Made by a program: the position numbers and the translations under genes. Of a stretch of DNA of 64,000 nt, positions 1 to 64,000 are shown in pieces (position 1 is the stretch's first letter; every line of letters begins with the position of its first letter). This DNA is from an uncultured delta proteobacterium (lineage in GTDB: Bacteria; Myxococcota_A; Polyangia; Polyangiales; B10-G4): positions 256,001 through 320,000 of the forward strand of contig CAVSGI010000021.1 in NCBI GenBank assembly GCA_963727445.1, written 5' to 3'. A model generated the notes under the pieces. That model had not been told where the DNA came from. It ran no database searches and saw nothing but the letters and a program-made list of their open reading frames with translations.

Positions 1-2
1 AG

Positions 3-380
3 CTCAAGCATCAGGAGAAGATCAAGCTGGCCCGCACCAGCCAGAGCCTCACCGAGCGCACCGCCCTCGAGCGCATTCTGGGGCGGGAAGGGTGGGAGCC
101 GCTCCTCGCGAACCGCTACCTGACCGTGCCCGAAGTGGCGCGCATCGCGCGCAAGGGCACGGTGCCGCGCCCCATCATCGAGACCATCGTGGCGAACCAG
201 ACGTGGCTTCGCGCTGGCGTGATCCGGCGGGCTCTGCTCACGAACACCAAGATGACCACGGAGATGATCACCAAGGTCCTCCGCGCGACGCCGGGGCACG
301 AGCTGAAGCTGATCCTCAAGCAGACGGCCTATCCACCCGCCGTGCGCATGGCTGCCGAGCGACTCTTCGGCCGCGGCTGA
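3..380 (+). CDS. Hypothetical helical protein, C-terminal part (runs off the left edge)
   Basis: Frame is open from position 3 (LKHQEKIKLART...LERILGREGWEPLLANRYLTVPEVARIARKG...) to TGA at 380, with GC3-rich codon usage. Confidence 0.75.
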   Translation, partial: LKHQEKIKLARTSQSLTERTALERILGREGWEPLLANRYLTVPEVARIARKGTVPRPIIETIVANQTWLRAGVIRRALLTNTKMTTEMITKVLRATPGHELKLILKQTAYPPAVRMAAERLFGRG

Positions 381-383
381 AGG

Positions 384-1712
384 TCAGGCCACGAGGCGGC
401 CCAGAGGGCCCTCCGTGTAGCCCGGGTGGCCCCAGCGATCGATCGCCACACCGCAGGCGTTGGCGAGGGTCACCAGCAGATCGTTGTGCTGGCGCCCCGT
501 GAATTCCATGAGGCGCCCGGTCTTCAAGTAGCCGCCACCGCTGCCCGCCACCAGGAAGTCCATGTTCTTGCGGGAGTGCGTGTTGCCCTTCGACAGCGCG
601 CCGCCCCAGAAGACGACGGTGTTGTCGAGCATCGTTCCGTCGCCCTCGGGGATCGCGTCGAGCTTCGCGAGGAAGTACGCGATCTGCTCGGCGTAGAAGT
701 GGTTGATCCGCTGGAGCTTGTTCTGCGCGCTCGTGTTGCTGTCGGACTCGTGGGAGAGGCTGTGGTGGCTCTCGCCGAAGCCGAGCCAGTTGAAGGTCTG
801 ACCGCTGGTCGCGCCGGCGAAGAGGACCGTGCCCACGCGCGTGAGGTCGCACGCGAAGGCCATCGACAAGAGGTCGAGCTGGAGCGCGGCGATCTCCGGG
901 TGGTTGTCGCGATTCATCGGATCGATCCGGCGCGGCAGCATCGGGTTTTCGCAGGCGGCGCCCGCGGCGGCGGCCGCGTCCATGCGGCGCTCCACGTCGC
1001 GCAGCGACTCGAGGTGGGCGTCGAGGCGATGACGCTCGGACGCGCCGAGCTTGCCCTCGAGCTCCATCAGGTCGCCGCGCACCAGATCGATCACGCTCTG
1101 CCGCTCGTCGCGCACGCGCTGAAGGCCGCTCGGGTCCGCCCCCAGGTCGGCGAAGAGGCGCCGGTAGACGTTCCACGGGTCGTTGTCGGGCGGGATCGGA
1201 TCGTCCGAGCCGCGATAGGCGAGGCGGTCGCGGTTGTTGCTGCCGCGGACGGTGACGCCGAGCTCGAGGGATCCGTAGCGCGTCTCGCTTCCCACCTCGC
1301 GCGCGATGCGCTGATCGATGGAGGGACCGGAGGCCCAGCCGCTGTAGACGTCCCCGTTGCCGCCGCTGAACTCGCCGTCGTTCAGGGGCATCCCGGTGAG
1401 CAGGCCGCCGATGCCCTTCTGGTGTCCGGCGCCGGGGCCCTCCCGGCTGCAGTCCATGTCGAGGCCGCGAACGAGCAGCAGCTTCTCGCGGAAGGGCGCG
1501 AGGGGCTCTAGGATCGGGCCGAGCGTGAAGTCCGTGCCCGAGCCGCTGGCCCAGCGGTCGTGGAGGCTCCCGTTGGGGCTGAAGAAGGCCACGAAGCGCT
1601 TGGGGAAGTCGCCGGAGGCTTTGGCTTCGAGGGTGCGGGCGAAGGGCAGGGCCAGGGTCGCGGCGCCCACGCCGAGGCCAGCGAGGAAATGACGTCGATG
1701 GAGCTTCTTCAC
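384..1712 (-). CDS. DUF1552 family protein with Tat-like N-terminus
   Basis: GTG at 1712 overlaps the upstream stop (GTGA) and follows GGAGG. Motifs HRRHFLAGLG, GPSIDQRIA, AFACDLTRVGT, HHSLSH, EGDGTMLDNT. Confidence 0.9.
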   Translation of the reverse strand: MKKLHRRHFLAGLGVGAATLALPFARTLEAKASGDFPKRFVAFFSPNGSLHDRWASGSGTDFTLGPILEPLAPFREKLLLVRGLDMDCSREGPGAGHQKGIGGLLTGMPLNDGEFSGGNGDVYSGWASGPSIDQRIAREVGSETRYGSLELGVTVRGSNNRDRLAYRGSDDPIPPDNDPWNVYRRLFADLGADPSGLQRVRDERQSVIDLVRGDLMELEGKLGASERHRLDAHLESLRDVERRMDAAAAAGAACENPMLPRRIDPMNRDNHPEIAALQLDLLSMAFACDLTRVGTVLFAGATSGQTFNWLGFGESHHSLSHESDSNTSAQNKLQRINHFYAEQIAYFLAKLDAIPEGDGTMLDNTVVFWGGALSKGNTHSRKNMDFLVAGSGGGYLKTGRLMEFTGRQHNDLLVTLANACGVAIDRWGHPGYTEGPLGRLVA

Positions 1713-3364
1713 GGGCTCACCTCCTCCGCGCGCCGGTACAGGAAGGCGTCGGTCCTCGTCAGCGCGATCAGGGCTTCGCGGATGTCCCACCCGGACCCTT
1801 CGAAGGCGGCGTAGACGTCGTCGAGCATGCACTGATCGGCCTCCGTCTCGTTGCGCCCGAAGGTGAAGCGGAACCACTGCTGGGCGACGCACCGACGCAC
1901 CATCTCGCTCTCGGCGAGGCGGTGGCCCAGCTCGAGCGCGCCCTCGAAGGGGCCGTCGGTGTCCGTCTGAATGAGCTCGCCGCGCGCGTCCACCGGCTGG
2001 CCGTTCTCCTCCTGTAGCCGGTACGCGCCGATGGCGTCGTAGTTCTCGAATCCGAAGCCGATCGGATCCATCAGCTGGTGGCAGCCGGCGCAGGCCGGGT
2101 CCTCGCGGTGCGCGATGAAGCGCTCGCGGGTGGAGAGGCTCGGATTGGGGTCCGGGGGGACGACGACCAGGTCCTCGGGAGGCGGCGGGAGGGCCTGGCA
2201 GAAGAGCTGCTCGCGGATGAAGGCGCCGCGCTCCACCGGCGAGCTCTGATTGGGCAGCGAGAGCTGCGCCATGAGCGCCGGGTGGGTGAGCAGACCCATG
2301 CGCTGGGTCGGGTCGACGGGGACGCGCGTCAGCTCGTCGCCGGTGACGCCCTCGACGCCGAACACCGGGGCCAGCCGCGCGTCGACGAACGCGTAATCGG
2401 CGGTGAGCAGCTCGTCGAGGCTGCCATTCTGCTCCCACATCACGTGGTCGATGAAGGCGAGGACGCTCGCCTCCATGGAGTCGCGCATCCCGTCGTCGAA
2501 CTGGGGATAGATCTCCGGATCCTTGCTGACGCCCTGGATCTTCAGGTGCAGCCACTGCTCCATGAAGCGCTGCACGGCGCCGCGGGCGCGCGGATCGTCG
2601 AGCATGCGCCGCGCCTGGTCGGCGACGGCGTCGGGCGTGTCGAGACCACCGGAGGCGGCGAGGTCGAAGAGCGCCGCGTCGGGCATGGTGCTCCAAAGCA
2701 GATAGCTGAGCTTGCTCGCGCGCTCGTAGCCATCGAGGGCGACCACGCTTCCGTCGCCGGCGTCGAGCGCCGAGCCGGCCTCGACGCGGTAGAGGAAGGC
2801 AGGCGATTGCAGCATGGCGCTGATGACGAGACGGATGCCGTTGTCGAAGCCCTCGGTCTTGCCGAAGGTGTAGACGGAGAAGAGTCGGTCGCGCTGGCCG
2901 TCGGTGAGGGGGCGGCGGTAGGCGCGCATCCCGAGGGTGTCGATGAGCTCGGCCGCGCAGGCGTCCTCGCCCATGGTCGCCGGGTCGCATGGAAGGAGAC
3001 TGTCGAGGCGCTCGCTCACCGCGCGCAGCGCGAGCTCCTCGGCGGCGTTCATGTAGAGCTCGTACTGCAGCGGCGACACGGTGGCGCCGAGCTCGAAGCC
3101 GCCACCGTCCTCGTCGGCGGGGAAGGCCCGCGCGGGCTGACTGTCGTCGCCGAGGAGATCGCGGATGGTGTTGTCGTACTCGTCCCGGGTCAGCCGGCGG
3201 AGCGGCGTGATGGGACCGGGATCGAGATCGGGTCCGCACGCGCTCGGGCCGTCTGGGCGGCGATCCACGGCGCTTCCGCCGCCCGAGGCCGAGGGGTCGT
3301 CGATGAGGCCGGTGCAGCCCAGGGCGAGGGCGAGGGGGGCGATGAGCCAGCGATGGGGAGCCAC
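1709..3364 (-). CDS. DUF1592/DUF1588/DUF1585/DUF1587/DUF1595 domain lipoprotein
   Basis: Lipobox LALGC; LRRLTRDEYDNTIRDLLG, LQSPAFLYR, ASKLSYLLWSTMPD, SSPVERG, heme-binding CAGCH, GFGFENYDAIG. Standard partner of DUF1552. Confidence 0.9.
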   Translation of the reverse strand: MAPHRWLIAPLALALGCTGLIDDPSASGGGSAVDRRPDGPSACGPDLDPGPITPLRRLTRDEYDNTIRDLLGDDSQPARAFPADEDGGGFELGATVSPLQYELYMNAAEELALRAVSERLDSLLPCDPATMGEDACAAELIDTLGMRAYRRPLTDGQRDRLFSVYTFGKTEGFDNGIRLVISAMLQSPAFLYRVEAGSALDAGDGSVVALDGYERASKLSYLLWSTMPDAALFDLAASGGLDTPDAVADQARRMLDDPRARGAVQRFMEQWLHLKIQGVSKDPEIYPQFDDGMRDSMEASVLAFIDHVMWEQNGSLDELLTADYAFVDARLAPVFGVEGVTGDELTRVPVDPTQRMGLLTHPALMAQLSLPNQSSPVERGAFIREQLFCQALPPPPEDLVVVPPDPNPSLSTRERFIAHREDPACAGCHQLMDPIGFGFENYDAIGAYRLQEENGQPVDARGELIQTDTDGPFEGALELGHRLAESEMVRRCVAQQWFRFTFGRNETEADQCMLDDVYAAFEGSGWDIREALIALTRTDAFLYRRAEEVSP

Positions 3365-3480
3365 GCGGTCGTCTGATGCAAAGGGCGTGCGACCCCGAGA
3401 TGCGCAGTTGCGCGCACAATTCGGCGTGTTTCGCTGCTTGTTAAGCTGTCTGTAGGGAGCAGTGGCTGCGCCGGAGCGTC

Positions 3481-4785
3481 TCAGGCGCCGGGGCGCGAGA
3501 CGCCGATCCTGGCCAGATGGGAAGGGCTCGCGTGCTCGAGCTCGGCATGGGTGGGGTGGATGCCGTGGATCTCGTCGCCGTAGGCGGATACGCCGCACTC
3601 CGCGACGTCGAGCCCCTCGTGCTCGTGCTCGGCCGAGACGCGAACGCCGCCGGGGAGGCGAGAGAGCGCGATCCAGACCGCGCCGCCGGCGATGAAGGCG
3701 AAGAGCGCGCCGGCGAGGGCGCCGGTCGTCTGGACGCCGAGGAGCGACACGCCGCCGCCGTGGAAGAGGCCGCCCTCGGCGGCGAAGAGGCCGACGGCGA
3801 TGGTGCCGAAGATGCCGCAGATGCCGTGGACGGGGATCGCGCCGACCGGGTCGTCGATCTTCAGGCGGTCGAGGAGGAAGACGCCCTCGACGACCAGGAT
3901 GCCGGCGATGGTGCCGACGATCATCGCTTCGAAGGGGCCGATGACGTGACAGCCGGCGGTGATCGCCACCAGGCCCGCGAGCACGCCGTTCAGGCCCATG
4001 GAGAGGTCCAGCATGCCGGTGCGCATGCGGGTGTGGATCAGACCCGAGAGGAAGCCGGCGGCGCCGGAGAGGTTGGTGACGAGGATGATGGAGGCGATCG
4101 CTTCGGGGTGGGCGGCGAGCTCGCTTCCGCCGTTGAAGCCGAACCAGCCGAGCCACAGGATCAGGACGCCGAGGGCGGCGAGGGGGAAGTTGTGCGCGGG
4201 CAGGGGACGGGGCGAGCCGTCCCTGGCGAACTTGCCGATGCGCGGGCCGATGATCAGCGCGCCGGCGAGGGCCATGCCGCCGCCGACCGCGTGCACCACG
4301 GTGGAGCCCGCGAAGTCGATGAAGCCGAGCTCGGCGAGGAAGCCGCCGCCCCAGACCCAGTGGCCGACGATGGGGTAGATGACGGCGCTGGCGACGGCTG
4401 TGAACGCGAAGAAGGTGCCGAGGCGCGCGCGCTCGGCGACGGCGCCGCTGACGATGGTGGCCGAGGTCGCGGCGAAGACGAGCTGGAAGAAGAGGAAGAC
4501 GTAGAGCGGGAGGTTGTCCGGGGCGCCGGCGACGGCGGTGGTGGCGGCGGGCGCGAAGCCGGCGAGGCCCACGAAGGCGTTGCCTTCGCCGAACATCAGG
4601 CCGAAGCCGATGACGAAGAAGAGGACGGAGGAGAGGGCGACGACGCCCACGTTCTTGAGGAGCACCATCACCGCGTTCTTCTTGCGGCAGAAGCCGCTCT
4701 CCACGAGGGCGAAGCCGGAGTGCATGAAGAAGACGAGGAAGGCGCTGAGCAGCACCCAGATGCTGTCCAAGATGGTCGAGTCCAC
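3481..4785 (-). CDS. amt: Ammonium transporter (Amt family)
   Basis: FFQLVFAATSATIVSGAVAER, DFAGSTVVH, GWFGFNGGS, DDPVGAIPVHG; about 11 TM helices. Confidence 0.95.
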   Translation of the reverse strand: MDSTILDSIWVLLSAFLVFFMHSGFALVESGFCRKKNAVMVLLKNVGVVALSSVLFFVIGFGLMFGEGNAFVGLAGFAPAATTAVAGAPDNLPLYVFLFFQLVFAATSATIVSGAVAERARLGTFFAFTAVASAVIYPIVGHWVWGGGFLAELGFIDFAGSTVVHAVGGGMALAGALIIGPRIGKFARDGSPRPLPAHNFPLAALGVLILWLGWFGFNGGSELAAHPEAIASIILVTNLSGAAGFLSGLIHTRMRTGMLDLSMGLNGVLAGLVAITAGCHVIGPFEAMIVGTIAGILVVEGVFLLDRLKIDDPVGAIPVHGICGIFGTIAVGLFAAEGGLFHGGGVSLLGVQTTGALAGALFAFIAGGAVWIALSRLPGGVRVSAEHEHEGLDVAECGVSAYGDEIHGIHPTHAELEHASPSHLARIGVSRPGA

Positions 4786-4851
4786 GCGGAAACGTTGGCG
4801 CTTTTGGGTTTCCGGCGTGTTTCGAGCGGATTAATTCGGGGTGGCGAGCGC

Positions 4852-5460
4852 TCAGTCGCGCGCCAGGCCTTCGAGCGCCGCCGCCCACTGTTCGAGGTCG
4901 GTCAGCGTGGACGTCAGCAGCCCATCCCCCTGGCCGAGGCGCTGCACCTCCTCGCGGAGCTTGTCGAGCGCGCGCCGGATGCGGCTTCGGACCGTTCCCT
5001 CCGGCACTGCGAGGATGGCTGCCATCTCGGGGCCGCTGAGCCCTTCCCAGAAGTGGAGCTCGACGGCGATCTGCAGATCGAGGGGGATGTGACGCAGCGC
5101 CTCCAACAGGAGTCGTGACTCGCGCCCGGCGGCGACGCGCGCGCTCGGAGTCGGCTCGAGATCGTGGAGCGAGCGCACCTCGAAGGAGAGCTGGCGGTCG
5201 CGGCGGGCCTCGCGGTAGTGCGCGTAGAGGACGTTGCGCGCGATGCCGTAGAGATAGGCGCGGGGGCTCACCTCACCGGCGAAGCGGTCGCGGCCTTCGG
5301 TGAGACCGACGAAGGTCTTCTGGACCAGATCGCTGACGTCGCCGCTCACCTTCCGCGCGAAGAACGAATAGATCGCGTCGAAATGACGCTCGAAGAGCGC
5401 GTCGCCCGCGGCGCCGTCGCCCCCTCGCCAGCGCGCGAGGAGCGTGTGATCGTCCTCCAC
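4852..5460 (-). CDS. ECF-type RNA polymerase sigma-70 factor
   Basis: Region 2 LFERHFDAIYSFF...DLVQKTF...YLYGIARN; region 4 GLSGPEMAAILAVPEGTVRSRIRRA. GTG start at 5460 is inferred. Confidence 0.9.
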   Translation of the reverse strand: MEDDHTLLARWRGGDGAAGDALFERHFDAIYSFFARKVSGDVSDLVQKTFVGLTEGRDRFAGEVSPRAYLYGIARNVLYAHYREARRDRQLSFEVRSLHDLEPTPSARVAAGRESRLLLEALRHIPLDLQIAVELHFWEGLSGPEMAAILAVPEGTVRSRIRRALDKLREEVQRLGQGDGLLTSTLTDLEQWAAALEGLARD

Positions 5461-5503
5461 GGCGGAGCAGGCTATCAGGCATCGACGGCGACGGGCCCGT
5501 ATA

Positions 5504-7132
5504 GTGGCGAAGATGTTCGCCGCCCGCCCGGACTTCCAGGAAGACGCGCTCGAGAAGCGTCGCGTCAAGGAGGCGGTGCGCGCGCGGATGTTCGGTGCCC
5601 AGACCGCGCCGCTCGTCATCGGGCCCTACGAGATCCGTCGGCGCATCGGCGCGGGTGCGATGGGCGTCGTCTACGAGGCCTGGGACCCGCGGCTCCGGCG
5701 CCTGGTCGCGCTCAAGATGCTCCTGGCCGAGTCCGACGACGATACGCGCACCACACGACTCATCCGCGAAGCGCAGGCGCTGGCGCAGCTCCGCCACCCC
5801 AACGTCGTGGGTGTCCACGACGTCGGCACCCACGACGGCCGCATCTACGTCGTCATGGAGATGGTGCAGGGGGTGACGCTCGAGGAATGGGCACGGACGA
5901 CCCGCCCCGACGTGAAAGGTGTGCTGGCGATGCTCGTCGCCATCGGCCAGGGCCTCGCGGCGGCCCACGAGCGCGGCCTCGTGCATCGCGACATCAAACC
6001 GGACAACGTGCTCGTCGATCGCGAGGGGACACCGCGGGTCGTGGATTTCGGGCTGGCGCGCGTGGCACAGACGGATCTGCTCAGCTCCCTCGCGCAGCAG
6101 ATCCCCGGCGCGGCGCTCGACATGCGCCTCACCCAGACCGGCACCGCACTGGGAACGCCCGTCTACATGTCGCCGGAGCAACTCCGCGGCGCGCCGGTGG
6201 ATGCGCGAAGCGACCAATACGCGTTTGGCGTGATGGCGTACCACCTCTTGTACGGGAGCTTCCCGTATCGGGCGGACTCGATCGGCCACCTGATCGCGGC
6301 CGTGACGAGCGAAGACCTACAGGTCCCCTCGCCGCGTGGCGAAGCGGCCCAGGTGCGTGAGGCGATCCTCCGCACGCTGTCGAAGGAGCCGGAGAAGCGC
6401 TTCGCCTCCATGCGGGACCTCCTCGCCGTGCTCGCGCGCGTGCCCGAGCCGCGGGCGCCTGCCCCGAGCCCGGCGCGCGGTGAAGGACGGGCTCTGCTGA
6501 TCGGGCTCGTCGCCCTCGCTGCGCTCGTCCTCGTCGGAGGCGTCGGCGTCACCGTCGGCTTTCTCGTCGCGCGGGACGGCGGCGCGCCGGGCGGCCCGCA
6601 GGCGACGACCGCGGCGATCCCCGTGCCCGCGTTCGATCTCGACGCGGCGATGATGCCTTCCGCGACGCCCGCGTCAACGACGGAGCGCGACGCGGGCGCC
6701 GGCGCCATCGACGCGACGCCCGAGGCCACGGCGCCGACGCCGACGCCGCGCGCGCCCGAACGCCCCTCGGCCACGCCGGAGCGGCGCCGAGCCCCTCGCC
6801 GCGAGATCCGCATCGGCAGCAGCGAGAATCTCTGGCGCAACAGCGACCCCGCGCGATCCGCGGTGCGGGGGCTCGCGGGGCCGGTCTCCAACTGCTTCGA
6901 TCCCGACTGGGACTATCCGCGCAGGGGCCCGACTCAGCTCGGCGTGTACGTGACGATCGAGCCGGACGGCAGCGTAGAGGACATCGAGGTCGAGGACATG
7001 GACTACGTCCCCGAGCCGTACCGTCGCTGCATCGGTCGGGTCTTCCGACAGCGCCTCGGGCCCCTGCCTCCCACCGCCCGCGGCTGGGGCGGGCGCTTCT
7101 GGTACGTGATCCCCTTTCGGCCGGCGGACTGA
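5504..7132 (+). CDS. Membrane-anchored Hanks-type Ser/Thr protein kinase with C-terminal TonB-C/AgmX-like domain
   Basis: GAGAMGVVY, VALK, HRDIKPDN, DFG, GTPVYMSPE, then one TM helix and a C-terminal NCF...VTIEPDGSV...RCI...IPF pattern. Confidence 0.92.
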   Translation: MAKMFAARPDFQEDALEKRRVKEAVRARMFGAQTAPLVIGPYEIRRRIGAGAMGVVYEAWDPRLRRLVALKMLLAESDDDTRTTRLIREAQALAQLRHPNVVGVHDVGTHDGRIYVVMEMVQGVTLEEWARTTRPDVKGVLAMLVAIGQGLAAAHERGLVHRDIKPDNVLVDREGTPRVVDFGLARVAQTDLLSSLAQQIPGAALDMRLTQTGTALGTPVYMSPEQLRGAPVDARSDQYAFGVMAYHLLYGSFPYRADSIGHLIAAVTSEDLQVPSPRGEAAQVREAILRTLSKEPEKRFASMRDLLAVLARVPEPRAPAPSPARGEGRALLIGLVALAALVLVGGVGVTVGFLVARDGGAPGGPQATTAAIPVPAFDLDAAMMPSATPASTTERDAGAGAIDATPEATAPTPTPRAPERPSATPERRRAPRREIRIGSSENLWRNSDPARSAVRGLAGPVSNCFDPDWDYPRRGPTQLGVYVTIEPDGSVEDIEVEDMDYVPEPYRRCIGRVFRQRLGPLPPTARGWGGRFWYVIPFRPAD

Positions 7133-7139
7133 ACGACGA

Positions 7140-7170
7140 CGCCCCCACCGCCGAATCGGCGATGGGGGCG
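7140..7170. terminator. GC-rich hairpin between convergent genes
   Basis: CGCCCCCACCGCCG-AAT-CGGCGATGGGGGCG; no clear U-tract. Confidence 0.45.
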
Positions 7171-7191
7171 CGCCCGCGAGCGGCCGGTGCT

Positions 7192-8142
7192 TCAGCGACG
7201 CGCGAAGGAGAGGTTCACGTCGATCGCGTCCGGGCCGCTCTCGGCCAGAACGCGAAGGCGGAGCCGCCCCTCGGCGTAGCCGGCCGGCGCGAGCGACATC
7301 TGCTGGTAGAGGCGGTCGCCGCGGACGACGAGCGTGAGGCGTCCGTCGGCGTCGGTGCGGAGCGTCCGCATCGGGTTCACGATCTCGCGAGCGAAGAAGT
7401 CGTGCCAGAAGCCCGAGGTCGAGATGCGATCCCCGGTCGGTCCGACCACGACGCCGGGATCGACGGGGGAGATGGTCCAGCCCTCGATGTAGAACGACGT
7501 GTTGGCGAGCGCCGGGTCCGTGTTCACCTGGATGACGAGGACGTCGGAGGTGGGACCGTAGGGATCGCTCGAGACGAGACCACCCGGGGCGACCCAGATC
7601 GGGATCTCGGGTGGGTTTTCCGATCGCGTCGAGCCGCCGAAGTAGGGGACGAGGTTCGCTCCGCCGACCTGGATCATTCGGCCGCCGGCGGGGCCGGCGT
7701 ACGCGGCATAGAAGACGGAGAAGTGATCGGCCCAACCGGAGATCGTTCGGTTGGCCTCGTCGACCTGCACGTCGTCGAGCTCCTCGATGGTCCCGCCGCT
7801 CTCGTGAAAGAGATGGAGCTCTTCGAAGCGGGTCCCAGCGGGCACGTGGAGCTGGATCCAGACCGGCTCTTCGAAGTGCGTCCCATCGGGGCCGAAGTCC
7901 CAGGCCCAGCCGGCGATCTCACGACCCTCGAGCTCCTCGTACGCATCGAGGCGGGTGATGGTGATGGTGGTATCCGTGAGAACGGCGCCCGGAGGCACCA
8001 TGATGTGGGCGGTGTCGTCGGGTGTGCAGATGTAGGCACCCTCGGAGACGGTGGCGATCTGACCGACGCTCACCCCTCCCATGTCGAAGGGAAAACACCC
8101 GGAAAGCAGGACCAAAAGGACGACCAGCGAGCTCTTCTTCAA
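7192..8142 (-). CDS. Lipoprotein with ZU5-like N-terminal domain
   Basis: GAGGAGG RBS before TTG; lipobox LLSGC; VPPGA...ITIT...FGPDGTHFEEPV...HFS pattern. Confidence 0.7.
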   Translation of the reverse strand: MKKSSLVVLLVLLSGCFPFDMGGVSVGQIATVSEGAYICTPDDTAHIMVPPGAVLTDTTITITRLDAYEELEGREIAGWAWDFGPDGTHFEEPVWIQLHVPAGTRFEELHLFHESGGTIEELDDVQVDEANRTISGWADHFSVFYAAYAGPAGGRMIQVGGANLVPYFGGSTRSENPPEIPIWVAPGGLVSSDPYGPTSDVLVIQVNTDPALANTSFYIEGWTISPVDPGVVVGPTGDRISTSGFWHDFFAREIVNPMRTLRTDADGRLTLVVRGDRLYQQMSLAPAGYAEGRLRLRVLAESGPDAIDVNLSFARR

Positions 8143-8300
8143 ATTCTTCCTCCTCGTGCGGCGACATGCCGTTCGAGGGGGAAGTGCGCGGCGAGCCCAG
8201 ATCGATCACTCGAGGCGCCATTTTTTTTCCGGGGGACCCGCGTGCGACTCGCCGGAGGTCGTGCGCAAAGCCCGGTCGAGGGTGTCGCGCCAGCTATTGG

Positions 8301-9188
8301 CTACGCCGCGTCGGCGCGGAGGGCGAGGGAGCGGACGCGCTGGGGCGAAGGCAGCTCGACCTTTGCCAGCGCATGGCAGAGCGCCTCGGGTCCGCTGAAC
8401 CCGACGGCATCCGCCACCCGCTCCGTGGTCGCGTGCGCCGAAGTCATCAGAATGCACGCGGAGGCGAGACGCCAGTAGCGGAGCGCGGACCGCCAGTCGC
8501 GTGCGCCGACGCCCTGCAGGCCGAAGTGCGCGTGGTACGCATCGACCTGGCGCGCGATGGTGCGGCGGGAGCAGCCGAGCTCGCTCACCAAATCGACGGT
8601 CATCGGACTCGAGTCGAGTCGCGACAGGACGCGATCCATCGCGCGAGCGATGGGTGCGAAACCAGCGCCCTCTTCGTCGACGGTGTCCAGGTCGGTCAGC
8701 GAATCGAGGGCCACGCCCTCCGCTCGCACGAGCCGGACGAGCTCGGCAGCCGCGGACGCCGAGCAGCTCGCGTCGCCGCCTCGAACCGCGCGCGCGACCC
8801 CGTCGAAAGCCTCTGGCCGCGAGGAGGTGCCGACCTCCGCCGATACACAGGGTGCGGTCAGCAGCTTGGTCTCCACATCGAAGGTCAAAAGGCGGGCGTT
8901 CGGCTCGATGCGCCAGACGAACGAGTCCAACTGCGGCTGAAGGAGCATCGAAGCGCGCCTCAGCTCCCAGGCCCCTGCACCCGATCGCACCTGCGCCCGG
9001 CCAGAGAGGACGACGGTGAGCCTCGCTCGACCCTGCTTCAGGCCGCGGCCAATCCGTGGGACGAAGAGCCCCTCATCGAGAGTCGCTCCGTCCACTTCCG
9101 TGACGCGGACGCAGAAGGCGGGATGCAGCAGTCGCGACACGCTCGCGCGCGCGTCGTCGAGTCCGATGCTGCGGTAGGACGAGAGCAC
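8301..9188 (-). CDS. AraC family transcriptional regulator
   Basis: C-terminal LGCSRRTIAR...RLASACILM...TERVADAVGFSGPEALCHAL double HTH; exact start uncertain. Confidence 0.8.
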   Translation of the reverse strand: MLSSYRSIGLDDARASVSRLLHPAFCVRVTEVDGATLDEGLFVPRIGRGLKQGRARLTVVLSGRAQVRSGAGAWELRRASMLLQPQLDSFVWRIEPNARLLTFDVETKLLTAPCVSAEVGTSSRPEAFDGVARAVRGGDASCSASAAAELVRLVRAEGVALDSLTDLDTVDEEGAGFAPIARAMDRVLSRLDSSPMTVDLVSELGCSRRTIARQVDAYHAHFGLQGVGARDWRSALRYWRLASACILMTSAHATTERVADAVGFSGPEALCHALAKVELPSPQRVRSLALRADAA

Positions 9189-9194
9189 GATGTT

Positions 9195-10392
9195 TCATAG
9201 CAGGTCGAGCGCGCCGAGCATCTCCACGAGCACGGCGTTGACGTCAGCGCCGGTCTGGTTGAGCACCACGACGAGACGAATGCCGTCGTCGGGGAAGAAC
9301 GCTGCGAACGACTCGTAACCCCAGATCGAGCCCGTGTGGCCGAAGGATGCGTGTCCCGGCAGCGGGAAGGACATGACGGCCAGCCCGTAGGACACGCCAC
9401 CACTCGCTGGAATGGTCGTCAGCCATGCGTCCCGTTCACCCGATGGGGGTCGCGCGCCCGATTCCAGGGCACGCAGGAAGGAGAGGAGGTCCCCCGCGGT
9501 CGAGGTCATCGCACCCGCAGGCCCGGCCAACGTCGGATCGTAAGTGTCGGTGACGACGCCAGGCCCCGCGAACGGCGCTCCGTATCCGGGCAACAGATCG
9601 GCAACAGGTGCGGCCGGTTCGTATCCCGTGCTCGCGAGCGCCAGAGGTTCCGTGATCCGAGCCTGCAGGAGATCCGCCAGCGTCTCGCCGCTGACGCGTT
9701 CGAGGATGGCCCCGAGCAGGTAGTAGTTGGAGTTGCTGTACGACCAGCCTTCACCGGGCGCGAAGCTCGGTTCCCCTTCCATCACGTAGCCGACCACTTC
9801 GGCGACGCCGAGCTCGCGGAGCGGCGCCTCACGAACACGCGCTTGGAACGTCGGGCTTTGGAGGTAGTCGTAGATGCCGCTCGTGTGTTGGAGCATCTGG
9901 CGAATGGTGATCCGATTCCGCATTCGGGATCTCCGGAAACCACCCCGAGAGGCGATCCTCGAGGGAGAGGGCTCCATCCTCGACGAGCTCGAGCGCGAGC
10001 ACGCCGACGAACAACTTGGTCACGCTTCCGATCCGAAACGGCGTGTCCGGCGACATCACGTCCGGACCGAGGAGGCCGATCCACCGCCCCTCACCTTCGA
10101 CCTCCACGCCGGCGATGGCCGAACGGGCCCCCGAGGCGCCGAGACCGCGCTCGAGCGCTGCAGCGAGCCGGGACGCGCGATCTGGACCGATAGGGGGAAC
10201 GGTCGATGCGTCCGCGACTGACGCGTCCGGCGGGCCACCGTCATCTCGTACGCCCGAATCCGGCTCGTCCCCGGCATCGCTTCCCGCGTCGAGGTGCACG
10301 GGCGTGGGGCCGGGCGTCCCGTTGCACGCTCCGGCCGCCGTCGCGAGCATCAGGAGCGCAAAGGGGCCCCGCAGGTCGAAGTGTCCGGTCAT
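9195..10392 (-). pseudogene. Serine hydrolase (beta-lactamase class C/DD-peptidase family) lipoprotein with a +1 frameshift near 9916
   Basis: SxxK (RIGSVTK) lies in one frame; ITIRQMLQHTSG, YSNSNY and GHTG lie in another. Removing one A gives continuous ...IPNADRITIRQ... Confidence 0.8.
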
Positions 10393-10508
10393 GGTTCCTC
10401 CTCTCGAGCCGGAGGAACTCTAGGTGGCCTCGGTGTGGCGGCCATTGATAGTTTGGGACAGCCGCCGAGCTCCGCTCGACGTGAAGGCGGATGGTAGTGT
10501 TCGCCGCC

Positions 10509-12614
10509 ATGGCCGATCGGAGCCAGCTCCCCGAAGTCCTCGCACGTCCTCCGTGGAAGCGCCCGAAGAAGGAGCGCCCGACGGTGCCCCGGCGAGACGG
10601 AATCGCACTGGCCGACTACCCCTCGTCGTCCGATCTGCCCCCTGAGCGGGCCCAGGAGCGCCGGCCGGAGGTGGAGAAGCGCTTCGAGAGCCCGGGCCCG
10701 GACGCGCGCCTGATGCTGCTCGATCTCCGTCACTGCAGCGACGAAGTCGCCCTTCGCGCGTTCACAGAGCTCCCCGTGGAGGTCTGGGTCTACACGAACG
10801 TCGATCACGTGCGTCACGTCCTCGCACGCTTCGGCGCCGAGGTGTTCCCCGCGCTCGTGGCCTACGGCGCGCTCCATCCCGATCACCTCGCCGAGCTCGT
10901 GATCCACGTCGACGCACCTCACCCGGCGCTGCTCTGTGCGCTTTGGGTCTCCCGAGGGACTGCGCTCGCCGCGCCCGGCCGTGCCTGGCTGTCCGCCCAT
11001 CCGGAGGCAGCGGCGGTGGGGCTGATCCCGAGCGTATTGGGCGAGCCGGGAAAGGAACGGGCCGCGGCCGAGTCTGCGCTGCGCATCGTCCAAGCCAACG
11101 ATGAAGGCGCCGTCGCTGCGGCGTGCGCGCGCTACGGCGAAGCGGTCGCGCGCGACGTGAGGGCGATCGTCGAGACCCCGCCGATCTGGAGCTTCCCAGC
11201 GAAGGTGCCGAAGCTGCCCAAATGGTGGAGTGCATCCGCGCTGCCCGAGGTTCGTCTTCGCGACGGAACGCCCCTCGGCGAAGACGCCATCGACGCCATC
11301 GGGACGATGCTGCGCTTCACCTCGATCGAGCTGCCCTACCCGGGTCTCGCGGACGTGCGCGACGCCTGCGATCCGCGCTCGTTGGACGAGCTGGCCTGGG
11401 GGATCGTCGAGCTCTGGGTCGGTGCCGGCGCATCTGCCAACGCCTACTGGGCCCTGTACGCGGTCGCGCACCTGGGCGCGGACTACGCGACGGGCCAACT
11501 GGCGCGAGCGATCACCGTCTGGCCCCGAGAGCGTGGGCTCGCCCGCGCCAAGCTCGGGTGCGACGTGCTGGTTCGCATCGGTAGCGACGCCGCCCTCGCA
11601 CGACTCGACCGAATCAGCCGCACGGTTCGCAAGGCAGCGCTCCGAAGACACGCGGAAGCCGCCATCGAAGAGGTCGCTCGACGGCGCGGTCTGTCGCGCG
11701 ACGATCTCGATGATCGACTGGTCCCCGATCTGGGCCTCGACGCGGACGGGACGGCGACCCTCGACCTCGGTTCGCGGATCCTCGCGGTGCGCTTCGACGC
11801 GGAGCTGACGCCGTACCTCACCGATGAGGAAGGTCAGCGCCTGGCCCGACTTTCCAAGAAGAAGACGGACGACCCGGAGCTCGCCAAGAGCGCGAGCAAG
11901 CGGTGGAAGGCGCTGCGCAAGGACGCCGCCGCGGTGATCGACGGGCAGGTGCGTCGTCTCGAGAGGCGCATGGTCGAGCAGAAGAGCTGGCCGCTCCCGA
12001 CCTTCCGCACGCTCTTCCTCGACCATCCTCTCGTGAGCCACCTCGCGCGACGCCTCCTCTTCAGGTGTGACGACGGCGCCGGATCGTCGGTCTTCTTCCG
12101 CGTCACCGACGATGACGAGCTTCTGGATGCGAACGACGACCCTGCGCCGGCCGAGGGCGCACCCATCGCCATCGCCCACCCGCTCCTCCTGGACGCCGAA
12201 GCGAAGAAGAGATGGTCGGAGGTCTTCTCCGACTACGAGATCGTTCAGCCATTTCCGCAACTCGCGCGCGAGGTCCATCACCTGGATGAAGGAGATCGCG
12301 GCCGGCGCGACCTACCGGAGCGCTCGGGCCGCCCTGTCTGGACGAAGGTGCTCTTCGGCCTCGAGAGCCGCGGTTGGAAGCAGGGAGCCATCGAAGAGGG
12401 GTGGCTCCGCAGCTTCTACAAGTCGCTTGGTCGGCGCCATACCGTCCAGCTGCGCTTTCAGCCGGGCATGTACGTCGCGGACCCGAAGAGAGAGGAGGCG
12501 CAGACCATCGAGCACGTTCGCCTGCTCCAGAAGGGCACCTTCGGCGAGCTCGATCCGATCGCCTTCAGCGAGCTGGTGCGCGATCTCGATTCGCTCACGG
12601 GTCCGGACGGCTGA
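10509..12614 (+). CDS. DUF4132 domain-containing protein
   Basis: LDDRLVPDLGLD, RLERRMV, DHPLVSHLARRL, IAHP, WSEVFSDYEIVQPFPQLARE. Confidence 0.88.
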   Translation: MADRSQLPEVLARPPWKRPKKERPTVPRRDGIALADYPSSSDLPPERAQERRPEVEKRFESPGPDARLMLLDLRHCSDEVALRAFTELPVEVWVYTNVDHVRHVLARFGAEVFPALVAYGALHPDHLAELVIHVDAPHPALLCALWVSRGTALAAPGRAWLSAHPEAAAVGLIPSVLGEPGKERAAAESALRIVQANDEGAVAAACARYGEAVARDVRAIVETPPIWSFPAKVPKLPKWWSASALPEVRLRDGTPLGEDAIDAIGTMLRFTSIELPYPGLADVRDACDPRSLDELAWGIVELWVGAGASANAYWALYAVAHLGADYATGQLARAITVWPRERGLARAKLGCDVLVRIGSDAALARLDRISRTVRKAALRRHAEAAIEEVARRRGLSRDDLDDRLVPDLGLDADGTATLDLGSRILAVRFDAELTPYLTDEEGQRLARLSKKKTDDPELAKSASKRWKALRKDAAAVIDGQVRRLERRMVEQKSWPLPTFRTLFLDHPLVSHLARRLLFRCDDGAGSSVFFRVTDDDELLDANDDPAPAEGAPIAIAHPLLLDAEAKKRWSEVFSDYEIVQPFPQLAREVHHLDEGDRGRRDLPERSGRPVWTKVLFGLESRGWKQGAIEEGWLRSFYKSLGRRHTVQLRFQPGMYVADPKREEAQTIEHVRLLQKGTFGELDPIAFSELVRDLDSLTGPDG

Positions 12615-12657
12615 TATCCTCGGCCCCGTGGTGAGGGCCCAGCAGTCGAGACATTGG

Positions 12658-13674
12658 ATGCACGCGTGGGTTGCGATCGGGCTCGCGCTCGCGGGGTGTA
12701 GTGACGACGGGTCCGCTCTGGACGCCACGGCCGACGCCGGCGACGCGAGCGCTCCGGATACCGGCACGATCCGGGACAGCGCAGCGTCCGACGCCGGGCC
12801 CATCGTCGACCCTGCGCTCTTCGACTGCACCTCACCCGGGGCGACCGATCCGTCGATGCTGCCCGAGCGGACGAGCGCGATCCCCGCGTCGTGCGCGCTC
12901 GACGTCGAGTGCCACACGCCAGAGGTGTCGGCACATCGCGGCGCTGGAGGGCCGATCGGCCGCGTGGCACCCGAGGATACGCTCGCCGCTTATCGCGCGG
13001 GGATCGTGCTCGGCGTCGAATTCGTGGAGACCGATCCCCGGCCGACCTCGGACGGCGTCCTGGTCAACATCCACGACCCGCGCGTGGACCGAACGACGGA
13101 TGGAATGGGGGTCGTCGAGGAGATGACCTTCGACGAGGTGCGGGCGCTCCACATCACGACGGATCTGCCCGGCGACTACTCCTGTGAGCGCGTCCCGACG
13201 CTGGAGGAAATTCTGAGAACCTGCCGTGGCCGCGCGGTGGTGCTGGTCGACGCCAACAAGACGGACCGCGTCGACCTGCTCGTCGATGCGATTCACGCCG
13301 CCGACGCCGTCGAGTGGGCGGTCTTCGACACGAGCAGCCTCGACAAGATCGACGAAGCGCTCGCGCTCGATCCGACGTTGCACTTCATGATTCGGCCCGA
13401 CTCGGTCGACCAGATCGAGCCGCAGATGGACCACTACGCACCCGCGCTACCGGTGATCGTGGAGCTGAACGTCACCGACGTCGATGCGGGCGTACCCATC
13501 GTTCACGCCCGCGGGACTCGGGCCTTGTCCGACGTGTTTGCGGCCGACGTCCTCTACAACACCACCGCCGATCCCCAGGGCTACGCCGACGTGCTCGACG
13601 CCGGCCTCGACATCTTGCAGTCCGACCGCGCCGACGTCGTCATCGACTTCCTGCGGAGCCGCGGCGACCGCTGA
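12658..13674 (+). CDS. Glycerophosphodiester phosphodiesterase (GDPD) family lipoprotein
   Basis: Lipobox LAGC; SAHRGA, PEDTLAAY, ETD..TSDG.LV..HD..VDRTTDG, QSD. Confidence 0.9.
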   Translation: MHAWVAIGLALAGCSDDGSALDATADAGDASAPDTGTIRDSAASDAGPIVDPALFDCTSPGATDPSMLPERTSAIPASCALDVECHTPEVSAHRGAGGPIGRVAPEDTLAAYRAGIVLGVEFVETDPRPTSDGVLVNIHDPRVDRTTDGMGVVEEMTFDEVRALHITTDLPGDYSCERVPTLEEILRTCRGRAVVLVDANKTDRVDLLVDAIHAADAVEWAVFDTSSLDKIDEALALDPTLHFMIRPDSVDQIEPQMDHYAPALPVIVELNVTDVDAGVPIVHARGTRALSDVFAADVLYNTTADPQGYADVLDAGLDILQSDRADVVIDFLRSRGDR

Positions 13675-13720
13675 GACGGGCCTCGTGCGAGGCGGACGCG
13701 CGAGGACGTGCTCGCCCTGC

Positions 13721-15790
13721 TCAGTCGGGAGCCGCGTAGTCGCAGATGCTCGCGGCCGTGCACACCAGGCCATCGCAGCAATCGTCGCCGCCGCAAGAGT
13801 CTCCGCGTTCGCGACAGGTCGTCGTAGGCGGAATGCAGGTGTCGTCGGGGCCACACTCGAGGCTGCAGCACTCTGCGCTATCACCGCAGGAGGTGCCGTT
13901 CGACTTGCAGGGGGGCGGAACCCACTGCGGCGAGAGGATCGTGGCGACCTCCTGACCTGCGAGATAGTAGGGAACCTCCGAGGGATCGGTGGTCCCGTCC
14001 GGCGCGCGTGAGATCGCGCTGACCCACACCTGCTTCTGGCCGTGCACGCCCGCGGGCGCGTTGCCGTAGTCGTGCATGGTGGTGAACAGGAGCCAGAAGA
14101 ACCCGCCGGAGTCGAAGGGGGAGAAGGTGGGCCGGAACGAGTCGTTGGTCGTCCCCGCGTCGTCGGCCGGTCCGAAGTTGGCGTTGTCCAGACGCACCGG
14201 GGTGCCTCCCTCGGGACCGATCATCCACAGCGCGCCCTGCCTTCCGGACAGGCCACCGGTCTCCTCGCGCGTCCGGCGCGTCTGGCCGTGTTGGTACGCG
14301 ATCCACTGCGAGTCGGGCGTCCAGGTGGGGTGCCAGTCGACGGTGCCGCCGGGCGACGTCGCGGCGCCGTGGATCACCGAGGGCGATCCGAACGAGCCAT
14401 CGGCCATCACGGGGGTGATCGCGAGGTCGTTGTCGCGGTTGCTGTAGGCGATGGTCGCCCCGTCAGGGGACCACTCCGGGTCGTAGCCGTCTCCTGGCAG
14501 CCCAGCGAACGCGGCGAGCTCGGCGCCGGTGCTCATGTCGATGATGCCGAAAGGCTGGCTGGTGGCATTCGCTCCGCAGTCGCCCGTGACGACGAGCGTC
14601 GAGTCGGGATTGAACGACTGGCAGCGCCGCACTTCGTAGCGCACGGCGAAGAGGTTCGGAGCCGGGGACGCCGTCAGGTCACCGGTGATGTCGAACGCCG
14701 TCACCGTCTCGGACGGCTCGCGAACCGCCATCAGGCGCTGTCCGTCGCGCGAGACCGAGTGACAGCCGATGCAGTCGTCGCCGGGGTTCGGCAGGAAGTC
14801 GACCAGATCTGCGCCCTGAACGTCGAGGCGCATCAGACGAGCCGCAGGCGGAGACCAGTAGTAGACCGATCCACCCAGCACCGCGTCGACGGTGCGGAAG
14901 TCGACCGCCGCGCTCTGGTAGACCGCGCCGCCGGAAGACACCTCGACCGTGATCTCGATCGGCTCGCCGATGTCGCTCCCGGAGATGGGCGACCAACTGT
15001 CGGTGTCGAGCTGCCAGCTGTCGGTGAAGCCGGCACCACTTCGGAAGTAGCCATCGAGGACCGCGTGGGGACGGACGAGACTGACGTGCCACAGTTCGTC
15101 CGCGCCGGCGGGATGCTGCGGTGTCCACATGACGTTCGGCGGATAGACGTTCCGGGGCATCACCGCCCCGGCGAGCGGGTAGTCGATGCGCGGCGACGTC
15201 GATGCGTCCGTGCTCGGCGTCGCGCCATCGAAGATCCCCGGATCGGATGGTGATACGCCCGTTCCCAGCACCACGCCGCGGTAGGTCACGGTGAGGCCGG
15301 TCGTCGCCGCTGGTCCCACGCCGCCCGCCTGCTGCACGCGCACGGTCGCCGTGCCGCCCACGCCGGCCGCCGTGAACACGCCACTCGACGGACCGATGTC
15401 GCCGAGAGAAGGGTTGTCGATGGAGAAGACGAGCCCACTCGTCAGGGGAACCGTCGTTCCGTCGCGCTGCTCGCCGACGACGGTGAAGGCCAGAGTGAGC
15501 GGATCGCCCGGCAGGGCGATCACCGGATTGTCCGGCGTCAGCGTGAGCGAGAGGATGTCGGTCGGGCTCTCCATCCCCGCATCGCCCCCGGCCATGCAAT
15601 GACCGTCGATGCAATCCTCGCCCGCGGGGCACTCGTCGCTGGACTCGCAGGAGGTGCGACCGCTGCCGCCCACGGCGTCCGCGGAGCAGGCCGCGCCGAG
15701 GCTCGCCGAAGCCAGGACGAAGAGGATCGCGACCGCGCGCGCTCGCGTCGTTCGGCCGATGAAAAGAGTCGAAGTCGGGGGATTCGTCAT
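13721..15790 (-). CDS. Lipoprotein with Ig-like domain, TolB-like (PD40) beta-propeller and Cys-rich termini
   Basis: LGAAC lipobox; YP..G..MPRNV.PP, CIGCHSVSRDG, PEWSPDG, PTWTPDS, PTFSP; Cys-rich C-terminus. Confidence 0.8.
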   Translation of the reverse strand: MTNPPTSTLFIGRTTRARAVAILFVLASASLGAACSADAVGGSGRTSCESSDECPAGEDCIDGHCMAGGDAGMESPTDILSLTLTPDNPVIALPGDPLTLAFTVVGEQRDGTTVPLTSGLVFSIDNPSLGDIGPSSGVFTAAGVGGTATVRVQQAGGVGPAATTGLTVTYRGVVLGTGVSPSDPGIFDGATPSTDASTSPRIDYPLAGAVMPRNVYPPNVMWTPQHPAGADELWHVSLVRPHAVLDGYFRSGAGFTDSWQLDTDSWSPISGSDIGEPIEITVEVSSGGAVYQSAAVDFRTVDAVLGGSVYYWSPPAARLMRLDVQGADLVDFLPNPGDDCIGCHSVSRDGQRLMAVREPSETVTAFDITGDLTASPAPNLFAVRYEVRRCQSFNPDSTLVVTGDCGANATSQPFGIIDMSTGAELAAFAGLPGDGYDPEWSPDGATIAYSNRDNDLAITPVMADGSFGSPSVIHGAATSPGGTVDWHPTWTPDSQWIAYQHGQTRRTREETGGLSGRQGALWMIGPEGGTPVRLDNANFGPADDAGTTNDSFRPTFSPFDSGGFFWLLFTTMHDYGNAPAGVHGQKQVWVSAISRAPDGTTDPSEVPYYLAGQEVATILSPQWVPPPCKSNGTSCGDSAECCSLECGPDDTCIPPTTTCRERGDSCGGDDCCDGLVCTAASICDYAAPD

Positions 15791-15942
15791 CTCGAGACAC
15801 CTACAAGCAAAGATCGGGCGAGCTGCAGCGTTTGATATTACTCGAGAATCAGCCGGGACGTTGGGGTCAATGGACCGTGGCCAGGGCCGAATGAGGTCCA
15901 TCGCCCCCTCCCGAGAGTCCCCGGCGCAGGGGGTATCCTTCG

Positions 15943-17232
15943 ATGGTGCGTCCTTCGTGCTCGTGCTCGATCCTGCTCGTTGTCTTGTCGGCTTGCTCCG
16001 TGGATTCGGGCGCCATCCTCCCGAGCGGATCCACCGACTCTTCGCCGCCCACCGACAGCCACGTGGGGACCGACACCACGCCGGCCAGGTGCGCCGGAGG
16101 TCGCACCGACTGCGCGGGCGTCTGCGTCGACCTCTCCAGCAACAGCGCAAACTGCGGGAGGTGCGGCAGCCCGTGCACCGGGGACGAGGTCTGCAGTGGG
16201 GGCACGTGCGTCGTCCCGGGCGCGCCATGCGAGTGGACGTTGCAGCGTACGCTGTCCTTCGACAACGCGTCGCGAGCGGAGAACCTGGACGACTTCACGG
16301 TGCTGGTCGTCCTCGATTCGTCGCGGATCGACTACGCCATGGTCGAAGATCAAGGGCACGACCTGCGGTTCACGGAGCCGGATGGGACGACGACGCTGCC
16401 CTACGAGGTCGAACGCTGGAGCACGGGCGGAAGGTCGTACGTCTGGGTTCGGGTCCCGCGGATCGACGCTTCCTCCAGCACCGACCACATCATCATGTAC
16501 TACGGCAATTCCTCCGCTTCGCCTGGCGAGGATCCGGCTGCGACGTGGGGCGCGGCCTACGAAGCCGTCTGGCATCTCGGTGGCGTCTCGGATTCGACGG
16601 GCAACGCGCACGACCTCACGGACATGGGCACCGAAGGCGCCTCCGGTCGCATCGGGCGCGCGCGCCGCTTCGACGGCGCCAGCGATCGGCTCGTTGCCGA
16701 CACGGTCGTCGGTTCGGCGGCCGACCTCACCTTCGAGCTGTGGATGCGGTCCGACGTGAGCACGGGTTTCCACCGGCCGATCGAGAAGATGGGCCCCAGC
16801 GGCACTCAGGGATGGTCGGTGTTGCAGAGACCCGACGCAGACCTCTTTCCCCGTGGGCTCGTCTTCCGCGTCGGCTCGGAGGGCTTCTATGGGGGATGGG
16901 GTAACGAGGTCTCCGCCTCGAACGTCTACAGCCCCGACACCTGGGAGCACGTCGTCGGTACCTTCGATTCGACGACGCACACCGGACGGCTCTACGTCGG
17001 CGGCGTCGAGGTCGACAGCGTCGTCAACACGGACGGCCGCGGGGTCGCTGACACCGGCGATCCGCTGCTCATCGGAGGCGGCGGAGAGCATTTCGATGGC
17101 GACATCGACGAGGTCCGCATCTCCACCGTGGCTCGCTCAGCGGCCTACGTCTCCGCGCAGCACGCGTCACAGACCGACACCTTCATCGTCTATGGTGACG
17201 AGACGTCGGTCGGAATCGCCTGTCCGGAGTAG
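15943..17232 (+). CDS. Lipoprotein with Cys-rich repeat, DUF2341 and LamG-like domains
   Basis: LSAC lipobox; CVDLSSNSANCGRCG; DLRFT..DG..LPYEVE.W....WVRVP..YYGN; W.HVVGTFD..LYVGG..FDGDIDEVRIS. Confidence 0.85.
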   Translation: MVRPSCSCSILLVVLSACSVDSGAILPSGSTDSSPPTDSHVGTDTTPARCAGGRTDCAGVCVDLSSNSANCGRCGSPCTGDEVCSGGTCVVPGAPCEWTLQRTLSFDNASRAENLDDFTVLVVLDSSRIDYAMVEDQGHDLRFTEPDGTTTLPYEVERWSTGGRSYVWVRVPRIDASSSTDHIIMYYGNSSASPGEDPAATWGAAYEAVWHLGGVSDSTGNAHDLTDMGTEGASGRIGRARRFDGASDRLVADTVVGSAADLTFELWMRSDVSTGFHRPIEKMGPSGTQGWSVLQRPDADLFPRGLVFRVGSEGFYGGWGNEVSASNVYSPDTWEHVVGTFDSTTHTGRLYVGGVEVDSVVNTDGRGVADTGDPLLIGGGGEHFDGDIDEVRISTVARSAAYVSAQHASQTDTFIVYGDETSVGIACPE

Positions 17233-17254
17233 GGGCCTCGGGGGACCTCGAACG

Positions 17255-18683
17255 CTACGGGCAGCTCTCGCGCGCGGGAACGGCGGGGAGCGGCTCCTGT
17301 CGGAAGTCGAAGGCGGGGAGAAGCGACCCGGCCACGTCGTCGCGGGCGGCCGGGCTGGCCGCGTGCAGTGACCCGACGGCGTCCGCGTCGCCGAAGAGCT
17401 CCTCGATCAACCGGACGACGCTCGCCTGCTCGCTGAGCTCGTGGAAGACGCCCTGCTTGACCCACGGCGAGACGATGATCAGCGGCAATCGGAAGCCCAG
17501 GCCGTAGGGGTGCGTCGCGTCGCAGCCGTACTGCATGGGTGGCGCGACGTGGTCGTGGAAGCCGCCGTAGTCATCGTAGGTGATGAGGATCGCGGTGGTG
17601 TCCCAGATCGGGCTCGCCATCACCTCGTTGACGAAGCGCGTCGTCCACGTCACCGACGAGCACATCGACAACGGCGGGTGACCGCTGCTGAGATCCTGAT
17701 CGACGAGCCAGGCGACGTTCGGGAAGTCGCCGGACGACAGGTCGCTCGAGAACTGGGAGTAGGGCACGATGTTCGACCAGCCGGGGCCGTGGCGGATGGG
17801 ATCGATCGCGTCGAACATGCCCCAGACGATGGGGCCCACCACCGGAAGATCGAGGCCGGTCCCGTAGAACTTCCAGGTCACGCCCGGACGGAGGGTGTCG
17901 GGCGCGCTCGGGATGTCGAAGCACGGCCTCGGTGAGTCCACGGCGCACGTTCCGTCGCGGAGGACGTCCACGTGGGCGGTGAAGATCTCGTCGCAGCCCC
18001 ACAGAGGATCCGTGATCAACCCGGGGTTGCCGATCGCCCAGCCGGCCTGAGCAGCGAGGAGGAACGTATGCCCCGGAAAGCTCGGGCCGAGCATCGAGCT
18101 GAAGTAGTTGTCGGCGACCGCGTAGCTCGTCGCGAGATCCCAGAATCCGGGGATCGAGCTCGGGCCGTACTGCGCCCACGCCAGGTGGTCGCCTCCGTTG
18201 TTCGCGTCCGGCACGCTCTCCCAGCCGTCGTTCGTGCCTCCGTTCCACGCGGTGAGCGCGCAGTCGTGGGTGTGGCAGAGATCGCGCGTGAGGATGTCGG
18301 GCGCCTCCGGCGCGTCGAACTCGCCACTCGCCGTGACGAAGTGCGACTGCGTGTCTGCATCGGGCAGCCCGGCGAACAGGCTGTCGAAGGTGTGGTTTTC
18401 GAGCACGATGATCACGAGGTGATCGATGTGCCCTCGAATTGGCCCCGCATCGGGGCCGGCGTCACCGCCCGCATCGAGCCCAGCGTCGCCCGCCGCATCG
18501 CCGGGAGCATCCAGGGTGGCGTCGGCCACGGGCACATCCAAAGGAGCATCCGCGAACGCGTCCACCGACGTGTCCGCGTCCGCGTGCGCATCGGCGACCG
18601 AATCCGCCGTCTGGCGTCGTGCCCGAGCCGCAATCGCACGCCTGCATCGCCAGCAACACGGAGCCCAGCACCAGCCTTCGCAT
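17255..18683 (-). pseudogene. Phosphoesterase/phospholipase C (alkaline phosphatase superfamily) lipoprotein with a +1 frameshift near 18607
   Basis: HLVIIVLENHTFD, ADNYFSS..GPSFPGH, ITYDDYGGFHDHV.PP, GFRLP...SPW. Signal peptide MRRLVLGSVLLAMQAC at 18683 is in another frame and joins after removing one G. Confidence 0.8.
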
Positions 18684-18730
18684 GTCCCAAGCGTACGCCG
18701 GTGTCACTGGCCCGTCATGCGCCGGAGCGC

Positions 18731-19771
18731 TCACTCGGTCCGCAGGTCTGGTCGCGACTGCCGAATCGCTCGAACGACGTCCCGCAGCTCCCCAGGCAGC
18801 ACGTTCACCTCTCCGACGCCCCGATTCTCATCCGACGTGAGCTCGGGATCGCTGATCGCGTGCGGCTCGTGTCCGAGGAGGCGCAACTCCTGCCCATTGG
18901 CCGCGATGTGCAGCACGTCGCCCATGGGCGTACTGCCCCAACGCAGGGTCGCCTCGCTCAAGTCGACGTCGGCCACCTGCTTGCCATCGATGCGGGCGAG
19001 CAGACGGCCGCCTCCGATCTCCAGGCCCGCGGGGAGCTTCCTCCTCTTTCGGTCGCGCAGGCGGAACGAGGCCCGATAGGCGAGCCCCGTGAGGGCGAAA
19101 GAAACGAAGATGCCCAGCAGGGCGAGCTGGGGAGCACCGAGGGCAAACGGGATGATGAGGCCGGCGGCGAAGGACCCGAGCCCGATCACGGATATCGTCA
19201 TCAGGAAGAGCATCACGCTGGCGTTCCCTTCCGCGGTTCGAAAGCGCCGCATCGGGAGCCGTGAGAGGTCACCTCCGCGTCGGTCCACCAGCTCGGCGAT
19301 GCAGCCGACCGCCGCGAGCTTGGCCGACACCTCGTCCCAGTCTCGAAAATCCTTCGGTGGCCGTGCGTGGACTCGTCCCCTTTCGATGGTGGCGTCCGCC
19401 GCGGCGAGGCTCTCTTCGAGCTCCTTTCGAAATGCGGGGTCGTCGAAGAAGAGCTCGAGCTCCTCCCGGTAGGCACCGTGAACCCAGTACGAGGATCCCT
19501 CGGTGAGTCGAAAGGAAACGGGCGCCGCCGTACTCGCCTTCGTCGTGACGCTGAGCATGGACGGCAGGCTGCAATCGGGGCGTGCGTAGACGACCTTCGA
19601 CGAACGCTTGGACCGTGCGCTCGAGTAGAACCAGCTGTGCTGCGCCGTGACCGGAATCTTGCCGACGTGTCCCTCGAACCCGTGCCGGCGCTCTCCTTCG
19701 AGGACGATCGGCGGCTTGCTACGAAGCTCTTCGAGTGCCTCCTCGAATCGAGGAATCGAGCTCATCTCCAT
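18731..19771 (-). CDS. Hypothetical membrane protein with two TM helices
   Basis: Open frame with hydrophobic hairpin VMLFLMTISVIGLG...LLGIFVSFALTGLAY; start at 19771 or 19765. Confidence 0.65.
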   Translation of the reverse strand: MEMSSIPRFEEALEELRSKPPIVLEGERRHGFEGHVGKIPVTAQHSWFYSSARSKRSSKVVYARPDCSLPSMLSVTTKASTAAPVSFRLTEGSSYWVHGAYREELELFFDDPAFRKELEESLAAADATIERGRVHARPPKDFRDWDEVSAKLAAVGCIAELVDRRGGDLSRLPMRRFRTAEGNASVMLFLMTISVIGLGSFAAGLIIPFALGAPQLALLGIFVSFALTGLAYRASFRLRDRKRRKLPAGLEIGGGRLLARIDGKQVADVDLSEATLRWGSTPMGDVLHIAANGQELRLLGHEPHAISDPELTSDENRGVGEVNVLPGELRDVVRAIRQSRPDLRTE

Positions 19772-19961
19772 CGAGTAGCACCATTTCGCCCCGACGCATT
19801 GCCGATCGGGGTCGGCTCGACTGCCACCGCGACGACGACGCAGTTTGTGACCACTGACCTCTGCCTCGTAGGACCGACACTTCGACTTGCCAGCCCTCCC
19901 GGCGAGCATACCTGGAAGGGCAGGTAGAGCGCCCAAGGGCGCCCAAGCCGGAGGCTCTCTC

Positions 19962-20549
19962 ATGAACGACTCGCTCATCTCCTCGCTGCCCTCCCTCGAT
20001 GCCATGCCCGACGAGCTGGAGGTCGTGGTGGTCCTCAACGTCGGCGACGACATCTCGACCGACGAAATAATTCCTGCGGGCCCCGATGTCCTCGCCGCGC
20101 CCAGCGACATCGCCAGTATCGCCGAGTACTGCTTCCGCAACATCGACGCTGGCTACGTCCGCCGTGCCCGGGAGGTCGGCGCCGCCCACGCCATCATCGC
20201 CGGCGACAACTACGGCAAGGGCGACGGCAACGACTACGCGGTGCTCGCGCCCCGCTCCCTCGGTCTTCGTCTGGTGGTCGCCGACAGCTTCGCGAAGGCT
20301 CACCACGACAGGCTGGTCGAGCTCGGCGTCCTGCCACTCACCTTCGTCGACTTCGACGACGACGCCGCGCTCGTCGGTGAGCGGCTCGTCCTCGAGGACG
20401 CCCGGCGGCGTCTCGGCACCGAGGAGAAGCTGATCCTCCGGCGACCCGACGGCTACCCCATCCGGATGCGCCACGCGCTGAGCAAGGAGCAGATCCACTG
20501 GGTCCTCGCCGGCGGGCGGAGCGCCTGGGAGAGTCAGCGGCGAGACTGA
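19962..20549 (+). CDS. Stand-alone aconitase/isopropylmalate-isomerase swivel domain with degenerate active-site residues
   Basis: GGAGG RBS; GDDISTDEIIPAG, AGDNYGKG, A.LAPR.LG, SFA..H...LV..GVLPLTF. Confidence 0.8.
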   Translation: MNDSLISSLPSLDAMPDELEVVVVLNVGDDISTDEIIPAGPDVLAAPSDIASIAEYCFRNIDAGYVRRAREVGAAHAIIAGDNYGKGDGNDYAVLAPRSLGLRLVVADSFAKAHHDRLVELGVLPLTFVDFDDDAALVGERLVLEDARRRLGTEEKLILRRPDGYPIRMRHALSKEQIHWVLAGGRSAWESQRRD

Positions 20550-20585
20550 TGGTTCGTGGCCGGGGGGCCGCGATACCCTGAAGCC

Positions 20586-22625
20586 GTGGCTCGATCCCTC
20601 GTACCCGCCATCGCCCTGCTCGTCAGCGCGTGCTCCAGCGGTCCGACGAGCATCCTGGTCGACCTCAAGACCGATCTGCTCCCCGGCATCGAGTTCGCGA
20701 CGGTCGAGACGATCCTCCTCGAGCCCGAGAGCGATGTGGGCCTGAGCGTCGATCACGCGGTCGACGCGAGCGCTTCCTATCTCGCGGGCGTTCGCATCGC
20801 CGAGTACGACGACGTCCAGATCGAACGGCCGCGGGTTCGCGTGCGTGTACGCAGCGACTCCGGAGAGTTGGTGGCGGTGCGGGACACCGTCGTGACCTCC
20901 ACCTCCGGGCGCCTGGCGGTGACGGTGGTCATCACGAGGGATTGCCGCGGCGTCGTATGTCCCATGCCGGGCGGAAGCGCAGAGGCGACCGAATGCTATG
21001 CGGGGCGGTGCGTGCGGAGCGATTGCTCGGTCGAGAATCGTTCCGCGTGCGGAGCGAGCGCTTGCACTTCGGATGCGGAGTGCACCGCGACCAGCAGCTG
21101 CGCGTCATTCCGATGTGAGGACGGCGCCTGTCTCGCCGAGCCGATCGAGGGTGCCTGTGCGGCCACCGAGTACTGCAGCATCGAGGGAGGCTGCTTGCCG
21201 CTCGCTGGCGACTGCGTTCCGGGATCGAGTTGCTCGACTGGCAATCCGTGCGAGGCGGCCGAGGTCGATTGCTCGACGGGTCGCGCCGTCTGTCGGGTCG
21301 TGGGGCCCGCACCCGCTGGAGAGCCGTGTCGAGAGGCCGTGGACGCATGCGATGCTCCCGAGACCTGCGACGGCATGTCGACCGCCTGTCCGGCCGACGA
21401 GCTCGCGCCGGTGGCCACTCCCTGCCCCGACGGCTACTGCAACGGACTCGGCACGTGCTCGCCATGCACAGCCGGCGCCGCGTGTGCGACCGGTGACGAG
21501 TGCGAGCTCGGTATGACCGATTGCAGCACCGGGTCGCCCGTCTGCGTGTCCGCCGGGCCGGCGCCGGCGGGTACGGCGTGCCGCGCTTCGGCTGGCTCCT
21601 GCGACGTCGCGGAGAGCTGCGACGGTGTTGCGACGACGTGTCCCCCCGACGCGTTCCTCAGCGGGGTCACTTGTCGTGCGTCGCTGGGCAGCTGCGATGC
21701 GGCCGAGTCGTGCGACGGAATGTCGCCGACCTGTCCACCGGACGCCGTCGCCATGGCGGGTACGGTGTGTCGGCCGACCGCCGTCGCCTGCGATGCACCC
21801 GAGCTCTGCGACGGCGCGAGCATCGGCTGTCCCGCGGACGCACCGCTGGCCACCTGCGGCGGCTCGTGGCGGAGTGCTGGCACCTTCATGTTCTCGGTGC
21901 CCGTCGCGTGCACGGCCTTGCGCGTCCGCGCGTGGGGCGCCGGAGGCGGGCATGGGCTCGGTAACACGCGCGCAGGCGCAGGCGGCTATGGGGAGGCGAC
22001 GATCTCGGTGACCTCGGGTGAGACGTTGGTCATCGCGGTCGGTGGTGCGGGTGCGAACGCGACGAGCGGCGCCGGCACGACGGGTGGCCTTCACGGCGGC
22101 GGAGATGGTGGCCACGGCTCCAGCTCGCAGGGAGGAGGCAGCGGCGGTGGGTTCTCGGGTGCGTTCCGGGGCTCCATCAGCCAGGCGAACGCGCTGGTCA
22201 TGGCGGGTGGTGGTGGCGGAAGCGGTGGAGGCGGCTCACCTCTCGCGGGCGCCGGCGGCGGAGCGAGCGGCCAGTCCGGCACGGGTGGTGGAGGCACCCA
22301 GACGATGGGGGGAGCCATCGGAGGCACGGGGGGAAGCCCGACCGCTGGGACCGCGCTTCAGGGCGGAAATGGCGGCGTGCAGACCAGCGGGGACGGCGGC
22401 GGCGGTGGCGGCGGCGGCTACTTCGGCGGTGGCGGTGGGGGTGGCGCCAACAGCGACGCTTTCGCGGGCGGCGGCGGCTCCGGCTTCGCGGCCGCGGGCG
22501 CCATGGGAGTGAGGCTCGTGACCGGGGAGCGAGGGACGCCGGCGCTCGCTACCGATCCGGATCGGATGGCTGCCGGCGAGGTGGCGGGTGATGGGGCGGT
22601 GCTCGCGGAGTGCGCCGCGCCCTGA
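20586..22625 (+). CDS. Lipoprotein with disintegrin-like Cys repeats and C-terminal glycine-rich domain
   Basis: VSAC lipobox; four CR....CD..E.CDG....CP.D repeats; F.VP....RVRAWGAGGG...GAGGY......V..GETL...VG..G. Confidence 0.8.
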   Translation: MARSLVPAIALLVSACSSGPTSILVDLKTDLLPGIEFATVETILLEPESDVGLSVDHAVDASASYLAGVRIAEYDDVQIERPRVRVRVRSDSGELVAVRDTVVTSTSGRLAVTVVITRDCRGVVCPMPGGSAEATECYAGRCVRSDCSVENRSACGASACTSDAECTATSSCASFRCEDGACLAEPIEGACAATEYCSIEGGCLPLAGDCVPGSSCSTGNPCEAAEVDCSTGRAVCRVVGPAPAGEPCREAVDACDAPETCDGMSTACPADELAPVATPCPDGYCNGLGTCSPCTAGAACATGDECELGMTDCSTGSPVCVSAGPAPAGTACRASAGSCDVAESCDGVATTCPPDAFLSGVTCRASLGSCDAAESCDGMSPTCPPDAVAMAGTVCRPTAVACDAPELCDGASIGCPADAPLATCGGSWRSAGTFMFSVPVACTALRVRAWGAGGGHGLGNTRAGAGGYGEATISVTSGETLVIAVGGAGANATSGAGTTGGLHGGGDGGHGSSSQGGGSGGGFSGAFRGSISQANALVMAGGGGGSGGGGSPLAGAGGGASGQSGTGGGGTQTMGGAIGGTGGSPTAGTALQGGNGGVQTSGDGGGGGGGGYFGGGGGGGANSDAFAGGGGSGFAAAGAMGVRLVTGERGTPALATDPDRMAAGEVAGDGAVLAECAAP

Positions 22626-22734
22626 TCCGTCACGATTCGGCGAACGGCGAGGAAGACCGACCCGAGGCGGTGGCGATGCAGCCGTCTCAGCTGACGGGCT
22701 TCGGAGCACGCGCCTCGAGAGCGATCGTCGCGGC

Positions 22735-24714
22735 TCAGTCGGTCACGTATTCGAGCCCCGCGCCCTGGCGTACCACGAGCCGGTAGTTGGCCATCACGTC
22801 GTCGAAGGTATCGACGCTGCCGCTGGTGTCGGGCCAGATGATCTCGACGCGGTCGATGGTGCAGGCGTCTCCGAGACCGATGGTGACGTCGAGGTCGTGC
22901 TGCAGGCCGAAGTGGCCCTGGCCGGCCTGAACTTCGCGCGTACGCGTGACGCCGCCCGCGGTCACCTTCACCAGCGCGCCGACCGCGCTCCGATTCGCGC
23001 CACCCGCCGCGGCGCCGGCGCCCTCGAGGTGGAGCTGCGTCCAGTTCGCGTCCTGCCCCGAGACGTTTTCGTAGACGCGCAGCGGCGGCCCATCGGTCCA
23101 GATGGCGGAGCAATCCCGCGCGGTGCTCGAGGAGACCAACAGGTCGAGATCGCCGTCGCGGTCGAGGTCCGTCAGCGACAGGCCGGGCGCGCACGGGTGA
23201 TCGACGCCGCTGGCGTCGGTGACGTCTTCGAAGGTGCCGTCGGCGAGCTGCCGGTAGATCCACAGCGCCTGATCCGGGTAGTCGCTGGTCCCGAGGAGCA
23301 CGTCCATGTGGCCGTCGTTGTCGAGATCCGCCAGCGCCGAGACGATGCCGCCCTCGTTCCAGGACGCGCCCACCCGTGGAACCTCGAGGCCATCGGTCGC
23401 ATTGCCCGGCCGGGAGAAGGTGGGGACGCCGCTCGCGTTGGGCCCGTCGTTGACCAGCAGCTCCGCCGAGTCGCTCGACTCGCCGATGTGCCAGTGATGG
23501 ATCTCGGCGCTGTAGAGCTCCATGTCCCCGTCGGAGTCGACGTCGGCGCACGCGGTCGTGAAGGTGTTGCCGTTCAACCGGAAGGGCTGGTCGTCGACGC
23601 CCGCGTTCCACAACACGCCGTCGCAGGCGACGCGCGGGGAGGGCGCGCTGCAGCTCCCGGTGGTCTGGCAGTAGCAGCGGTAGAACTCGTTGTCCGAGTA
23701 GTCGAGGTCGTCGTCTCCGGCGAAGCCGCTTTCGGCGCCCACCTCGCGATAGGTGTCGCCCTCGTGGAGCCAGAGCTGGTTCCAGCGCCGGCCGTATGCC
23801 GACACCAGGAGATCCGTGTCCCCGTCCTGATCGACGTCGCACGCCGTCACGCCGTAGGTAGGCGCCGCGGTGTCCGGCTGGTCGACGTCACCATCGGTGA
23901 GGAGGCCGGCGGCCTCCGTCTGATACTCGAAGGCGCCCCCACCCACGTTGTGGGCGAGCTCGTCCTGGATCCCGTAGAGCGAGCGTCCGTACTGCGCGTA
24001 CCAGTTGCCGATGTAGACGTCGAGGAGCCCATCGCGATCGTGGTCGAGGAGCGTCGCAGAGGTGGTGGGGACGATCCGGACACCGCTGGCGCTCCCCGCG
24101 AGCGGCGCGGACATCGGACCGAGGGAGAAGACGCCGGTGCCGTCGTTCAGGAGCAGCTCGGTGCGGTGTCCCGGGTCGGTGCCGGGATCGTTCGGGTCAC
24201 CGTTGGTACCGGAGAGGATGTCGACGTCGCCGTCGTCGTCGAAGTCGGCATAGACAGCGAAGTGTGCCGCGCGACCGACGTCCGGTGGGTCGCTTCGCGT
24301 AGCCCCGTAGTTGCTCTCTCGCGTGCGATCCTCGAAGTGGTCTCCGTTCACGTTCATCAGCACGCGGTAGTGATAGTCGCGCGGCTCTGCCGTGAAGTCG
24401 GTCGGGTTGTGGGTGCCGCCCCGATGAACGATCACGTCCGGATAGCCGTCTCCGTTCAGGTCACCGCTCGAGACGCGATTCGCGAGCACGTCGAGGCCCG
24501 CGGCGTCCACGCCCCACGCCGCCGTCACGTCGGTGAAGCGGGGCCCCGCGCCGGGCGCGCTGAAGCTCGCGCATCGCTCCGGGGGAGGGGGGGTGCCGGC
24601 GTCGGCGTCGCTGCCCCCGTCGCCCCCACCGTCGGCGGGCGGCGGGCGGCGGTCGCCGCTGCACCCCAGGGAAAAGACCAAAAGGACGAGAGAGAAGAAG
24701 GGGACGAAGCGCAT
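22735..24714 (-). CDS. CRTAC1-like FG-GAP repeat / ASPIC-UnbV lipoprotein
   Basis: SLGC lipobox; repeated D.D.DG..D motifs; FTDVT; NRSAVGALVKV....TRTREV..G.G...Q......GLG. Confidence 0.9.
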   Translation of the reverse strand: MRFVPFFSLVLLVFSLGCSGDRRPPPADGGGDGGSDADAGTPPPPERCASFSAPGAGPRFTDVTAAWGVDAAGLDVLANRVSSGDLNGDGYPDVIVHRGGTHNPTDFTAEPRDYHYRVLMNVNGDHFEDRTRESNYGATRSDPPDVGRAAHFAVYADFDDDGDVDILSGTNGDPNDPGTDPGHRTELLLNDGTGVFSLGPMSAPLAGSASGVRIVPTTSATLLDHDRDGLLDVYIGNWYAQYGRSLYGIQDELAHNVGGGAFEYQTEAAGLLTDGDVDQPDTAAPTYGVTACDVDQDGDTDLLVSAYGRRWNQLWLHEGDTYREVGAESGFAGDDDLDYSDNEFYRCYCQTTGSCSAPSPRVACDGVLWNAGVDDQPFRLNGNTFTTACADVDSDGDMELYSAEIHHWHIGESSDSAELLVNDGPNASGVPTFSRPGNATDGLEVPRVGASWNEGGIVSALADLDNDGHMDVLLGTSDYPDQALWIYRQLADGTFEDVTDASGVDHPCAPGLSLTDLDRDGDLDLLVSSSTARDCSAIWTDGPPLRVYENVSGQDANWTQLHLEGAGAAAGGANRSAVGALVKVTAGGVTRTREVQAGQGHFGLQHDLDVTIGLGDACTIDRVEIIWPDTSGSVDTFDDVMANYRLVVRQGAGLEYVTD

Positions 24715-24761
24715 CAGGCTTCCTACGTGACTTGCAGACCGCCAACCGGCAAGGTCTCCGC

Positions 24762-25715
24762 GTGAAGAGCCACACCCTCAGCGCGGAGATCTCGCTATCC
24801 CGCATAGGTTTCGGGTGCTGGCCGCTCGGCGGCGCCCCGTGGGGGCCGATCGACGAAGCCGAGGCGAAGGGAGCGATTTTCGCGGCGCTCGACCTGGGGA
24901 TCGATTGGTTCGATACCGCGCCCATCTACGGCGCCGGCGCGGCCGACACTCTGCTTCGCCGCGTCCTCGGGCCGCGGCTTCGGGAGGTCTTCGTCGCTAC
25001 CAAGGTGGGCGTTCGTCTCGACCTCGAAACCGATCATGCCGAGAGCGATTTGTCTCCCGCATACGTCCGCTCCGATTGTGAAGCGAGCCTCGCCCGCCTC
25101 GGCGTCGAACGCATCGACCTCCTGCAGGTCCACTGGCCTTGCGACCGCGGGACCCCGATCGAGGACACGCTCGGCGCGCTCGTCGCGCTCCGCGACGAAG
25201 GGAAGATCCGCGCCTTCGGTCTCTGCAACTACTCGGCAGAAGGGTTCGCACGCGCGCACGCCGTCGAGCCCTCCATCGTGTCGCTTCAGTCGCCGCTCTC
25301 TCTTCTGCGCCGCGAAGCCGAGACGGCGCTGCTGCCCACGGTCCGCGGCCAGGGCATCTCATTCCTCGCCTACGAGACCCTCGGCCGCGGTCTCCTCACC
25401 GGCAAGTACCTCGAGGAGCCGCGCTTCGACGACGACGACCTCCGCGCATACGATCCGCGCTTTCGCGGCAGCCGCTTTCTCGCCATTTCGGCGCTCGCGC
25501 GCACGCTGTCGGCTGCAGGCGAAAAGATCGGCGCGAGCGCGGCCGCGATCGCGGTCGGTTGGGTGCTCTCGAGGCCGGGAGTCACTCACGCCATCGTCGG
25601 TGCCCGCAGCGCCGCCCAGATCCGCGAATCGGCGCTCGCACCGCGACTGGCGGAGGAGCCCCGGCTCTGGGCGGCGATGGATCGCATTGTCGAACCCGTC
25701 ACGCCTCGCAACTGA
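24762..25715 (+). CDS. Aldo/keto reductase
   Basis: IGFGCWPLGG, FDTAPIYG, ATKVG, SLARLGVERIDLLQVHWP, GKIRAFG, GLLTGKY. Confidence 0.93.
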   Translation: MKSHTLSAEISLSRIGFGCWPLGGAPWGPIDEAEAKGAIFAALDLGIDWFDTAPIYGAGAADTLLRRVLGPRLREVFVATKVGVRLDLETDHAESDLSPAYVRSDCEASLARLGVERIDLLQVHWPCDRGTPIEDTLGALVALRDEGKIRAFGLCNYSAEGFARAHAVEPSIVSLQSPLSLLRREAETALLPTVRGQGISFLAYETLGRGLLTGKYLEEPRFDDDDLRAYDPRFRGSRFLAISALARTLSAAGEKIGASAAAIAVGWVLSRPGVTHAIVGARSAAQIRESALAPRLAEEPRLWAAMDRIVEPVTPRN

Positions 25716-25727
25716 ACGGCCGAGGCT

Positions 25728-26537
25728 TCAGCGGGCGCGGACGGTCGTCACGTCCAGCTCGAGGACCAGGCTTTCGTCCTGCACGAACTTCTTCCAACGT
25801 TCCACCACGTCCTGTTGCAGCGACTGTTGGCGTTCCGCGCCGGCTGTGGCGACCATCCCCGCGAGCGGCGTGCTGTGCACGTACTGCCACAGGAACGCTT
25901 CGGGCGGAGGGAGCGCGAGCCGCTTCCCAGACTTCTGAACGTCCACCTCCGTGAAGCCCGCGCTCTTCACGAGCGGCGTGAGCTGGTCGGGGTCGTGCAG
26001 CGAGAACACCGCCCCGACGAAGCCTCCACACTCCGGCGCGATGTGCTCCGCGAGCGCACTCTGGAGCTCCGCGAACGGCGCCGGTGTCGGTCCAGGGAGG
26101 TTGAGCACCAGGCGCCCGCCGGCAGCGAGCAGTCGGCGCATCTCCTCGAGGGCGCGCTTCTTGTCGGCGACGAACTGCAAGCCCATCTGACACAAGACGA
26201 CGTCGAAGGACGCGTCGCTCAACGGCGTCGCCTCGATGCTCGTCTCGTACCAGTCGATCGCAGCGTCGTCGGGCGCGGCGGCCCGCGCGACCGTCAGCAT
26301 GCCGGGGTTGATGTCCAATCCCGCCACGGTGCCCGTGCTCCCCACCCCTTTCGAGGCCAGCCGCGCGACGACGCCTGTGCCACAAGCCACGTCCAGGACC
26401 CGCTCGCCGTGCTTCAGCGCCGCCGCTTCGACGAGGTCTGCGGCCAGGGGCGCTCCGATGCTGGGCACGAAGTACCGCTCGTAGTTTTCGGGTCCGGTGC
26501 CCTGATAGTCGCTCGCGTCAAAAGTTGCTCGGGCCAT
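25728..26537 (-). CDS. Class I SAM-dependent methyltransferase (UbiE-like)
   Basis: GGAGGAG RBS; NYERYFVP, VLDVACGTG, GLDINPGML, FDVVLCQMGLQF. Confidence 0.92.
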   Translation of the reverse strand: MARATFDASDYQGTGPENYERYFVPSIGAPLAADLVEAAALKHGERVLDVACGTGVVARLASKGVGSTGTVAGLDINPGMLTVARAAAPDDAAIDWYETSIEATPLSDASFDVVLCQMGLQFVADKKRALEEMRRLLAAGGRLVLNLPGPTPAPFAELQSALAEHIAPECGGFVGAVFSLHDPDQLTPLVKSAGFTEVDVQKSGKRLALPPPEAFLWQYVHSTPLAGMVATAGAERQQSLQQDVVERWKKFVQDESLVLELDVTTVRAR

Positions 26538-26625
26538 CTCTCCTCCGTGCTGGGTGTATCTCCCATCACCGTAGAAGAGCGGCCAGCCGGCCGCATCGCC
26601 CGGATCAACCAGCACCGGTCGATTT

Positions 26626-26671
26626 GCCAATGGTCAAGATTGGCCAGAGGGCCCCAGAATTGACCATCGGC
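26626..26671. promoter_or_regulatory. Inverted repeat, candidate operator for the adjacent LuxR regulator
   Basis: GCCAATGGTCAA-N22-TTGACCATCGGC (11 of 12 paired) between the regulator and the methyltransferase. Confidence 0.5.
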
Positions 26672-26686
26672 AGAGCGCGCTCCGGA

Positions 26687-28330
26687 TCAGAGGAGGCCGT
26701 GTTCGATCGCGACCGCGCTGGCGGCCGTTCTGGAGCTCACACCGAGCTTGTCGAAGATGTTGCTCATGTGACGGGCGACGGTGTGCGCGCTGATCCCCAG
26801 CTCGCCCGCGATCCCCCGGTTGGTCTTGCCCACGGCCACCAGGGCGAGGACCTCGCGTTCGCGCTTCGACAACATCGCCAGCGCATCGTCGGCGGGCGAC
26901 GCGTCGCCGCGAGCCCGCGCCAGGTCCACGACCGCGCCCAACCTCTCGAAGATCGCGGCCGCCGCATCCCGGTGCAGCGTCGCCGTATCCGAATCGCCGA
27001 GCTGCTCGCAGGCGCGGGCGATGAGCACGCGCGTCCGCGCGGCCTCGTAGGGTGCATCGAGCTTCTGCCATTCGGTCCACGCTCTGCGCAGCGATGCGAG
27101 CGCGCCTCGCGCGTCCCCTGCGGCGAGAAGCACCGCACCCTCGGTGTGAGACGCGGACGCCGCCACCACCGGCGCATCCATCCGCCCTGCCATGGCGCTC
27201 AGCTCTTCGGAAGCGGCGCGCGCTGGGGATATCTCTCCCGCCTCGAGCATGATCTCCACGAACGGCCCCAGGATGCGCACACGCTGAAGTCCGGCGCCCG
27301 GACCCTGTGAGTCGCCGGCCTCCGTCTCGACTCGTCGAATCGACGCGGCGGCTGCGTCGGAGTCACCCTGCGCGAGGCGCAAGAGGGACGCGCCGGGCTG
27401 GGGCTCGAACCCGCGCTCAGCCGCCTTTCGATAGGCCTCCTCGGCGCGCTCGAGCTCACCCGTGAGGCGGTCGAGCTCGCCTCGTTGATAGAGCGCGCGT
27501 CCCATCAACGTTCGCGATCGCTTCGAGAGGAGCTCGCACGCGCGCTCCGCCTCGGCGCGCGCGGTGTGCCAGTCGCCCTTGAACAGCATGGCTTCGGCGC
27601 GGTGGACCAGGCATTGGCCGCGAAACGCGACCAGCTCTTGCTGGGCGCGGCACCACTCGTCCAGCGCGATCGTCCATTCGTAGGCGCGGTCGAGGTCGTG
27701 GGCGCGCTCGCAGGTGAGGATGACCGCGCAGTAGATGATGCCGGTCAGGATGGGAGACACTCGCCCCGACGTGACGGCCACCATCGCCTCGTCCAGCAAG
27801 CGAACGCCCTGTCGCGTTTGCTGCATCTGCATCAGCGCCTGCCCGTGGCCGAGCACACCGATCGCCAAGAGGTCGGCGTCGCCGAAGCGCTCGCCGAGGG
27901 CGGTGGCTCGTTCGAACGCGGCACCCGCCGTCTCGGCGTCGCCCTGAAACATCGCGAAGAGCCCACCCATCACGAGCACCAGCCCGCGCTCCGCGCACTC
28001 GTCCTGACGCCCCGCGAGCAATCGCTCGGTTCGCGACAGCCAGCCCGAGCTCTGCGCGCTCTTCCCGCTGAGCGCCAACGAGAGGCTCAACCAGAAGCCC
28101 AGTCTGGCTGCGCGCAGCGACTCGCCTTCGTCCACGAACGCGTTGTGCGCTCGGGTCCACGCGGCGACAGCCGCCTCGTCGTCGCCGATCAGGTAGGCGG
28201 CATTTCCGAGACGCTCCAGGTCGTCGGGCGGAAGGCCCGCCTCCGCGTCCGCGAGAGCGAGCGCTTCATACGCTGCTCGCCACCGCCGCTCTGCATATGC
28301 GTTTCGCCCCGCGTCGACCGCGCTCGCCAT
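26687..28330 (-). CDS. LuxR-family transcriptional regulator (helical/TPR-like N-terminus, C-terminal HTH)
   Basis: LSKREREVLALVAVGKTNRGIAGELGISAHTVARHMSNIFDKLGVSSR; IIYCAVI..C; GQCLVHRAE. Confidence 0.92.
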   Translation of the reverse strand: MASAVDAGRNAYAERRWRAAYEALALADAEAGLPPDDLERLGNAAYLIGDDEAAVAAWTRAHNAFVDEGESLRAARLGFWLSLSLALSGKSAQSSGWLSRTERLLAGRQDECAERGLVLVMGGLFAMFQGDAETAGAAFERATALGERFGDADLLAIGVLGHGQALMQMQQTRQGVRLLDEAMVAVTSGRVSPILTGIIYCAVILTCERAHDLDRAYEWTIALDEWCRAQQELVAFRGQCLVHRAEAMLFKGDWHTARAEAERACELLSKRSRTLMGRALYQRGELDRLTGELERAEEAYRKAAERGFEPQPGASLLRLAQGDSDAAAASIRRVETEAGDSQGPGAGLQRVRILGPFVEIMLEAGEISPARAASEELSAMAGRMDAPVVAASASHTEGAVLLAAGDARGALASLRRAWTEWQKLDAPYEAARTRVLIARACEQLGDSDTATLHRDAAAAIFERLGAVVDLARARGDASPADDALAMLSKREREVLALVAVGKTNRGIAGELGISAHTVARHMSNIFDKLGVSSRTAASAVAIEHGLL

Positions 28331-28438
28331 ATCCGATCCGTACTACATCACACAAAACCGCGGGCGGCATCGCTTGCGAAAGCGGATCGGCGATTTATCG
28401 TGCGCGCTCATCGATAGCTCCGAAGTCAGGAGGGCGTG

Positions 28439-28906
28439 ATGGAAACGCCCCGCTATGCGATTCGAGTACCCAAACAGGAAATCCTCCGAGCGAAGTGTCT
28501 CGAGCGAATCCTCTCACGCGCGATCCCCAAGAAGGGACCGGTGAGCCGCTCCGTCCTCGCGGCTTATGCGTTCCGCAACGACGAGGCGCTCTTCGCGCGC
28601 GAGCTGCTCACGCGCGCGACGCAGATGTGGCTCTTCCGTTCGAATCAGCGACGCTTCTGCGGAGACTTCGTGGTGGTCGACATGTCCGCTCCGTCGGCGG
28701 AGTCGCGCCGGGCGTGGGTCATCGACCTCAAGCGGGGCGCGCGCCTGAGGCTCGGCGGCGGTGGTGCCGGGGTCCAGCTCGTCAACGCTCCGACCGCGCT
28801 GGCGGAGATCGCCCACCGCACGGGCGTCCTCGCCCCATCGCCTCGGGCCGAGCGGGTGGTCGGCGATCGACGCGCCGTCTTGCGCCATCTCGGCGTGGCC
28901 GCGTGA
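28439..28906 (+). CDS. Hypothetical protein, possible PD-(D/E)XK nuclease fold
   Basis: AGGAGG RBS; E...GDFVVVD...VIDLK...QL. Confidence 0.6.
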   Translation: METPRYAIRVPKQEILRAKCLERILSRAIPKKGPVSRSVLAAYAFRNDEALFARELLTRATQMWLFRSNQRRFCGDFVVVDMSAPSAESRRAWVIDLKRGARLRLGGGGAGVQLVNAPTALAEIAHRTGVLAPSPRAERVVGDRRAVLRHLGVAA

Positions 28907-28953
28907 GGGAGACACGGGACGCCGGCGGAAAACGCACCTATATTGGCGGCAGC

Positions 28954-30579
28954 GTGCAATCGCGGCCGGAGAAAATCATCAAGGATCTCACGGGGTGGTC
29001 CGGGGGGTCGGGCATCGCCGATGCCCGGGCCTTCCTCCAGGAGCGCGTCGCCCGCTACGTCAAGGTGGTCGTCGGCTTCCTGGCCACCTTCTGGATCGTC
29101 GCGCGCCTCGCCCATCTCGCCATCAGCTACGAGCTCTTCGTCGAGCAGGCGACGTCGCCGCTGTCGCTGATCCACCTCTTCCTCACCTTCGGGCTCGCCC
29201 TCGACTACATGTACCTGCGGCGAGGCAGGCGGAGCCTCCGCATCCTCCACCTCTACGAGTCCATCGGCACGGTGCTGATCATGGCGGTCGTCGCCTATCA
29301 GCTGACCCTGTTGCCGGAGGACTTCCCCGCGATGTCGACGCTGCCGGTGCTCATCCTGATCCTGATGACGCGCGCCGCAATCGTTCCTTCGTCGGGACCG
29401 CGCACGTTCGTGGTGGGGCTCGGCGCCACCAGCTTGATGAGCCTCGCAGCGTATGTCTCGCTCAGGCCCGGGGCACACGACCTCGACCTCTTCGGCCGTG
29501 AGGCGCAGAGCGGCGCGATCGCCTTCTGGGGTATCGCCTTCTCCTTCGCTGCGGCCATCACCTCCAACGTCATCTACGGGCTGACCGAGCGCGTGCGCAA
29601 GGCGCTCGAGCTCGGGCAGTACCGCCTGCTCGAGAAGCTCGGCGAGGGTGGCATGGGTGCGGTGTACCGGGGCGAGCACGCGCTGCTCAAGCGGCCCACC
29701 GCCATCAAGCTCCTTCCACCGGAGAAGGCCGGTGAAGCGGCGGTGCGTCGATTCGAGCGTGAGGTCGTGCAGACCAGCCGCCTCGCCAACCCTCACACGG
29801 TCGCGATCTACGACTTCGGCCGTACGCCCGACGGCATCTTCTACTACGCGATGGAGTACCTCGAGGGCATCGATCTGCAGGACCTGGTCGACATCGACGG
29901 CCCGCAGCATCCAGCGCGCGTCGCCCGGATTCTCCTGGCGGCCGCCGAGTCGTTGCGCGAAGCGCACGGAGTGGGCCTGGTCCACCGCGACGTGAAGCCG
30001 GCGAACGTGATCCTCTGCAATCGCGGCGGGATCGCCGACATGGTGAAGGTCGTCGACTTCGGGCTGGTCAAGGAGATCGACGACCTCGGGAGCGTCGAGC
30101 AGAGCGCCATTGGCCCCATCGCCGGAACGCCCCTCTACCTCTCTCCCGAGGCCATCTCCGACCCGGCGGCCATGGACGGTCGCGCGGACATCTACGCCCT
30201 CGGCGCGGTGGCCTATTTTCTGCTCACCGGATCGCCGGTCTTCGATCTCCACAGCGTGGTCGAGGTCTGCGCGGCACATCTGCACCAGACGCCGGTTCCC
30301 CCGAGCCTTCGCCTCGGCGAGGAGCTCCCGATCCCTCTCGAGAAGATCGTGCTGCGCTGTCTGGAAAAGGATCCCGCGGCGCGATTCGATGCCGACGAGC
30401 TGATGAAGGCGCTGCGCGCCCTTGCGCTCGAGCCCTGGACCGACGACCAGGCACGCGCCTGGTGGCGGAGCTCGAGCGACGCCATCGCGGCACATCGCGA
30501 CGGCAAGCGCCAGCAGGGGGGCGCGCACGGTGCCGTGACTCTCGCGCTCATGAGAGAGCGGGACTCCGAAGCGGCCTGA
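28954..30579 (+). CDS. Ser/Thr protein kinase with N-terminal multi-TM region
   Basis: About 6 TM helices, then LGQYRL.EKLGEGGMGAVY, AIK, HRDVKPAN, DFG, GTPLYLSPE. Confidence 0.92.
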   Translation: MQSRPEKIIKDLTGWSGGSGIADARAFLQERVARYVKVVVGFLATFWIVARLAHLAISYELFVEQATSPLSLIHLFLTFGLALDYMYLRRGRRSLRILHLYESIGTVLIMAVVAYQLTLLPEDFPAMSTLPVLILILMTRAAIVPSSGPRTFVVGLGATSLMSLAAYVSLRPGAHDLDLFGREAQSGAIAFWGIAFSFAAAITSNVIYGLTERVRKALELGQYRLLEKLGEGGMGAVYRGEHALLKRPTAIKLLPPEKAGEAAVRRFEREVVQTSRLANPHTVAIYDFGRTPDGIFYYAMEYLEGIDLQDLVDIDGPQHPARVARILLAAAESLREAHGVGLVHRDVKPANVILCNRGGIADMVKVVDFGLVKEIDDLGSVEQSAIGPIAGTPLYLSPEAISDPAAMDGRADIYALGAVAYFLLTGSPVFDLHSVVEVCAAHLHQTPVPPSLRLGEELPIPLEKIVLRCLEKDPAARFDADELMKALRALALEPWTDDQARAWWRSSSDAIAAHRDGKRQQGGAHGAVTLALMRERDSEAA

Positions 30580-30607
30580 GGTGTTGCGCCGGAGCCGCTT
30601 CGGCTCC

Positions 30608-31519
30608 ATGGTCTCGGCTTCCCCGCCCATGCGCTTCCCCCACATCGCCTATGGCACTCCGCGCAAGCTGCCCAAGGCTTCGAAGCTGCCGGGGCGCGTC
30701 GTCGTCCTCGACGTCGCCTTCGCCTCCGAGGCGGGGGGCGTCAGCTTCGACAAGATCACCAAGAAGCTGATCGACGGCCTCGGCGATCGCCTGGCGATGT
30801 GGATCGATCACCACGACCACGCGCTCCAGGCGGAGTATTCGAAGGACCCGCGCTTCATCCTCGCCACCAAAGCGGAGCACGGCGCCTGTCCCGAGATGAT
30901 CACCCCCGAGCTGGTCGAACGCGCCGGGCCCATCGACACCATCTGCTGTCACGTGGACTTCGACGGGCTCTGCTCGGCCGCCAAGTGGATCCGCGGCGGT
31001 GAAGAACCCTATGAAGGCGCCGACGACGACGCGCGCGCCATCGACACCCGCATCGGCAAGCCCTCCGAGGTCGCGGCCGTCATGGACCGCGCCCTTCGCG
31101 CGCGTCCCCGCGACGACGCCCTCAAGGGATTGATCATCCGCTTCCTGGTCACGGGCGCCGAAGACCGCGGGCTCTTCGCGCAGGTCGAGAAAGCGGCCGA
31201 AGGGCTCGGGCGGATGGAGGACGAGGCGCGCCGGCTCGCCAAGGAGTACCGCTTCGTCGGCGACGTCGCCGTCGTCGACGCGCGCGAGCGCAAGGGTCCC
31301 TACGACAAGACGCTGCTGCTCCTGATCGGGCAGGAGCGCGCGCCGATCTCCGTGGTCCACGACGAGTCGGCGGTCACCGCCGCGGCCCGCTTCGACAGCG
31401 GTATCGACCTGCTTCGCATCCTCGGCCTCAGCGGCGGCATGCCCACCCGGGTGAGCGTCGCGCCCAAAAAGCTCGAGGAGACCCTCGAGCTGCTCAAGAA
31501 TCGCAAGAGCAGCGGCTGA
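30608..31519 (+). CDS. DHH-family phosphoesterase-like protein with permuted motif order
   Basis: VVVLD, WIDHH, CHVDFDG, AIDT; alternative start at 30629. Confidence 0.75.
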   Translation: MVSASPPMRFPHIAYGTPRKLPKASKLPGRVVVLDVAFASEAGGVSFDKITKKLIDGLGDRLAMWIDHHDHALQAEYSKDPRFILATKAEHGACPEMITPELVERAGPIDTICCHVDFDGLCSAAKWIRGGEEPYEGADDDARAIDTRIGKPSEVAAVMDRALRARPRDDALKGLIIRFLVTGAEDRGLFAQVEKAAEGLGRMEDEARRLAKEYRFVGDVAVVDARERKGPYDKTLLLLIGQERAPISVVHDESAVTAAARFDSGIDLLRILGLSGGMPTRVSVAPKKLEETLELLKNRKSSG

Positions 31520-31520
31520 T

Positions 31521-31970
31521 TCAGGGACAGGTCGGCATGCAGGTGCCGAAGCCGAAGCCCGGGGCCAGCTCGCAGCACATCTGACCAGCTGGGCAGTCCA
31601 ACATCCCCGGGATACAGACCCCGGCGTCGCCCAGGGGCAGGCCGGAGTCGGTGACGGGAAAGCCGCTGTCGGTGACGGGGAAACCCGTGTCCGGGGTGCC
31701 GGTGTCGGTGCGTCCCGAGTCGAAGGGCGGGGTGCTGGTGTCCCGCGTTCCGGTGTCGACGCTGCCCGAGTCCCTGGTGGTGCTGGTGTCCGGCACGGCG
31801 GAGTCGAAGGGGGTCGCGTCCAAGAGGCTCGAATCCGTCGAGCCGTCGATCGTCGTGGTCCCGGTGTCGAAACGCCCGCCGCCGCCGCGGCGGTTGGTGC
31901 ACCCGAAGGTCACGAGGACGAGAGCCGAAGCCAGAGCGAGGAGCGAAAGCGAGCGGGGAAAGCGAGACAT
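31521..31970 (-). CDS. Small low-complexity lipoprotein with DTG/DSG repeats and Cys-rich tail
   Basis: MSRFPRSLSLLALASALVLVTFGC; C-terminal C.....DCP.GQ.CC........C...CP. Confidence 0.7.
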   Translation of the reverse strand: MSRFPRSLSLLALASALVLVTFGCTNRRGGGGRFDTGTTTIDGSTDSSLLDATPFDSAVPDTSTTRDSGSVDTGTRDTSTPPFDSGRTDTGTPDTGFPVTDSGFPVTDSGLPLGDAGVCIPGMLDCPAGQMCCELAPGFGFGTCMPTCP

Positions 31971-32063
31971 CCGTTCAAGGATACTCCCCTCACGGCCCGT
32001 TTCTACCCTCCGCCGCGTGCATCCGGCTTGCGGGCCCCGAGGACCCTCTACTACCATTCTTCG

Positions 32064-33152
32064 ATGGCGCTGACGCTCGCTGATCTCGAACGGCTTCCGA
32101 AGACGGATTTGCACGTTCACCTCGATGGTTCCCTCCGCCTCTCGACCATTCTCGAGCTGGCCGAACAGGACGAAATCGACCTCCCCGCGAGCGATCCCGA
32201 CGGCCTCGCCCGTGCGATGCACCTGGGCGAGAACACGGGGTCGCTCGTCGAATACCTCAAGGCCTTCGACATCACGCTGCGCGTGATGCAGACCGAGGAC
32301 GCCCTGCGCCGGATCGCCTTCGAGCTGGCGGAAGACGCCGCGAACGAGAGCGTCCGCTACATGGAGGTGCGCTACGCGCCCATGCTCCATACGCGGCGCG
32401 GGCTCCGGCTGACCCAGGTGGTGGAAGCGGTGCTCGAAGGGCTCAACCAGGGCCAGGCCGAGTTCGGCATCCAGTCCAACATCATCATCTGCGGCATTCG
32501 CAACATCTCGCCCGAGTCTTCCCTCGAGATGGCGCAGCTCGCCGTCGCTTACAAGAACCGCGGTGTCGTGGCCTTCGATCTCGCCGGCGCCGAGTACGAC
32601 CACCCGGCCAAACATCATCTGCCGAGCTTTCAGCTGGTCCGCGACAACAACATCAACGTCACCATCCACGCCGGCGAGGCGTACGGCCCGCAATCGATCC
32701 ACCAGGCGATCCACGATTGCGGCGCGCACCGTATCGGTCACGGCTGTCGCCTGCGCGAGGACGGCGGGCTACTCCACTACGTCAACGATCACCGCATCGC
32801 CCTCGAGTGCTGTCCGAGCTCGAACGTGCAAACCGGCGCAGTGCGCGACCTCGCGAGTCACCCGCTCAAGCTCTATCACAACCTCGGGCTCAGGGTGACG
32901 ATCAACACCGACAACAGGTTGATCACCGACACCACGGTCTCGCGCGAGCTCTGGCTCTGTCACACCCAGATGGGTCTCGACTGGGAAGACCTCCGGCGCA
33001 TCATCACCAACGGCTTCAAGGCGGCGTTCCTGCCGTTCCATCAGAAGCAGTCCATGCTTCGCCGCGTCACCGCCGAGCTCAAGGAGTTCACGGCGGGCGA
33101 CGACAAGAAGGCGAGCGCCGACAAGGACGAGCGCGAAACCGCCGGCGCCTGA
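32064..33152 (+). CDS. add: Adenosine deaminase
   Basis: LPKTDLHVHLDGS, YMEVRYAP, FDLAGAE, HAGE, RIGHG, CPSSN, INTDN. Confidence 0.95.
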   Translation: MALTLADLERLPKTDLHVHLDGSLRLSTILELAEQDEIDLPASDPDGLARAMHLGENTGSLVEYLKAFDITLRVMQTEDALRRIAFELAEDAANESVRYMEVRYAPMLHTRRGLRLTQVVEAVLEGLNQGQAEFGIQSNIIICGIRNISPESSLEMAQLAVAYKNRGVVAFDLAGAEYDHPAKHHLPSFQLVRDNNINVTIHAGEAYGPQSIHQAIHDCGAHRIGHGCRLREDGGLLHYVNDHRIALECCPSSNVQTGAVRDLASHPLKLYHNLGLRVTINTDNRLITDTTVSRELWLCHTQMGLDWEDLRRIITNGFKAAFLPFHQKQSMLRRVTAELKEFTAGDDKKASADKDERETAGA

Positions 33153-33158
33153 CGGTAC

Positions 33159-33956
33159 GTGAAGCCCGCGGCACTCTTCGATTCTCATTGCCACCTCGAC
33201 TTCGCCGCTTTCGATGCCGATCGCGACGCGGTGGTTTCACGCGCGCGCGATGCCGGTATCGTCGGTATGACGGTGGCCGGCGTGCACCCCCGTGATTGGC
33301 GCGCCATCGCGGCCCTCGGGGCGCGCTATCCGGAGGTTCACGCGACGGTGGGCGTTCATCCGCAGGCGCTCCTCGCGCTCGACGACAGCGCCCTGTCGAA
33401 GGCCCTCGAAGCGCTGATCCCCGAGGCGAAGGCGAACCGGGCGGTGGCCATCGGGGAGACCGGCTTCGACGGACACGTCGAAAGGGCTGGTGTGGGGTAC
33501 GACCTGCAGGGGCGGGTGGTGGACCGACATCGAGACGCCGCCGAGGCCCTGGGGCTGCCCGTGATCTTCCACATCCTCCGCGCCCACGGGCCGGCGCTGG
33601 CCCACCTCGAAGCGCGTGGCCCGCTCCCCCACGGCGGCGTGGTCCACAGCTACAGCGGGTCGCCGGAGCTCGTCGATCGCTACGTCGCGTTGGGGCTCTA
33701 CCTGAGCTTCGCGGGCAACATCACGCGCCCGAACGCCAAGAGGCCCCGCCTCGCGGCGGCGCGCGTCCCGGCGCGGCGCCTCCTGATCGAGACCGATGCG
33801 CCGGATCAACCGCTTCACGACGCGACGACCTCGCGGAACGAGCCCACCGCGCTCCTCGCGATCGTCGAGGCCGTGGCCGGGGCGCGCGGACAGAGCGCCG
33901 ACGAGGTCGCACGGCTCACCACCGACAACGCGCGCGCGTTGTATGGTCTCGCCTGA
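33159..33956 (+). CDS. tatD: TatD family deoxyribonuclease
   Basis: DSHCHLD, GVHP, AIGETGFD, GVVHSYSGS, LIETDAP, RNEP. Confidence 0.93.
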   Translation: MKPAALFDSHCHLDFAAFDADRDAVVSRARDAGIVGMTVAGVHPRDWRAIAALGARYPEVHATVGVHPQALLALDDSALSKALEALIPEAKANRAVAIGETGFDGHVERAGVGYDLQGRVVDRHRDAAEALGLPVIFHILRAHGPALAHLEARGPLPHGGVVHSYSGSPELVDRYVALGLYLSFAGNITRPNAKRPRLAAARVPARRLLIETDAPDQPLHDATTSRNEPTALLAIVEAVAGARGQSADEVARLTTDNARALYGLA

Positions 33957-34595
33957 CATGCCGGTCCATGGTTTTCATCCCGAGCTCCTGCCGCTCTTCC
34001 GCCGTCTCGAAGGGGAGCGCACCCTGCTCACGCCCATGGCTCCCGGCGACGGCCCGGCGATCTACGAAGCGGTCGACGAGGATCGCGCACACCTGCGCGC
34101 CTGGCTTCCCTGGGTCGATCATCACCAGGAGAGCGACGACAGCGAGGCTTTCGCGCGCCGGGCGGCGGCATGTGGCTCACCCGCGAAGACCTGATCGTCG
34201 CCATCCGTTCGCGCGACGGGACGATGCTCGGGGGCTCGGGCCTTCACCGGATCGACTGGGAGCGGCGCGCCTTCGAGATCGGCTATTGGATCCGCAAGAG
34301 CGCTACCGGCAAGGGGCACGTCACCGAGGCCGTCCAGCTCCTCACGGCCGTCTGCTTCGACCGACTCGACGCGAGCCGCGTCGAGATCCGTTGCGATCCG
34401 AAGAACGTGAAGAGCAGCGCGGTGCCCGAGCGTCTGGGTTACCTCCAGGAGGCGTTGCTCCGGAGCCAGTCACGTGGCACCGACGGCTCGCTCCGCGACA
34501 CGCTGGTCTACGCGCTGACCCCCACCTCTTTCATGGGCGCAGACTGGGCGCCGAAGGCCCGGCGGCTGGTGGCAGCGGCCGATCGCGACGGGTGA
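33943..34595 (+). pseudogene. RimJ/RimL-family GNAT N-acetyltransferase with a -1 frameshift near 34168
   Basis: HLRAWLPWV in one frame; EIGYW....TGKG..TEA, N.KS.AVPERLGY in the next frame. Confidence 0.8.
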
Positions 34596-34613
34596 AGTGC
34601 CACAGTAGGCCTT

Positions 34614-35900
34614 TCAAGCACCCGGCAGAAAACGGCGACGGCGCTCCTGCCGGATCTGTTTCGGCTCGGGTAGCCCCTCGAAGAAGCCGATGCTGCGCAG
34701 GAATCGCGCCATCTCGCGCAGATAGGCGCCGCGGTCGAAGTGCAGCACGTGGTTGCCCGGGAACCAGTGAAGGCGACAGCGGTCCCAGTGTTCCCAGAGC
34801 AGCCGCGCCTGCTTCGGGGGCGCCAAACGGTCGCCGACGCCGCCGATCACCATGAGCCTTCGCTTGTCGATCCGCGGTGGATAGGTGAGGGGGCTGGTCA
34901 CGGCCAGCAGAAAGCGCGCGTCTTTGATCCGCCGGCGCATCACGCGGAGGCTGGTGCGCATCAGCGTGTTCAGTGGGCGCCACTCCATCATCAGATCGGC
35001 GAGAGAGACCACCGGCACGTTGGGGATCGAAAAGGCGAGGCGATCGTCGACCGACGCCAGGAGCGCCGCGGTGAAGCCACCGAGGCTCACCCCCGTCACG
35101 CCCACGCGCGGGACCCGGTGGGTCTCGAGCAGGTGATTCATCAAGATGCGAATGTCGTAGATGGCCTGACCGAAGGCCTCGTTGATGCGCGCGATGCCGC
35201 CCGCGAAGAACCCGTGTCCGCTGAAGGGTGAAAAGCGCGTACGGCGCTGGCCGTGGAAAGGCAGCGTACAGAGCATCACGTCGAAGCCGAGGCGATAGAG
35301 CCACGGGATCGCGAAGAAGACCTCGTTCAGGTGGTAGAGGTCGGCGTTGAATCCGTGGATCGCCAGCACCGTCGGGCGCGGCCCTCGTCCGTGGCGCCAC
35401 CAGCGCGCCCGCGCGACGCGATTGTTCGCGTGACGAAGGTAGCCGTCGCGGATGCGCGGGTTGACCGGGACGTAGGGGCTCGCGAAGCTCAGATCGAGGC
35501 AGGCGCCGTCGGGTGGACGAAAGAGCGGCATGCGCGCGCGCGAGACGCGGATGGGGACCGCGCGCGGCGGTCGGCGGAAGAACGCGTCGGGGTCCCGCGC
35601 TTCGACCATCGGCCCGATGAGCTCGCGATCCTCGAGGGCGCGCCTGAGGGCGATGGGATGAAAGCCGATCGGGTAGGCGAGGGCGCTCACCGCCGTGCCG
35701 GCGAGGGTGCGCACCGTGTAGTCCCACGCAGCGCCGGCGCGCACCTGGAGCGACTCCATGAGCTCGAGCTGGAAGACCTCGGGTTGCTGCGCGAAGTCCT
35801 CCGGCAGCTCGTCCCACCAGCGATTCCCGGGTTGATGAACCGGCGCGTCGACACAGGCCGCGTGCGCGATCCGAGAGACGATGGCGCTCCTGGGCGTCAT
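34614..35900 (-). CDS. Alpha/beta hydrolase
   Basis: IHGF, LPFHG.R, nucleophile GVSLGG, GDRL, FPGNH. Confidence 0.88.
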   Translation of the reverse strand: MTPRSAIVSRIAHAACVDAPVHQPGNRWWDELPEDFAQQPEVFQLELMESLQVRAGAAWDYTVRTLAGTAVSALAYPIGFHPIALRRALEDRELIGPMVEARDPDAFFRRPPRAVPIRVSRARMPLFRPPDGACLDLSFASPYVPVNPRIRDGYLRHANNRVARARWWRHGRGPRPTVLAIHGFNADLYHLNEVFFAIPWLYRLGFDVMLCTLPFHGQRRTRFSPFSGHGFFAGGIARINEAFGQAIYDIRILMNHLLETHRVPRVGVTGVSLGGFTAALLASVDDRLAFSIPNVPVVSLADLMMEWRPLNTLMRTSLRVMRRRIKDARFLLAVTSPLTYPPRIDKRRLMVIGGVGDRLAPPKQARLLWEHWDRCRLHWFPGNHVLHFDRGAYLREMARFLRSIGFFEGLPEPKQIRQERRRRFLPGA

Positions 35901-36002
35901 CCGAGCCCCCCGGCTCCAGGCAGTGGCACCTGCGCATCATATCACCTCCGGGCCTGGGACCGGCCTTGCGCCCCCCCTTGCCAGAGGGTACAGAGGGCGC
36001 CG

Positions 36003-36926
36003 GTGGAGGACCTGAGCGTCATAATTCCCTCGTATAACGGCCAAGAACATCTGGGCCGGACGCTCGAGGATCTGTTGGCCATCGCCCCCGACGCCGAGGT
36101 GATCGTCGTCGATGGGGGCTCGAGCGACGGCAGCCGCCAGCTGGTGACGGGCGACTACCCGAACGTCCGCCTCCTCGAGGTCAAGAACCACGGATTCAGC
36201 TACGCCACCAATCGCGGCGTGGAGGCCTCCACCCGCAGCCTGGTGCTCTTGCTCAACTCCGATCTCTTCCTGAATCGGAAGTGCCTTCAGATGATGGCTC
36301 GGACCCTCCGGACGCACCCGGAGGTCGGCGCGGTGGGACCGCACCTCTTCAATCCGGATGGGACGCGGCAGCATCACTTCAGCTGGCCCTACTACCCGCG
36401 CTACCTGCCGTCCCTCGCGGGGCCGCTCCCCGTCGGCGTGCTCTGCGGCGCGTGCATCATGACGCGCCGCGAGGTCATCGCGGAGGTCGGCGGACTCGAC
36501 GAGTCCTTCTTCCTCTACAACGAGGAGCTCGACTGGTGTAAGCGGGTGCGCCTCGCTGGCTATCGGCTCCACCTGCTCCCCGTCGGAGCGGTGCACGTGG
36601 GTGGCGGCTCGACCACCCCCTCGCCCGAGCTGCTCCTCGAGCGTTATCGCGGCTACCTCTACCTCATCGACAAGCGACACCCGCGACCCTTCGTGGAGTC
36701 CGTGCGCCGTCTGATGCAGCTCAAGGCCTGGTTCTTCAAGCACACGGATCACGAGCCCGAGTGGCGCTCGATGTGGCGGCGCCTCGAGCGCCTCGCCGCG
36801 GAGCGCGAGTACGACGAGAGCCCCTTCGAGCGGAGCGGGCGCGGGATCCCCTCGCTTTCGCCCCAGCCGGTGCCGCCCGAGCACGAAGAGGGCCGCGCGC
36901 TCGAGCTGGACACGGCCGCGGAATAG
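36003..36926 (+). CDS. Glycosyltransferase family 2
   Basis: SVIIPSYN, IVVDGGSSDGS, GF..A.N.G, LLLNSD, GLDESFFLYNEELDWC.R. Confidence 0.92.
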   Translation: MEDLSVIIPSYNGQEHLGRTLEDLLAIAPDAEVIVVDGGSSDGSRQLVTGDYPNVRLLEVKNHGFSYATNRGVEASTRSLVLLLNSDLFLNRKCLQMMARTLRTHPEVGAVGPHLFNPDGTRQHHFSWPYYPRYLPSLAGPLPVGVLCGACIMTRREVIAEVGGLDESFFLYNEELDWCKRVRLAGYRLHLLPVGAVHVGGGSTTPSPELLLERYRGYLYLIDKRHPRPFVESVRRLMQLKAWFFKHTDHEPEWRSMWRRLERLAAEREYDESPFERSGRGIPSLSPQPVPPEHEEGRALELDTAAE

Positions 36927-36940
36927 CGCACGCTCCGTCC

Positions 36941-37795
36941 ATGCCGTTGCCACTCGCTCCAGGACAGCGCGGGATCGATCCCGCTCGCGAACCCGAGCCC
37001 GAGCTTCGAACCCACCGCCGTTTCGACCGCGCGGCGCGCCTCTTCGGTGAGGAGGGCCTGCATCGCCTGATGAAGGCGCGCGTCTTGATCTTCGGGATGG
37101 GTGGCGTCGGCTCCTTCACCGCCGAGGCGCTGGCGCGTTCGGGGGTGGGGTACCTCGGCCTGATCGATTTCGACGACGTCTGCGTCACCAACGCGAACAG
37201 GCAGCTCCACGCGCTCAAGGGCAACATCGGCAAGAAGAAGGTGGAGGTCATGGCAGAGCGCCTTCGCCTCGTTCATCCGCCGAGCGAGGTCGAGCCGATC
37301 GCGGAGTTCTACGAGGCCGAGACCTCTGCCCGGCTCCTCGACGGCCAGGTGGACTACGTCGTCGACGCCATCGACAACATGAAGGCGAAGGCGCACCTGC
37401 TCGCGACCTGTCTCGAACGGGGCATTCCGGTCGTCTCTTCCATGGGCGCGGCGGCGCGGATGGACCCCACCCAGATCCGCTCCGGCGACCTCTCCGAGAC
37501 CTTCCGCGACCCCTTCGCCAAGAGCCTGCGCAAGATGCTGCGCCGCGACTACGCGATCGCTTGCGAGCGCGGGACGCCGGTGGGCATCGAGGCCGTCTAC
37601 AGCCTCGAGCAGCCCCTCGCTCCGCTCTCCCTGAGTTACGACGGTGAGACCGGGTTCCAGTGCGTCTGCCCCAACGGTAGCAACGGCAAGCACACCTGCG
37701 AGCGCCGCTCGCGGATCGACGGGAGCGCTGCCTTCGTGACCGGGGCCTTCGGCCTCGCCTGCGCCAGCGTGGTGGTGCGGGCCTTCGCGAGATAG
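36941..37795 (+). CDS. tcdA: tRNA threonylcarbamoyladenosine dehydratase (ThiF family)
   Basis: GMGGVGS..AEALARSGVG, DFD.V..TN.NRQ, DYVVDAID, SSMGAA..MDPT, VYS.E, GS..FVTGAFG. Confidence 0.88.
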   Translation: MPLPLAPGQRGIDPAREPEPELRTHRRFDRAARLFGEEGLHRLMKARVLIFGMGGVGSFTAEALARSGVGYLGLIDFDDVCVTNANRQLHALKGNIGKKKVEVMAERLRLVHPPSEVEPIAEFYEAETSARLLDGQVDYVVDAIDNMKAKAHLLATCLERGIPVVSSMGAAARMDPTQIRSGDLSETFRDPFAKSLRKMLRRDYAIACERGTPVGIEAVYSLEQPLAPLSLSYDGETGFQCVCPNGSNGKHTCERRSRIDGSAAFVTGAFGLACASVVVRAFAR

Positions 37796-37804
37796 TCTCC
37801 GTCC

Positions 37805-39502
37805 ATGCGGGCTGGGCTTGTCTTCTCTGCGATCGCGCTGATCGTCTCGGGGTGCGGTGATGATGGGGCCGGTGACGCGGGCGACGCGACCATGGACGCA
37901 CCGGGCGACGCCATGGATGCGGCGATGGACAGCCGCACCTTCCCCGACGGTCGCGCCGGCGACACCGGCATCGAGTGGCCCGACGCCGGCCCACCTCCGA
38001 CGGGCTGTGAGCTCCTCGGCGACGGAGGCACAGCGATGGACGCCGGCGGTGACGCAGGGACGCTCCCCGAGCTCGCGCCCGAGCCGAACGCCTATCCGCC
38101 GCTGCACGGCCCCGGGGGCCCGGCCACCACCTTCACCGACGATCGACTGATCACCCCCTGCGCCTACCTCGACGGCGGCGAGAGCGATCGCGACCACCAC
38201 AACACGGTGGCCATGGTCGACGGATACCTCTTCATGCCCTGGGCCCACGAGGGGGGCTTCGGGGGCCTCTCGGTCTTCGAGTTCGACGAGCCCTGCGCGC
38301 CGGTGCCGGTCGCGACCGTGACCGAGGAGCAGATGCGCGAAACCCACGCGGCCGGCATCGCAACCATCGACGGCCGTCGCTACATGGTCACCACCTCGCT
38401 CACCGGCATCCTCTTCTGGGACATCACGGATCCGACCGCGCCCTTCCTGGTCACCGACTTCACCTTGCCCGGTGTCGTCTATCCCGACTCCTACGCGCGG
38501 GTGGTCCTCAGCATCTTCTGGCAGGCGCCCTACGTCTACGTCGGCGCCGCTGACAACGGGGTCTTCGTCGTGGACGCATCGGATCCGTCGGCCCCGGTGC
38601 TGCTGAACACCTACGAGCCGCTCCCCGATCTGCGCGTCGGCGGCGTGTATGCGATCGGGACCTTGCTCGTGATCCAGGCGGCGGAGGGCATCCGCACCAA
38701 CCTGGTCGACATCTCCGATCCGGCCCGCCCACGCGTCATCCCGGGCGGCACCTACATCACGACCGACGGAACCACCGACCGATTCGGCGCCCCCACGCTC
38801 AAGACCGCGTACTTCGGTCACGTGAACGGCAACCGGGCCTATTACGCCCGGAACTTCCTCGGAGGCGGGCTGGTCATCTTCGACATCTCGGATCCCGGCG
38901 CTCCCGAGTTCCTGGGCAACTGGGATGCGCCGCCGATCGCCAACGGGGGTTACGTCTTCTTCAAGGAGGGAGAAGCCTTCGTGGGGCAGTCGAACTACGG
39001 GGTCTCCCTCGACGTCTCCGATCCTTCCGCCATGACGATGCAGGCGCGCTTCGAGATGACCGGCGACCTCGACACCATCGTGCCGATCGGAAACGTGGTG
39101 GCGGTGAGCGTCGACGACGACTCCGTTCCGGATCAGGCCACCAACGTGATGCCCTACCGCGCGGCCCCGGATACGCGCCCGCCGGAGGTGAACATGGTGG
39201 TGCCGCGCGACGGCGCGACCGACGTCGCCATCTCCGCGCGCGTCGGGCTGACCTTCACCGAGTTCGTGGAGATCGGGACCGTCTTCCGGGGCTCCTTCCG
39301 CGTCGAGGAGATGGGCTCGGGCCGCCCCGTGCCGGGCACCTACTCGGGGCAGGAGGGCGCCGTCAGCTTCCACCCGGACGAGCCCCTTCGTCCGAGCACC
39401 ACCTACGAGGTGATTGTACCGATCGGCGGCGTCACCGACGTCTCGGGCAACCCGGTCGCCGTCGAGCATCGCTCGACGTTCACGACCGTCGCTTGTCCTT
39501 GA
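37805..39502 (+). CDS. Lipoprotein with LVIVD-type beta-propeller and C-terminal Ig-like (Big_5) domain
   Basis: VSGC lipobox; repeats YVGA...GV.VVDASDPSAP and GLVIFDISDP; P.DGATDV....F.E...F.P...L...TTY. Confidence 0.8.
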   Translation: MRAGLVFSAIALIVSGCGDDGAGDAGDATMDAPGDAMDAAMDSRTFPDGRAGDTGIEWPDAGPPPTGCELLGDGGTAMDAGGDAGTLPELAPEPNAYPPLHGPGGPATTFTDDRLITPCAYLDGGESDRDHHNTVAMVDGYLFMPWAHEGGFGGLSVFEFDEPCAPVPVATVTEEQMRETHAAGIATIDGRRYMVTTSLTGILFWDITDPTAPFLVTDFTLPGVVYPDSYARVVLSIFWQAPYVYVGAADNGVFVVDASDPSAPVLLNTYEPLPDLRVGGVYAIGTLLVIQAAEGIRTNLVDISDPARPRVIPGGTYITTDGTTDRFGAPTLKTAYFGHVNGNRAYYARNFLGGGLVIFDISDPGAPEFLGNWDAPPIANGGYVFFKEGEAFVGQSNYGVSLDVSDPSAMTMQARFEMTGDLDTIVPIGNVVAVSVDDDSVPDQATNVMPYRAAPDTRPPEVNMVVPRDGATDVAISARVGLTFTEFVEIGTVFRGSFRVEEMGSGRPVPGTYSGQEGAVSFHPDEPLRPSTTYEVIVPIGGVTDVSGNPVAVEHRSTFTTVACP

Positions 39503-39505
39503 GGA

Positions 39506-40996
39506 CTAGACGTCTTCCTGCGCCGGTCGCCACCGCAGCACGGGATGGCGGGCGGCGCGGGTCTCGTCCAGGCGCCTCAGGCGCGTCAGGTGCGGCGCCT
39601 TCTTCACCGTCTCGGCGTCCTCGCGCGCCTCGCGGCTGATCGAGGACAGGGCGCTGACGAACTCGTCGAGGGCCTGCTTGGTCTCGGTCTCGGTGGGTTC
39701 GATGAGCATCGCGCCCTTGACCACCAGCGGGAAGTAGACGGTGGGCGGATGGAAGCCGTAATCGATGAGCCGCTTGGCCACGTCCATCGTCGTGACGCCC
39801 GTCGGCCGGAGGTGCTTGTCGCTGATCACCACCTCGTGCATGCAGACCTCGTCGAAGGCCACGTGCCACTCTTCGCCGAGGCAGGCGCGCAGGTAGTTGG
39901 CGTTGAGGACCGCCAGCTCGCTGGCGCTCTTGAGACCCTCCGCGCCCATCTCGCGCAGATAGGTGTAGGCCCGCACCATCATCCCGAAGTTGCCGTGGAA
40001 GGAACGCAGGCGGCCCACCGACTGCGGCCGATCCGCATCGAGGGCGAAGCTGCCGTCCTCGTTCTTCACCACGACGGGTATTGGGGCGTACGGCGCCAGG
40101 ATCTTCTTGTACCCCACCGGCCCGCATCCGGGCCCGCCGCCGCCGTGAGGCGTGGTGAAGGTCTTGTGCAGGTTGAACTGCATCACGTCGATGCCGAGAT
40201 CACCGGGCCGCGTGCGCCCCATGATGGCGTTGAGGTTCGCGCCGTCGCCGTACACCAGCCCGCCCTTGTCGTGCACCATCGACGCGATGGTCGGCAGGTG
40301 GCTCTCGAAGAGGCCCACGGTGTTCGGGTTCGTGAGCATGATCGCCGCGACGTCGTCGTCGATGAATGGCGCGATCTGATCGGGGGTGACGATCCCGCTG
40401 CCCTCCATGGGGAAGGGCACGTTCTTGAGCCCGTTGAGGGCGCACGACGCCGGGTTCGTCCCGTGTGCCGTGTCCGGGATCAGCACCTTCTTGGGGCTCC
40501 GTCCCTGGGCCTCGTGGTGGGCGCGGATCATCATCAGGCCGGTGAGCTCACCCTGCGCGCCTGCGGCGGGGTGGAGGGTCACCTGGTCCATGCCGCAGAT
40601 CTCGGCGAGACCCCGCTCGAGCCGGTACATGAGCTCGAGGGCGCCCTGGATGGTGCGATCGGGAGCGTAGGGATGAAGGCCGGCGAAGCCGGTGAGCCGC
40701 GCGGCCCACTCGTTCACCTTCGGGTTGTACTTCATGGTGCAGGAGCCGAGCGGATAGAGCCCCTTGTCGATGGCGAAGTTCTGAGCGCTGAGCTTGACGT
40801 AGTGGCGGAAGGCTTCCGGCTCGGAGACCTCCGGCAGGCCGGTGCCCTCCTCGCGGTACGCGTCGCCGAAGAGCGCCGCCGGATCGGCGGCGGGGACGCC
40901 GGCGTCGGGAAGGGACGCGCCCTGCCGACCGGGCGAGCCGAGCTCGAAGACGAGGGGCTCGTGGAAGGCGAGATCGCGGGTAGCAGAACCTGGCAT
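39506..40996 (-). CDS. gcvPB: Glycine dehydrogenase (decarboxylating) subunit 2
   Basis: YPLGSCTMKYNP, AHGTNPAS, LTNPNT.GLFE, PLP-site NLHKTFTTPHGGGGPG, IEPTETE. Confidence 0.96.
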   Translation of the reverse strand: MPGSATRDLAFHEPLVFELGSPGRQGASLPDAGVPAADPAALFGDAYREEGTGLPEVSEPEAFRHYVKLSAQNFAIDKGLYPLGSCTMKYNPKVNEWAARLTGFAGLHPYAPDRTIQGALELMYRLERGLAEICGMDQVTLHPAAGAQGELTGLMMIRAHHEAQGRSPKKVLIPDTAHGTNPASCALNGLKNVPFPMEGSGIVTPDQIAPFIDDDVAAIMLTNPNTVGLFESHLPTIASMVHDKGGLVYGDGANLNAIMGRTRPGDLGIDVMQFNLHKTFTTPHGGGGPGCGPVGYKKILAPYAPIPVVVKNEDGSFALDADRPQSVGRLRSFHGNFGMMVRAYTYLREMGAEGLKSASELAVLNANYLRACLGEEWHVAFDEVCMHEVVISDKHLRPTGVTTMDVAKRLIDYGFHPPTVYFPLVVKGAMLIEPTETETKQALDEFVSALSSISREAREDAETVKKAPHLTRLRRLDETRAARHPVLRWRPAQEDV

Positions 40997-41098
40997 CGGA
41001 CTCCTCGAGGCGGATTGGCGCGAACCGTAGGCCCACCCCACGGGCCTTGCAAGACGCACTTGTTGGATCCGGCGGGGCGAGGGGTTACAAAGGGCGCC

Positions 41099-41653
41099 AT
41101 GCGAAGCGACATGGCGCTCACCTCGGCAATTGGCACGGCGCTGGCCGGCCTCCTCCTGGCCGCCTGCGGCGCCGGTCAGTACGGGTACGATCGCGAGTAC
41201 GTCCCGCTCGGCGACGAAGACGCCTACATCGGAAACACGACCGACGTGAGTTACGAGGACGTGCGCCGGGATCCGGCGGACTTCCGGTCGGCGACCGTGG
41301 GCTGGTTCGGGGTCGTGACCTCGGTCGAGCGCGGCACCAACGGCCGGACCCTCGTCCATGCCACCCACCGCATCCACCAGACGCGGCACCTCTGCGGGGA
41401 CGAGACCGCCGGGAGCTGCCGGGTCACCGTCTCCGATCGCGAGAGCGGGCCCTTCACCGCGGTGGTCCAGATCCACCCCGAGGATCGCGAGGGAGAGGCC
41501 CGACTCTGGGCCGGCTCCCTGGTGAAGGTCTACGGCTCGCCCACGGGTGAGTTCGACACCGAGGGCGGCCCGATGATCGAGGCCGAATACTATCGACACT
41601 GGCCTCGCGGCACCTACGTGACCACTGGCGCGGCCGGCTCGATGCGCCGCTGA
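41099..41653 (+). CDS. Outer-membrane lipoprotein, Slp-family-like
   Basis: LLLAAC lipobox; V..DP..F....V.W.GVV..V, V.VYG...G, P.I.....HW pattern. Confidence 0.6.
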   Translation: MRSDMALTSAIGTALAGLLLAACGAGQYGYDREYVPLGDEDAYIGNTTDVSYEDVRRDPADFRSATVGWFGVVTSVERGTNGRTLVHATHRIHQTRHLCGDETAGSCRVTVSDRESGPFTAVVQIHPEDREGEARLWAGSLVKVYGSPTGEFDTEGGPMIEAEYYRHWPRGTYVTTGAAGSMRR

Positions 41654-41732
41654 GCCGCTCCACCGGCCGGTGAATCGCCGGCCTCGACATCCGTCCAAGG
41701 GCGCATCACCCTGAACCACTCAGGAGATCTCG

Positions 41733-42110
41733 ATGCCGCGTGCCCTGCTCTTCCTCGCTCTCTGCCTGCCCACCCTCGCCGCTTGTAAGGGCAGTGGCAT
41801 CCCGCTCTACCAGAGCTGCGACACCAAGAACGACTGCGTGGACACCGCGGACGATTGCTTCACCGTGGCGTGGGACATGGATCATCTCGACGGAACCATG
41901 TGCTCGGCATACTGCTCGGTGCACGCCGACTGCCCCGGCAACAGCTCCTGCTACGAGCTCGTCGGCGACCCGACCATGCAGCGCGTCTGCTTCAAGCGCT
42001 GTAACACCGACTTCGACTGCGCCCCCGATTACCAGTGCGTGAACGCCGACATGGGTATGGGCGTGATCGACGCCATCTGCCTGCCCAACGGAAGCGGCCC
42101 CCCGGCCTGA
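41733..42110 (+). CDS. Small Cys-rich lipoprotein
   Basis: AGGAG RBS; LAAC lipobox; CSAYC....DCP....C and C.KRC.TD.DC...Y.C repeats. Confidence 0.75.
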   Translation: MPRALLFLALCLPTLAACKGSGIPLYQSCDTKNDCVDTADDCFTVAWDMDHLDGTMCSAYCSVHADCPGNSSCYELVGDPTMQRVCFKRCNTDFDCAPDYQCVNADMGMGVIDAICLPNGSGPPA

Positions 42111-42119
42111 GTCAGTCGG

Positions 42120-45296
<3,177 letters not shown>

Positions 45297-45353
45297 TCAC
45301 GACGGATTGTTTCCCATATTGCACTTCGGGCCAAGGAAAGCGCGCCCCGCGGC

Positions 45354-46277
45354 TCAGGAAAAGGCGTGTGAAAGCGATTCGATGGCGCTGCGCCGGAACT
45401 CGGGCATGAAGAGGTAGGGAAGGGTGATCCGCGGTACCGCGAGCTCCTTCGACAGGCGCGCGATCGCCTCCGCCTGCACGCGCTCGCGCACCGCGCGCGC
45501 CCGCGCCGCTTCCGCGAGGTCCCGGATGGGGGAGTCGTCGGGCAGGCCCTTCGACAGCGCGATGGCGCGCTGTCGCTCGCTGCCGTCGAAGAGGGTGGGA
45601 TAGACGCCGTTGACCACCAGGCGTGTCACGGGCATCCGAAGCTCGTTGCGGAGCGCCTGATGGAGCTCGAGGGTCTCGTTGACCGGCATGTCCTCCGGGA
45701 GGGTGACCAGGACCGTTCCACCCCGATCGGGATCGCGGAAGAGCTCGAGGGCCGCCTCGGCTTGGTGGCGCAACAGCCCTGGCGGTGACACGTCGGTGAT
45801 CACCTGCGGAACGCGGAGCATCTCGAGGCCGTGGCCGGTCGCGGGCGCGTCCAGGATCACGAGGTCGTAGCGTTTGCGTCCGGTCTCGTCGACTTCCTTG
45901 GTGTGATAGAAGGCCTTGCCCAGCATCGACCACGACTCGAGGCCGGGCGTCCCGCGCAGGAAGGCGGCGACGAAGCGGTTGTCGAAGATCGCCTTGTAGA
46001 CGCTGCGCACCTTGAGGACGATCATCCCGTACTCCTCGAGGGCGTAGCGGGGCACCATGTTCACGGCGTCGATGTTCGGCCCGATCGCCTGGTTGTGAGC
46101 GCCGACGGGATCGACCTCGAGCAGGTAGCTCAGCCGCTCCTTGGCGTTGCACATCGCCAGAAGGACGCGCTTGCCCTTGCGCGCGGCCGCCAGCGCGAGG
46201 GCAGCGCTGACGGTGGTCTTGCCAGCTCCCCCCTTGCCGACGACGAAGACGAATGATCGGTCGAAGAGGTCCGACAT
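45354..46277 (-). CDS. ArsA/Get3-like ATPase
   Basis: VGKGGAGKTT, PGL.....LGK, DAPATGHG, LVTLPEDMPVNET, VVN. Confidence 0.9.
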   Translation of the reverse strand: MSDLFDRSFVFVVGKGGAGKTTVSAALALAAARKGKRVLLAMCNAKERLSYLLEVDPVGAHNQAIGPNIDAVNMVPRYALEEYGMIVLKVRSVYKAIFDNRFVAAFLRGTPGLESWSMLGKAFYHTKEVDETGRKRYDLVILDAPATGHGLEMLRVPQVITDVSPPGLLRHQAEAALELFRDPDRGGTVLVTLPEDMPVNETLELHQALRNELRMPVTRLVVNGVYPTLFDGSERQRAIALSKGLPDDSPIRDLAEAARARAVRERVQAEAIARLSKELAVPRITLPYLFMPEFRRSAIESLSHAFS

Positions 46278-46298
46278 CGGGTGCGCGCACCTTAGCAG

Positions 46299-46828
46299 GT
46301 TAATTGTGCTCAGGGGCTTCGCCGTAATTGTGCTCAGGGGCTTCGCCGTAATTGTGCTCGGTGCTCAGGGGCTTCGCCCCTGAGGACCCCAGGGGGCTAC
46401 GCCCCCTTGTCGGCCGCATGGAAGCGGCCTCTCACGTCTGCCCGCCCAGTGTGGAACAGATGGGCTCGCTGCACTTCATGGCAACGAACTGATGGTCTAC
46501 GGGCAGCGTTCGGACCCCCACTCGGCGCCTGCGGCGCCGGGTCGCGGCCTGCGGCCGCTCCGGGGTGTTGGCTAACGTCGTGTCCTCGAGCCGGTCACCT
46601 GGACGGAGTGGAGCGTTGCGAAGCAACGCGACCCGGGCGCCGTCAGGCGCCCGAGAAGGGGGGACGAACGCTGCCCGTAGAGGTCCCGGCGAATTCGAGA
46701 GCGACCCTCTGAGTCAGTCTCAACCACTTCAGACGGGCAGACGTGAGAGCGAGCGCGAAGCGCGAGCGACACGGGGGAATCCTTTCCCCCGGGGGTCCTC
46801 AGGGGCGAAGCCCCTGAGCACAATTAAC
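46299..46828. mobile_element. Non-coding long palindromic element (MITE/REPIN-like) with TTAA-capped terminal inverted repeats
   Basis: Perfect 25-bp IR 46299-46323 / 46804-46828; nested perfect IRs 46361-46390 / 46792-46821, 46429-46444 / 46734-46749, 46496-46512 / 46665-46681. Mobility is inferred. Confidence 0.7.
46301..46359 (+). repeat. 24-bp tandem repeat (two full copies plus a partial one)
   Basis: TAATTGTGCTCAGGGGCTTCGCCG at 46301 and 46325; TAATTGTGCTC at 46349. Confidence 0.9.
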
Positions 46829-46829
46829 A

Positions 46830-46854
46830 ATGCCCCGGGCAAAGCCCGGGGCAT
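46830..46854 (-). terminator. Probable intrinsic terminator of the DUF2330 gene
   Basis: ATGCCCCGGGC-AAA-GCCCGGGGCAT perfect 11-bp stem, followed on the - strand by TGTTAATT. Confidence 0.65.
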
Positions 46855-46930
46855 CTGGGATGGAACGATTGTCTGTCTTGTTTGGGAACGGTCTCACGTG
46901 GCCTCGCCTCTCGGCGAAGCCGCGCGAGCT

Positions 46931-48245
46931 TCAACGACGCTTGCGACGCCGCGAAATCAGGAGAAGGCCACCGGCCGCGAAGAGTCCGGCGAAGAAGAGC
47001 GAGCCCTCGTCGTTCGCCGCGCCGATGGAGCAGCCGCTGCGGGCGCCGCTGGTGCGGGTGCCGCCGGTGGGGATGCCGAGGATGCCGCCGGGATCGGTGC
47101 ACATGGTGGGGCAGGAGGGCTCATCGGGGCGATTCAGCTCGCGGCTGACGTTGATGTAGTTGCTCACGTCGCCGCCGGTGGACGCCTCGAGGATCAGGTC
47201 CTCGTCGAGGAACGCCGGGGCGAGGTCCGTGCGGAGGCGAGTCAGGTACGGCGCCGAGAGACCCTCGACGGCGATCGCGTAGTCCGCCATGGCGTAGCTG
47301 ATCTCCCCGTCGTCGCCGTAGCTCTGATAGCTGGAGACCTGATAGCTCCACTGCGCGTCGGGCTGGGCGTACTCCGTGATCCAGGCGCGGCCGCCCGCGT
47401 CCTCGAGGGTCTGGGCGAAGACGTCGAGGTAGTTGAAGCTCCGCGTGTCCCAGTCGTAGGCGAGGCGGCTCTGGTCGATCTCGCGCACGTCGAAGTTCGA
47501 GGCGCCATAGCGACCCTCCCCGATGATGTAGAGGTCGAGGCCCACCGAGTCCTGCACGCCCGCGCCCACCATGCGGAGCGGGAAGACCGGCATCATGCCC
47601 GGCGTGGTGACGCGCACCGGCTGCATCTGATTGACGCCGGCGTTCGGCGACAGGCGCAGCACGGCGAAGTTCAAGCCCTGCTCGACGTAATAGGCGATCA
47701 TCGGCAGCGTGGCGTCGGGCACGGCGTAGCCGTGATCCTGGAGCCACGTGATGAGCGCGGTCGGATCGTCGGAGCCGATGGTCGCGGTCTCGTAGGGGCC
47801 GACGACCGCTTCTCCGTACACCGTCACGGCTGCATCCCCTGCGAAGCCTGCGTCAGCCGCGGCGCTCGGCGAGCCAGCGAAGCCGCCGCACGGGTCGGGG
47901 CAGAAGGTACGAAGCGGCGGGAAGGTGCCCGTGAGGTTCACCTGGCTGACCTGGGAGAGCGCTTCGAAGAAGGCGTTGTCAGCGACCTCCACCAGCACCT
48001 CGCCCTGAATCGGGAGCACCCACACGAAGTCGTCGGGGTTGCCGGCGTACTCGATCTGATCCCAGAGCGTGGTCTGGGCTGGTGTGAGCGAGACCGCCAT
48101 CCGATGCGCGGTGACGACCGTGACCGAGTCGGTCGGTCCGAAGCATCCGCCGCAGGCCGCCGCCTCTTGGACCGAGACCATCCACGAGGCCGCCGTGATG
48201 GCGGTCAGGACAGAGAGAAAAGTACCGATCTCGAGCGAGCTTCAT
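46931..48245 (-). pseudogene. DUF2330 domain protein with MYXO-CTERM tail; +1 frameshift near 48230 in the signal peptide
   Basis: ACGGCF, QI.Y.G.P..F.WVLP, VGPYE, WL..HGY, PLR; tail GCS...TM...RRRKRR. GGAGG-ATG at 48245 joins IGTFLSVLTAITAASW after removing one base; in-frame ORF is 46931-48181. Confidence 0.8.
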
Positions 48246-48416
48246 TACGTTCCTCCAGCGCCTCGGGATAGAGCAATGGCCGGACCAAGAGAGAACCGCT
48301 GCAATTTCGAGAGACCCGGAGTTCGGCGATTGCGCCGAAATGTGTTATCTAGAGCCAAGGTGTGCCGTCATGTGCTTGGCTCGCTGCTCTCGCGTCGGGC
48401 GGCTAGGATGAACGCG

Positions 48417-50321
48417 ATGCGGAAGCTCGTTCTGCTCGTCGCCCTCCCCTGGCTGCTCGCCTGTGGGGACGACGAGGCGCCTCAGTGCACGACCTCCCTC
48501 GACTGCACGATCGGCGAGTGCGTGGAGGGGCGCTGTGTGGTCGACCCTCCACCCGACACGGGCGTGGCCGACACCGGCGTGCCGGACGGCCCGCCCGCCG
48601 TCGACGGGGGACCGGGCTTCGCCGGACCGGTGATCCGCTGGCCGTGGAACGGGGCCTACACCGGCGGTCTCCACGGCGCCGACGCCGAGGTGACCTATCC
48701 ACCCCTGCGTCCCGTCTTTCGTTGGGACGCGATCGCCGGCGCGGTCCGCTACCAGATCCAGCTCACGCGCGAGTGTGATCTCGAGCGCTACCGCACCTGC
48801 GCTTTCGACTCGCCGGAGGTGGACGAGTCTCTCCCCGAGACGGTCTATCGTCCCTCGGCGGACCTGCCGGTCTCGACCGAAATTCCCGTCGGCTCGCGTT
48901 ACTTTGCGCGTGTTCGCGCTTGCGACACGTCGGGGTGTGGCGAGTGGTCGCTGGTGCGCTACGTCGACGTCGGTCGAAGCGCTCAGGACTACGATGGCGA
49001 CGGCTACGCGGACACGCTGGTCGGCGCGCGTCGCCAGTCGGGGGTCGCTTCGAGCCAGGGATCGGTGTGGCTCTTTCGCGGCGGGCCGGACGGACCGACG
49101 GAGCCTGCCACCGAGCTGCCCGCGCCGGATCCCGAGATGGACGGCCTCTTCGGGATCGTCCTCGCCGCTCTCGGCGACATCGATGGCGACGGCTTCTCCG
49201 ATGCCGTCGTCGGGGCGCACGACGTGGACGGCGTCGACGTCGACTCGGGCCGCGCCTACGTCTACCAGGGCGGGCCCGACGGCCTGAACCCCGAGCCCAC
49301 GGTGCTGGATATACCCATGCCCCAAGCGATGGCGTTCTACGGACGCGGGGTGAGCGGTCTCGGCGACGTGAACGCCGACGGATACGCCGACTTCGCCGTC
49401 GGGGCTTACAACGTCGCCGGCGCGACCATGGGCGAGGGCCGAGCGTTCATCTATTACGGAAGCGCGCGGGGCGTGACGGCGCTGCCGGGCACGACCCTGG
49501 TCGCCACCGACCCGCAGACCAGCGAGGCCTTCGGCGTGCGCGTGGCCGCGGCGGGGGACGTCGACAGCGACGGCTTCGCCGACGTGCTGGTCTCTGCGTA
49601 CAACTGGGATCTCGACATGACCACGACCAACAACGGTCGCGCGCTGCTCTTCCTCGGGACCCAGGCCGGCGTATCGACCGCCCCTCACGCGATCCTTCAG
49701 AGCCCGTCGCCGGAGATGGGTGGCCAGTTCGGTTTCTCGGTGGCCGGTCTCGGGGACGTGAACGGCGACACCTTCGGCGAGGTGATCGTGAGCGCGCGCG
49801 GCGAGGGGGGCCGAGGGCGCGCTTACGTCTACGACGGCAGCTCCTCGGGCCTGATGGCGACTCCCTCGTGGACGACCGACGTACAGGCGGATTCTTCTCT
49901 GGAGTACGGATTCATCGTGGCGCCGGCCGGCGATCTCGACGGAGACGGACTCGCTGACGCCGTCGTCACGGCGCGTCTCGACGACACGGCGACGCCCAAC
50001 GAGGGCCGCGCCTGGGTCTTCGACGGGACGACCGGGGGCCTCTCGGCCATGCCTTCAGCCAGCCTGGTGGGCGAGCCCCGGGAGCAGGGGGCGCAGTTCG
50101 GCTTCGCCGCGAGCGGCGTGGGCGACACCAACGGCGACGGCTACGGGGATCTCTTCGTCGGCGCGGTCAATCAGGACATGGGGCAGGTGAACGAGGGCGT
50201 CGGCTACTGGTTTTTCGGCGGCGCCGATCCCGTCGCCAATCCAGCCGACGTCGTCTTCGACCACCCCGGCGACGGCACGGGCGCTCAGTTCGGCGGCTCG
50301 GTCGCGCTCACCCTACCGTGA
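48417..50321 (+). CDS. FG-GAP / integrin-alpha repeat lipoprotein
   Basis: LLAC lipobox; about 7 repeats FG..VA..GD.NGDG..D..VGA....G.A..Y.G. Confidence 0.9.
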   Translation: MRKLVLLVALPWLLACGDDEAPQCTTSLDCTIGECVEGRCVVDPPPDTGVADTGVPDGPPAVDGGPGFAGPVIRWPWNGAYTGGLHGADAEVTYPPLRPVFRWDAIAGAVRYQIQLTRECDLERYRTCAFDSPEVDESLPETVYRPSADLPVSTEIPVGSRYFARVRACDTSGCGEWSLVRYVDVGRSAQDYDGDGYADTLVGARRQSGVASSQGSVWLFRGGPDGPTEPATELPAPDPEMDGLFGIVLAALGDIDGDGFSDAVVGAHDVDGVDVDSGRAYVYQGGPDGLNPEPTVLDIPMPQAMAFYGRGVSGLGDVNADGYADFAVGAYNVAGATMGEGRAFIYYGSARGVTALPGTTLVATDPQTSEAFGVRVAAAGDVDSDGFADVLVSAYNWDLDMTTTNNGRALLFLGTQAGVSTAPHAILQSPSPEMGGQFGFSVAGLGDVNGDTFGEVIVSARGEGGRGRAYVYDGSSSGLMATPSWTTDVQADSSLEYGFIVAPAGDLDGDGLADAVVTARLDDTATPNEGRAWVFDGTTGGLSAMPSASLVGEPREQGAQFGFAASGVGDTNGDGYGDLFVGAVNQDMGQVNEGVGYWFFGGADPVANPADVVFDHPGDGTGAQFGGSVALTLP

Positions 50322-51491
50322 GCGACGGATCGGGTCGCTCGCTTCGAGACGAAGCGCGCCCGATTCAGACGGAAGCGCGCGCTCCATCTCCACCAGGTCA
50401 CCGCGCATCAGGTCCGCGAAGTCCGCGTTCGCCTCGTTGCGATCGCGCTTCATCAAGCGGAGGCGAACCAACGCGCCATCGCCGCAGACGAAGACCTCTC
50501 GCTTGCCCTTCGAGGCCAGCACCTCGCTCACCACGCGATAGCCGCGTGCCTCGGGCCCCGCGATCCCGCGTGCGCTCTGCCCGTCGCAGCGCAGCGTGAG
50601 GTAGGCGAAGGTGCGGCGCGAGCGGCGGAGCCCCGCGCGCCGGGCGATCTCGGCGAGCGGTCCTTCGAGCTCGCCCCCGAGCTCCGCGTGACACCAATCG
50701 CGCTCGTTCGCGAGCATCGGGCAGGGCGCAGGGCTCACGCAGGGCGCGAAGATGCCGAGCGCGCCTCCTCGCTTCGCGATCGCATCCCGCGTGCGCTGAA
50801 CGAAGCGCGCCTCGTCGCGGAGGGCCGGTTCGAGCACGACCATGGCGCCCTCGGGCGACAGCACGTCACCCAGGCGGGCGAGGAGCAGCGCGGCATCCTC
50901 CGGTGAGCGCCCGCGCGCCCACTCGTTGAGGGAGAGGCCGAGGAGGATCAGATCGAAGGGGCCCTTCGGCGCGGCGCGGTCGAGGCTCTGGACCCGGGTC
51001 TCGACACGGAGACCGGCGAAGTCCTCCGCCGGCAGCTTCGCGGCGAGGGATTCGAAGATCGCGAGGCCTTCGGCCCACAGGTCGACCGCCGTCACCGAGA
51101 GCTCGTCGGCGAGGTCGACAGCGCGTGCAAATCGCGCGACACCGACAGAGGTCGTCCCGAGGCCGGCGCCCAGGTCGAGCACACGCCAGCTCCGGTCCCG
51201 CGGCAACAGGCCCGCACGCTGGAGCTCGAAGAGAGGGAGCGCCACCTTGGGAAGGTCCCGCGGCATGAAGAAGCGCAGGCGCGCGGCCACGAGCCGCGTC
51301 CGGTCCTCCTCCCCGATCTCCGCGCGCCGCTGCGTGTAGAGCTCGCTCAGCGCCCGGACCTCCCTCGCAAGCGCTTCGCCGGTGGCGTCCGAGGCCCCGA
51401 GCGCCCGCCGCGCCACACCGTCGATCACCGTGAAAAGCAGTGCTGGGACGCGCCCTGCCGGAATCTTCTCTTCCGCGGTTGGTTTAGCCAT
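50313..51491 (-). CDS. Rsm22-family SAM methyltransferase-like protein
   Basis: RVLDLGAGLGT, LSLNE, VVLEPA, APC....CPM.....WCH, F.YL. Confidence 0.85.
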   Translation of the reverse strand: MAKPTAEEKIPAGRVPALLFTVIDGVARRALGASDATGEALAREVRALSELYTQRRAEIGEEDRTRLVAARLRFFMPRDLPKVALPLFELQRAGLLPRDRSWRVLDLGAGLGTTSVGVARFARAVDLADELSVTAVDLWAEGLAIFESLAAKLPAEDFAGLRVETRVQSLDRAAPKGPFDLILLGLSLNEWARGRSPEDAALLLARLGDVLSPEGAMVVLEPALRDEARFVQRTRDAIAKRGGALGIFAPCVSPAPCPMLANERDWCHAELGGELEGPLAEIARRAGLRRSRRTFAYLTLRCDGQSARGIAGPEARGYRVVSEVLASKGKREVFVCGDGALVRLRLMKRDRNEANADFADLMRGDLVEMERALPSESGALRLEASDPIRRSR

Positions 51492-51528
51492 GGGCCCGCC
51501 GCCCATGCTAGCGTGCGGGATCGCCGGG

Positions 51529-52245
51529 ATGGGCAAGAACGAAACGTCTGGGACTCCACTGGGCTGGACCATTCTCGCGGTCCTGACAGCCATCGCGCTC
51601 TTCGTCGACCTGTGGGCGATCTTCTTCTTCGCGCCCGTCGAGATGCAGATGGGCGTCGTGCAGAAGATCTTCTATTTCCACGTCCCGAGCGCCTATGCGA
51701 TGTACGTCGCCTTCGTCGTCTCCGCGATCGGAAGCGCCGTCTATCTCGTGAAGCGCAAGCCGGCGGCCGACGCCTGGGCCGTGGCCGGCGCCGAGGTGGG
51801 GATGGTCTTCTGCGTCGCCATGCTGGTCACCGGTCCGCTCTGGGCCCGCAAGGCCTGGGGCGTGTGGTGGACCTGGGACCCGCGGCTGACCACCACGCTC
51901 CTGGCCGGGATGATCTTCGCCGCCTATCTGGCGCTTCGATCCTTCGGCGCCGCCGGAGAGGTGGAGAAGCGCTTCGCCGCCGGCCTCGCGGTCCTCGGGA
52001 TCCTCGACCTGCCGATCATCCACTACAGCGTCCAGCGCTGGCGTGGACAGCACCCCACCGTCATCACCAACAAGGGTGGTGGTCTTCACCCCGACATGCT
52101 GACGACGCTGCTCATCAGCATCGTCGCGTTCACCTTCCTGGTCGCGCTCCTGCTCTGGACGCGTGCGCGCCTCGAGAAGCAGCGCGCAGAGGTGAAGGAG
52201 ATCGAGCTCGAAGCCGCGCAGCGCGGCCTTCTGGAGGACGCCTGA
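51529..52245 (+). CDS. ccmC: Heme chaperone/exporter CcmC (cytochrome c biogenesis system I)
   Basis: QKIFYFHVP, TGPLWARKAWGVWWTWDPRLTT (WWD motif), PIIHYSV.RWRGQHP. Confidence 0.92.
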   Translation: MGKNETSGTPLGWTILAVLTAIALFVDLWAIFFFAPVEMQMGVVQKIFYFHVPSAYAMYVAFVVSAIGSAVYLVKRKPAADAWAVAGAEVGMVFCVAMLVTGPLWARKAWGVWWTWDPRLTTTLLAGMIFAAYLALRSFGAAGEVEKRFAAGLAVLGILDLPIIHYSVQRWRGQHPTVITNKGGGLHPDMLTTLLISIVAFTFLVALLLWTRARLEKQRAEVKEIELEAAQRGLLEDA

Positions 52246-52574
52246 TGCGTGCGCTCACCCGTTCCCTCATGCTGGCGCTCACCCTGAGCTTCGCCGCGGC
52301 GCCCCTCGCCTTCGCGCAGGATCAGGAACCGGACGCGGAAGCGACTGATCCGGAAGAGGAGCGCGCCACGGAGTTCCGTGCGGTCGAAGGGCCGGTCACG
52401 GAGGACGTGCCGGGGGGCGCCCTGCTGATCACCGCGTACGCCGCCATCTGGATCCTGGTCTTCGGCTACGTCTTCCGTTTGGGTCGCATGTCGGCTCGGA
52501 CCGCGGCCGACGTGCGGCGACTCGAGCGCAGCCTCGCCGATTCGGCGGGTGACGCGAAGACCGACGAGGGCTGA
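52245..52574 (+). CDS. ccmD: CcmD-family protein with N-terminal signal peptide
   Basis: TGATG overlap with ccmC; AYAAIWILVFGYVFRL.......V.RLE. Confidence 0.7.
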   Translation: MRALTRSLMLALTLSFAAAPLAFAQDQEPDAEATDPEEERATEFRAVEGPVTEDVPGGALLITAYAAIWILVFGYVFRLGRMSARTAADVRRLERSLADSAGDAKTDEG

Positions 52575-52575
52575 G

Positions 52576-52704
52576 TTGCCCAGCATCGAGCACATCATCT
52601 ACATCCCGGGGATTCTCCTCGTCGGCCTCGCCCTGGGCTTCCGCCTCGGAGCGCGGGCTGCACGCGCCGAGCTCGAGCGTCAGGAGAAGGCCCGCCGCGA
52701 ATAG
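52576..52704 (+). CDS. Small single-TM protein (42 aa), absent from the ORF track
   Basis: GAGG RBS, TTG start; MPSIEHIIYIPGILLVGLALGFRLGARAARAELERQEKARRE*; fills the gap exactly. Confidence 0.7.
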   Translation: MPSIEHIIYIPGILLVGLALGFRLGARAARAELERQEKARRE

Positions 52705-52722
52705 CAGCCAAGGACAACGGAC

Positions 52723-53871
52723 ATGATGGATTTCGCCCTCACCGACGAGCAGAAAGCGCTCGTCGAAAACACCAGAAAGTTCGTCAAGGACCGCATCATT
52801 CCGGTCGCCGCCGAGTGTGACCAGAAGTCGAAGTTCCCGATGGACGTCTTCGAGGAGGCGTGGGAGCTCGGGCTCTCGGCGCCGATCATCCCCGAGGCCT
52901 ACGGCGGCGCGGGCCTGAGCGAGATCGACCACGTGCTCCTCACCGAGGAGCTCGCCTACGGCTGCTCCGGGATCCAGACCTCCCTCACCGCCAACACCCT
53001 GGCTTCGACCCCGCTGATCATCGCTGGCACCGAGGAGCAGAAGAAGAAGTACCTGGGGATGCTCACCGCCGACAAGGTGTGCGCCGCCTACGCCATCACC
53101 GAGCCCGCGGCCGGGAGCGACGCGGCGGGGATCCTCTGCACCGCGAAGCAGGTCGGCGACGAGTGGGTGCTGAACGGCACCAAGCACTTCATCACCAACG
53201 CCTCCTTCGCCCAGTGGTACGTGATCTTCGCCACCACCGACCCGAAGCTCCGGCACAAGGGCATCATGGCGTTCGTTGTCGACCGCGACACGCCCGGTCT
53301 CTCCCTCGGCAAGAAGGAGGACAAGATGGGCCAGCGCGCGAGCGACACCGCGACGGTGATCCTCGAGGACGCCCGGGTGCCGAACGCGAACGTGCTCGCG
53401 CCGGCCGGTGAGGGCTTCAAGGTCGCGATGCAGACCTTCGACCGGACTCGTCCGGACATCGGCGCCGGGGCCTGCGGCATCATGCGCCGCGCCCTCGACG
53501 AGTCGGTGGCGTATGCGCTCGAGCGAAAGACATTCGGCACGCCGATCGCCAACCACCAGATGGTGCAGACCATGATCGCCGACATGGCGATCGCCTACGA
53601 GGCGACCCGCCTCTTGGTGCACAAAGCGGCGTGGATGATCGATCAGGGCGGGAAGAACTCGGTCGTCGCCAGTTACAGCAAGGCCTTCGGCGCCGACAGC
53701 TGCATGAAGGTCACCACCGACGCGGTGCAGGTCTTCGGCGGAGTCGGCTACATGAAGGACTTCCCGGTCGAGAAGCTGATGCGTGACGCGAAGATCCTCC
53801 AGATCTACGAAGGCACCTCTCAGGTGCAGCGCATGGTCATCGCCAGGAACGTGTTCAAGGGCATTCGTTGA
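52723..53871 (+). CDS. Acyl-CoA dehydrogenase
   Basis: AITEPAAGSD, LNGTKHFITN, KMGQRASDT, RKTFG, AVQVFGGVGY, RDAKILQIYEGTSQVQR. Confidence 0.96.
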   Translation: MMDFALTDEQKALVENTRKFVKDRIIPVAAECDQKSKFPMDVFEEAWELGLSAPIIPEAYGGAGLSEIDHVLLTEELAYGCSGIQTSLTANTLASTPLIIAGTEEQKKKYLGMLTADKVCAAYAITEPAAGSDAAGILCTAKQVGDEWVLNGTKHFITNASFAQWYVIFATTDPKLRHKGIMAFVVDRDTPGLSLGKKEDKMGQRASDTATVILEDARVPNANVLAPAGEGFKVAMQTFDRTRPDIGAGACGIMRRALDESVAYALERKTFGTPIANHQMVQTMIADMAIAYEATRLLVHKAAWMIDQGGKNSVVASYSKAFGADSCMKVTTDAVQVFGGVGYMKDFPVEKLMRDAKILQIYEGTSQVQRMVIARNVFKGIR

Positions 53872-54914
53872 GGCGACCGGTCCTCATCGCGACCCTGTGG
53901 GCGATCGCGTTCACGGCGATCGCTCTATCGGCGACCGCGCAGACGGTGGAGCCCCGGGTGACCTCCGAGGTCCTGCCCTCGGTCTTGATGCGGCAGACCC
54001 ACCGGGGCGCGCTCCTCGCGGCGTACAGGCATGGGCACCAGCGCTTTCTCGGCTCGAACCTCGACCAGGACGTCATCCTTCGGTACCTCGAGGGCGCTCG
54101 CCCGATTCGTTTCAAGCCGGTCGGCTCGACCTCGATCGTCTACGAGATGGTTCTCGACGGCCCCGTGAACGCCGCTTTCAAGCCCGGCAGCCGACACCGG
54201 CCCGGCGGCGCGATCGCGGAGGTCGCGGCGTACCGAATCGCGCGCCTTCTCGGAATGGACAACGTGCCGCCGGCGGTCACGCGCTGGGTCCGGCGGGACG
54301 ACATTCAGAGCCGTCTCCATCCGGACTATGCCGACGCCTGGGACGAGATCGTCGATTGGACGCTCTGGGACGACCAGGGGCGGGCGGCCGGCGCCGCGAT
54401 CTACTGGGTGCCGGAGATGCGCAGCCTCGGGCTCGAGAGCGATTCCAGCATTCGCCGCTGGACGCGGCGACTGAAGCAGGGCGGTCCCGCCATCCAAGAC
54501 GACGAGCGGGCGATGTACACGGACCTGAGCCGCATGCTGGTCCTCGACTATCTCATCGGTAACTGGGATCGCTGGAGCGGCGGTAATGCGCAGGGGATGC
54601 CGGACGGCAGTCGACTCTTCACGCGCGATCACGACATGGCGTTCGGCTCGCCCCTCGCCGCCAACCTCCATCGCCGCGTCTTCGACCACCTGCTGAGGGC
54701 CGAGCACTTCTCGCGGTCCCAGATCGACCGGTTGCTCGCGATGAACGAGCCCGCGCTGCGCACGGAGCTGCGTCAGGATCCGGGGGCTGCGAGCGGCATG
54801 ACCCTCGACGACGGTCAGATCGCGGGCGTGATGGATCGGCGGCGCGCGGTGATCTCCTACGTCGTAGCCCTCATCGACCAATACGGTGAGGATCGCGTGC
54901 TCAGCCTGCCCTAG
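53868..54914 (+). CDS. Secreted atypical kinase (Fam20C/Four-jointed/CotH/PI4K-like fold)
   Basis: Signal peptide; AAFKP, AEVAAYRIARLLGMDNVPPAVTR, DYLIGNWDR, RDHDMAF. Confidence 0.75.
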   Translation: MRRPVLIATLWAIAFTAIALSATAQTVEPRVTSEVLPSVLMRQTHRGALLAAYRHGHQRFLGSNLDQDVILRYLEGARPIRFKPVGSTSIVYEMVLDGPVNAAFKPGSRHRPGGAIAEVAAYRIARLLGMDNVPPAVTRWVRRDDIQSRLHPDYADAWDEIVDWTLWDDQGRAAGAAIYWVPEMRSLGLESDSSIRRWTRRLKQGGPAIQDDERAMYTDLSRMLVLDYLIGNWDRWSGGNAQGMPDGSRLFTRDHDMAFGSPLAANLHRRVFDHLLRAEHFSRSQIDRLLAMNEPALRTELRQDPGAASGMTLDDGQIAGVMDRRRAVISYVVALIDQYGEDRVLSLP

Positions 54915-55096
54915 TGCCTGATCCACGAGTCTCGAGGGGGCCCTCGCTCGTTCCTCGGCCGCCTCGCGGCGTCCGGAAACCTCGAATGTGCGCTGCACGT
55001 CCATCGGTTTCCGTCCTTGCGAGGCGACCGAGGTCCGTCGCGATCATCCCCTCGAGACTTATGAATCAGGCACTAGACGGAGTATCCTCCTGCCCC

Positions 55097-55429
55097 ATGG
55101 CGGCCTGGGAGACGCTCCTCGCGGCGGTGGGCGGATTGGTCCTTGGCTTCGGCTTGGGGCTCTTCTTCGGCCACCGTTCCGAGCGTAGCCAGGCCAAGAA
55201 GATGCGGCGCATCAAGGCGCGCCTGAGGGCCTCGGTTCTGCCCATCCTCGAAGGGCGCGCACAGCAGCTCGGTCTGCCGCGAGAGAAGCGCGGATACGAC
55301 ACGGAGGATCCGCTGGAGGTCGCCGTCGACCTGTCGAACTCGATCATCCAGTATCAGGAGGAGCAGAACCTCGCCTTCTCCGATACGGTGAGGCTCGACA
55401 AGGTGGAGCTGGACGAGGTGGAGTCGTGA
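55097..55429 (+). CDS. Hypothetical single-TM protein
   Basis: N-terminal LLAAVGGLVLGFGLGLFFG; GTGA overlap with the next gene. Confidence 0.7.
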   Translation: MAAWETLLAAVGGLVLGFGLGLFFGHRSERSQAKKMRRIKARLRASVLPILEGRAQQLGLPREKRGYDTEDPLEVAVDLSNSIIQYQEEQNLAFSDTVRLDKVELDEVES

Positions 55430-56100
55430 GCGACAAGGCGAAGCAGATCGGGGAGCTGCTCGGTCTGATCATCCACGACCTCAGAAACCCGGCGGCGACC
55501 ATCGCGGCCAACACGGCCTTCGTCAAAGAGGTGCTTCCCGCCGGCGACGAGGATCTCGCCGAGAGCCTCGCGGATGTCGAGCAGGCGCTCGACGATCTGT
55601 TGCGAGGACTCGAGCAGGTGGTGTGGATCGGTCGATGGCTCTCCGATGAGAAGGCCGTGGGGAACATCCAGGACGGCGACGTCTGCGCGGCCCTCGAGTC
55701 GCTTCCCCAGCCTTCCGAGGGAATGAGCCTGCGCGTCGAGTGCGCCCAGAACCCGCTGCGTGCGCGCGGCGGCGCGATGATCCGGCCCCTCGTCGAGGTG
55801 ATGGTGGCGAACTCCGTGCAGTACGCGCGGCGGGGCGAGATCGTGGTGCGCGTCGAGAAGCGTGACGACGAGGTGTGGGTCTCCGTGGTGGACGGCGGCC
55901 CGGCCGTCGCTCCCGAGCTTCGCGAGTCGTGCTTCACCCTGGAGGGGCAGAAGTCGCTCAAGGGACGACCGGACGGGCGCTACGGGCGCGCGCTCGGGCT
56001 CTTCGCGGCTCGTGTCTACGCCGAGAGCATCGGGGGCCGGATCGAGGCTGACGGCGAGGACGGCGCCGCCATTCTGAGGGTGCGCTTGTCCGCGGCCTAG
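55426..56100 (+). CDS. Histidine kinase without a sensor domain (HisKA + HATPase)
   Basis: HDLRNP, N-box ANSVQY, D.GP, F-box, G.LGL, GG.I. Confidence 0.85.
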   Translation: MSDKAKQIGELLGLIIHDLRNPAATIAANTAFVKEVLPAGDEDLAESLADVEQALDDLLRGLEQVVWIGRWLSDEKAVGNIQDGDVCAALESLPQPSEGMSLRVECAQNPLRARGGAMIRPLVEVMVANSVQYARRGEIVVRVEKRDDEVWVSVVDGGPAVAPELRESCFTLEGQKSLKGRPDGRYGRALGLFAARVYAESIGGRIEADGEDGAAILRVRLSAA

Positions 56101-56315
56101 AGCAGCTCGAAGGATTGGACTTCGATCGCGTCGCCGACCATGCCGATGGTCACTTCCGCCCCTTTTCGCGTCCCGCGAACCCGGGCTTTCTTGCCGTCGG
56201 AGCGGAGCTCGGCGGGGGGATCGACCAACTCGATGGTGGATCCGTCGTCGGTGACCAGGGCCCAGAGGCCGCCTTCGAGCCCCAGCTTGCGAATCGTTCC
56301 GGTGAATTCGGCCAT
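56097..56315 (-). CDS. Small OB-fold-like hypothetical protein
   Basis: GTIRKLGLEGGLWALVTDDG...V.G..........G..IEV. Confidence 0.7.
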   Translation of the reverse strand: MAEFTGTIRKLGLEGGLWALVTDDGSTIELVDPPAELRSDGKKARVRGTRKGAEVTIGMVGDAIEVQSFELL

Positions 56316-56383
56316 CAGGGGGCCAGCATAAGCACTGCTATCGCGCTTGACATCCCCCGCCGTCGGGCGCGAAGGATAGCGTC

Positions 56384-56779
56384 ATGAAGCTGGGGGAGGT
56401 GGAAGCGCATTTGAAAGAGCTCGGCTGGGCCCCCGAAGCCCACGGCAACTCCACCCTCCGCAGCGAGCACGCGTCGGAGGAGGGGCCGATCGTGGTGTAC
56501 GTGCGGGTGAGCGACGAGTGGCTCATCGCCTCCGTGGTCCCCTTCCTCGCCACCCGCGGGAACAACTCCTTCGAGCTGAGCCGTTGGCTCCTCCGACAGA
56601 ACCGCGACATGAACCAGGCGAAGTTCGCCTATGACGAGGACGGCGACGTGGTGCTCACCCTCGAGGTGCCCACCGAGTCGCTCGATCCTGCCGAGCTCGA
56701 CTCCGCGCTGGAGGAGCTGATCAAGCGGACCGTGCAGCACCGGGGAACACTGCGCGCGGCCGCCGAAGCCGCACGCTGA
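56384..56779 (+). CDS. YbjN / T3SS-chaperone-like domain protein
   Basis: LL..N.......F..D.DG.V.L..E.P...LD..EL. Confidence 0.8.
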   Translation: MKLGEVEAHLKELGWAPEAHGNSTLRSEHASEEGPIVVYVRVSDEWLIASVVPFLATRGNNSFELSRWLLRQNRDMNQAKFAYDEDGDVVLTLEVPTESLDPAELDSALEELIKRTVQHRGTLRAAAEAAR

Positions 56780-56818
56780 AGCGCCTGATCCCACTCGCTC
56801 GTCGTGCTGAGCGCTGAG

Positions 56819-58147
56819 TCAGTCGTCGTCGCCGGCCTCGCCGCGGAGTCGGGCGAGCTTTTCGCGGATGCGTGCTTCGAGGCCGCTGTCCCGGGGCTCG
56901 TAGTACCGGCGGCCAGCGAGCGCTTCCGGCAGGTACGTAGCGCCTTCGGCGTAGCCGCCTTCGTCGTGAGGGTAGCGGTACCCCTCACCGTAGCCCCACT
57001 CCTTCATCGACTTGGTGGCCGCGTTGCGCAGCGACATGGGGACGGGGAGGGCGCCGCGCTGTCGCACGTCTTCACGCGCCGCGACGAAGGCGCGGTAGCT
57101 CGCGTTCGATTTCGGCGCGCAAGCGAGGTAGGTGCATGCCTGCGCCATCGCGTGCAGCCCCTCCGGCATCCCCAGGCGACGGAACGCCTCGTCGGCGGCG
57201 GTGGCCACCATGAGCGCGCGCGGGTCGGCGTTGCCCACGTCCTCGGAGGCGAAGATGATCAGGCGCCGTAGGATGAAGAGTGGATCGTCGCCGGCCTCGA
57301 CCATACGCATCATCCAGTAGATCGCGGCGTCGGGGTCCGTTCCGCGCATGGATTTGATGAGGGCGCTGACCACGTTGTAGTGCTCTTCGCCGCTCTTGTC
57401 GTAGAGGAGGGTCTTGTCGCTGAGCGCCTCCGTGACGGCTTCGAGGGTGAGCTTCTTGTCCTCGCTCTTGGCGTGGGCGACCGCGAGCTCCAGCACGTCG
57501 AGCGCCCTTCGCGCGTCGCCCCGCGCACCCTCCGCGATCGCCTCGAGCACGTCGGTCTCCGTGTCGAGCATGGCCTCGGTCGCGCCGAGGCCTCGCTCAG
57601 TGTCCGTGAGCGCGCGCCGTAGAAGAGTCGTCAGATCCTCCGTCGACAACGGCTCGAGGCGAAAGACGCGGGCGCGCGACAAGAGCGCGGCGTTGACCGC
57701 GAAGGACGGGTTCTCGGTGGTCGCGCCGATCAGCACCACCGTGCCCTTCTCCACGTGCGGAAGGAGCGCGTCCTGTTGTGCCTTGTTGAAGCGATGGATC
57801 TCGTCGACGAAGAGGATGGTGCGCTTGCCGTAGATGCGTTTCTGATCTGCGGCTTCACCGATCAGCTTGCGAAGCGCAGGCACGCCGCCGAGCACCGCGC
57901 TGAACGGTTCGAAGCGCGCCGACGTTTCGTTCGCGACGACGCGCGCGATGGTGGTCTTTCCGGTACCGGGCGGACCCCACAGGATGATCGATGGAACGCG
58001 ATCGTCGCGAATGGCGCGCGCGAGGAGCTTGTTGTCCGAGAGCAGATGCCTCTGGCCGACGATTTCTTCGAGTCGGCGCGGACGCATTCGATCCGCGAGG
58101 GGCTTTCCCTCCGTATCTCTTTCAGCGCGATGTTCGAAGAGGTCCAT
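56819..58147 (-). CDS. rarA: Replication-associated recombination protein A (RarA/MgsA)
   Basis: [56 protein letters not shown]. Confidence 0.96.
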
Positions 58148-58255
58148 GAAAACGTCCCTGAATTGATGCGCAAACCAAGGCCTACCACGACACGAATGTC
58201 CGACCTCTGACATACGAATGAACCAAAAGCCCTGTGCATTCGTCAGATCCTTTCG

Positions 58256-58271
58256 TGGCACGTCCGTTGCT
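58256..58271 (+). promoter_or_regulatory. Sigma-54 (-24/-12) promoter
   Basis: TGGCAC-GTCCG-TTGCT matches TGGCAC-N5-TTGCW, 48 bp upstream of ATG 58320. Confidence 0.75.
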
Positions 58272-58319
58272 CGAATCCACCCTGAGCGGAATACCCGAAC
58301 CGCTCGAAAGTGAGGCCTG

Positions 58320-58787
58320 ATGTTCGACCTCCTCGAATCCGTTTACGAGTATCAGCGCCTCGCCGCGAAGGAAGAGGCGCTGGACGACGAGGAGAGGGTC
58401 AGGCTCATGGGCCTGAAGACGCTCCTCGAAGGCGCGTACGTGGGCGGTGAGTCGACACGCGACAAGTCACGCAAGTCCACGCCCCTGCCCGTGCAGTTCA
58501 CGGTGCCCGGCGGCTTCGCCCGCGGCCAGATGCACAGCATCTCGCGCCGAGGCGTCGCGGTTGTCGGCGCCAAGGGCGTCGCTCGTGGAACGCGGACCGT
58601 CCTGCGCGTCGCCAACCCCCTCAAGGGCGTCGAGTACACCTTCCCCGGAACGGTGGTCTGGAACCGGGATCGGGTCCTCGGCATCGCCTTCGATGGCGTC
58701 CCGTCGATCAACCCCTACCTCGCCGCGGCCACTTCTCCCTGGCGGAGGCCCTTCTTCGGTGTGATCGCCGAGCCTCTCGTCGCCTGA
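58320..58787 (+). CDS. PilZ-like domain protein with degenerate motifs
   Basis: RDKSR..(RxxxR), SISRRG in place of D/NxSxxG, FPGTVVW....GIAF. Confidence 0.75.
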   Translation: MFDLLESVYEYQRLAAKEEALDDEERVRLMGLKTLLEGAYVGGESTRDKSRKSTPLPVQFTVPGGFARGQMHSISRRGVAVVGAKGVARGTRTVLRVANPLKGVEYTFPGTVVWNRDRVLGIAFDGVPSINPYLAAATSPWRRPFFGVIAEPLVA

Positions 58788-59016
58788 GACCAGAACGGGA
58801 GATGCTCCTGTACCGGAGCATGGAGCGCTCCATGTTCCCGCGCCCGATGGGTGTCTCGCGAGATCAGAGGCCTTTCGCGGGCGCCATCGGCGGCATCTCG
58901 GTTGCAGAGTCCCCGGCCGGAGGCGCAACGAAGGAAAACAGCCTCCATCATCGGGAATGGGTTTCTCGAGCGGTCTGACCAAAAGCCGAGGGGGACCGGC
59001 GCACAGACCGTTTTTG

Positions 59017-59053
59017 GAGGGCCACGCGATTTCGGTCGCGTGGCCCTCTCTTT
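59017..59053 (+). terminator. Intrinsic terminator-like hairpin
   Basis: GAGGGCCACGCGA-TTTCGG-TCGCGTGGCCCTC (13-bp stem) followed by TCTTT. Confidence 0.7.
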
Positions 59054-59057
59054 ATGT

Positions 59058-59633
59058 TCAGTCGTCGATCCGCTCGTGCACCGACCGCTCGTTACTGACG
59101 GCGCGTCCGAGGATCTCGATCCACTCCGGGCGGCTGATCAACCCGTGGAGCTGCACGAAGACGTGGTCGAGGTGCGCCTCGACGCCGCGGATCTGCATGC
59201 GTGCACCCGCGTCGCAACGCCCGAGCGAGTTCTCGAGCGCCAGGATCTCGATCGGACGGCTGGGCAATGCCCGAAGCTCGATCTGCACCCAGGTCCCCTC
59301 GGCCGACGGCGGCTGCACCCGTTGGCTCGCGATGCCATACGCGCGCGGCTCGCCGAAGCTCAGCCCCTGAAGGGTCACGGGGGTGTTCGCCAGCATGCGC
59401 CAGTAGGGGAAGACCGGCGCGTCTCCGCGCGGCCGACACCGTTCGTCGAGCCGGATGGCGAAATCCACGCGGTTACGGTTCTCACTCTTCGCGATGTAGA
59501 AGATCGTGCGCACGTCGTGGGGGCCGAAGGTCGGCGCGTCGTCCGCCGAAGCCGGCGGGGTCGCGACGGCGAGAAGAGCCAGGAGCACAGCGAGGGTGAG
59601 GGCGCGCGTCGCGGGTCGTCGCGTTGTCGGCAC
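59058..59633 (-). CDS. DUF4833-like secreted protein
   Basis: Signal peptide; FYIAKSENRN.V........P..PYW......L...E..AYG. Confidence 0.75.
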   Translation of the reverse strand: MPTTRRPATRALTLAVLLALLAVATPPASADDAPTFGPHDVRTIFYIAKSENRNRVDFAIRLDERCRPRGDAPVFPYWRMLANTPVTLQGLSFGEPRAYGIASQRVQPPSAEGTWVQIELRALPSRPIEILALENSLGRCDAGARMQIRGVEAHLDHVFVQLHGLISRPEWIEILGRAVSNERSVHERIDD

Positions 59634-59716
59634 GGCACCACCTTACGGCACTTCTGGCTGCTGTGCTGGCCACCTGCCGCCCGGATTGCAGGGGAAATCG
59701 GCCGAACCCAGGCGGC

Positions 59717-61072
59717 ATGGCACGTGCTGTTCGTCGACCGGTGCGCCTCCATCTCCTCCTGCTTCTCTCGTCGCTCACGACGGCATGCGTCGGTGCCGCC
59801 GAGCCGCCGTCTCCGCGCGTCTCGGGCGGCGGCAAGGCGGACGAGGACGGCGCGCAGATCCTCGAAGGCGTGCTCACCACCGGGGTGCGCCTCGACCTCG
59901 CGCGCCTCGAAGGGCGCGCGGTCGTGCGGCATGCGCCAGCGGAGGAGATCCGCCTCGAGGCGCCTGGGCTCACCATCGCGCGGGTGCTCGGCGAAGACGG
60001 CGAAGAGATCGCGGTGGAGCCGGACGATGGCGGGACTCTGGTCCTCGACGGCGACTCGGAGGGGGTCAACACCTTCACCTTCGAATACACGTTCTCGGCC
60101 AAGCCCCACGGCACCCTCGAGGGGTGGGTCGCCGAGGACGGCGTGTCGTTCACGTGGCCGTACTTCTGCGGCAACCTCTTCCCCTGCGTCTCGAAGCCCA
60201 GCGACGGCGCGCGCTTCGAGCTCGAGCTCGCGGGCATCCCCGAGGGTACGGTCGCCATCTATCCGACGGCGATCCCCAGCGACGCCCCGGCATACATGCT
60301 CGCTTTCGCCGTCGGTGATTACGAGCACGAGCTCCTCGGCACGACCCCCGCCGGCACCGACGTGAGCGTCTACTACTATCGGGGCGAAGCCGAAGCGGCG
60401 CACGAAGGCACGGCGCTCCTGGTTTCGGCCTTCGCGTTCCTCGAGGAGACCTACGGACCGTATCTCTTCGGCGATGACGTCGCTTCGGTCTCCGCCGATT
60501 GGGGACCGGGGGACTACGGCGGGATGGAGCATCATCCCTACTTCCACGTCGGCCGTGGCTCGATGCGGGACCGCGTCACCCACGCCCACGAAGCCGCGCA
60601 CGGATGGTTCGGCGACGGCGTGCGCATCCGCTGCTGGGAGGACTTCGTCCTCTCCGAAGGCACCACCAGCTACCTGGCAGCGCGTGCCCTCGCCGCCGCG
60701 GGCGGTGAGGAGGTCGAAGCCGAGGTGTGGGCCGGGTACGAGCAGCGTCTCCGAGACGCCGTCGCCTACGGCGACACCGAAGCGTGGCCGGGCGGGGGGA
60801 CCGAAGGCTGCGACGAGATCGACATCCTCACCCACCCCGTGTGGTCGAGCATTCCGTACATGAAGGGCGCCTTCTTCCTGCGCGCGGTGGAGCGCGAGGT
60901 GGGGGCCGAGGCGCTCGATGGCGTGCTCGCCAGCTTCTACGCCGAGCACGGAGGCCGCGAGGCGGCTTCGGTGTCGGATCTCTTGCGCGCCATCGACGAC
61001 GGCACCGGCTTCGACCCCATGCCCCTCGCTCGGGCGTGGCTCCTCGGCCGGGGCATTCCCCCACTGCCCTGA
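59717..61072 (+). CDS. M1-family zinc aminopeptidase lipoprotein
   Basis: GGMEH, HEAAHGWFG-x-LSEG, PYMKGA.FL; start at 59717 or 59741. Confidence 0.92.
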   Translation: MARAVRRPVRLHLLLLLSSLTTACVGAAEPPSPRVSGGGKADEDGAQILEGVLTTGVRLDLARLEGRAVVRHAPAEEIRLEAPGLTIARVLGEDGEEIAVEPDDGGTLVLDGDSEGVNTFTFEYTFSAKPHGTLEGWVAEDGVSFTWPYFCGNLFPCVSKPSDGARFELELAGIPEGTVAIYPTAIPSDAPAYMLAFAVGDYEHELLGTTPAGTDVSVYYYRGEAEAAHEGTALLVSAFAFLEETYGPYLFGDDVASVSADWGPGDYGGMEHHPYFHVGRGSMRDRVTHAHEAAHGWFGDGVRIRCWEDFVLSEGTTSYLAARALAAAGGEEVEAEVWAGYEQRLRDAVAYGDTEAWPGGGTEGCDEIDILTHPVWSSIPYMKGAFFLRAVEREVGAEALDGVLASFYAEHGGREAASVSDLLRAIDDGTGFDPMPLARAWLLGRGIPPLP

Positions 61073-61082
61073 GGCGCCGCGA

Positions 61083-61433
61083 TCAGCTCCAGCGGCCCAT
61101 CGCGCCGAGGTCGTGGACCTCGGTGAAGCCGCGCGACTTCAGGATGCGCTTGGCGCTGCCGCTTCGGGCGCCGCTCTGACAGTAGAGAACGATCGGGGCG
61201 TCGGTCTTGCCGAGGTCCGTCGCGCGCGTCGAGAGCTCGTTCAACGGGACGTTGATGGCGCCGTCGATGTGGCCGGCGCCGAATTCGCCAGGCGTGCGTA
61301 CGTCGACGAGCTTGGCGCCCATGTCCACGAGCTGCCGGGCGAGCGCCGGGGAGCACTTCCCCGCGAAGCTCCGATAGAAGAAGAAGAGGACAAAGGCGCC
61401 GACGGCGACGAGGAGAACGGTGTTGGGCTCCAT
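61083..61433 (-). CDS. Rhodanese-like domain protein with N-terminal TM
   Basis: VDVRTPGEFGAGHIDGAINVP, YCQSGARS. Confidence 0.92.
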   Translation of the reverse strand: MEPNTVLLVAVGAFVLFFFYRSFAGKCSPALARQLVDMGAKLVDVRTPGEFGAGHIDGAINVPLNELSTRATDLGKTDAPIVLYCQSGARSGSAKRILKSRGFTEVHDLGAMGRWS

Positions 61434-61440
61434 GTCGTGC

Positions 61441-61839
61441 TCACTCCGCGGGTGGGGCGGTCTCCGCCTCGGCTTCGGCCTGTCGCTCTGCGATCTCCTT
61501 CTTCACCTCGTCCATGTCCAGCGCCTCGATCTGCTTGACGAGGTCGCGCAGCGCGGGCTCGGGGACGAGGCCGGCCTGGTTGAAGAGGAGCACGCCATCG
61601 CGGAAGGCCATCAGCGTCGGGATGGCTCGGATGCCGAAGCTCGCCGCGAGGACTTGCTCCGCCTCGGTGTCCACCTTGCCGAAGGTGATGTTCGGATGGT
61701 CCTCCGCCACCTTCTCGTAGATGGGAGAGAAGGTCCGACACGGGCCACACCAGCTGGCCCAGAAGTCGATGAGGAGGATGCCTTCCTCGGATTCGATGGC
61801 GCTCTTCACCATCTCGAGGTCGAGGTTTACTGTCGTCAT
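61441..61839 (-). CDS. trxA: Thioredoxin
   Basis: DFWASWCGPC, IRAIPTLM.F. Confidence 0.92.
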   Translation of the reverse strand: MTTVNLDLEMVKSAIESEEGILLIDFWASWCGPCRTFSPIYEKVAEDHPNITFGKVDTEAEQVLAASFGIRAIPTLMAFRDGVLLFNQAGLVPEPALRDLVKQIEALDMDEVKKEIAERQAEAEAETAPPAE

Positions 61840-61964
61840 GGGCTGTTCCTAGTGCGATCGTCGTGCCACGTCGAGTGGCGCGAAATCGCTGGCGATCCGC
61901 CGTGCCGCCGGCGGTGCGGACGTTTCAAGTGCGTTTCAACACGTCGCCCGGGCAGGGGCACCTG

Positions 61965-63068
61965 CTAGCGAAGGATGCGTAGGCGCTTCGGTCCCTTGCC
62001 CGGGACCTCTTTGCCTCCGCCGCGGACGAAGTGCTCGAGCGCGATGCGCTGGGACAGAGCGTCCGCGATGTCCATGAACGTCTTGCCCGCGTTCGTGCCG
62101 GGGGCCGCCTGCACGATGGGCGTGCCCTCGTCGCCATGCTCCCGCACCGCCATCTCCATCGGCACCTGCCCGAGGAGCGGCGCGTCGGAGAAGCGCGCGA
62201 CCTTTTCGCCCCCGCCCGTGCCGAAGAGCTCGTGGCGCACGCCCGCCGAGTCGATGAAGTAGCTCATGTTCTCGACGACGCCCAGGATCGGGATGTTGAG
62301 GCGCTTGCACATGTTCACGCCCTTGTAGACATCCTGGAGCGCGACCTCCTGCGGCGTCGTCACCATCACGGCGCCGGTGACCTTGAGGCGCTGGGCCAGG
62401 GTCAGCGCGACGTCGCCCGTGCCCGGCGGCAGGTCGAGGATCAGGTAGTCGAGGTCACCCCAATCCACGTCGGCCAGGAACTGGTTGAGAGCGCCGTGAA
62501 GCATCGGACCACGCCAGACGATCGCGGTCTTCGGATCTTCCATCAGGAAGCCGATGCTCATCATCTTCACGCCGAAGCGCTCGAGGGGCTTGATGCGCTT
62601 GCCGTCCTCGGAGCGGGGATGGCCCTGGATGCCCATCATCGTGGGAATGGAGGGGCCGTAGATGTCGGCGTCGAGGAGCCCGACCGGCACGCCCATGCGC
62701 TTGAGCGCGAGGGTGAGGTTGACCGCCACCGTGCTCTTGCCGACACCGCCCTTGCCGCTCATCACCAGCACGATGTTCTTCACGCCCGGGATCGGGTCGT
62801 CGCCCGCGACGTCGCGCGTCGGCACCTGTAGATCCCAGGCGATTTCCACGTCGCTCGCCCCCACACCATCGAGCGCGCCGCGGATCCGCTCATCGACCGT
62901 GCGCTTCACCTCCTCGCTCGGCGACGCCAGCTGGGCGGTGAGCTCGACCTTGCCTCCGGCCACGCCCACGTCGCGGATCGTGCCGATCTCGAGCATCGGC
63001 TTGTCGAAGGTGGGATCGACGACGCCCTCGAGGGCCTTCGTCGCGGATTCGGTCGAGACTTCGCTCAT
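61965..63068 (-). CDS. apbC: Mrp/NBP35 family Fe-S cluster carrier ATPase
   Basis: SGKGGVGKSTVAVNL, DADIYGPS, WRGPM, DLPPGTGD, VTTPQ, VENMS. Confidence 0.93.
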   Translation of the reverse strand: MSEVSTESATKALEGVVDPTFDKPMLEIGTIRDVGVAGGKVELTAQLASPSEEVKRTVDERIRGALDGVGASDVEIAWDLQVPTRDVAGDDPIPGVKNIVLVMSGKGGVGKSTVAVNLTLALKRMGVPVGLLDADIYGPSIPTMMGIQGHPRSEDGKRIKPLERFGVKMMSIGFLMEDPKTAIVWRGPMLHGALNQFLADVDWGDLDYLILDLPPGTGDVALTLAQRLKVTGAVMVTTPQEVALQDVYKGVNMCKRLNIPILGVVENMSYFIDSAGVRHELFGTGGGEKVARFSDAPLLGQVPMEMAVREHGDEGTPIVQAAPGTNAGKTFMDIADALSQRIALEHFVRGGGKEVPGKGPKRLRILR

Positions 63069-63075
63069 GTTGTTC

Positions 63076-64000
63076 TCAGGGGTTGAAGACGATGCGGCGC
63101 TCGTGCGCCTCGAGCACTTCGCTTTCCGTCCAATTCATGGGGGGGGCTTCGTTGATCCGCCAGTGCTCCATTTCGTCCGCGTGGTGGGGGCTGTCGGGAT
63201 CCTGGCTCTCGCCGCCGGGCAGCGTGTTGCGGGGCATGGGACGCTCCGGGGTCATCTCCACCACCAAGCGCTGTACCGGGCCGCTGCCGTAGCTGTAGCT
63301 CGTGGTGGCGCCGAGGCCGAAGTTCGAGGCGTCGATGACGCCGAGATCCCCGTGACGGGGGAAGCCGTCGGGAAACATCGGATCGGTGTAGAGCGGGATG
63401 GAGAGCGCATCGGTGCTCGCCGGGATCTGCGGCAGGAGGGTCTCGAGGCGCAATGTGTGCAGCCGCCCCCATCGCCACATCTCGACGTCGGTGCCGAGCT
63501 CACCTTCGAGGAAGTCCAGCCCGGCGATGAAACCGGCCAGGATGCGCTGCCCGCGCGATTCGATCTCGGCGGTGTCCATGTCGTCCCACAGGACGCTGTC
63601 ACCCATGCCGCCACGCAGGGAGGCGTCGTAGGTCGCCATCGTCTCGGGGTGGAGCAACATGTTGGCGAAGGTGCGATTGCGGTAGCCGCTCCAGGTCCCG
63701 AGGGCCGACGCTTCGTCGCGGAGCGCGAGGTCCACGATACGACCGTAGACCGCGTTGAAGATCGTCGTCGCGATCGAGTCGGCGATCTCGTCGGCCGTCG
63801 GCGAGCCGATCGCAGCCGGCGGCGTCTCGAAGCTCCACGCCATCAGGCGATCATGCATGTCCTGGAGCTTGGGGACGGTGGCGGAGTCCATGGCCGCGAC
63901 CGTAGCCGACAGGTCGGCGTGGGTCCCCGGCGTGGCGGCCTCCTCGAGCGCCCGCTCGATCTCTTCCAAGAAGGCGGCGGTGAACAGGCGCCCGTAGGGA
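63076..64000 (-). CDS. Penicillin acylase family protein, C-terminal part (runs off the right edge)
   Basis: WRWGRLH, FPRHG, GP..R.VV, LPGGES.DPDSPH..D....W. Confidence 0.88.
   Translation of the reverse strand, partial: PYGRLFTAAFLEEIERALEEAATPGTHADLSATVAAMDSATVPKLQDMHDRLMAWSFETPPAAIGSPTADEIADSIATTIFNAVYGRIVDLALRDEASALGTWSGYRNRTFANMLLHPETMATYDASLRGGMGDSVLWDDMDTAEIESRGQRILAGFIAGLDFLEGELGTDVEMWRWGRLHTLRLETLLPQIPASTDALSIPLYTDPMFPDGFPRHGDLGVIDASNFGLGATTSYSYGSGPVQRLVVEMTPERPMPRNTLPGGESQDPDSPHHADEMEHWRINEAPPMNWTESEVLEAHERRIVFNP

Follow-up and report, generated by a model that had tools for sequence, protein, structure and literature searches.

The element under study is a 530-base, gene-less segment at positions 46299–46828 of the window, by which we mean the whole 64,000-nucleotide stretch that was analyzed. 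It lies on contig C21 of a 9.5-Mb genome (G000) with a GC content of 69% and a completeness of 86%, which by its gene content is probably that of a myxobacterium. The segment is located between the 3′ end of a DUF2330 gene (PF10092; 46931–48181, minus strand) and the start of a gene for an ArsA-family ATPase (PF02374; 45354–46277, minus strand), immediately behind a terminator-like hairpin (46829–46855, minus strand). This hairpin belongs to the host: it stands 3′ of the DUF2330 gene, its T tail enters the element end, and a GC-rich hairpin is likewise present in the empty spacer of relatives. At the opposite border, TAAGGT (46289–46294, minus strand) is the putative −10 box of the arsA-like gene and is also part of the host rather than of the element; the same hexamer is found just 5′ of the gene start in two of the three syntenic relatives.

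The DUF2330–arsA spacer measures 653 nt here, versus 116, 96, and 125 nt (by our count) in all three syntenic relatives. These three were found among 11 arsA loci of relatives, in which the DUF2330 gene is upstream in the same order in three cases, inverted in one, and absent from the fetched flank in seven. A contig of the short-read run X3 links both flanking genes across about 130 nt, corresponding to a spacer without the element. Because spacers of 96–125 nt in the relatives and of about 130 nt in X3 stand against 653 nt here, the 530-base non-coding element is an insertion. The first-pass annotation of this DNA had proposed a comparison of the arsA–DUF2330 region in relatives, and the empty site is present in each of the three that are syntenic.

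Architecture of the insertion

The insertion is an inverted doublet of two related units, denoted L and R. Inverted, diverged arms sharing identical blocks of 30, 16, and 17 bp had been described at the outset, and each block was located exactly twice in the window, in inverted orientation: the 30-bp block at 46361–46390 and 46792–46821, the 16-bp block at 46429–46444 and 46734–46749, and the 17-bp block at 46496–46512 and 46665–46681. In a global alignment, the two arms are 69% identical (151 of 220 columns), i.e., 31% different. The terminal 25-mers (46299–46323 and 46804–46828) form inverted ends that are 100% identical in this copy. They contain TTAA, which is seen four times in the window against about 38 occurrences expected from base composition, two of the four being the element ends. 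The first-pass annotation had pointed to this 25-mer, with its rare TTAA, as the common outer end; the description holds for both ends of the present copy, but the left 25-mer starts a series of tandem duplications, and TTAA is not conserved at the other unit ends of the family. The duplications are partial copies of the left end of 24, 24, and 12 nt (46301–46360, plus strand), located at 46301–46324 and 46325–46348 and followed by a truncated third copy, and a like pattern is seen at the junctions of TIR clusters described below. Since the left 25-mer is the first of these tandem partial end duplications, the L unit proper begins at 46361.

The L-type unit (46361–46560, plus strand) comprises a terminal hairpin, two further hairpins, a core stem with a 51-nt loop, and two inner hairpins. 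The 5′ side of the core stem is an invariant block with a bulged T (46429–46444, plus strand), followed by the L-type loop insert (46445–46495, plus strand) and the invariant 3′ core block (46496–46512, plus strand). The R-type unit (46611–46827, minus strand) has the same scaffold with a 52-nt loop at 46682–46733. The insert previously taken to be variable and about 55 nt long is really 51 and 52 nt in the two arms, and each version belongs to a conserved type. Between the units lies a mosaic center (46561–46590, plus strand), in which a reversed piece of an L-type end module (46562–46571) is fused to GGCTAAC (46570–46576). This heptamer flanks the TIR doublets associated with the family; it occurs 65 times in the genome, 26 of them immediately before GGG. 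GGCTAAC at the element center may be what a TIR doublet left behind, as a footprint, or a site that such a doublet would target.

Copies, types and distribution of the unit family

Units of ~210 nt are found at 14 loci in this genome, which are intergenic, have unrelated neighbors, and mostly lie at gene 3′ ends. A motif search counted 15 units with a complete core, and nhmmer returned 20 matches. The core-stem loop falls into two fixed-length types, with L always 51 nt and R 52–53 nt, and the identity between L and R is 97% in the core blocks, 72% in the scaffold, and 35% in the loops. All six doublets (6/6) are inverted L+R pairs. A copy count had been suggested by the first-pass annotation, which listed a non-autonomous, REPIN-like mobile element among its candidates; the 14 loci and the inverted L+R doublets support that candidate.

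Inverted unit pairs in multiple extragenic copies are the arrangement of REPINs and BIMEs, and the 6/6 doublets and 14 intergenic loci agree with it. The single unit departs from known REP sequences in size and tag. It is about 210 nt long, against 20–60 nt for REPs and REPINs. A GTAG-tagged REP has a conserved GTAG 5′ of its hairpin foot, whereas no more than 5 of the 15 cores contain this tetramer, and there it sits on the loop-facing side of the stem. A CGTC-tagged REP combines its tag with an 8–9 bp stem, a 4–5 nt loop, and a CCA tail; here, CGTC stands before the core stem in 13 of the 15 units, but the loop measures 51–53 nt. The ends are variable: other copies end in TCAA, CTAA, or CGAA or have no motif, with TTAA not conserved, many of these ends are one-sided or extended by further hairpin modules, and many copies are truncated.

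Pieces of L and R, with 87–96% identity, occur in contigs of two independent short-read runs from other studies, and two metagenome contigs carry a third loop type together with a compensatory change in the core stem. These contigs bear on the concern that long-read assembly created the structure by fold-back or slippage, an artefact that had been considered improbable from the beginning and is now barely credible. The assembly does consist of few contigs, and the tandem end duplications are located at a hairpin, but the arms differ from each other by 31%, and both unit pieces and unit–TIR junctions recur in the contigs of the two other studies and in the two metagenome contigs. Because L and R pieces occur in two independent runs, an artefact is ruled out for the units; the independent contigs cover the units, not the 24-nt end duplications.

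The family appears to be confined to a narrow range. An exact-pattern scan with the strict core pattern yielded no match in the species-genome collection, and none was found in an exact-pattern scan of viral contigs. A DNA search of 60 relatives gave short module matches only, and a covariance model run over 100 relatives gave only two partial matches. A second exact pattern had one match in the species-genome collection, which lies inside a gene and was judged to be due to chance. We found no description of the ~210-nt unit family in the literature; related motifs may be present among the repeats listed in the supplements to PMC3733652 and PMC6006769. Two roles for the loops were considered and rejected. 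As for guides or spacers, BLAST of the element gave no loop match outside the family, and the loops fall into two types. As for peptide coding, the R loops are open in one frame, but their lengths vary by 1 nt, and the L loops contain stops.

A second repeat family of the genome, family B, consists of tandem ~210-nt units whose end and inner hairpin modules are as in the family studied here (family A) and whose core is different. Its loci in G000 are C21:133.7k, C15:196k and 86k, C10:1215k, C9:580k, 629k, and 774k, and C16:46k. In the metagenome contig L036, a B unit is paired in inversion with an A unit.

Folding and the one-strand loop rule

As single-stranded DNA, the region folds with a z-score of −16.3 (0/100 shuffles). 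Across the aligned units, pairing is kept in 95% of cells, compared with 39–52% in slid controls, and 7 of 38 pairs are changed on both sides, a covariation that derives largely from the single L/R split. The earlier observation that structure is kept while sequence varies is thus substantiated.

The hairpin tips show a strict strand polarity. In 14 aligned units, 37 of 65 triloops on the unit strand are C-TNC-G and one is C-GNA-G, with a genome background of 3.5% for each; the 65 triloops include overlapping alternative pairings, and the unit copies are related. On the complementary strand, the triloops read GAA (22), GCA (10), GGA (4), and GTA (1), i.e., all four GNA kinds, and the same strand has six GNNA tetraloops, including the non-GNRA forms GCCA, GTCA, GTTA, and GACA. 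The tips match the rule for GCGNAGC/GCGNNAGC DNA mini-hairpins (C-GNA-G, one strand only), which according to the accessible part of PMC13037366 are far stabler as DNA than as RNA. In this copy, the GNA loops are on the minus strand in the L unit and on the plus strand in the R unit (46613–29, 46634–53, 46753–63, and 46798–818), and in the doublet each strand bears GNA tips in its own 3′ half. Folding energies barely separate the strands, the mean difference being −1.7 kcal/mol for DNA and −4.2 kcal/mol for RNA, both in favor of the GNA strand. Since nearest-neighbor energies hardly discriminate, the argument for a DNA fold rests on the loop rule.

These findings suggest that the unit folds as DNA rather than as RNA. 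The first-pass annotation had left the choice between ssDNA and RNA folding; the ssDNA part of that claim is supported, and the RNA part conflicts with the DNA-type loop rule. Its further proposal of a rod-like or two-domain non-coding RNA fares accordingly, as does the broader idea that each unit is a multiplied structured non-coding RNA or an mRNA 3′ stabilizer. Covarying stems, the location at gene 3′ ends, and RNA folding energies that are strong too would all suit an RNA, but this explanation is unlikely because the loop tips follow the DNA mini-hairpin rule. The tetraloops include non-GNRA kinds, the other strand would present UNC triloops rather than UUCG tetraloops, and the doublets are inverted. 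A search of Rfam gave four matches, the best with 18.8 bits against a gathering score of 42 and the best E value being 0.38. With only two partial matches in the 100 relatives, the family is also too lineage-restricted and mosaic for a housekeeping RNA. Spread of the units by a reverse transcriptase, as retro-copied sequences of the msDNA kind, is most improbable. One-strand DNA-type hairpins would suit a cDNA, the genome has one reverse transcriptase gene, and msDNA-like repeats are reported for Nannocystis, according to titles cited in PMC6868368; against this, the flanks of the reverse transcriptase gene have no BLAST match to any unit locus, its contig contains no units, and neither the inverted doublets nor the nesting of TIRs is explained.

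GCGNAGC and C-GNA-G tips on one strand liken the units to the DNA mini-hairpins of ssDNA priming sites and N4 promoters (PMC13037366, in part), from which the present element differs in being chromosomal, repeated, without a replicon, and known from sequence alone. Other repeat families of 100–280 nt in this genome share the loop polarity, and one of them also shares the end and inner modules. In G023, three arrays contain 45 TNC-type loops versus one GNA-type loop, and single units in G002 and G005 are uninformative or mixed in polarity. The hairpin-arm architecture is common to several repeat families, and the sequence is not.

Tandem arrays of ~100–130-nt units with a common GCANTCCCGGC-like motif and one-strand TNC loops are also present in G000, mostly between convergent genes (C2:91.7k; C6:79k, 364k, and 441k; C17:141k; C21:569k and 672k; C25:58.6k; C27:265k and 329k). 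At locus L081 (G005:C51:27.8k), an analogous unit lies directly behind two tRNA-like genes and one SRP-RNA-like gene (identified by eye), converging on an apparent frameshifted four-helix-bundle gene.

The L loop contains an IHF-like sequence (46481–46493, minus strand) that matches the consensus WATCARxxxxTTR (PMC3897727, in part) at 8 of 9 specified positions. Agreement at 8/9 is seen in five of the six distinct L loops; the four free positions all vary, and the specified ones change once. The R loops are mostly devoid of a match. The motif was noticed post hoc, with a shuffle p of 0.029. The genome has four genes of the IHF/HU family, and IHF sites are known in the linkers of E. coli BIME-1 (PMC3333891) and in Correia elements (PMC2229807), as far as the accessible parts of these sources go. 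We regard the putative IHF site of the L loop as a lead.

TIR association and candidate mobilizing enzymes

A TIR repeat with 176 copies in 55 clusters lies inside or adjoins 8 of the 14 unit loci and is absent from the other six, including this copy. The arms flank 13 of 20 TIR doublets of one spacer lineage but none of the 17 doublets outside that lineage and none of the 18 singles (Fisher p = 2e-5, treating related copies as independent), and this arm-bearing lineage is the largest doublet group. The independent short-read run X1 also contains unit–TIR junctions, in the form of loose ends, and in L036 a TIR-like end abuts a unit arm. Seven of the 8 positions of the GGGG[AT][CG]A[CG] consensus are matched by the nested repeat, copies of which stand on either side of a Y1 gene with an HTH tail (C9:566.8–567.6 kb); inverted TIR-like ends are found at 24 of 30 homologous Y1 loci of the order (by our count). 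The nested repeat is a TIR of the TIRYT/subclass 2.1 kind, as defined in the accessible parts of PMC3733652 and PMC6006769. Within the same parts, Di Nocera et al. describe REP dimers inside longer palindromes (PMC3733652), and we found no description of GNA-hairpin arms around TIR doublets (PMC3733652, PMC6006769). The unit itself is not a TIR of the GGGG[AT][CG]A[CG] type, and such a TIR is absent from the window.

The TIR-flanked Y1 gene (C9:566.6–567.6k) is split by a frameshift between the catalytic domain and the HTH tail, a call made at the level of the assembly. An intact paralogue lies at C10:487.6k, with a TIR family of 66 copies of its own, and an intact natural homologue is present in G001. 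A separate observation concerns 29 host genes of G000 that border the TIR family at their 3′ ends (for instance, C9:566.1–566.3 kb) and are synonymously recoded over their last ~80 codons. Relative to 2722 control ORFs, fourfold sites have C at 0.72–0.83 versus 0.50–0.55, and NAR codons have A at 0.45 versus 0.17–0.19; the effect fades by 120 codons. The trend is also seen in five genes beside family B, is weak beside the ~210-nt unit family, and is not apparent at this copy.

A second Y1 gene (C9:168.5–169.2 kb) is surrounded by 150-nt inverted repeats that the terminal module of the unit resembles, and its closest homologue, in G023, has an analogous hairpin-unit array directly upstream. Homologues of this gene were tallied in 32 of 201 genomes, including G122, on which none of the present conclusions relies. 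The clade is multi-copy, with 9 to 14 or more matches per genome in G002, G030, G048, G056, G070, G084, G115, and others, unlike RAYTs, which are typically single-copy, and its motifs are near, without matching, class 3 of PMC6006769. A comparison of a 12-mer hairpin motif with Y1 presence across the 201 genomes was discarded, the count being too noisy against the control.

As first noted, the window contains no mobilizing enzyme. A copy flanking a transposase, HUH, or RAYT gene had been suggested as a target of the search, and here the outcome was negative: the unit core flanks none of the four Y1 genes of this 86% complete genome, one of which lies at C10:985.5 kb, the nearest Y1 gene being about 67 kb from any locus, and the covariance model detected no unit beside 30 + 30 homologous Y1 loci. 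An IS91/ISCR end or an Ssn repeat would have an adjacent Y2 transposase or GIY-YIG gene; matches to Y2 (seven) and GIY-YIG (two) are not adjacent, and even the nearest is more than 450 kb away from each of the 14 loci. A search for DUF559 gave no match, none of 16 four-helix-bundle matches is adjacent (nearest, 34 kb), and neither a second TIR family nor a third REP family is associated with the unit (0 of 14 loci each). We infer the mobilizer, since no enzyme gene flanked by a unit was found.

Considering these results together, the insertion is likely a REPIN/BIME-like non-autonomous ssDNA element, an elaborate version of REP/BIME repeats. We consider it probable, with some reserve, that a Y1 (HUH) transposase acting in trans cuts and re-joins this gene-less, multi-copy insertion, which is predicted to fold as ssDNA, in the manner of REPINs and BIMEs. 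It is set apart from the standard REPIN/BIME because the unit lacks the REP tag and size and its cognate gene is a candidate. The likeness to the BIME-1 and atypical BIMEs of E. coli with TnpA-REP, as described in the accessible part of PMC3333891, lies in the inverted heterodimer of related palindromic units, the intergenic position, the mosaic modules, an IHF site (here IHF-like) in or between units, and one active arm per strand. By comparison, a BIME unit measures 30–40 nt, whereas the unit here has ~210 nt and five or six hairpins, no GTAG foot, an IHF-like site in the loop of just one of the two units, a rule that places GNA loops on one strand, and no unit-flanked REPtron (PMC3333891). 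REPINs with RAYT, according to part of PMC3116915, similarly form an inverted doublet that amounts to a long hairpin, with dispersed copies, tandem expansions, and unrelated repeats nested in them; they number in the hundreds, against 14 loci here, and the arms here are long and diverged with only candidates for the cognate gene.

In the proposed mechanism, the element would be exposed as a single strand, fold, and be nicked and re-joined by a Y1 enzyme of loose cleavage specificity, for which the invariant bulged core stem may serve as the protein-recognition site. The difference between the L and R loops would limit full-length snap-back and leave one active arm per strand. Loose cleavage and strand transfer at a distance could produce the truncations, module swaps, and end duplications; in vitro, cleavage at a distance and recombination of BIMEs are known for TnpA-REP, which can also capture flanking sequence (PMC3333891, in part). 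The likeliest enzyme would be that of the TIR-flanked Y1 gene on C9 (566.8–567.6 kb), working on composites of arms and a TIR doublet, and the second candidate is the Y1 gene at C9:168.5–169.2 kb. This copy would then have lost its central TIR doublet or not yet gained it. Since TIRs are absent from 6 of the 14 loci, the arms may instead be an independent element that was entered once by one TIR lineage.

A classical MITE that has terminal inverted repeats of 25 bp, a TA/TTAA duplication, and an internal IHF site as in Correia elements, and that a DDE transposase moves as dsDNA, is an unlikely alternative to movement by a Y1 enzyme. Perfect 25-nt inverted ends, the GTTAAC that remains after excision in silico, and the IHF-like site speak in its favor, as bacterial MITEs with TA ends and IHF sites are known (PMC2229807, in part). 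GTTAAC is compatible with a TA/TTAA duplication or with none, so the target duplication anticipated at the outset fits this copy; it does not extend to the TCAA, CTAA, CGAA, or motif-less ends of other copies, many of which are one-sided or extended by hairpin modules. No transposase-like ORF was recognized by eye next to the BLAST matches of the ends, and a DDE enzyme would leave the one-strand loop rule unexplained. In the accessible part of PMC2229807, Correia/NEMIS, RUP, and YPAL resemble the element in being non-coding with inverted ends, TA at the ends (in this copy), and an IHF-like motif, and YPAL further in its GC richness and insertion beside a dyad symmetry. The element differs from them in its varying ends, its length of over 500 nt, and the lack of a recognized matching IS.

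The restriction of the arms to one TIR lineage admits another reading, in which they are functional ssi/Frpo-like signals, landing sites for primase or RNA polymerase that let an excised TIR doublet become double-stranded or amplified; one TIR lineage would then carry arms because these act as single-strand signals. We hold this to be rather doubtful. Mini-hairpins are known from N4 promoters and from the priming sites of G4 and RSF1010, and SSB binds them poorly (PMC13037366, in part); the polarity is strictly one-stranded, the arm-bearing lineage forms the largest doublet group, and analogous arms flank another REP array of the genome. On the other hand, no sigma-70-like promoter was found in the region, the arms are absent around the 30 TIR-flanked Y1 genes, and many copies are truncated.

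Building on transposition by a Y1 enzyme, we tentatively suggest a wider possibility, to which we attach limited confidence: mini-hairpin arms could be accessory modules gained by HUH-moved repeats, which would supply priming or loading signals and an IHF bend in one arm, give a replication advantage to a TIR/REP lineage, and have several origins in the order, with the architecture in common and the sequence not. If so, non-autonomous ssDNA elements would gain a new tier, and REPIN/TIR copying in vivo a natural test bed. The family bears on how REP-class repeats are copied in the cell and on the TIR/TIRYT branch, for which it supplies defined substrates: a core stem that does not vary, loops of two fixed types, the one-strand rule, nested TIR junctions, and two candidate Y1 enzymes in one genome. 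Arms acting as priming or loading signals would show how such parasites finish their cycle; otherwise, this is another elaborate intergenic repeat, of local interest for the terminators and promoters at its insertion sites.

Long inverted arms of polarized hairpins also flank tandem arrays of another REP in G000 (C4:22.4–23.7k, C12:177.9–179.5k, and C8:480.3–481.5k). This REP has 286 motif matches, counted over both strands, and the arms are similar to the inverted repeats that enclose the Y1 gene at C9:168.5k. Finally, a convergent pair of four-helix-bundle genes (PF05635) occurs in five copies in G000 (C25:75.8k, C6:405.3k, C27:289.6k, C14:396.3k, and C14:127.9k), with six further single copies and no reverse transcriptase gene near the pairs. 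In the three pairs that were viewed, a hairpin lies over each start, and hexamer microsatellites are located outside.
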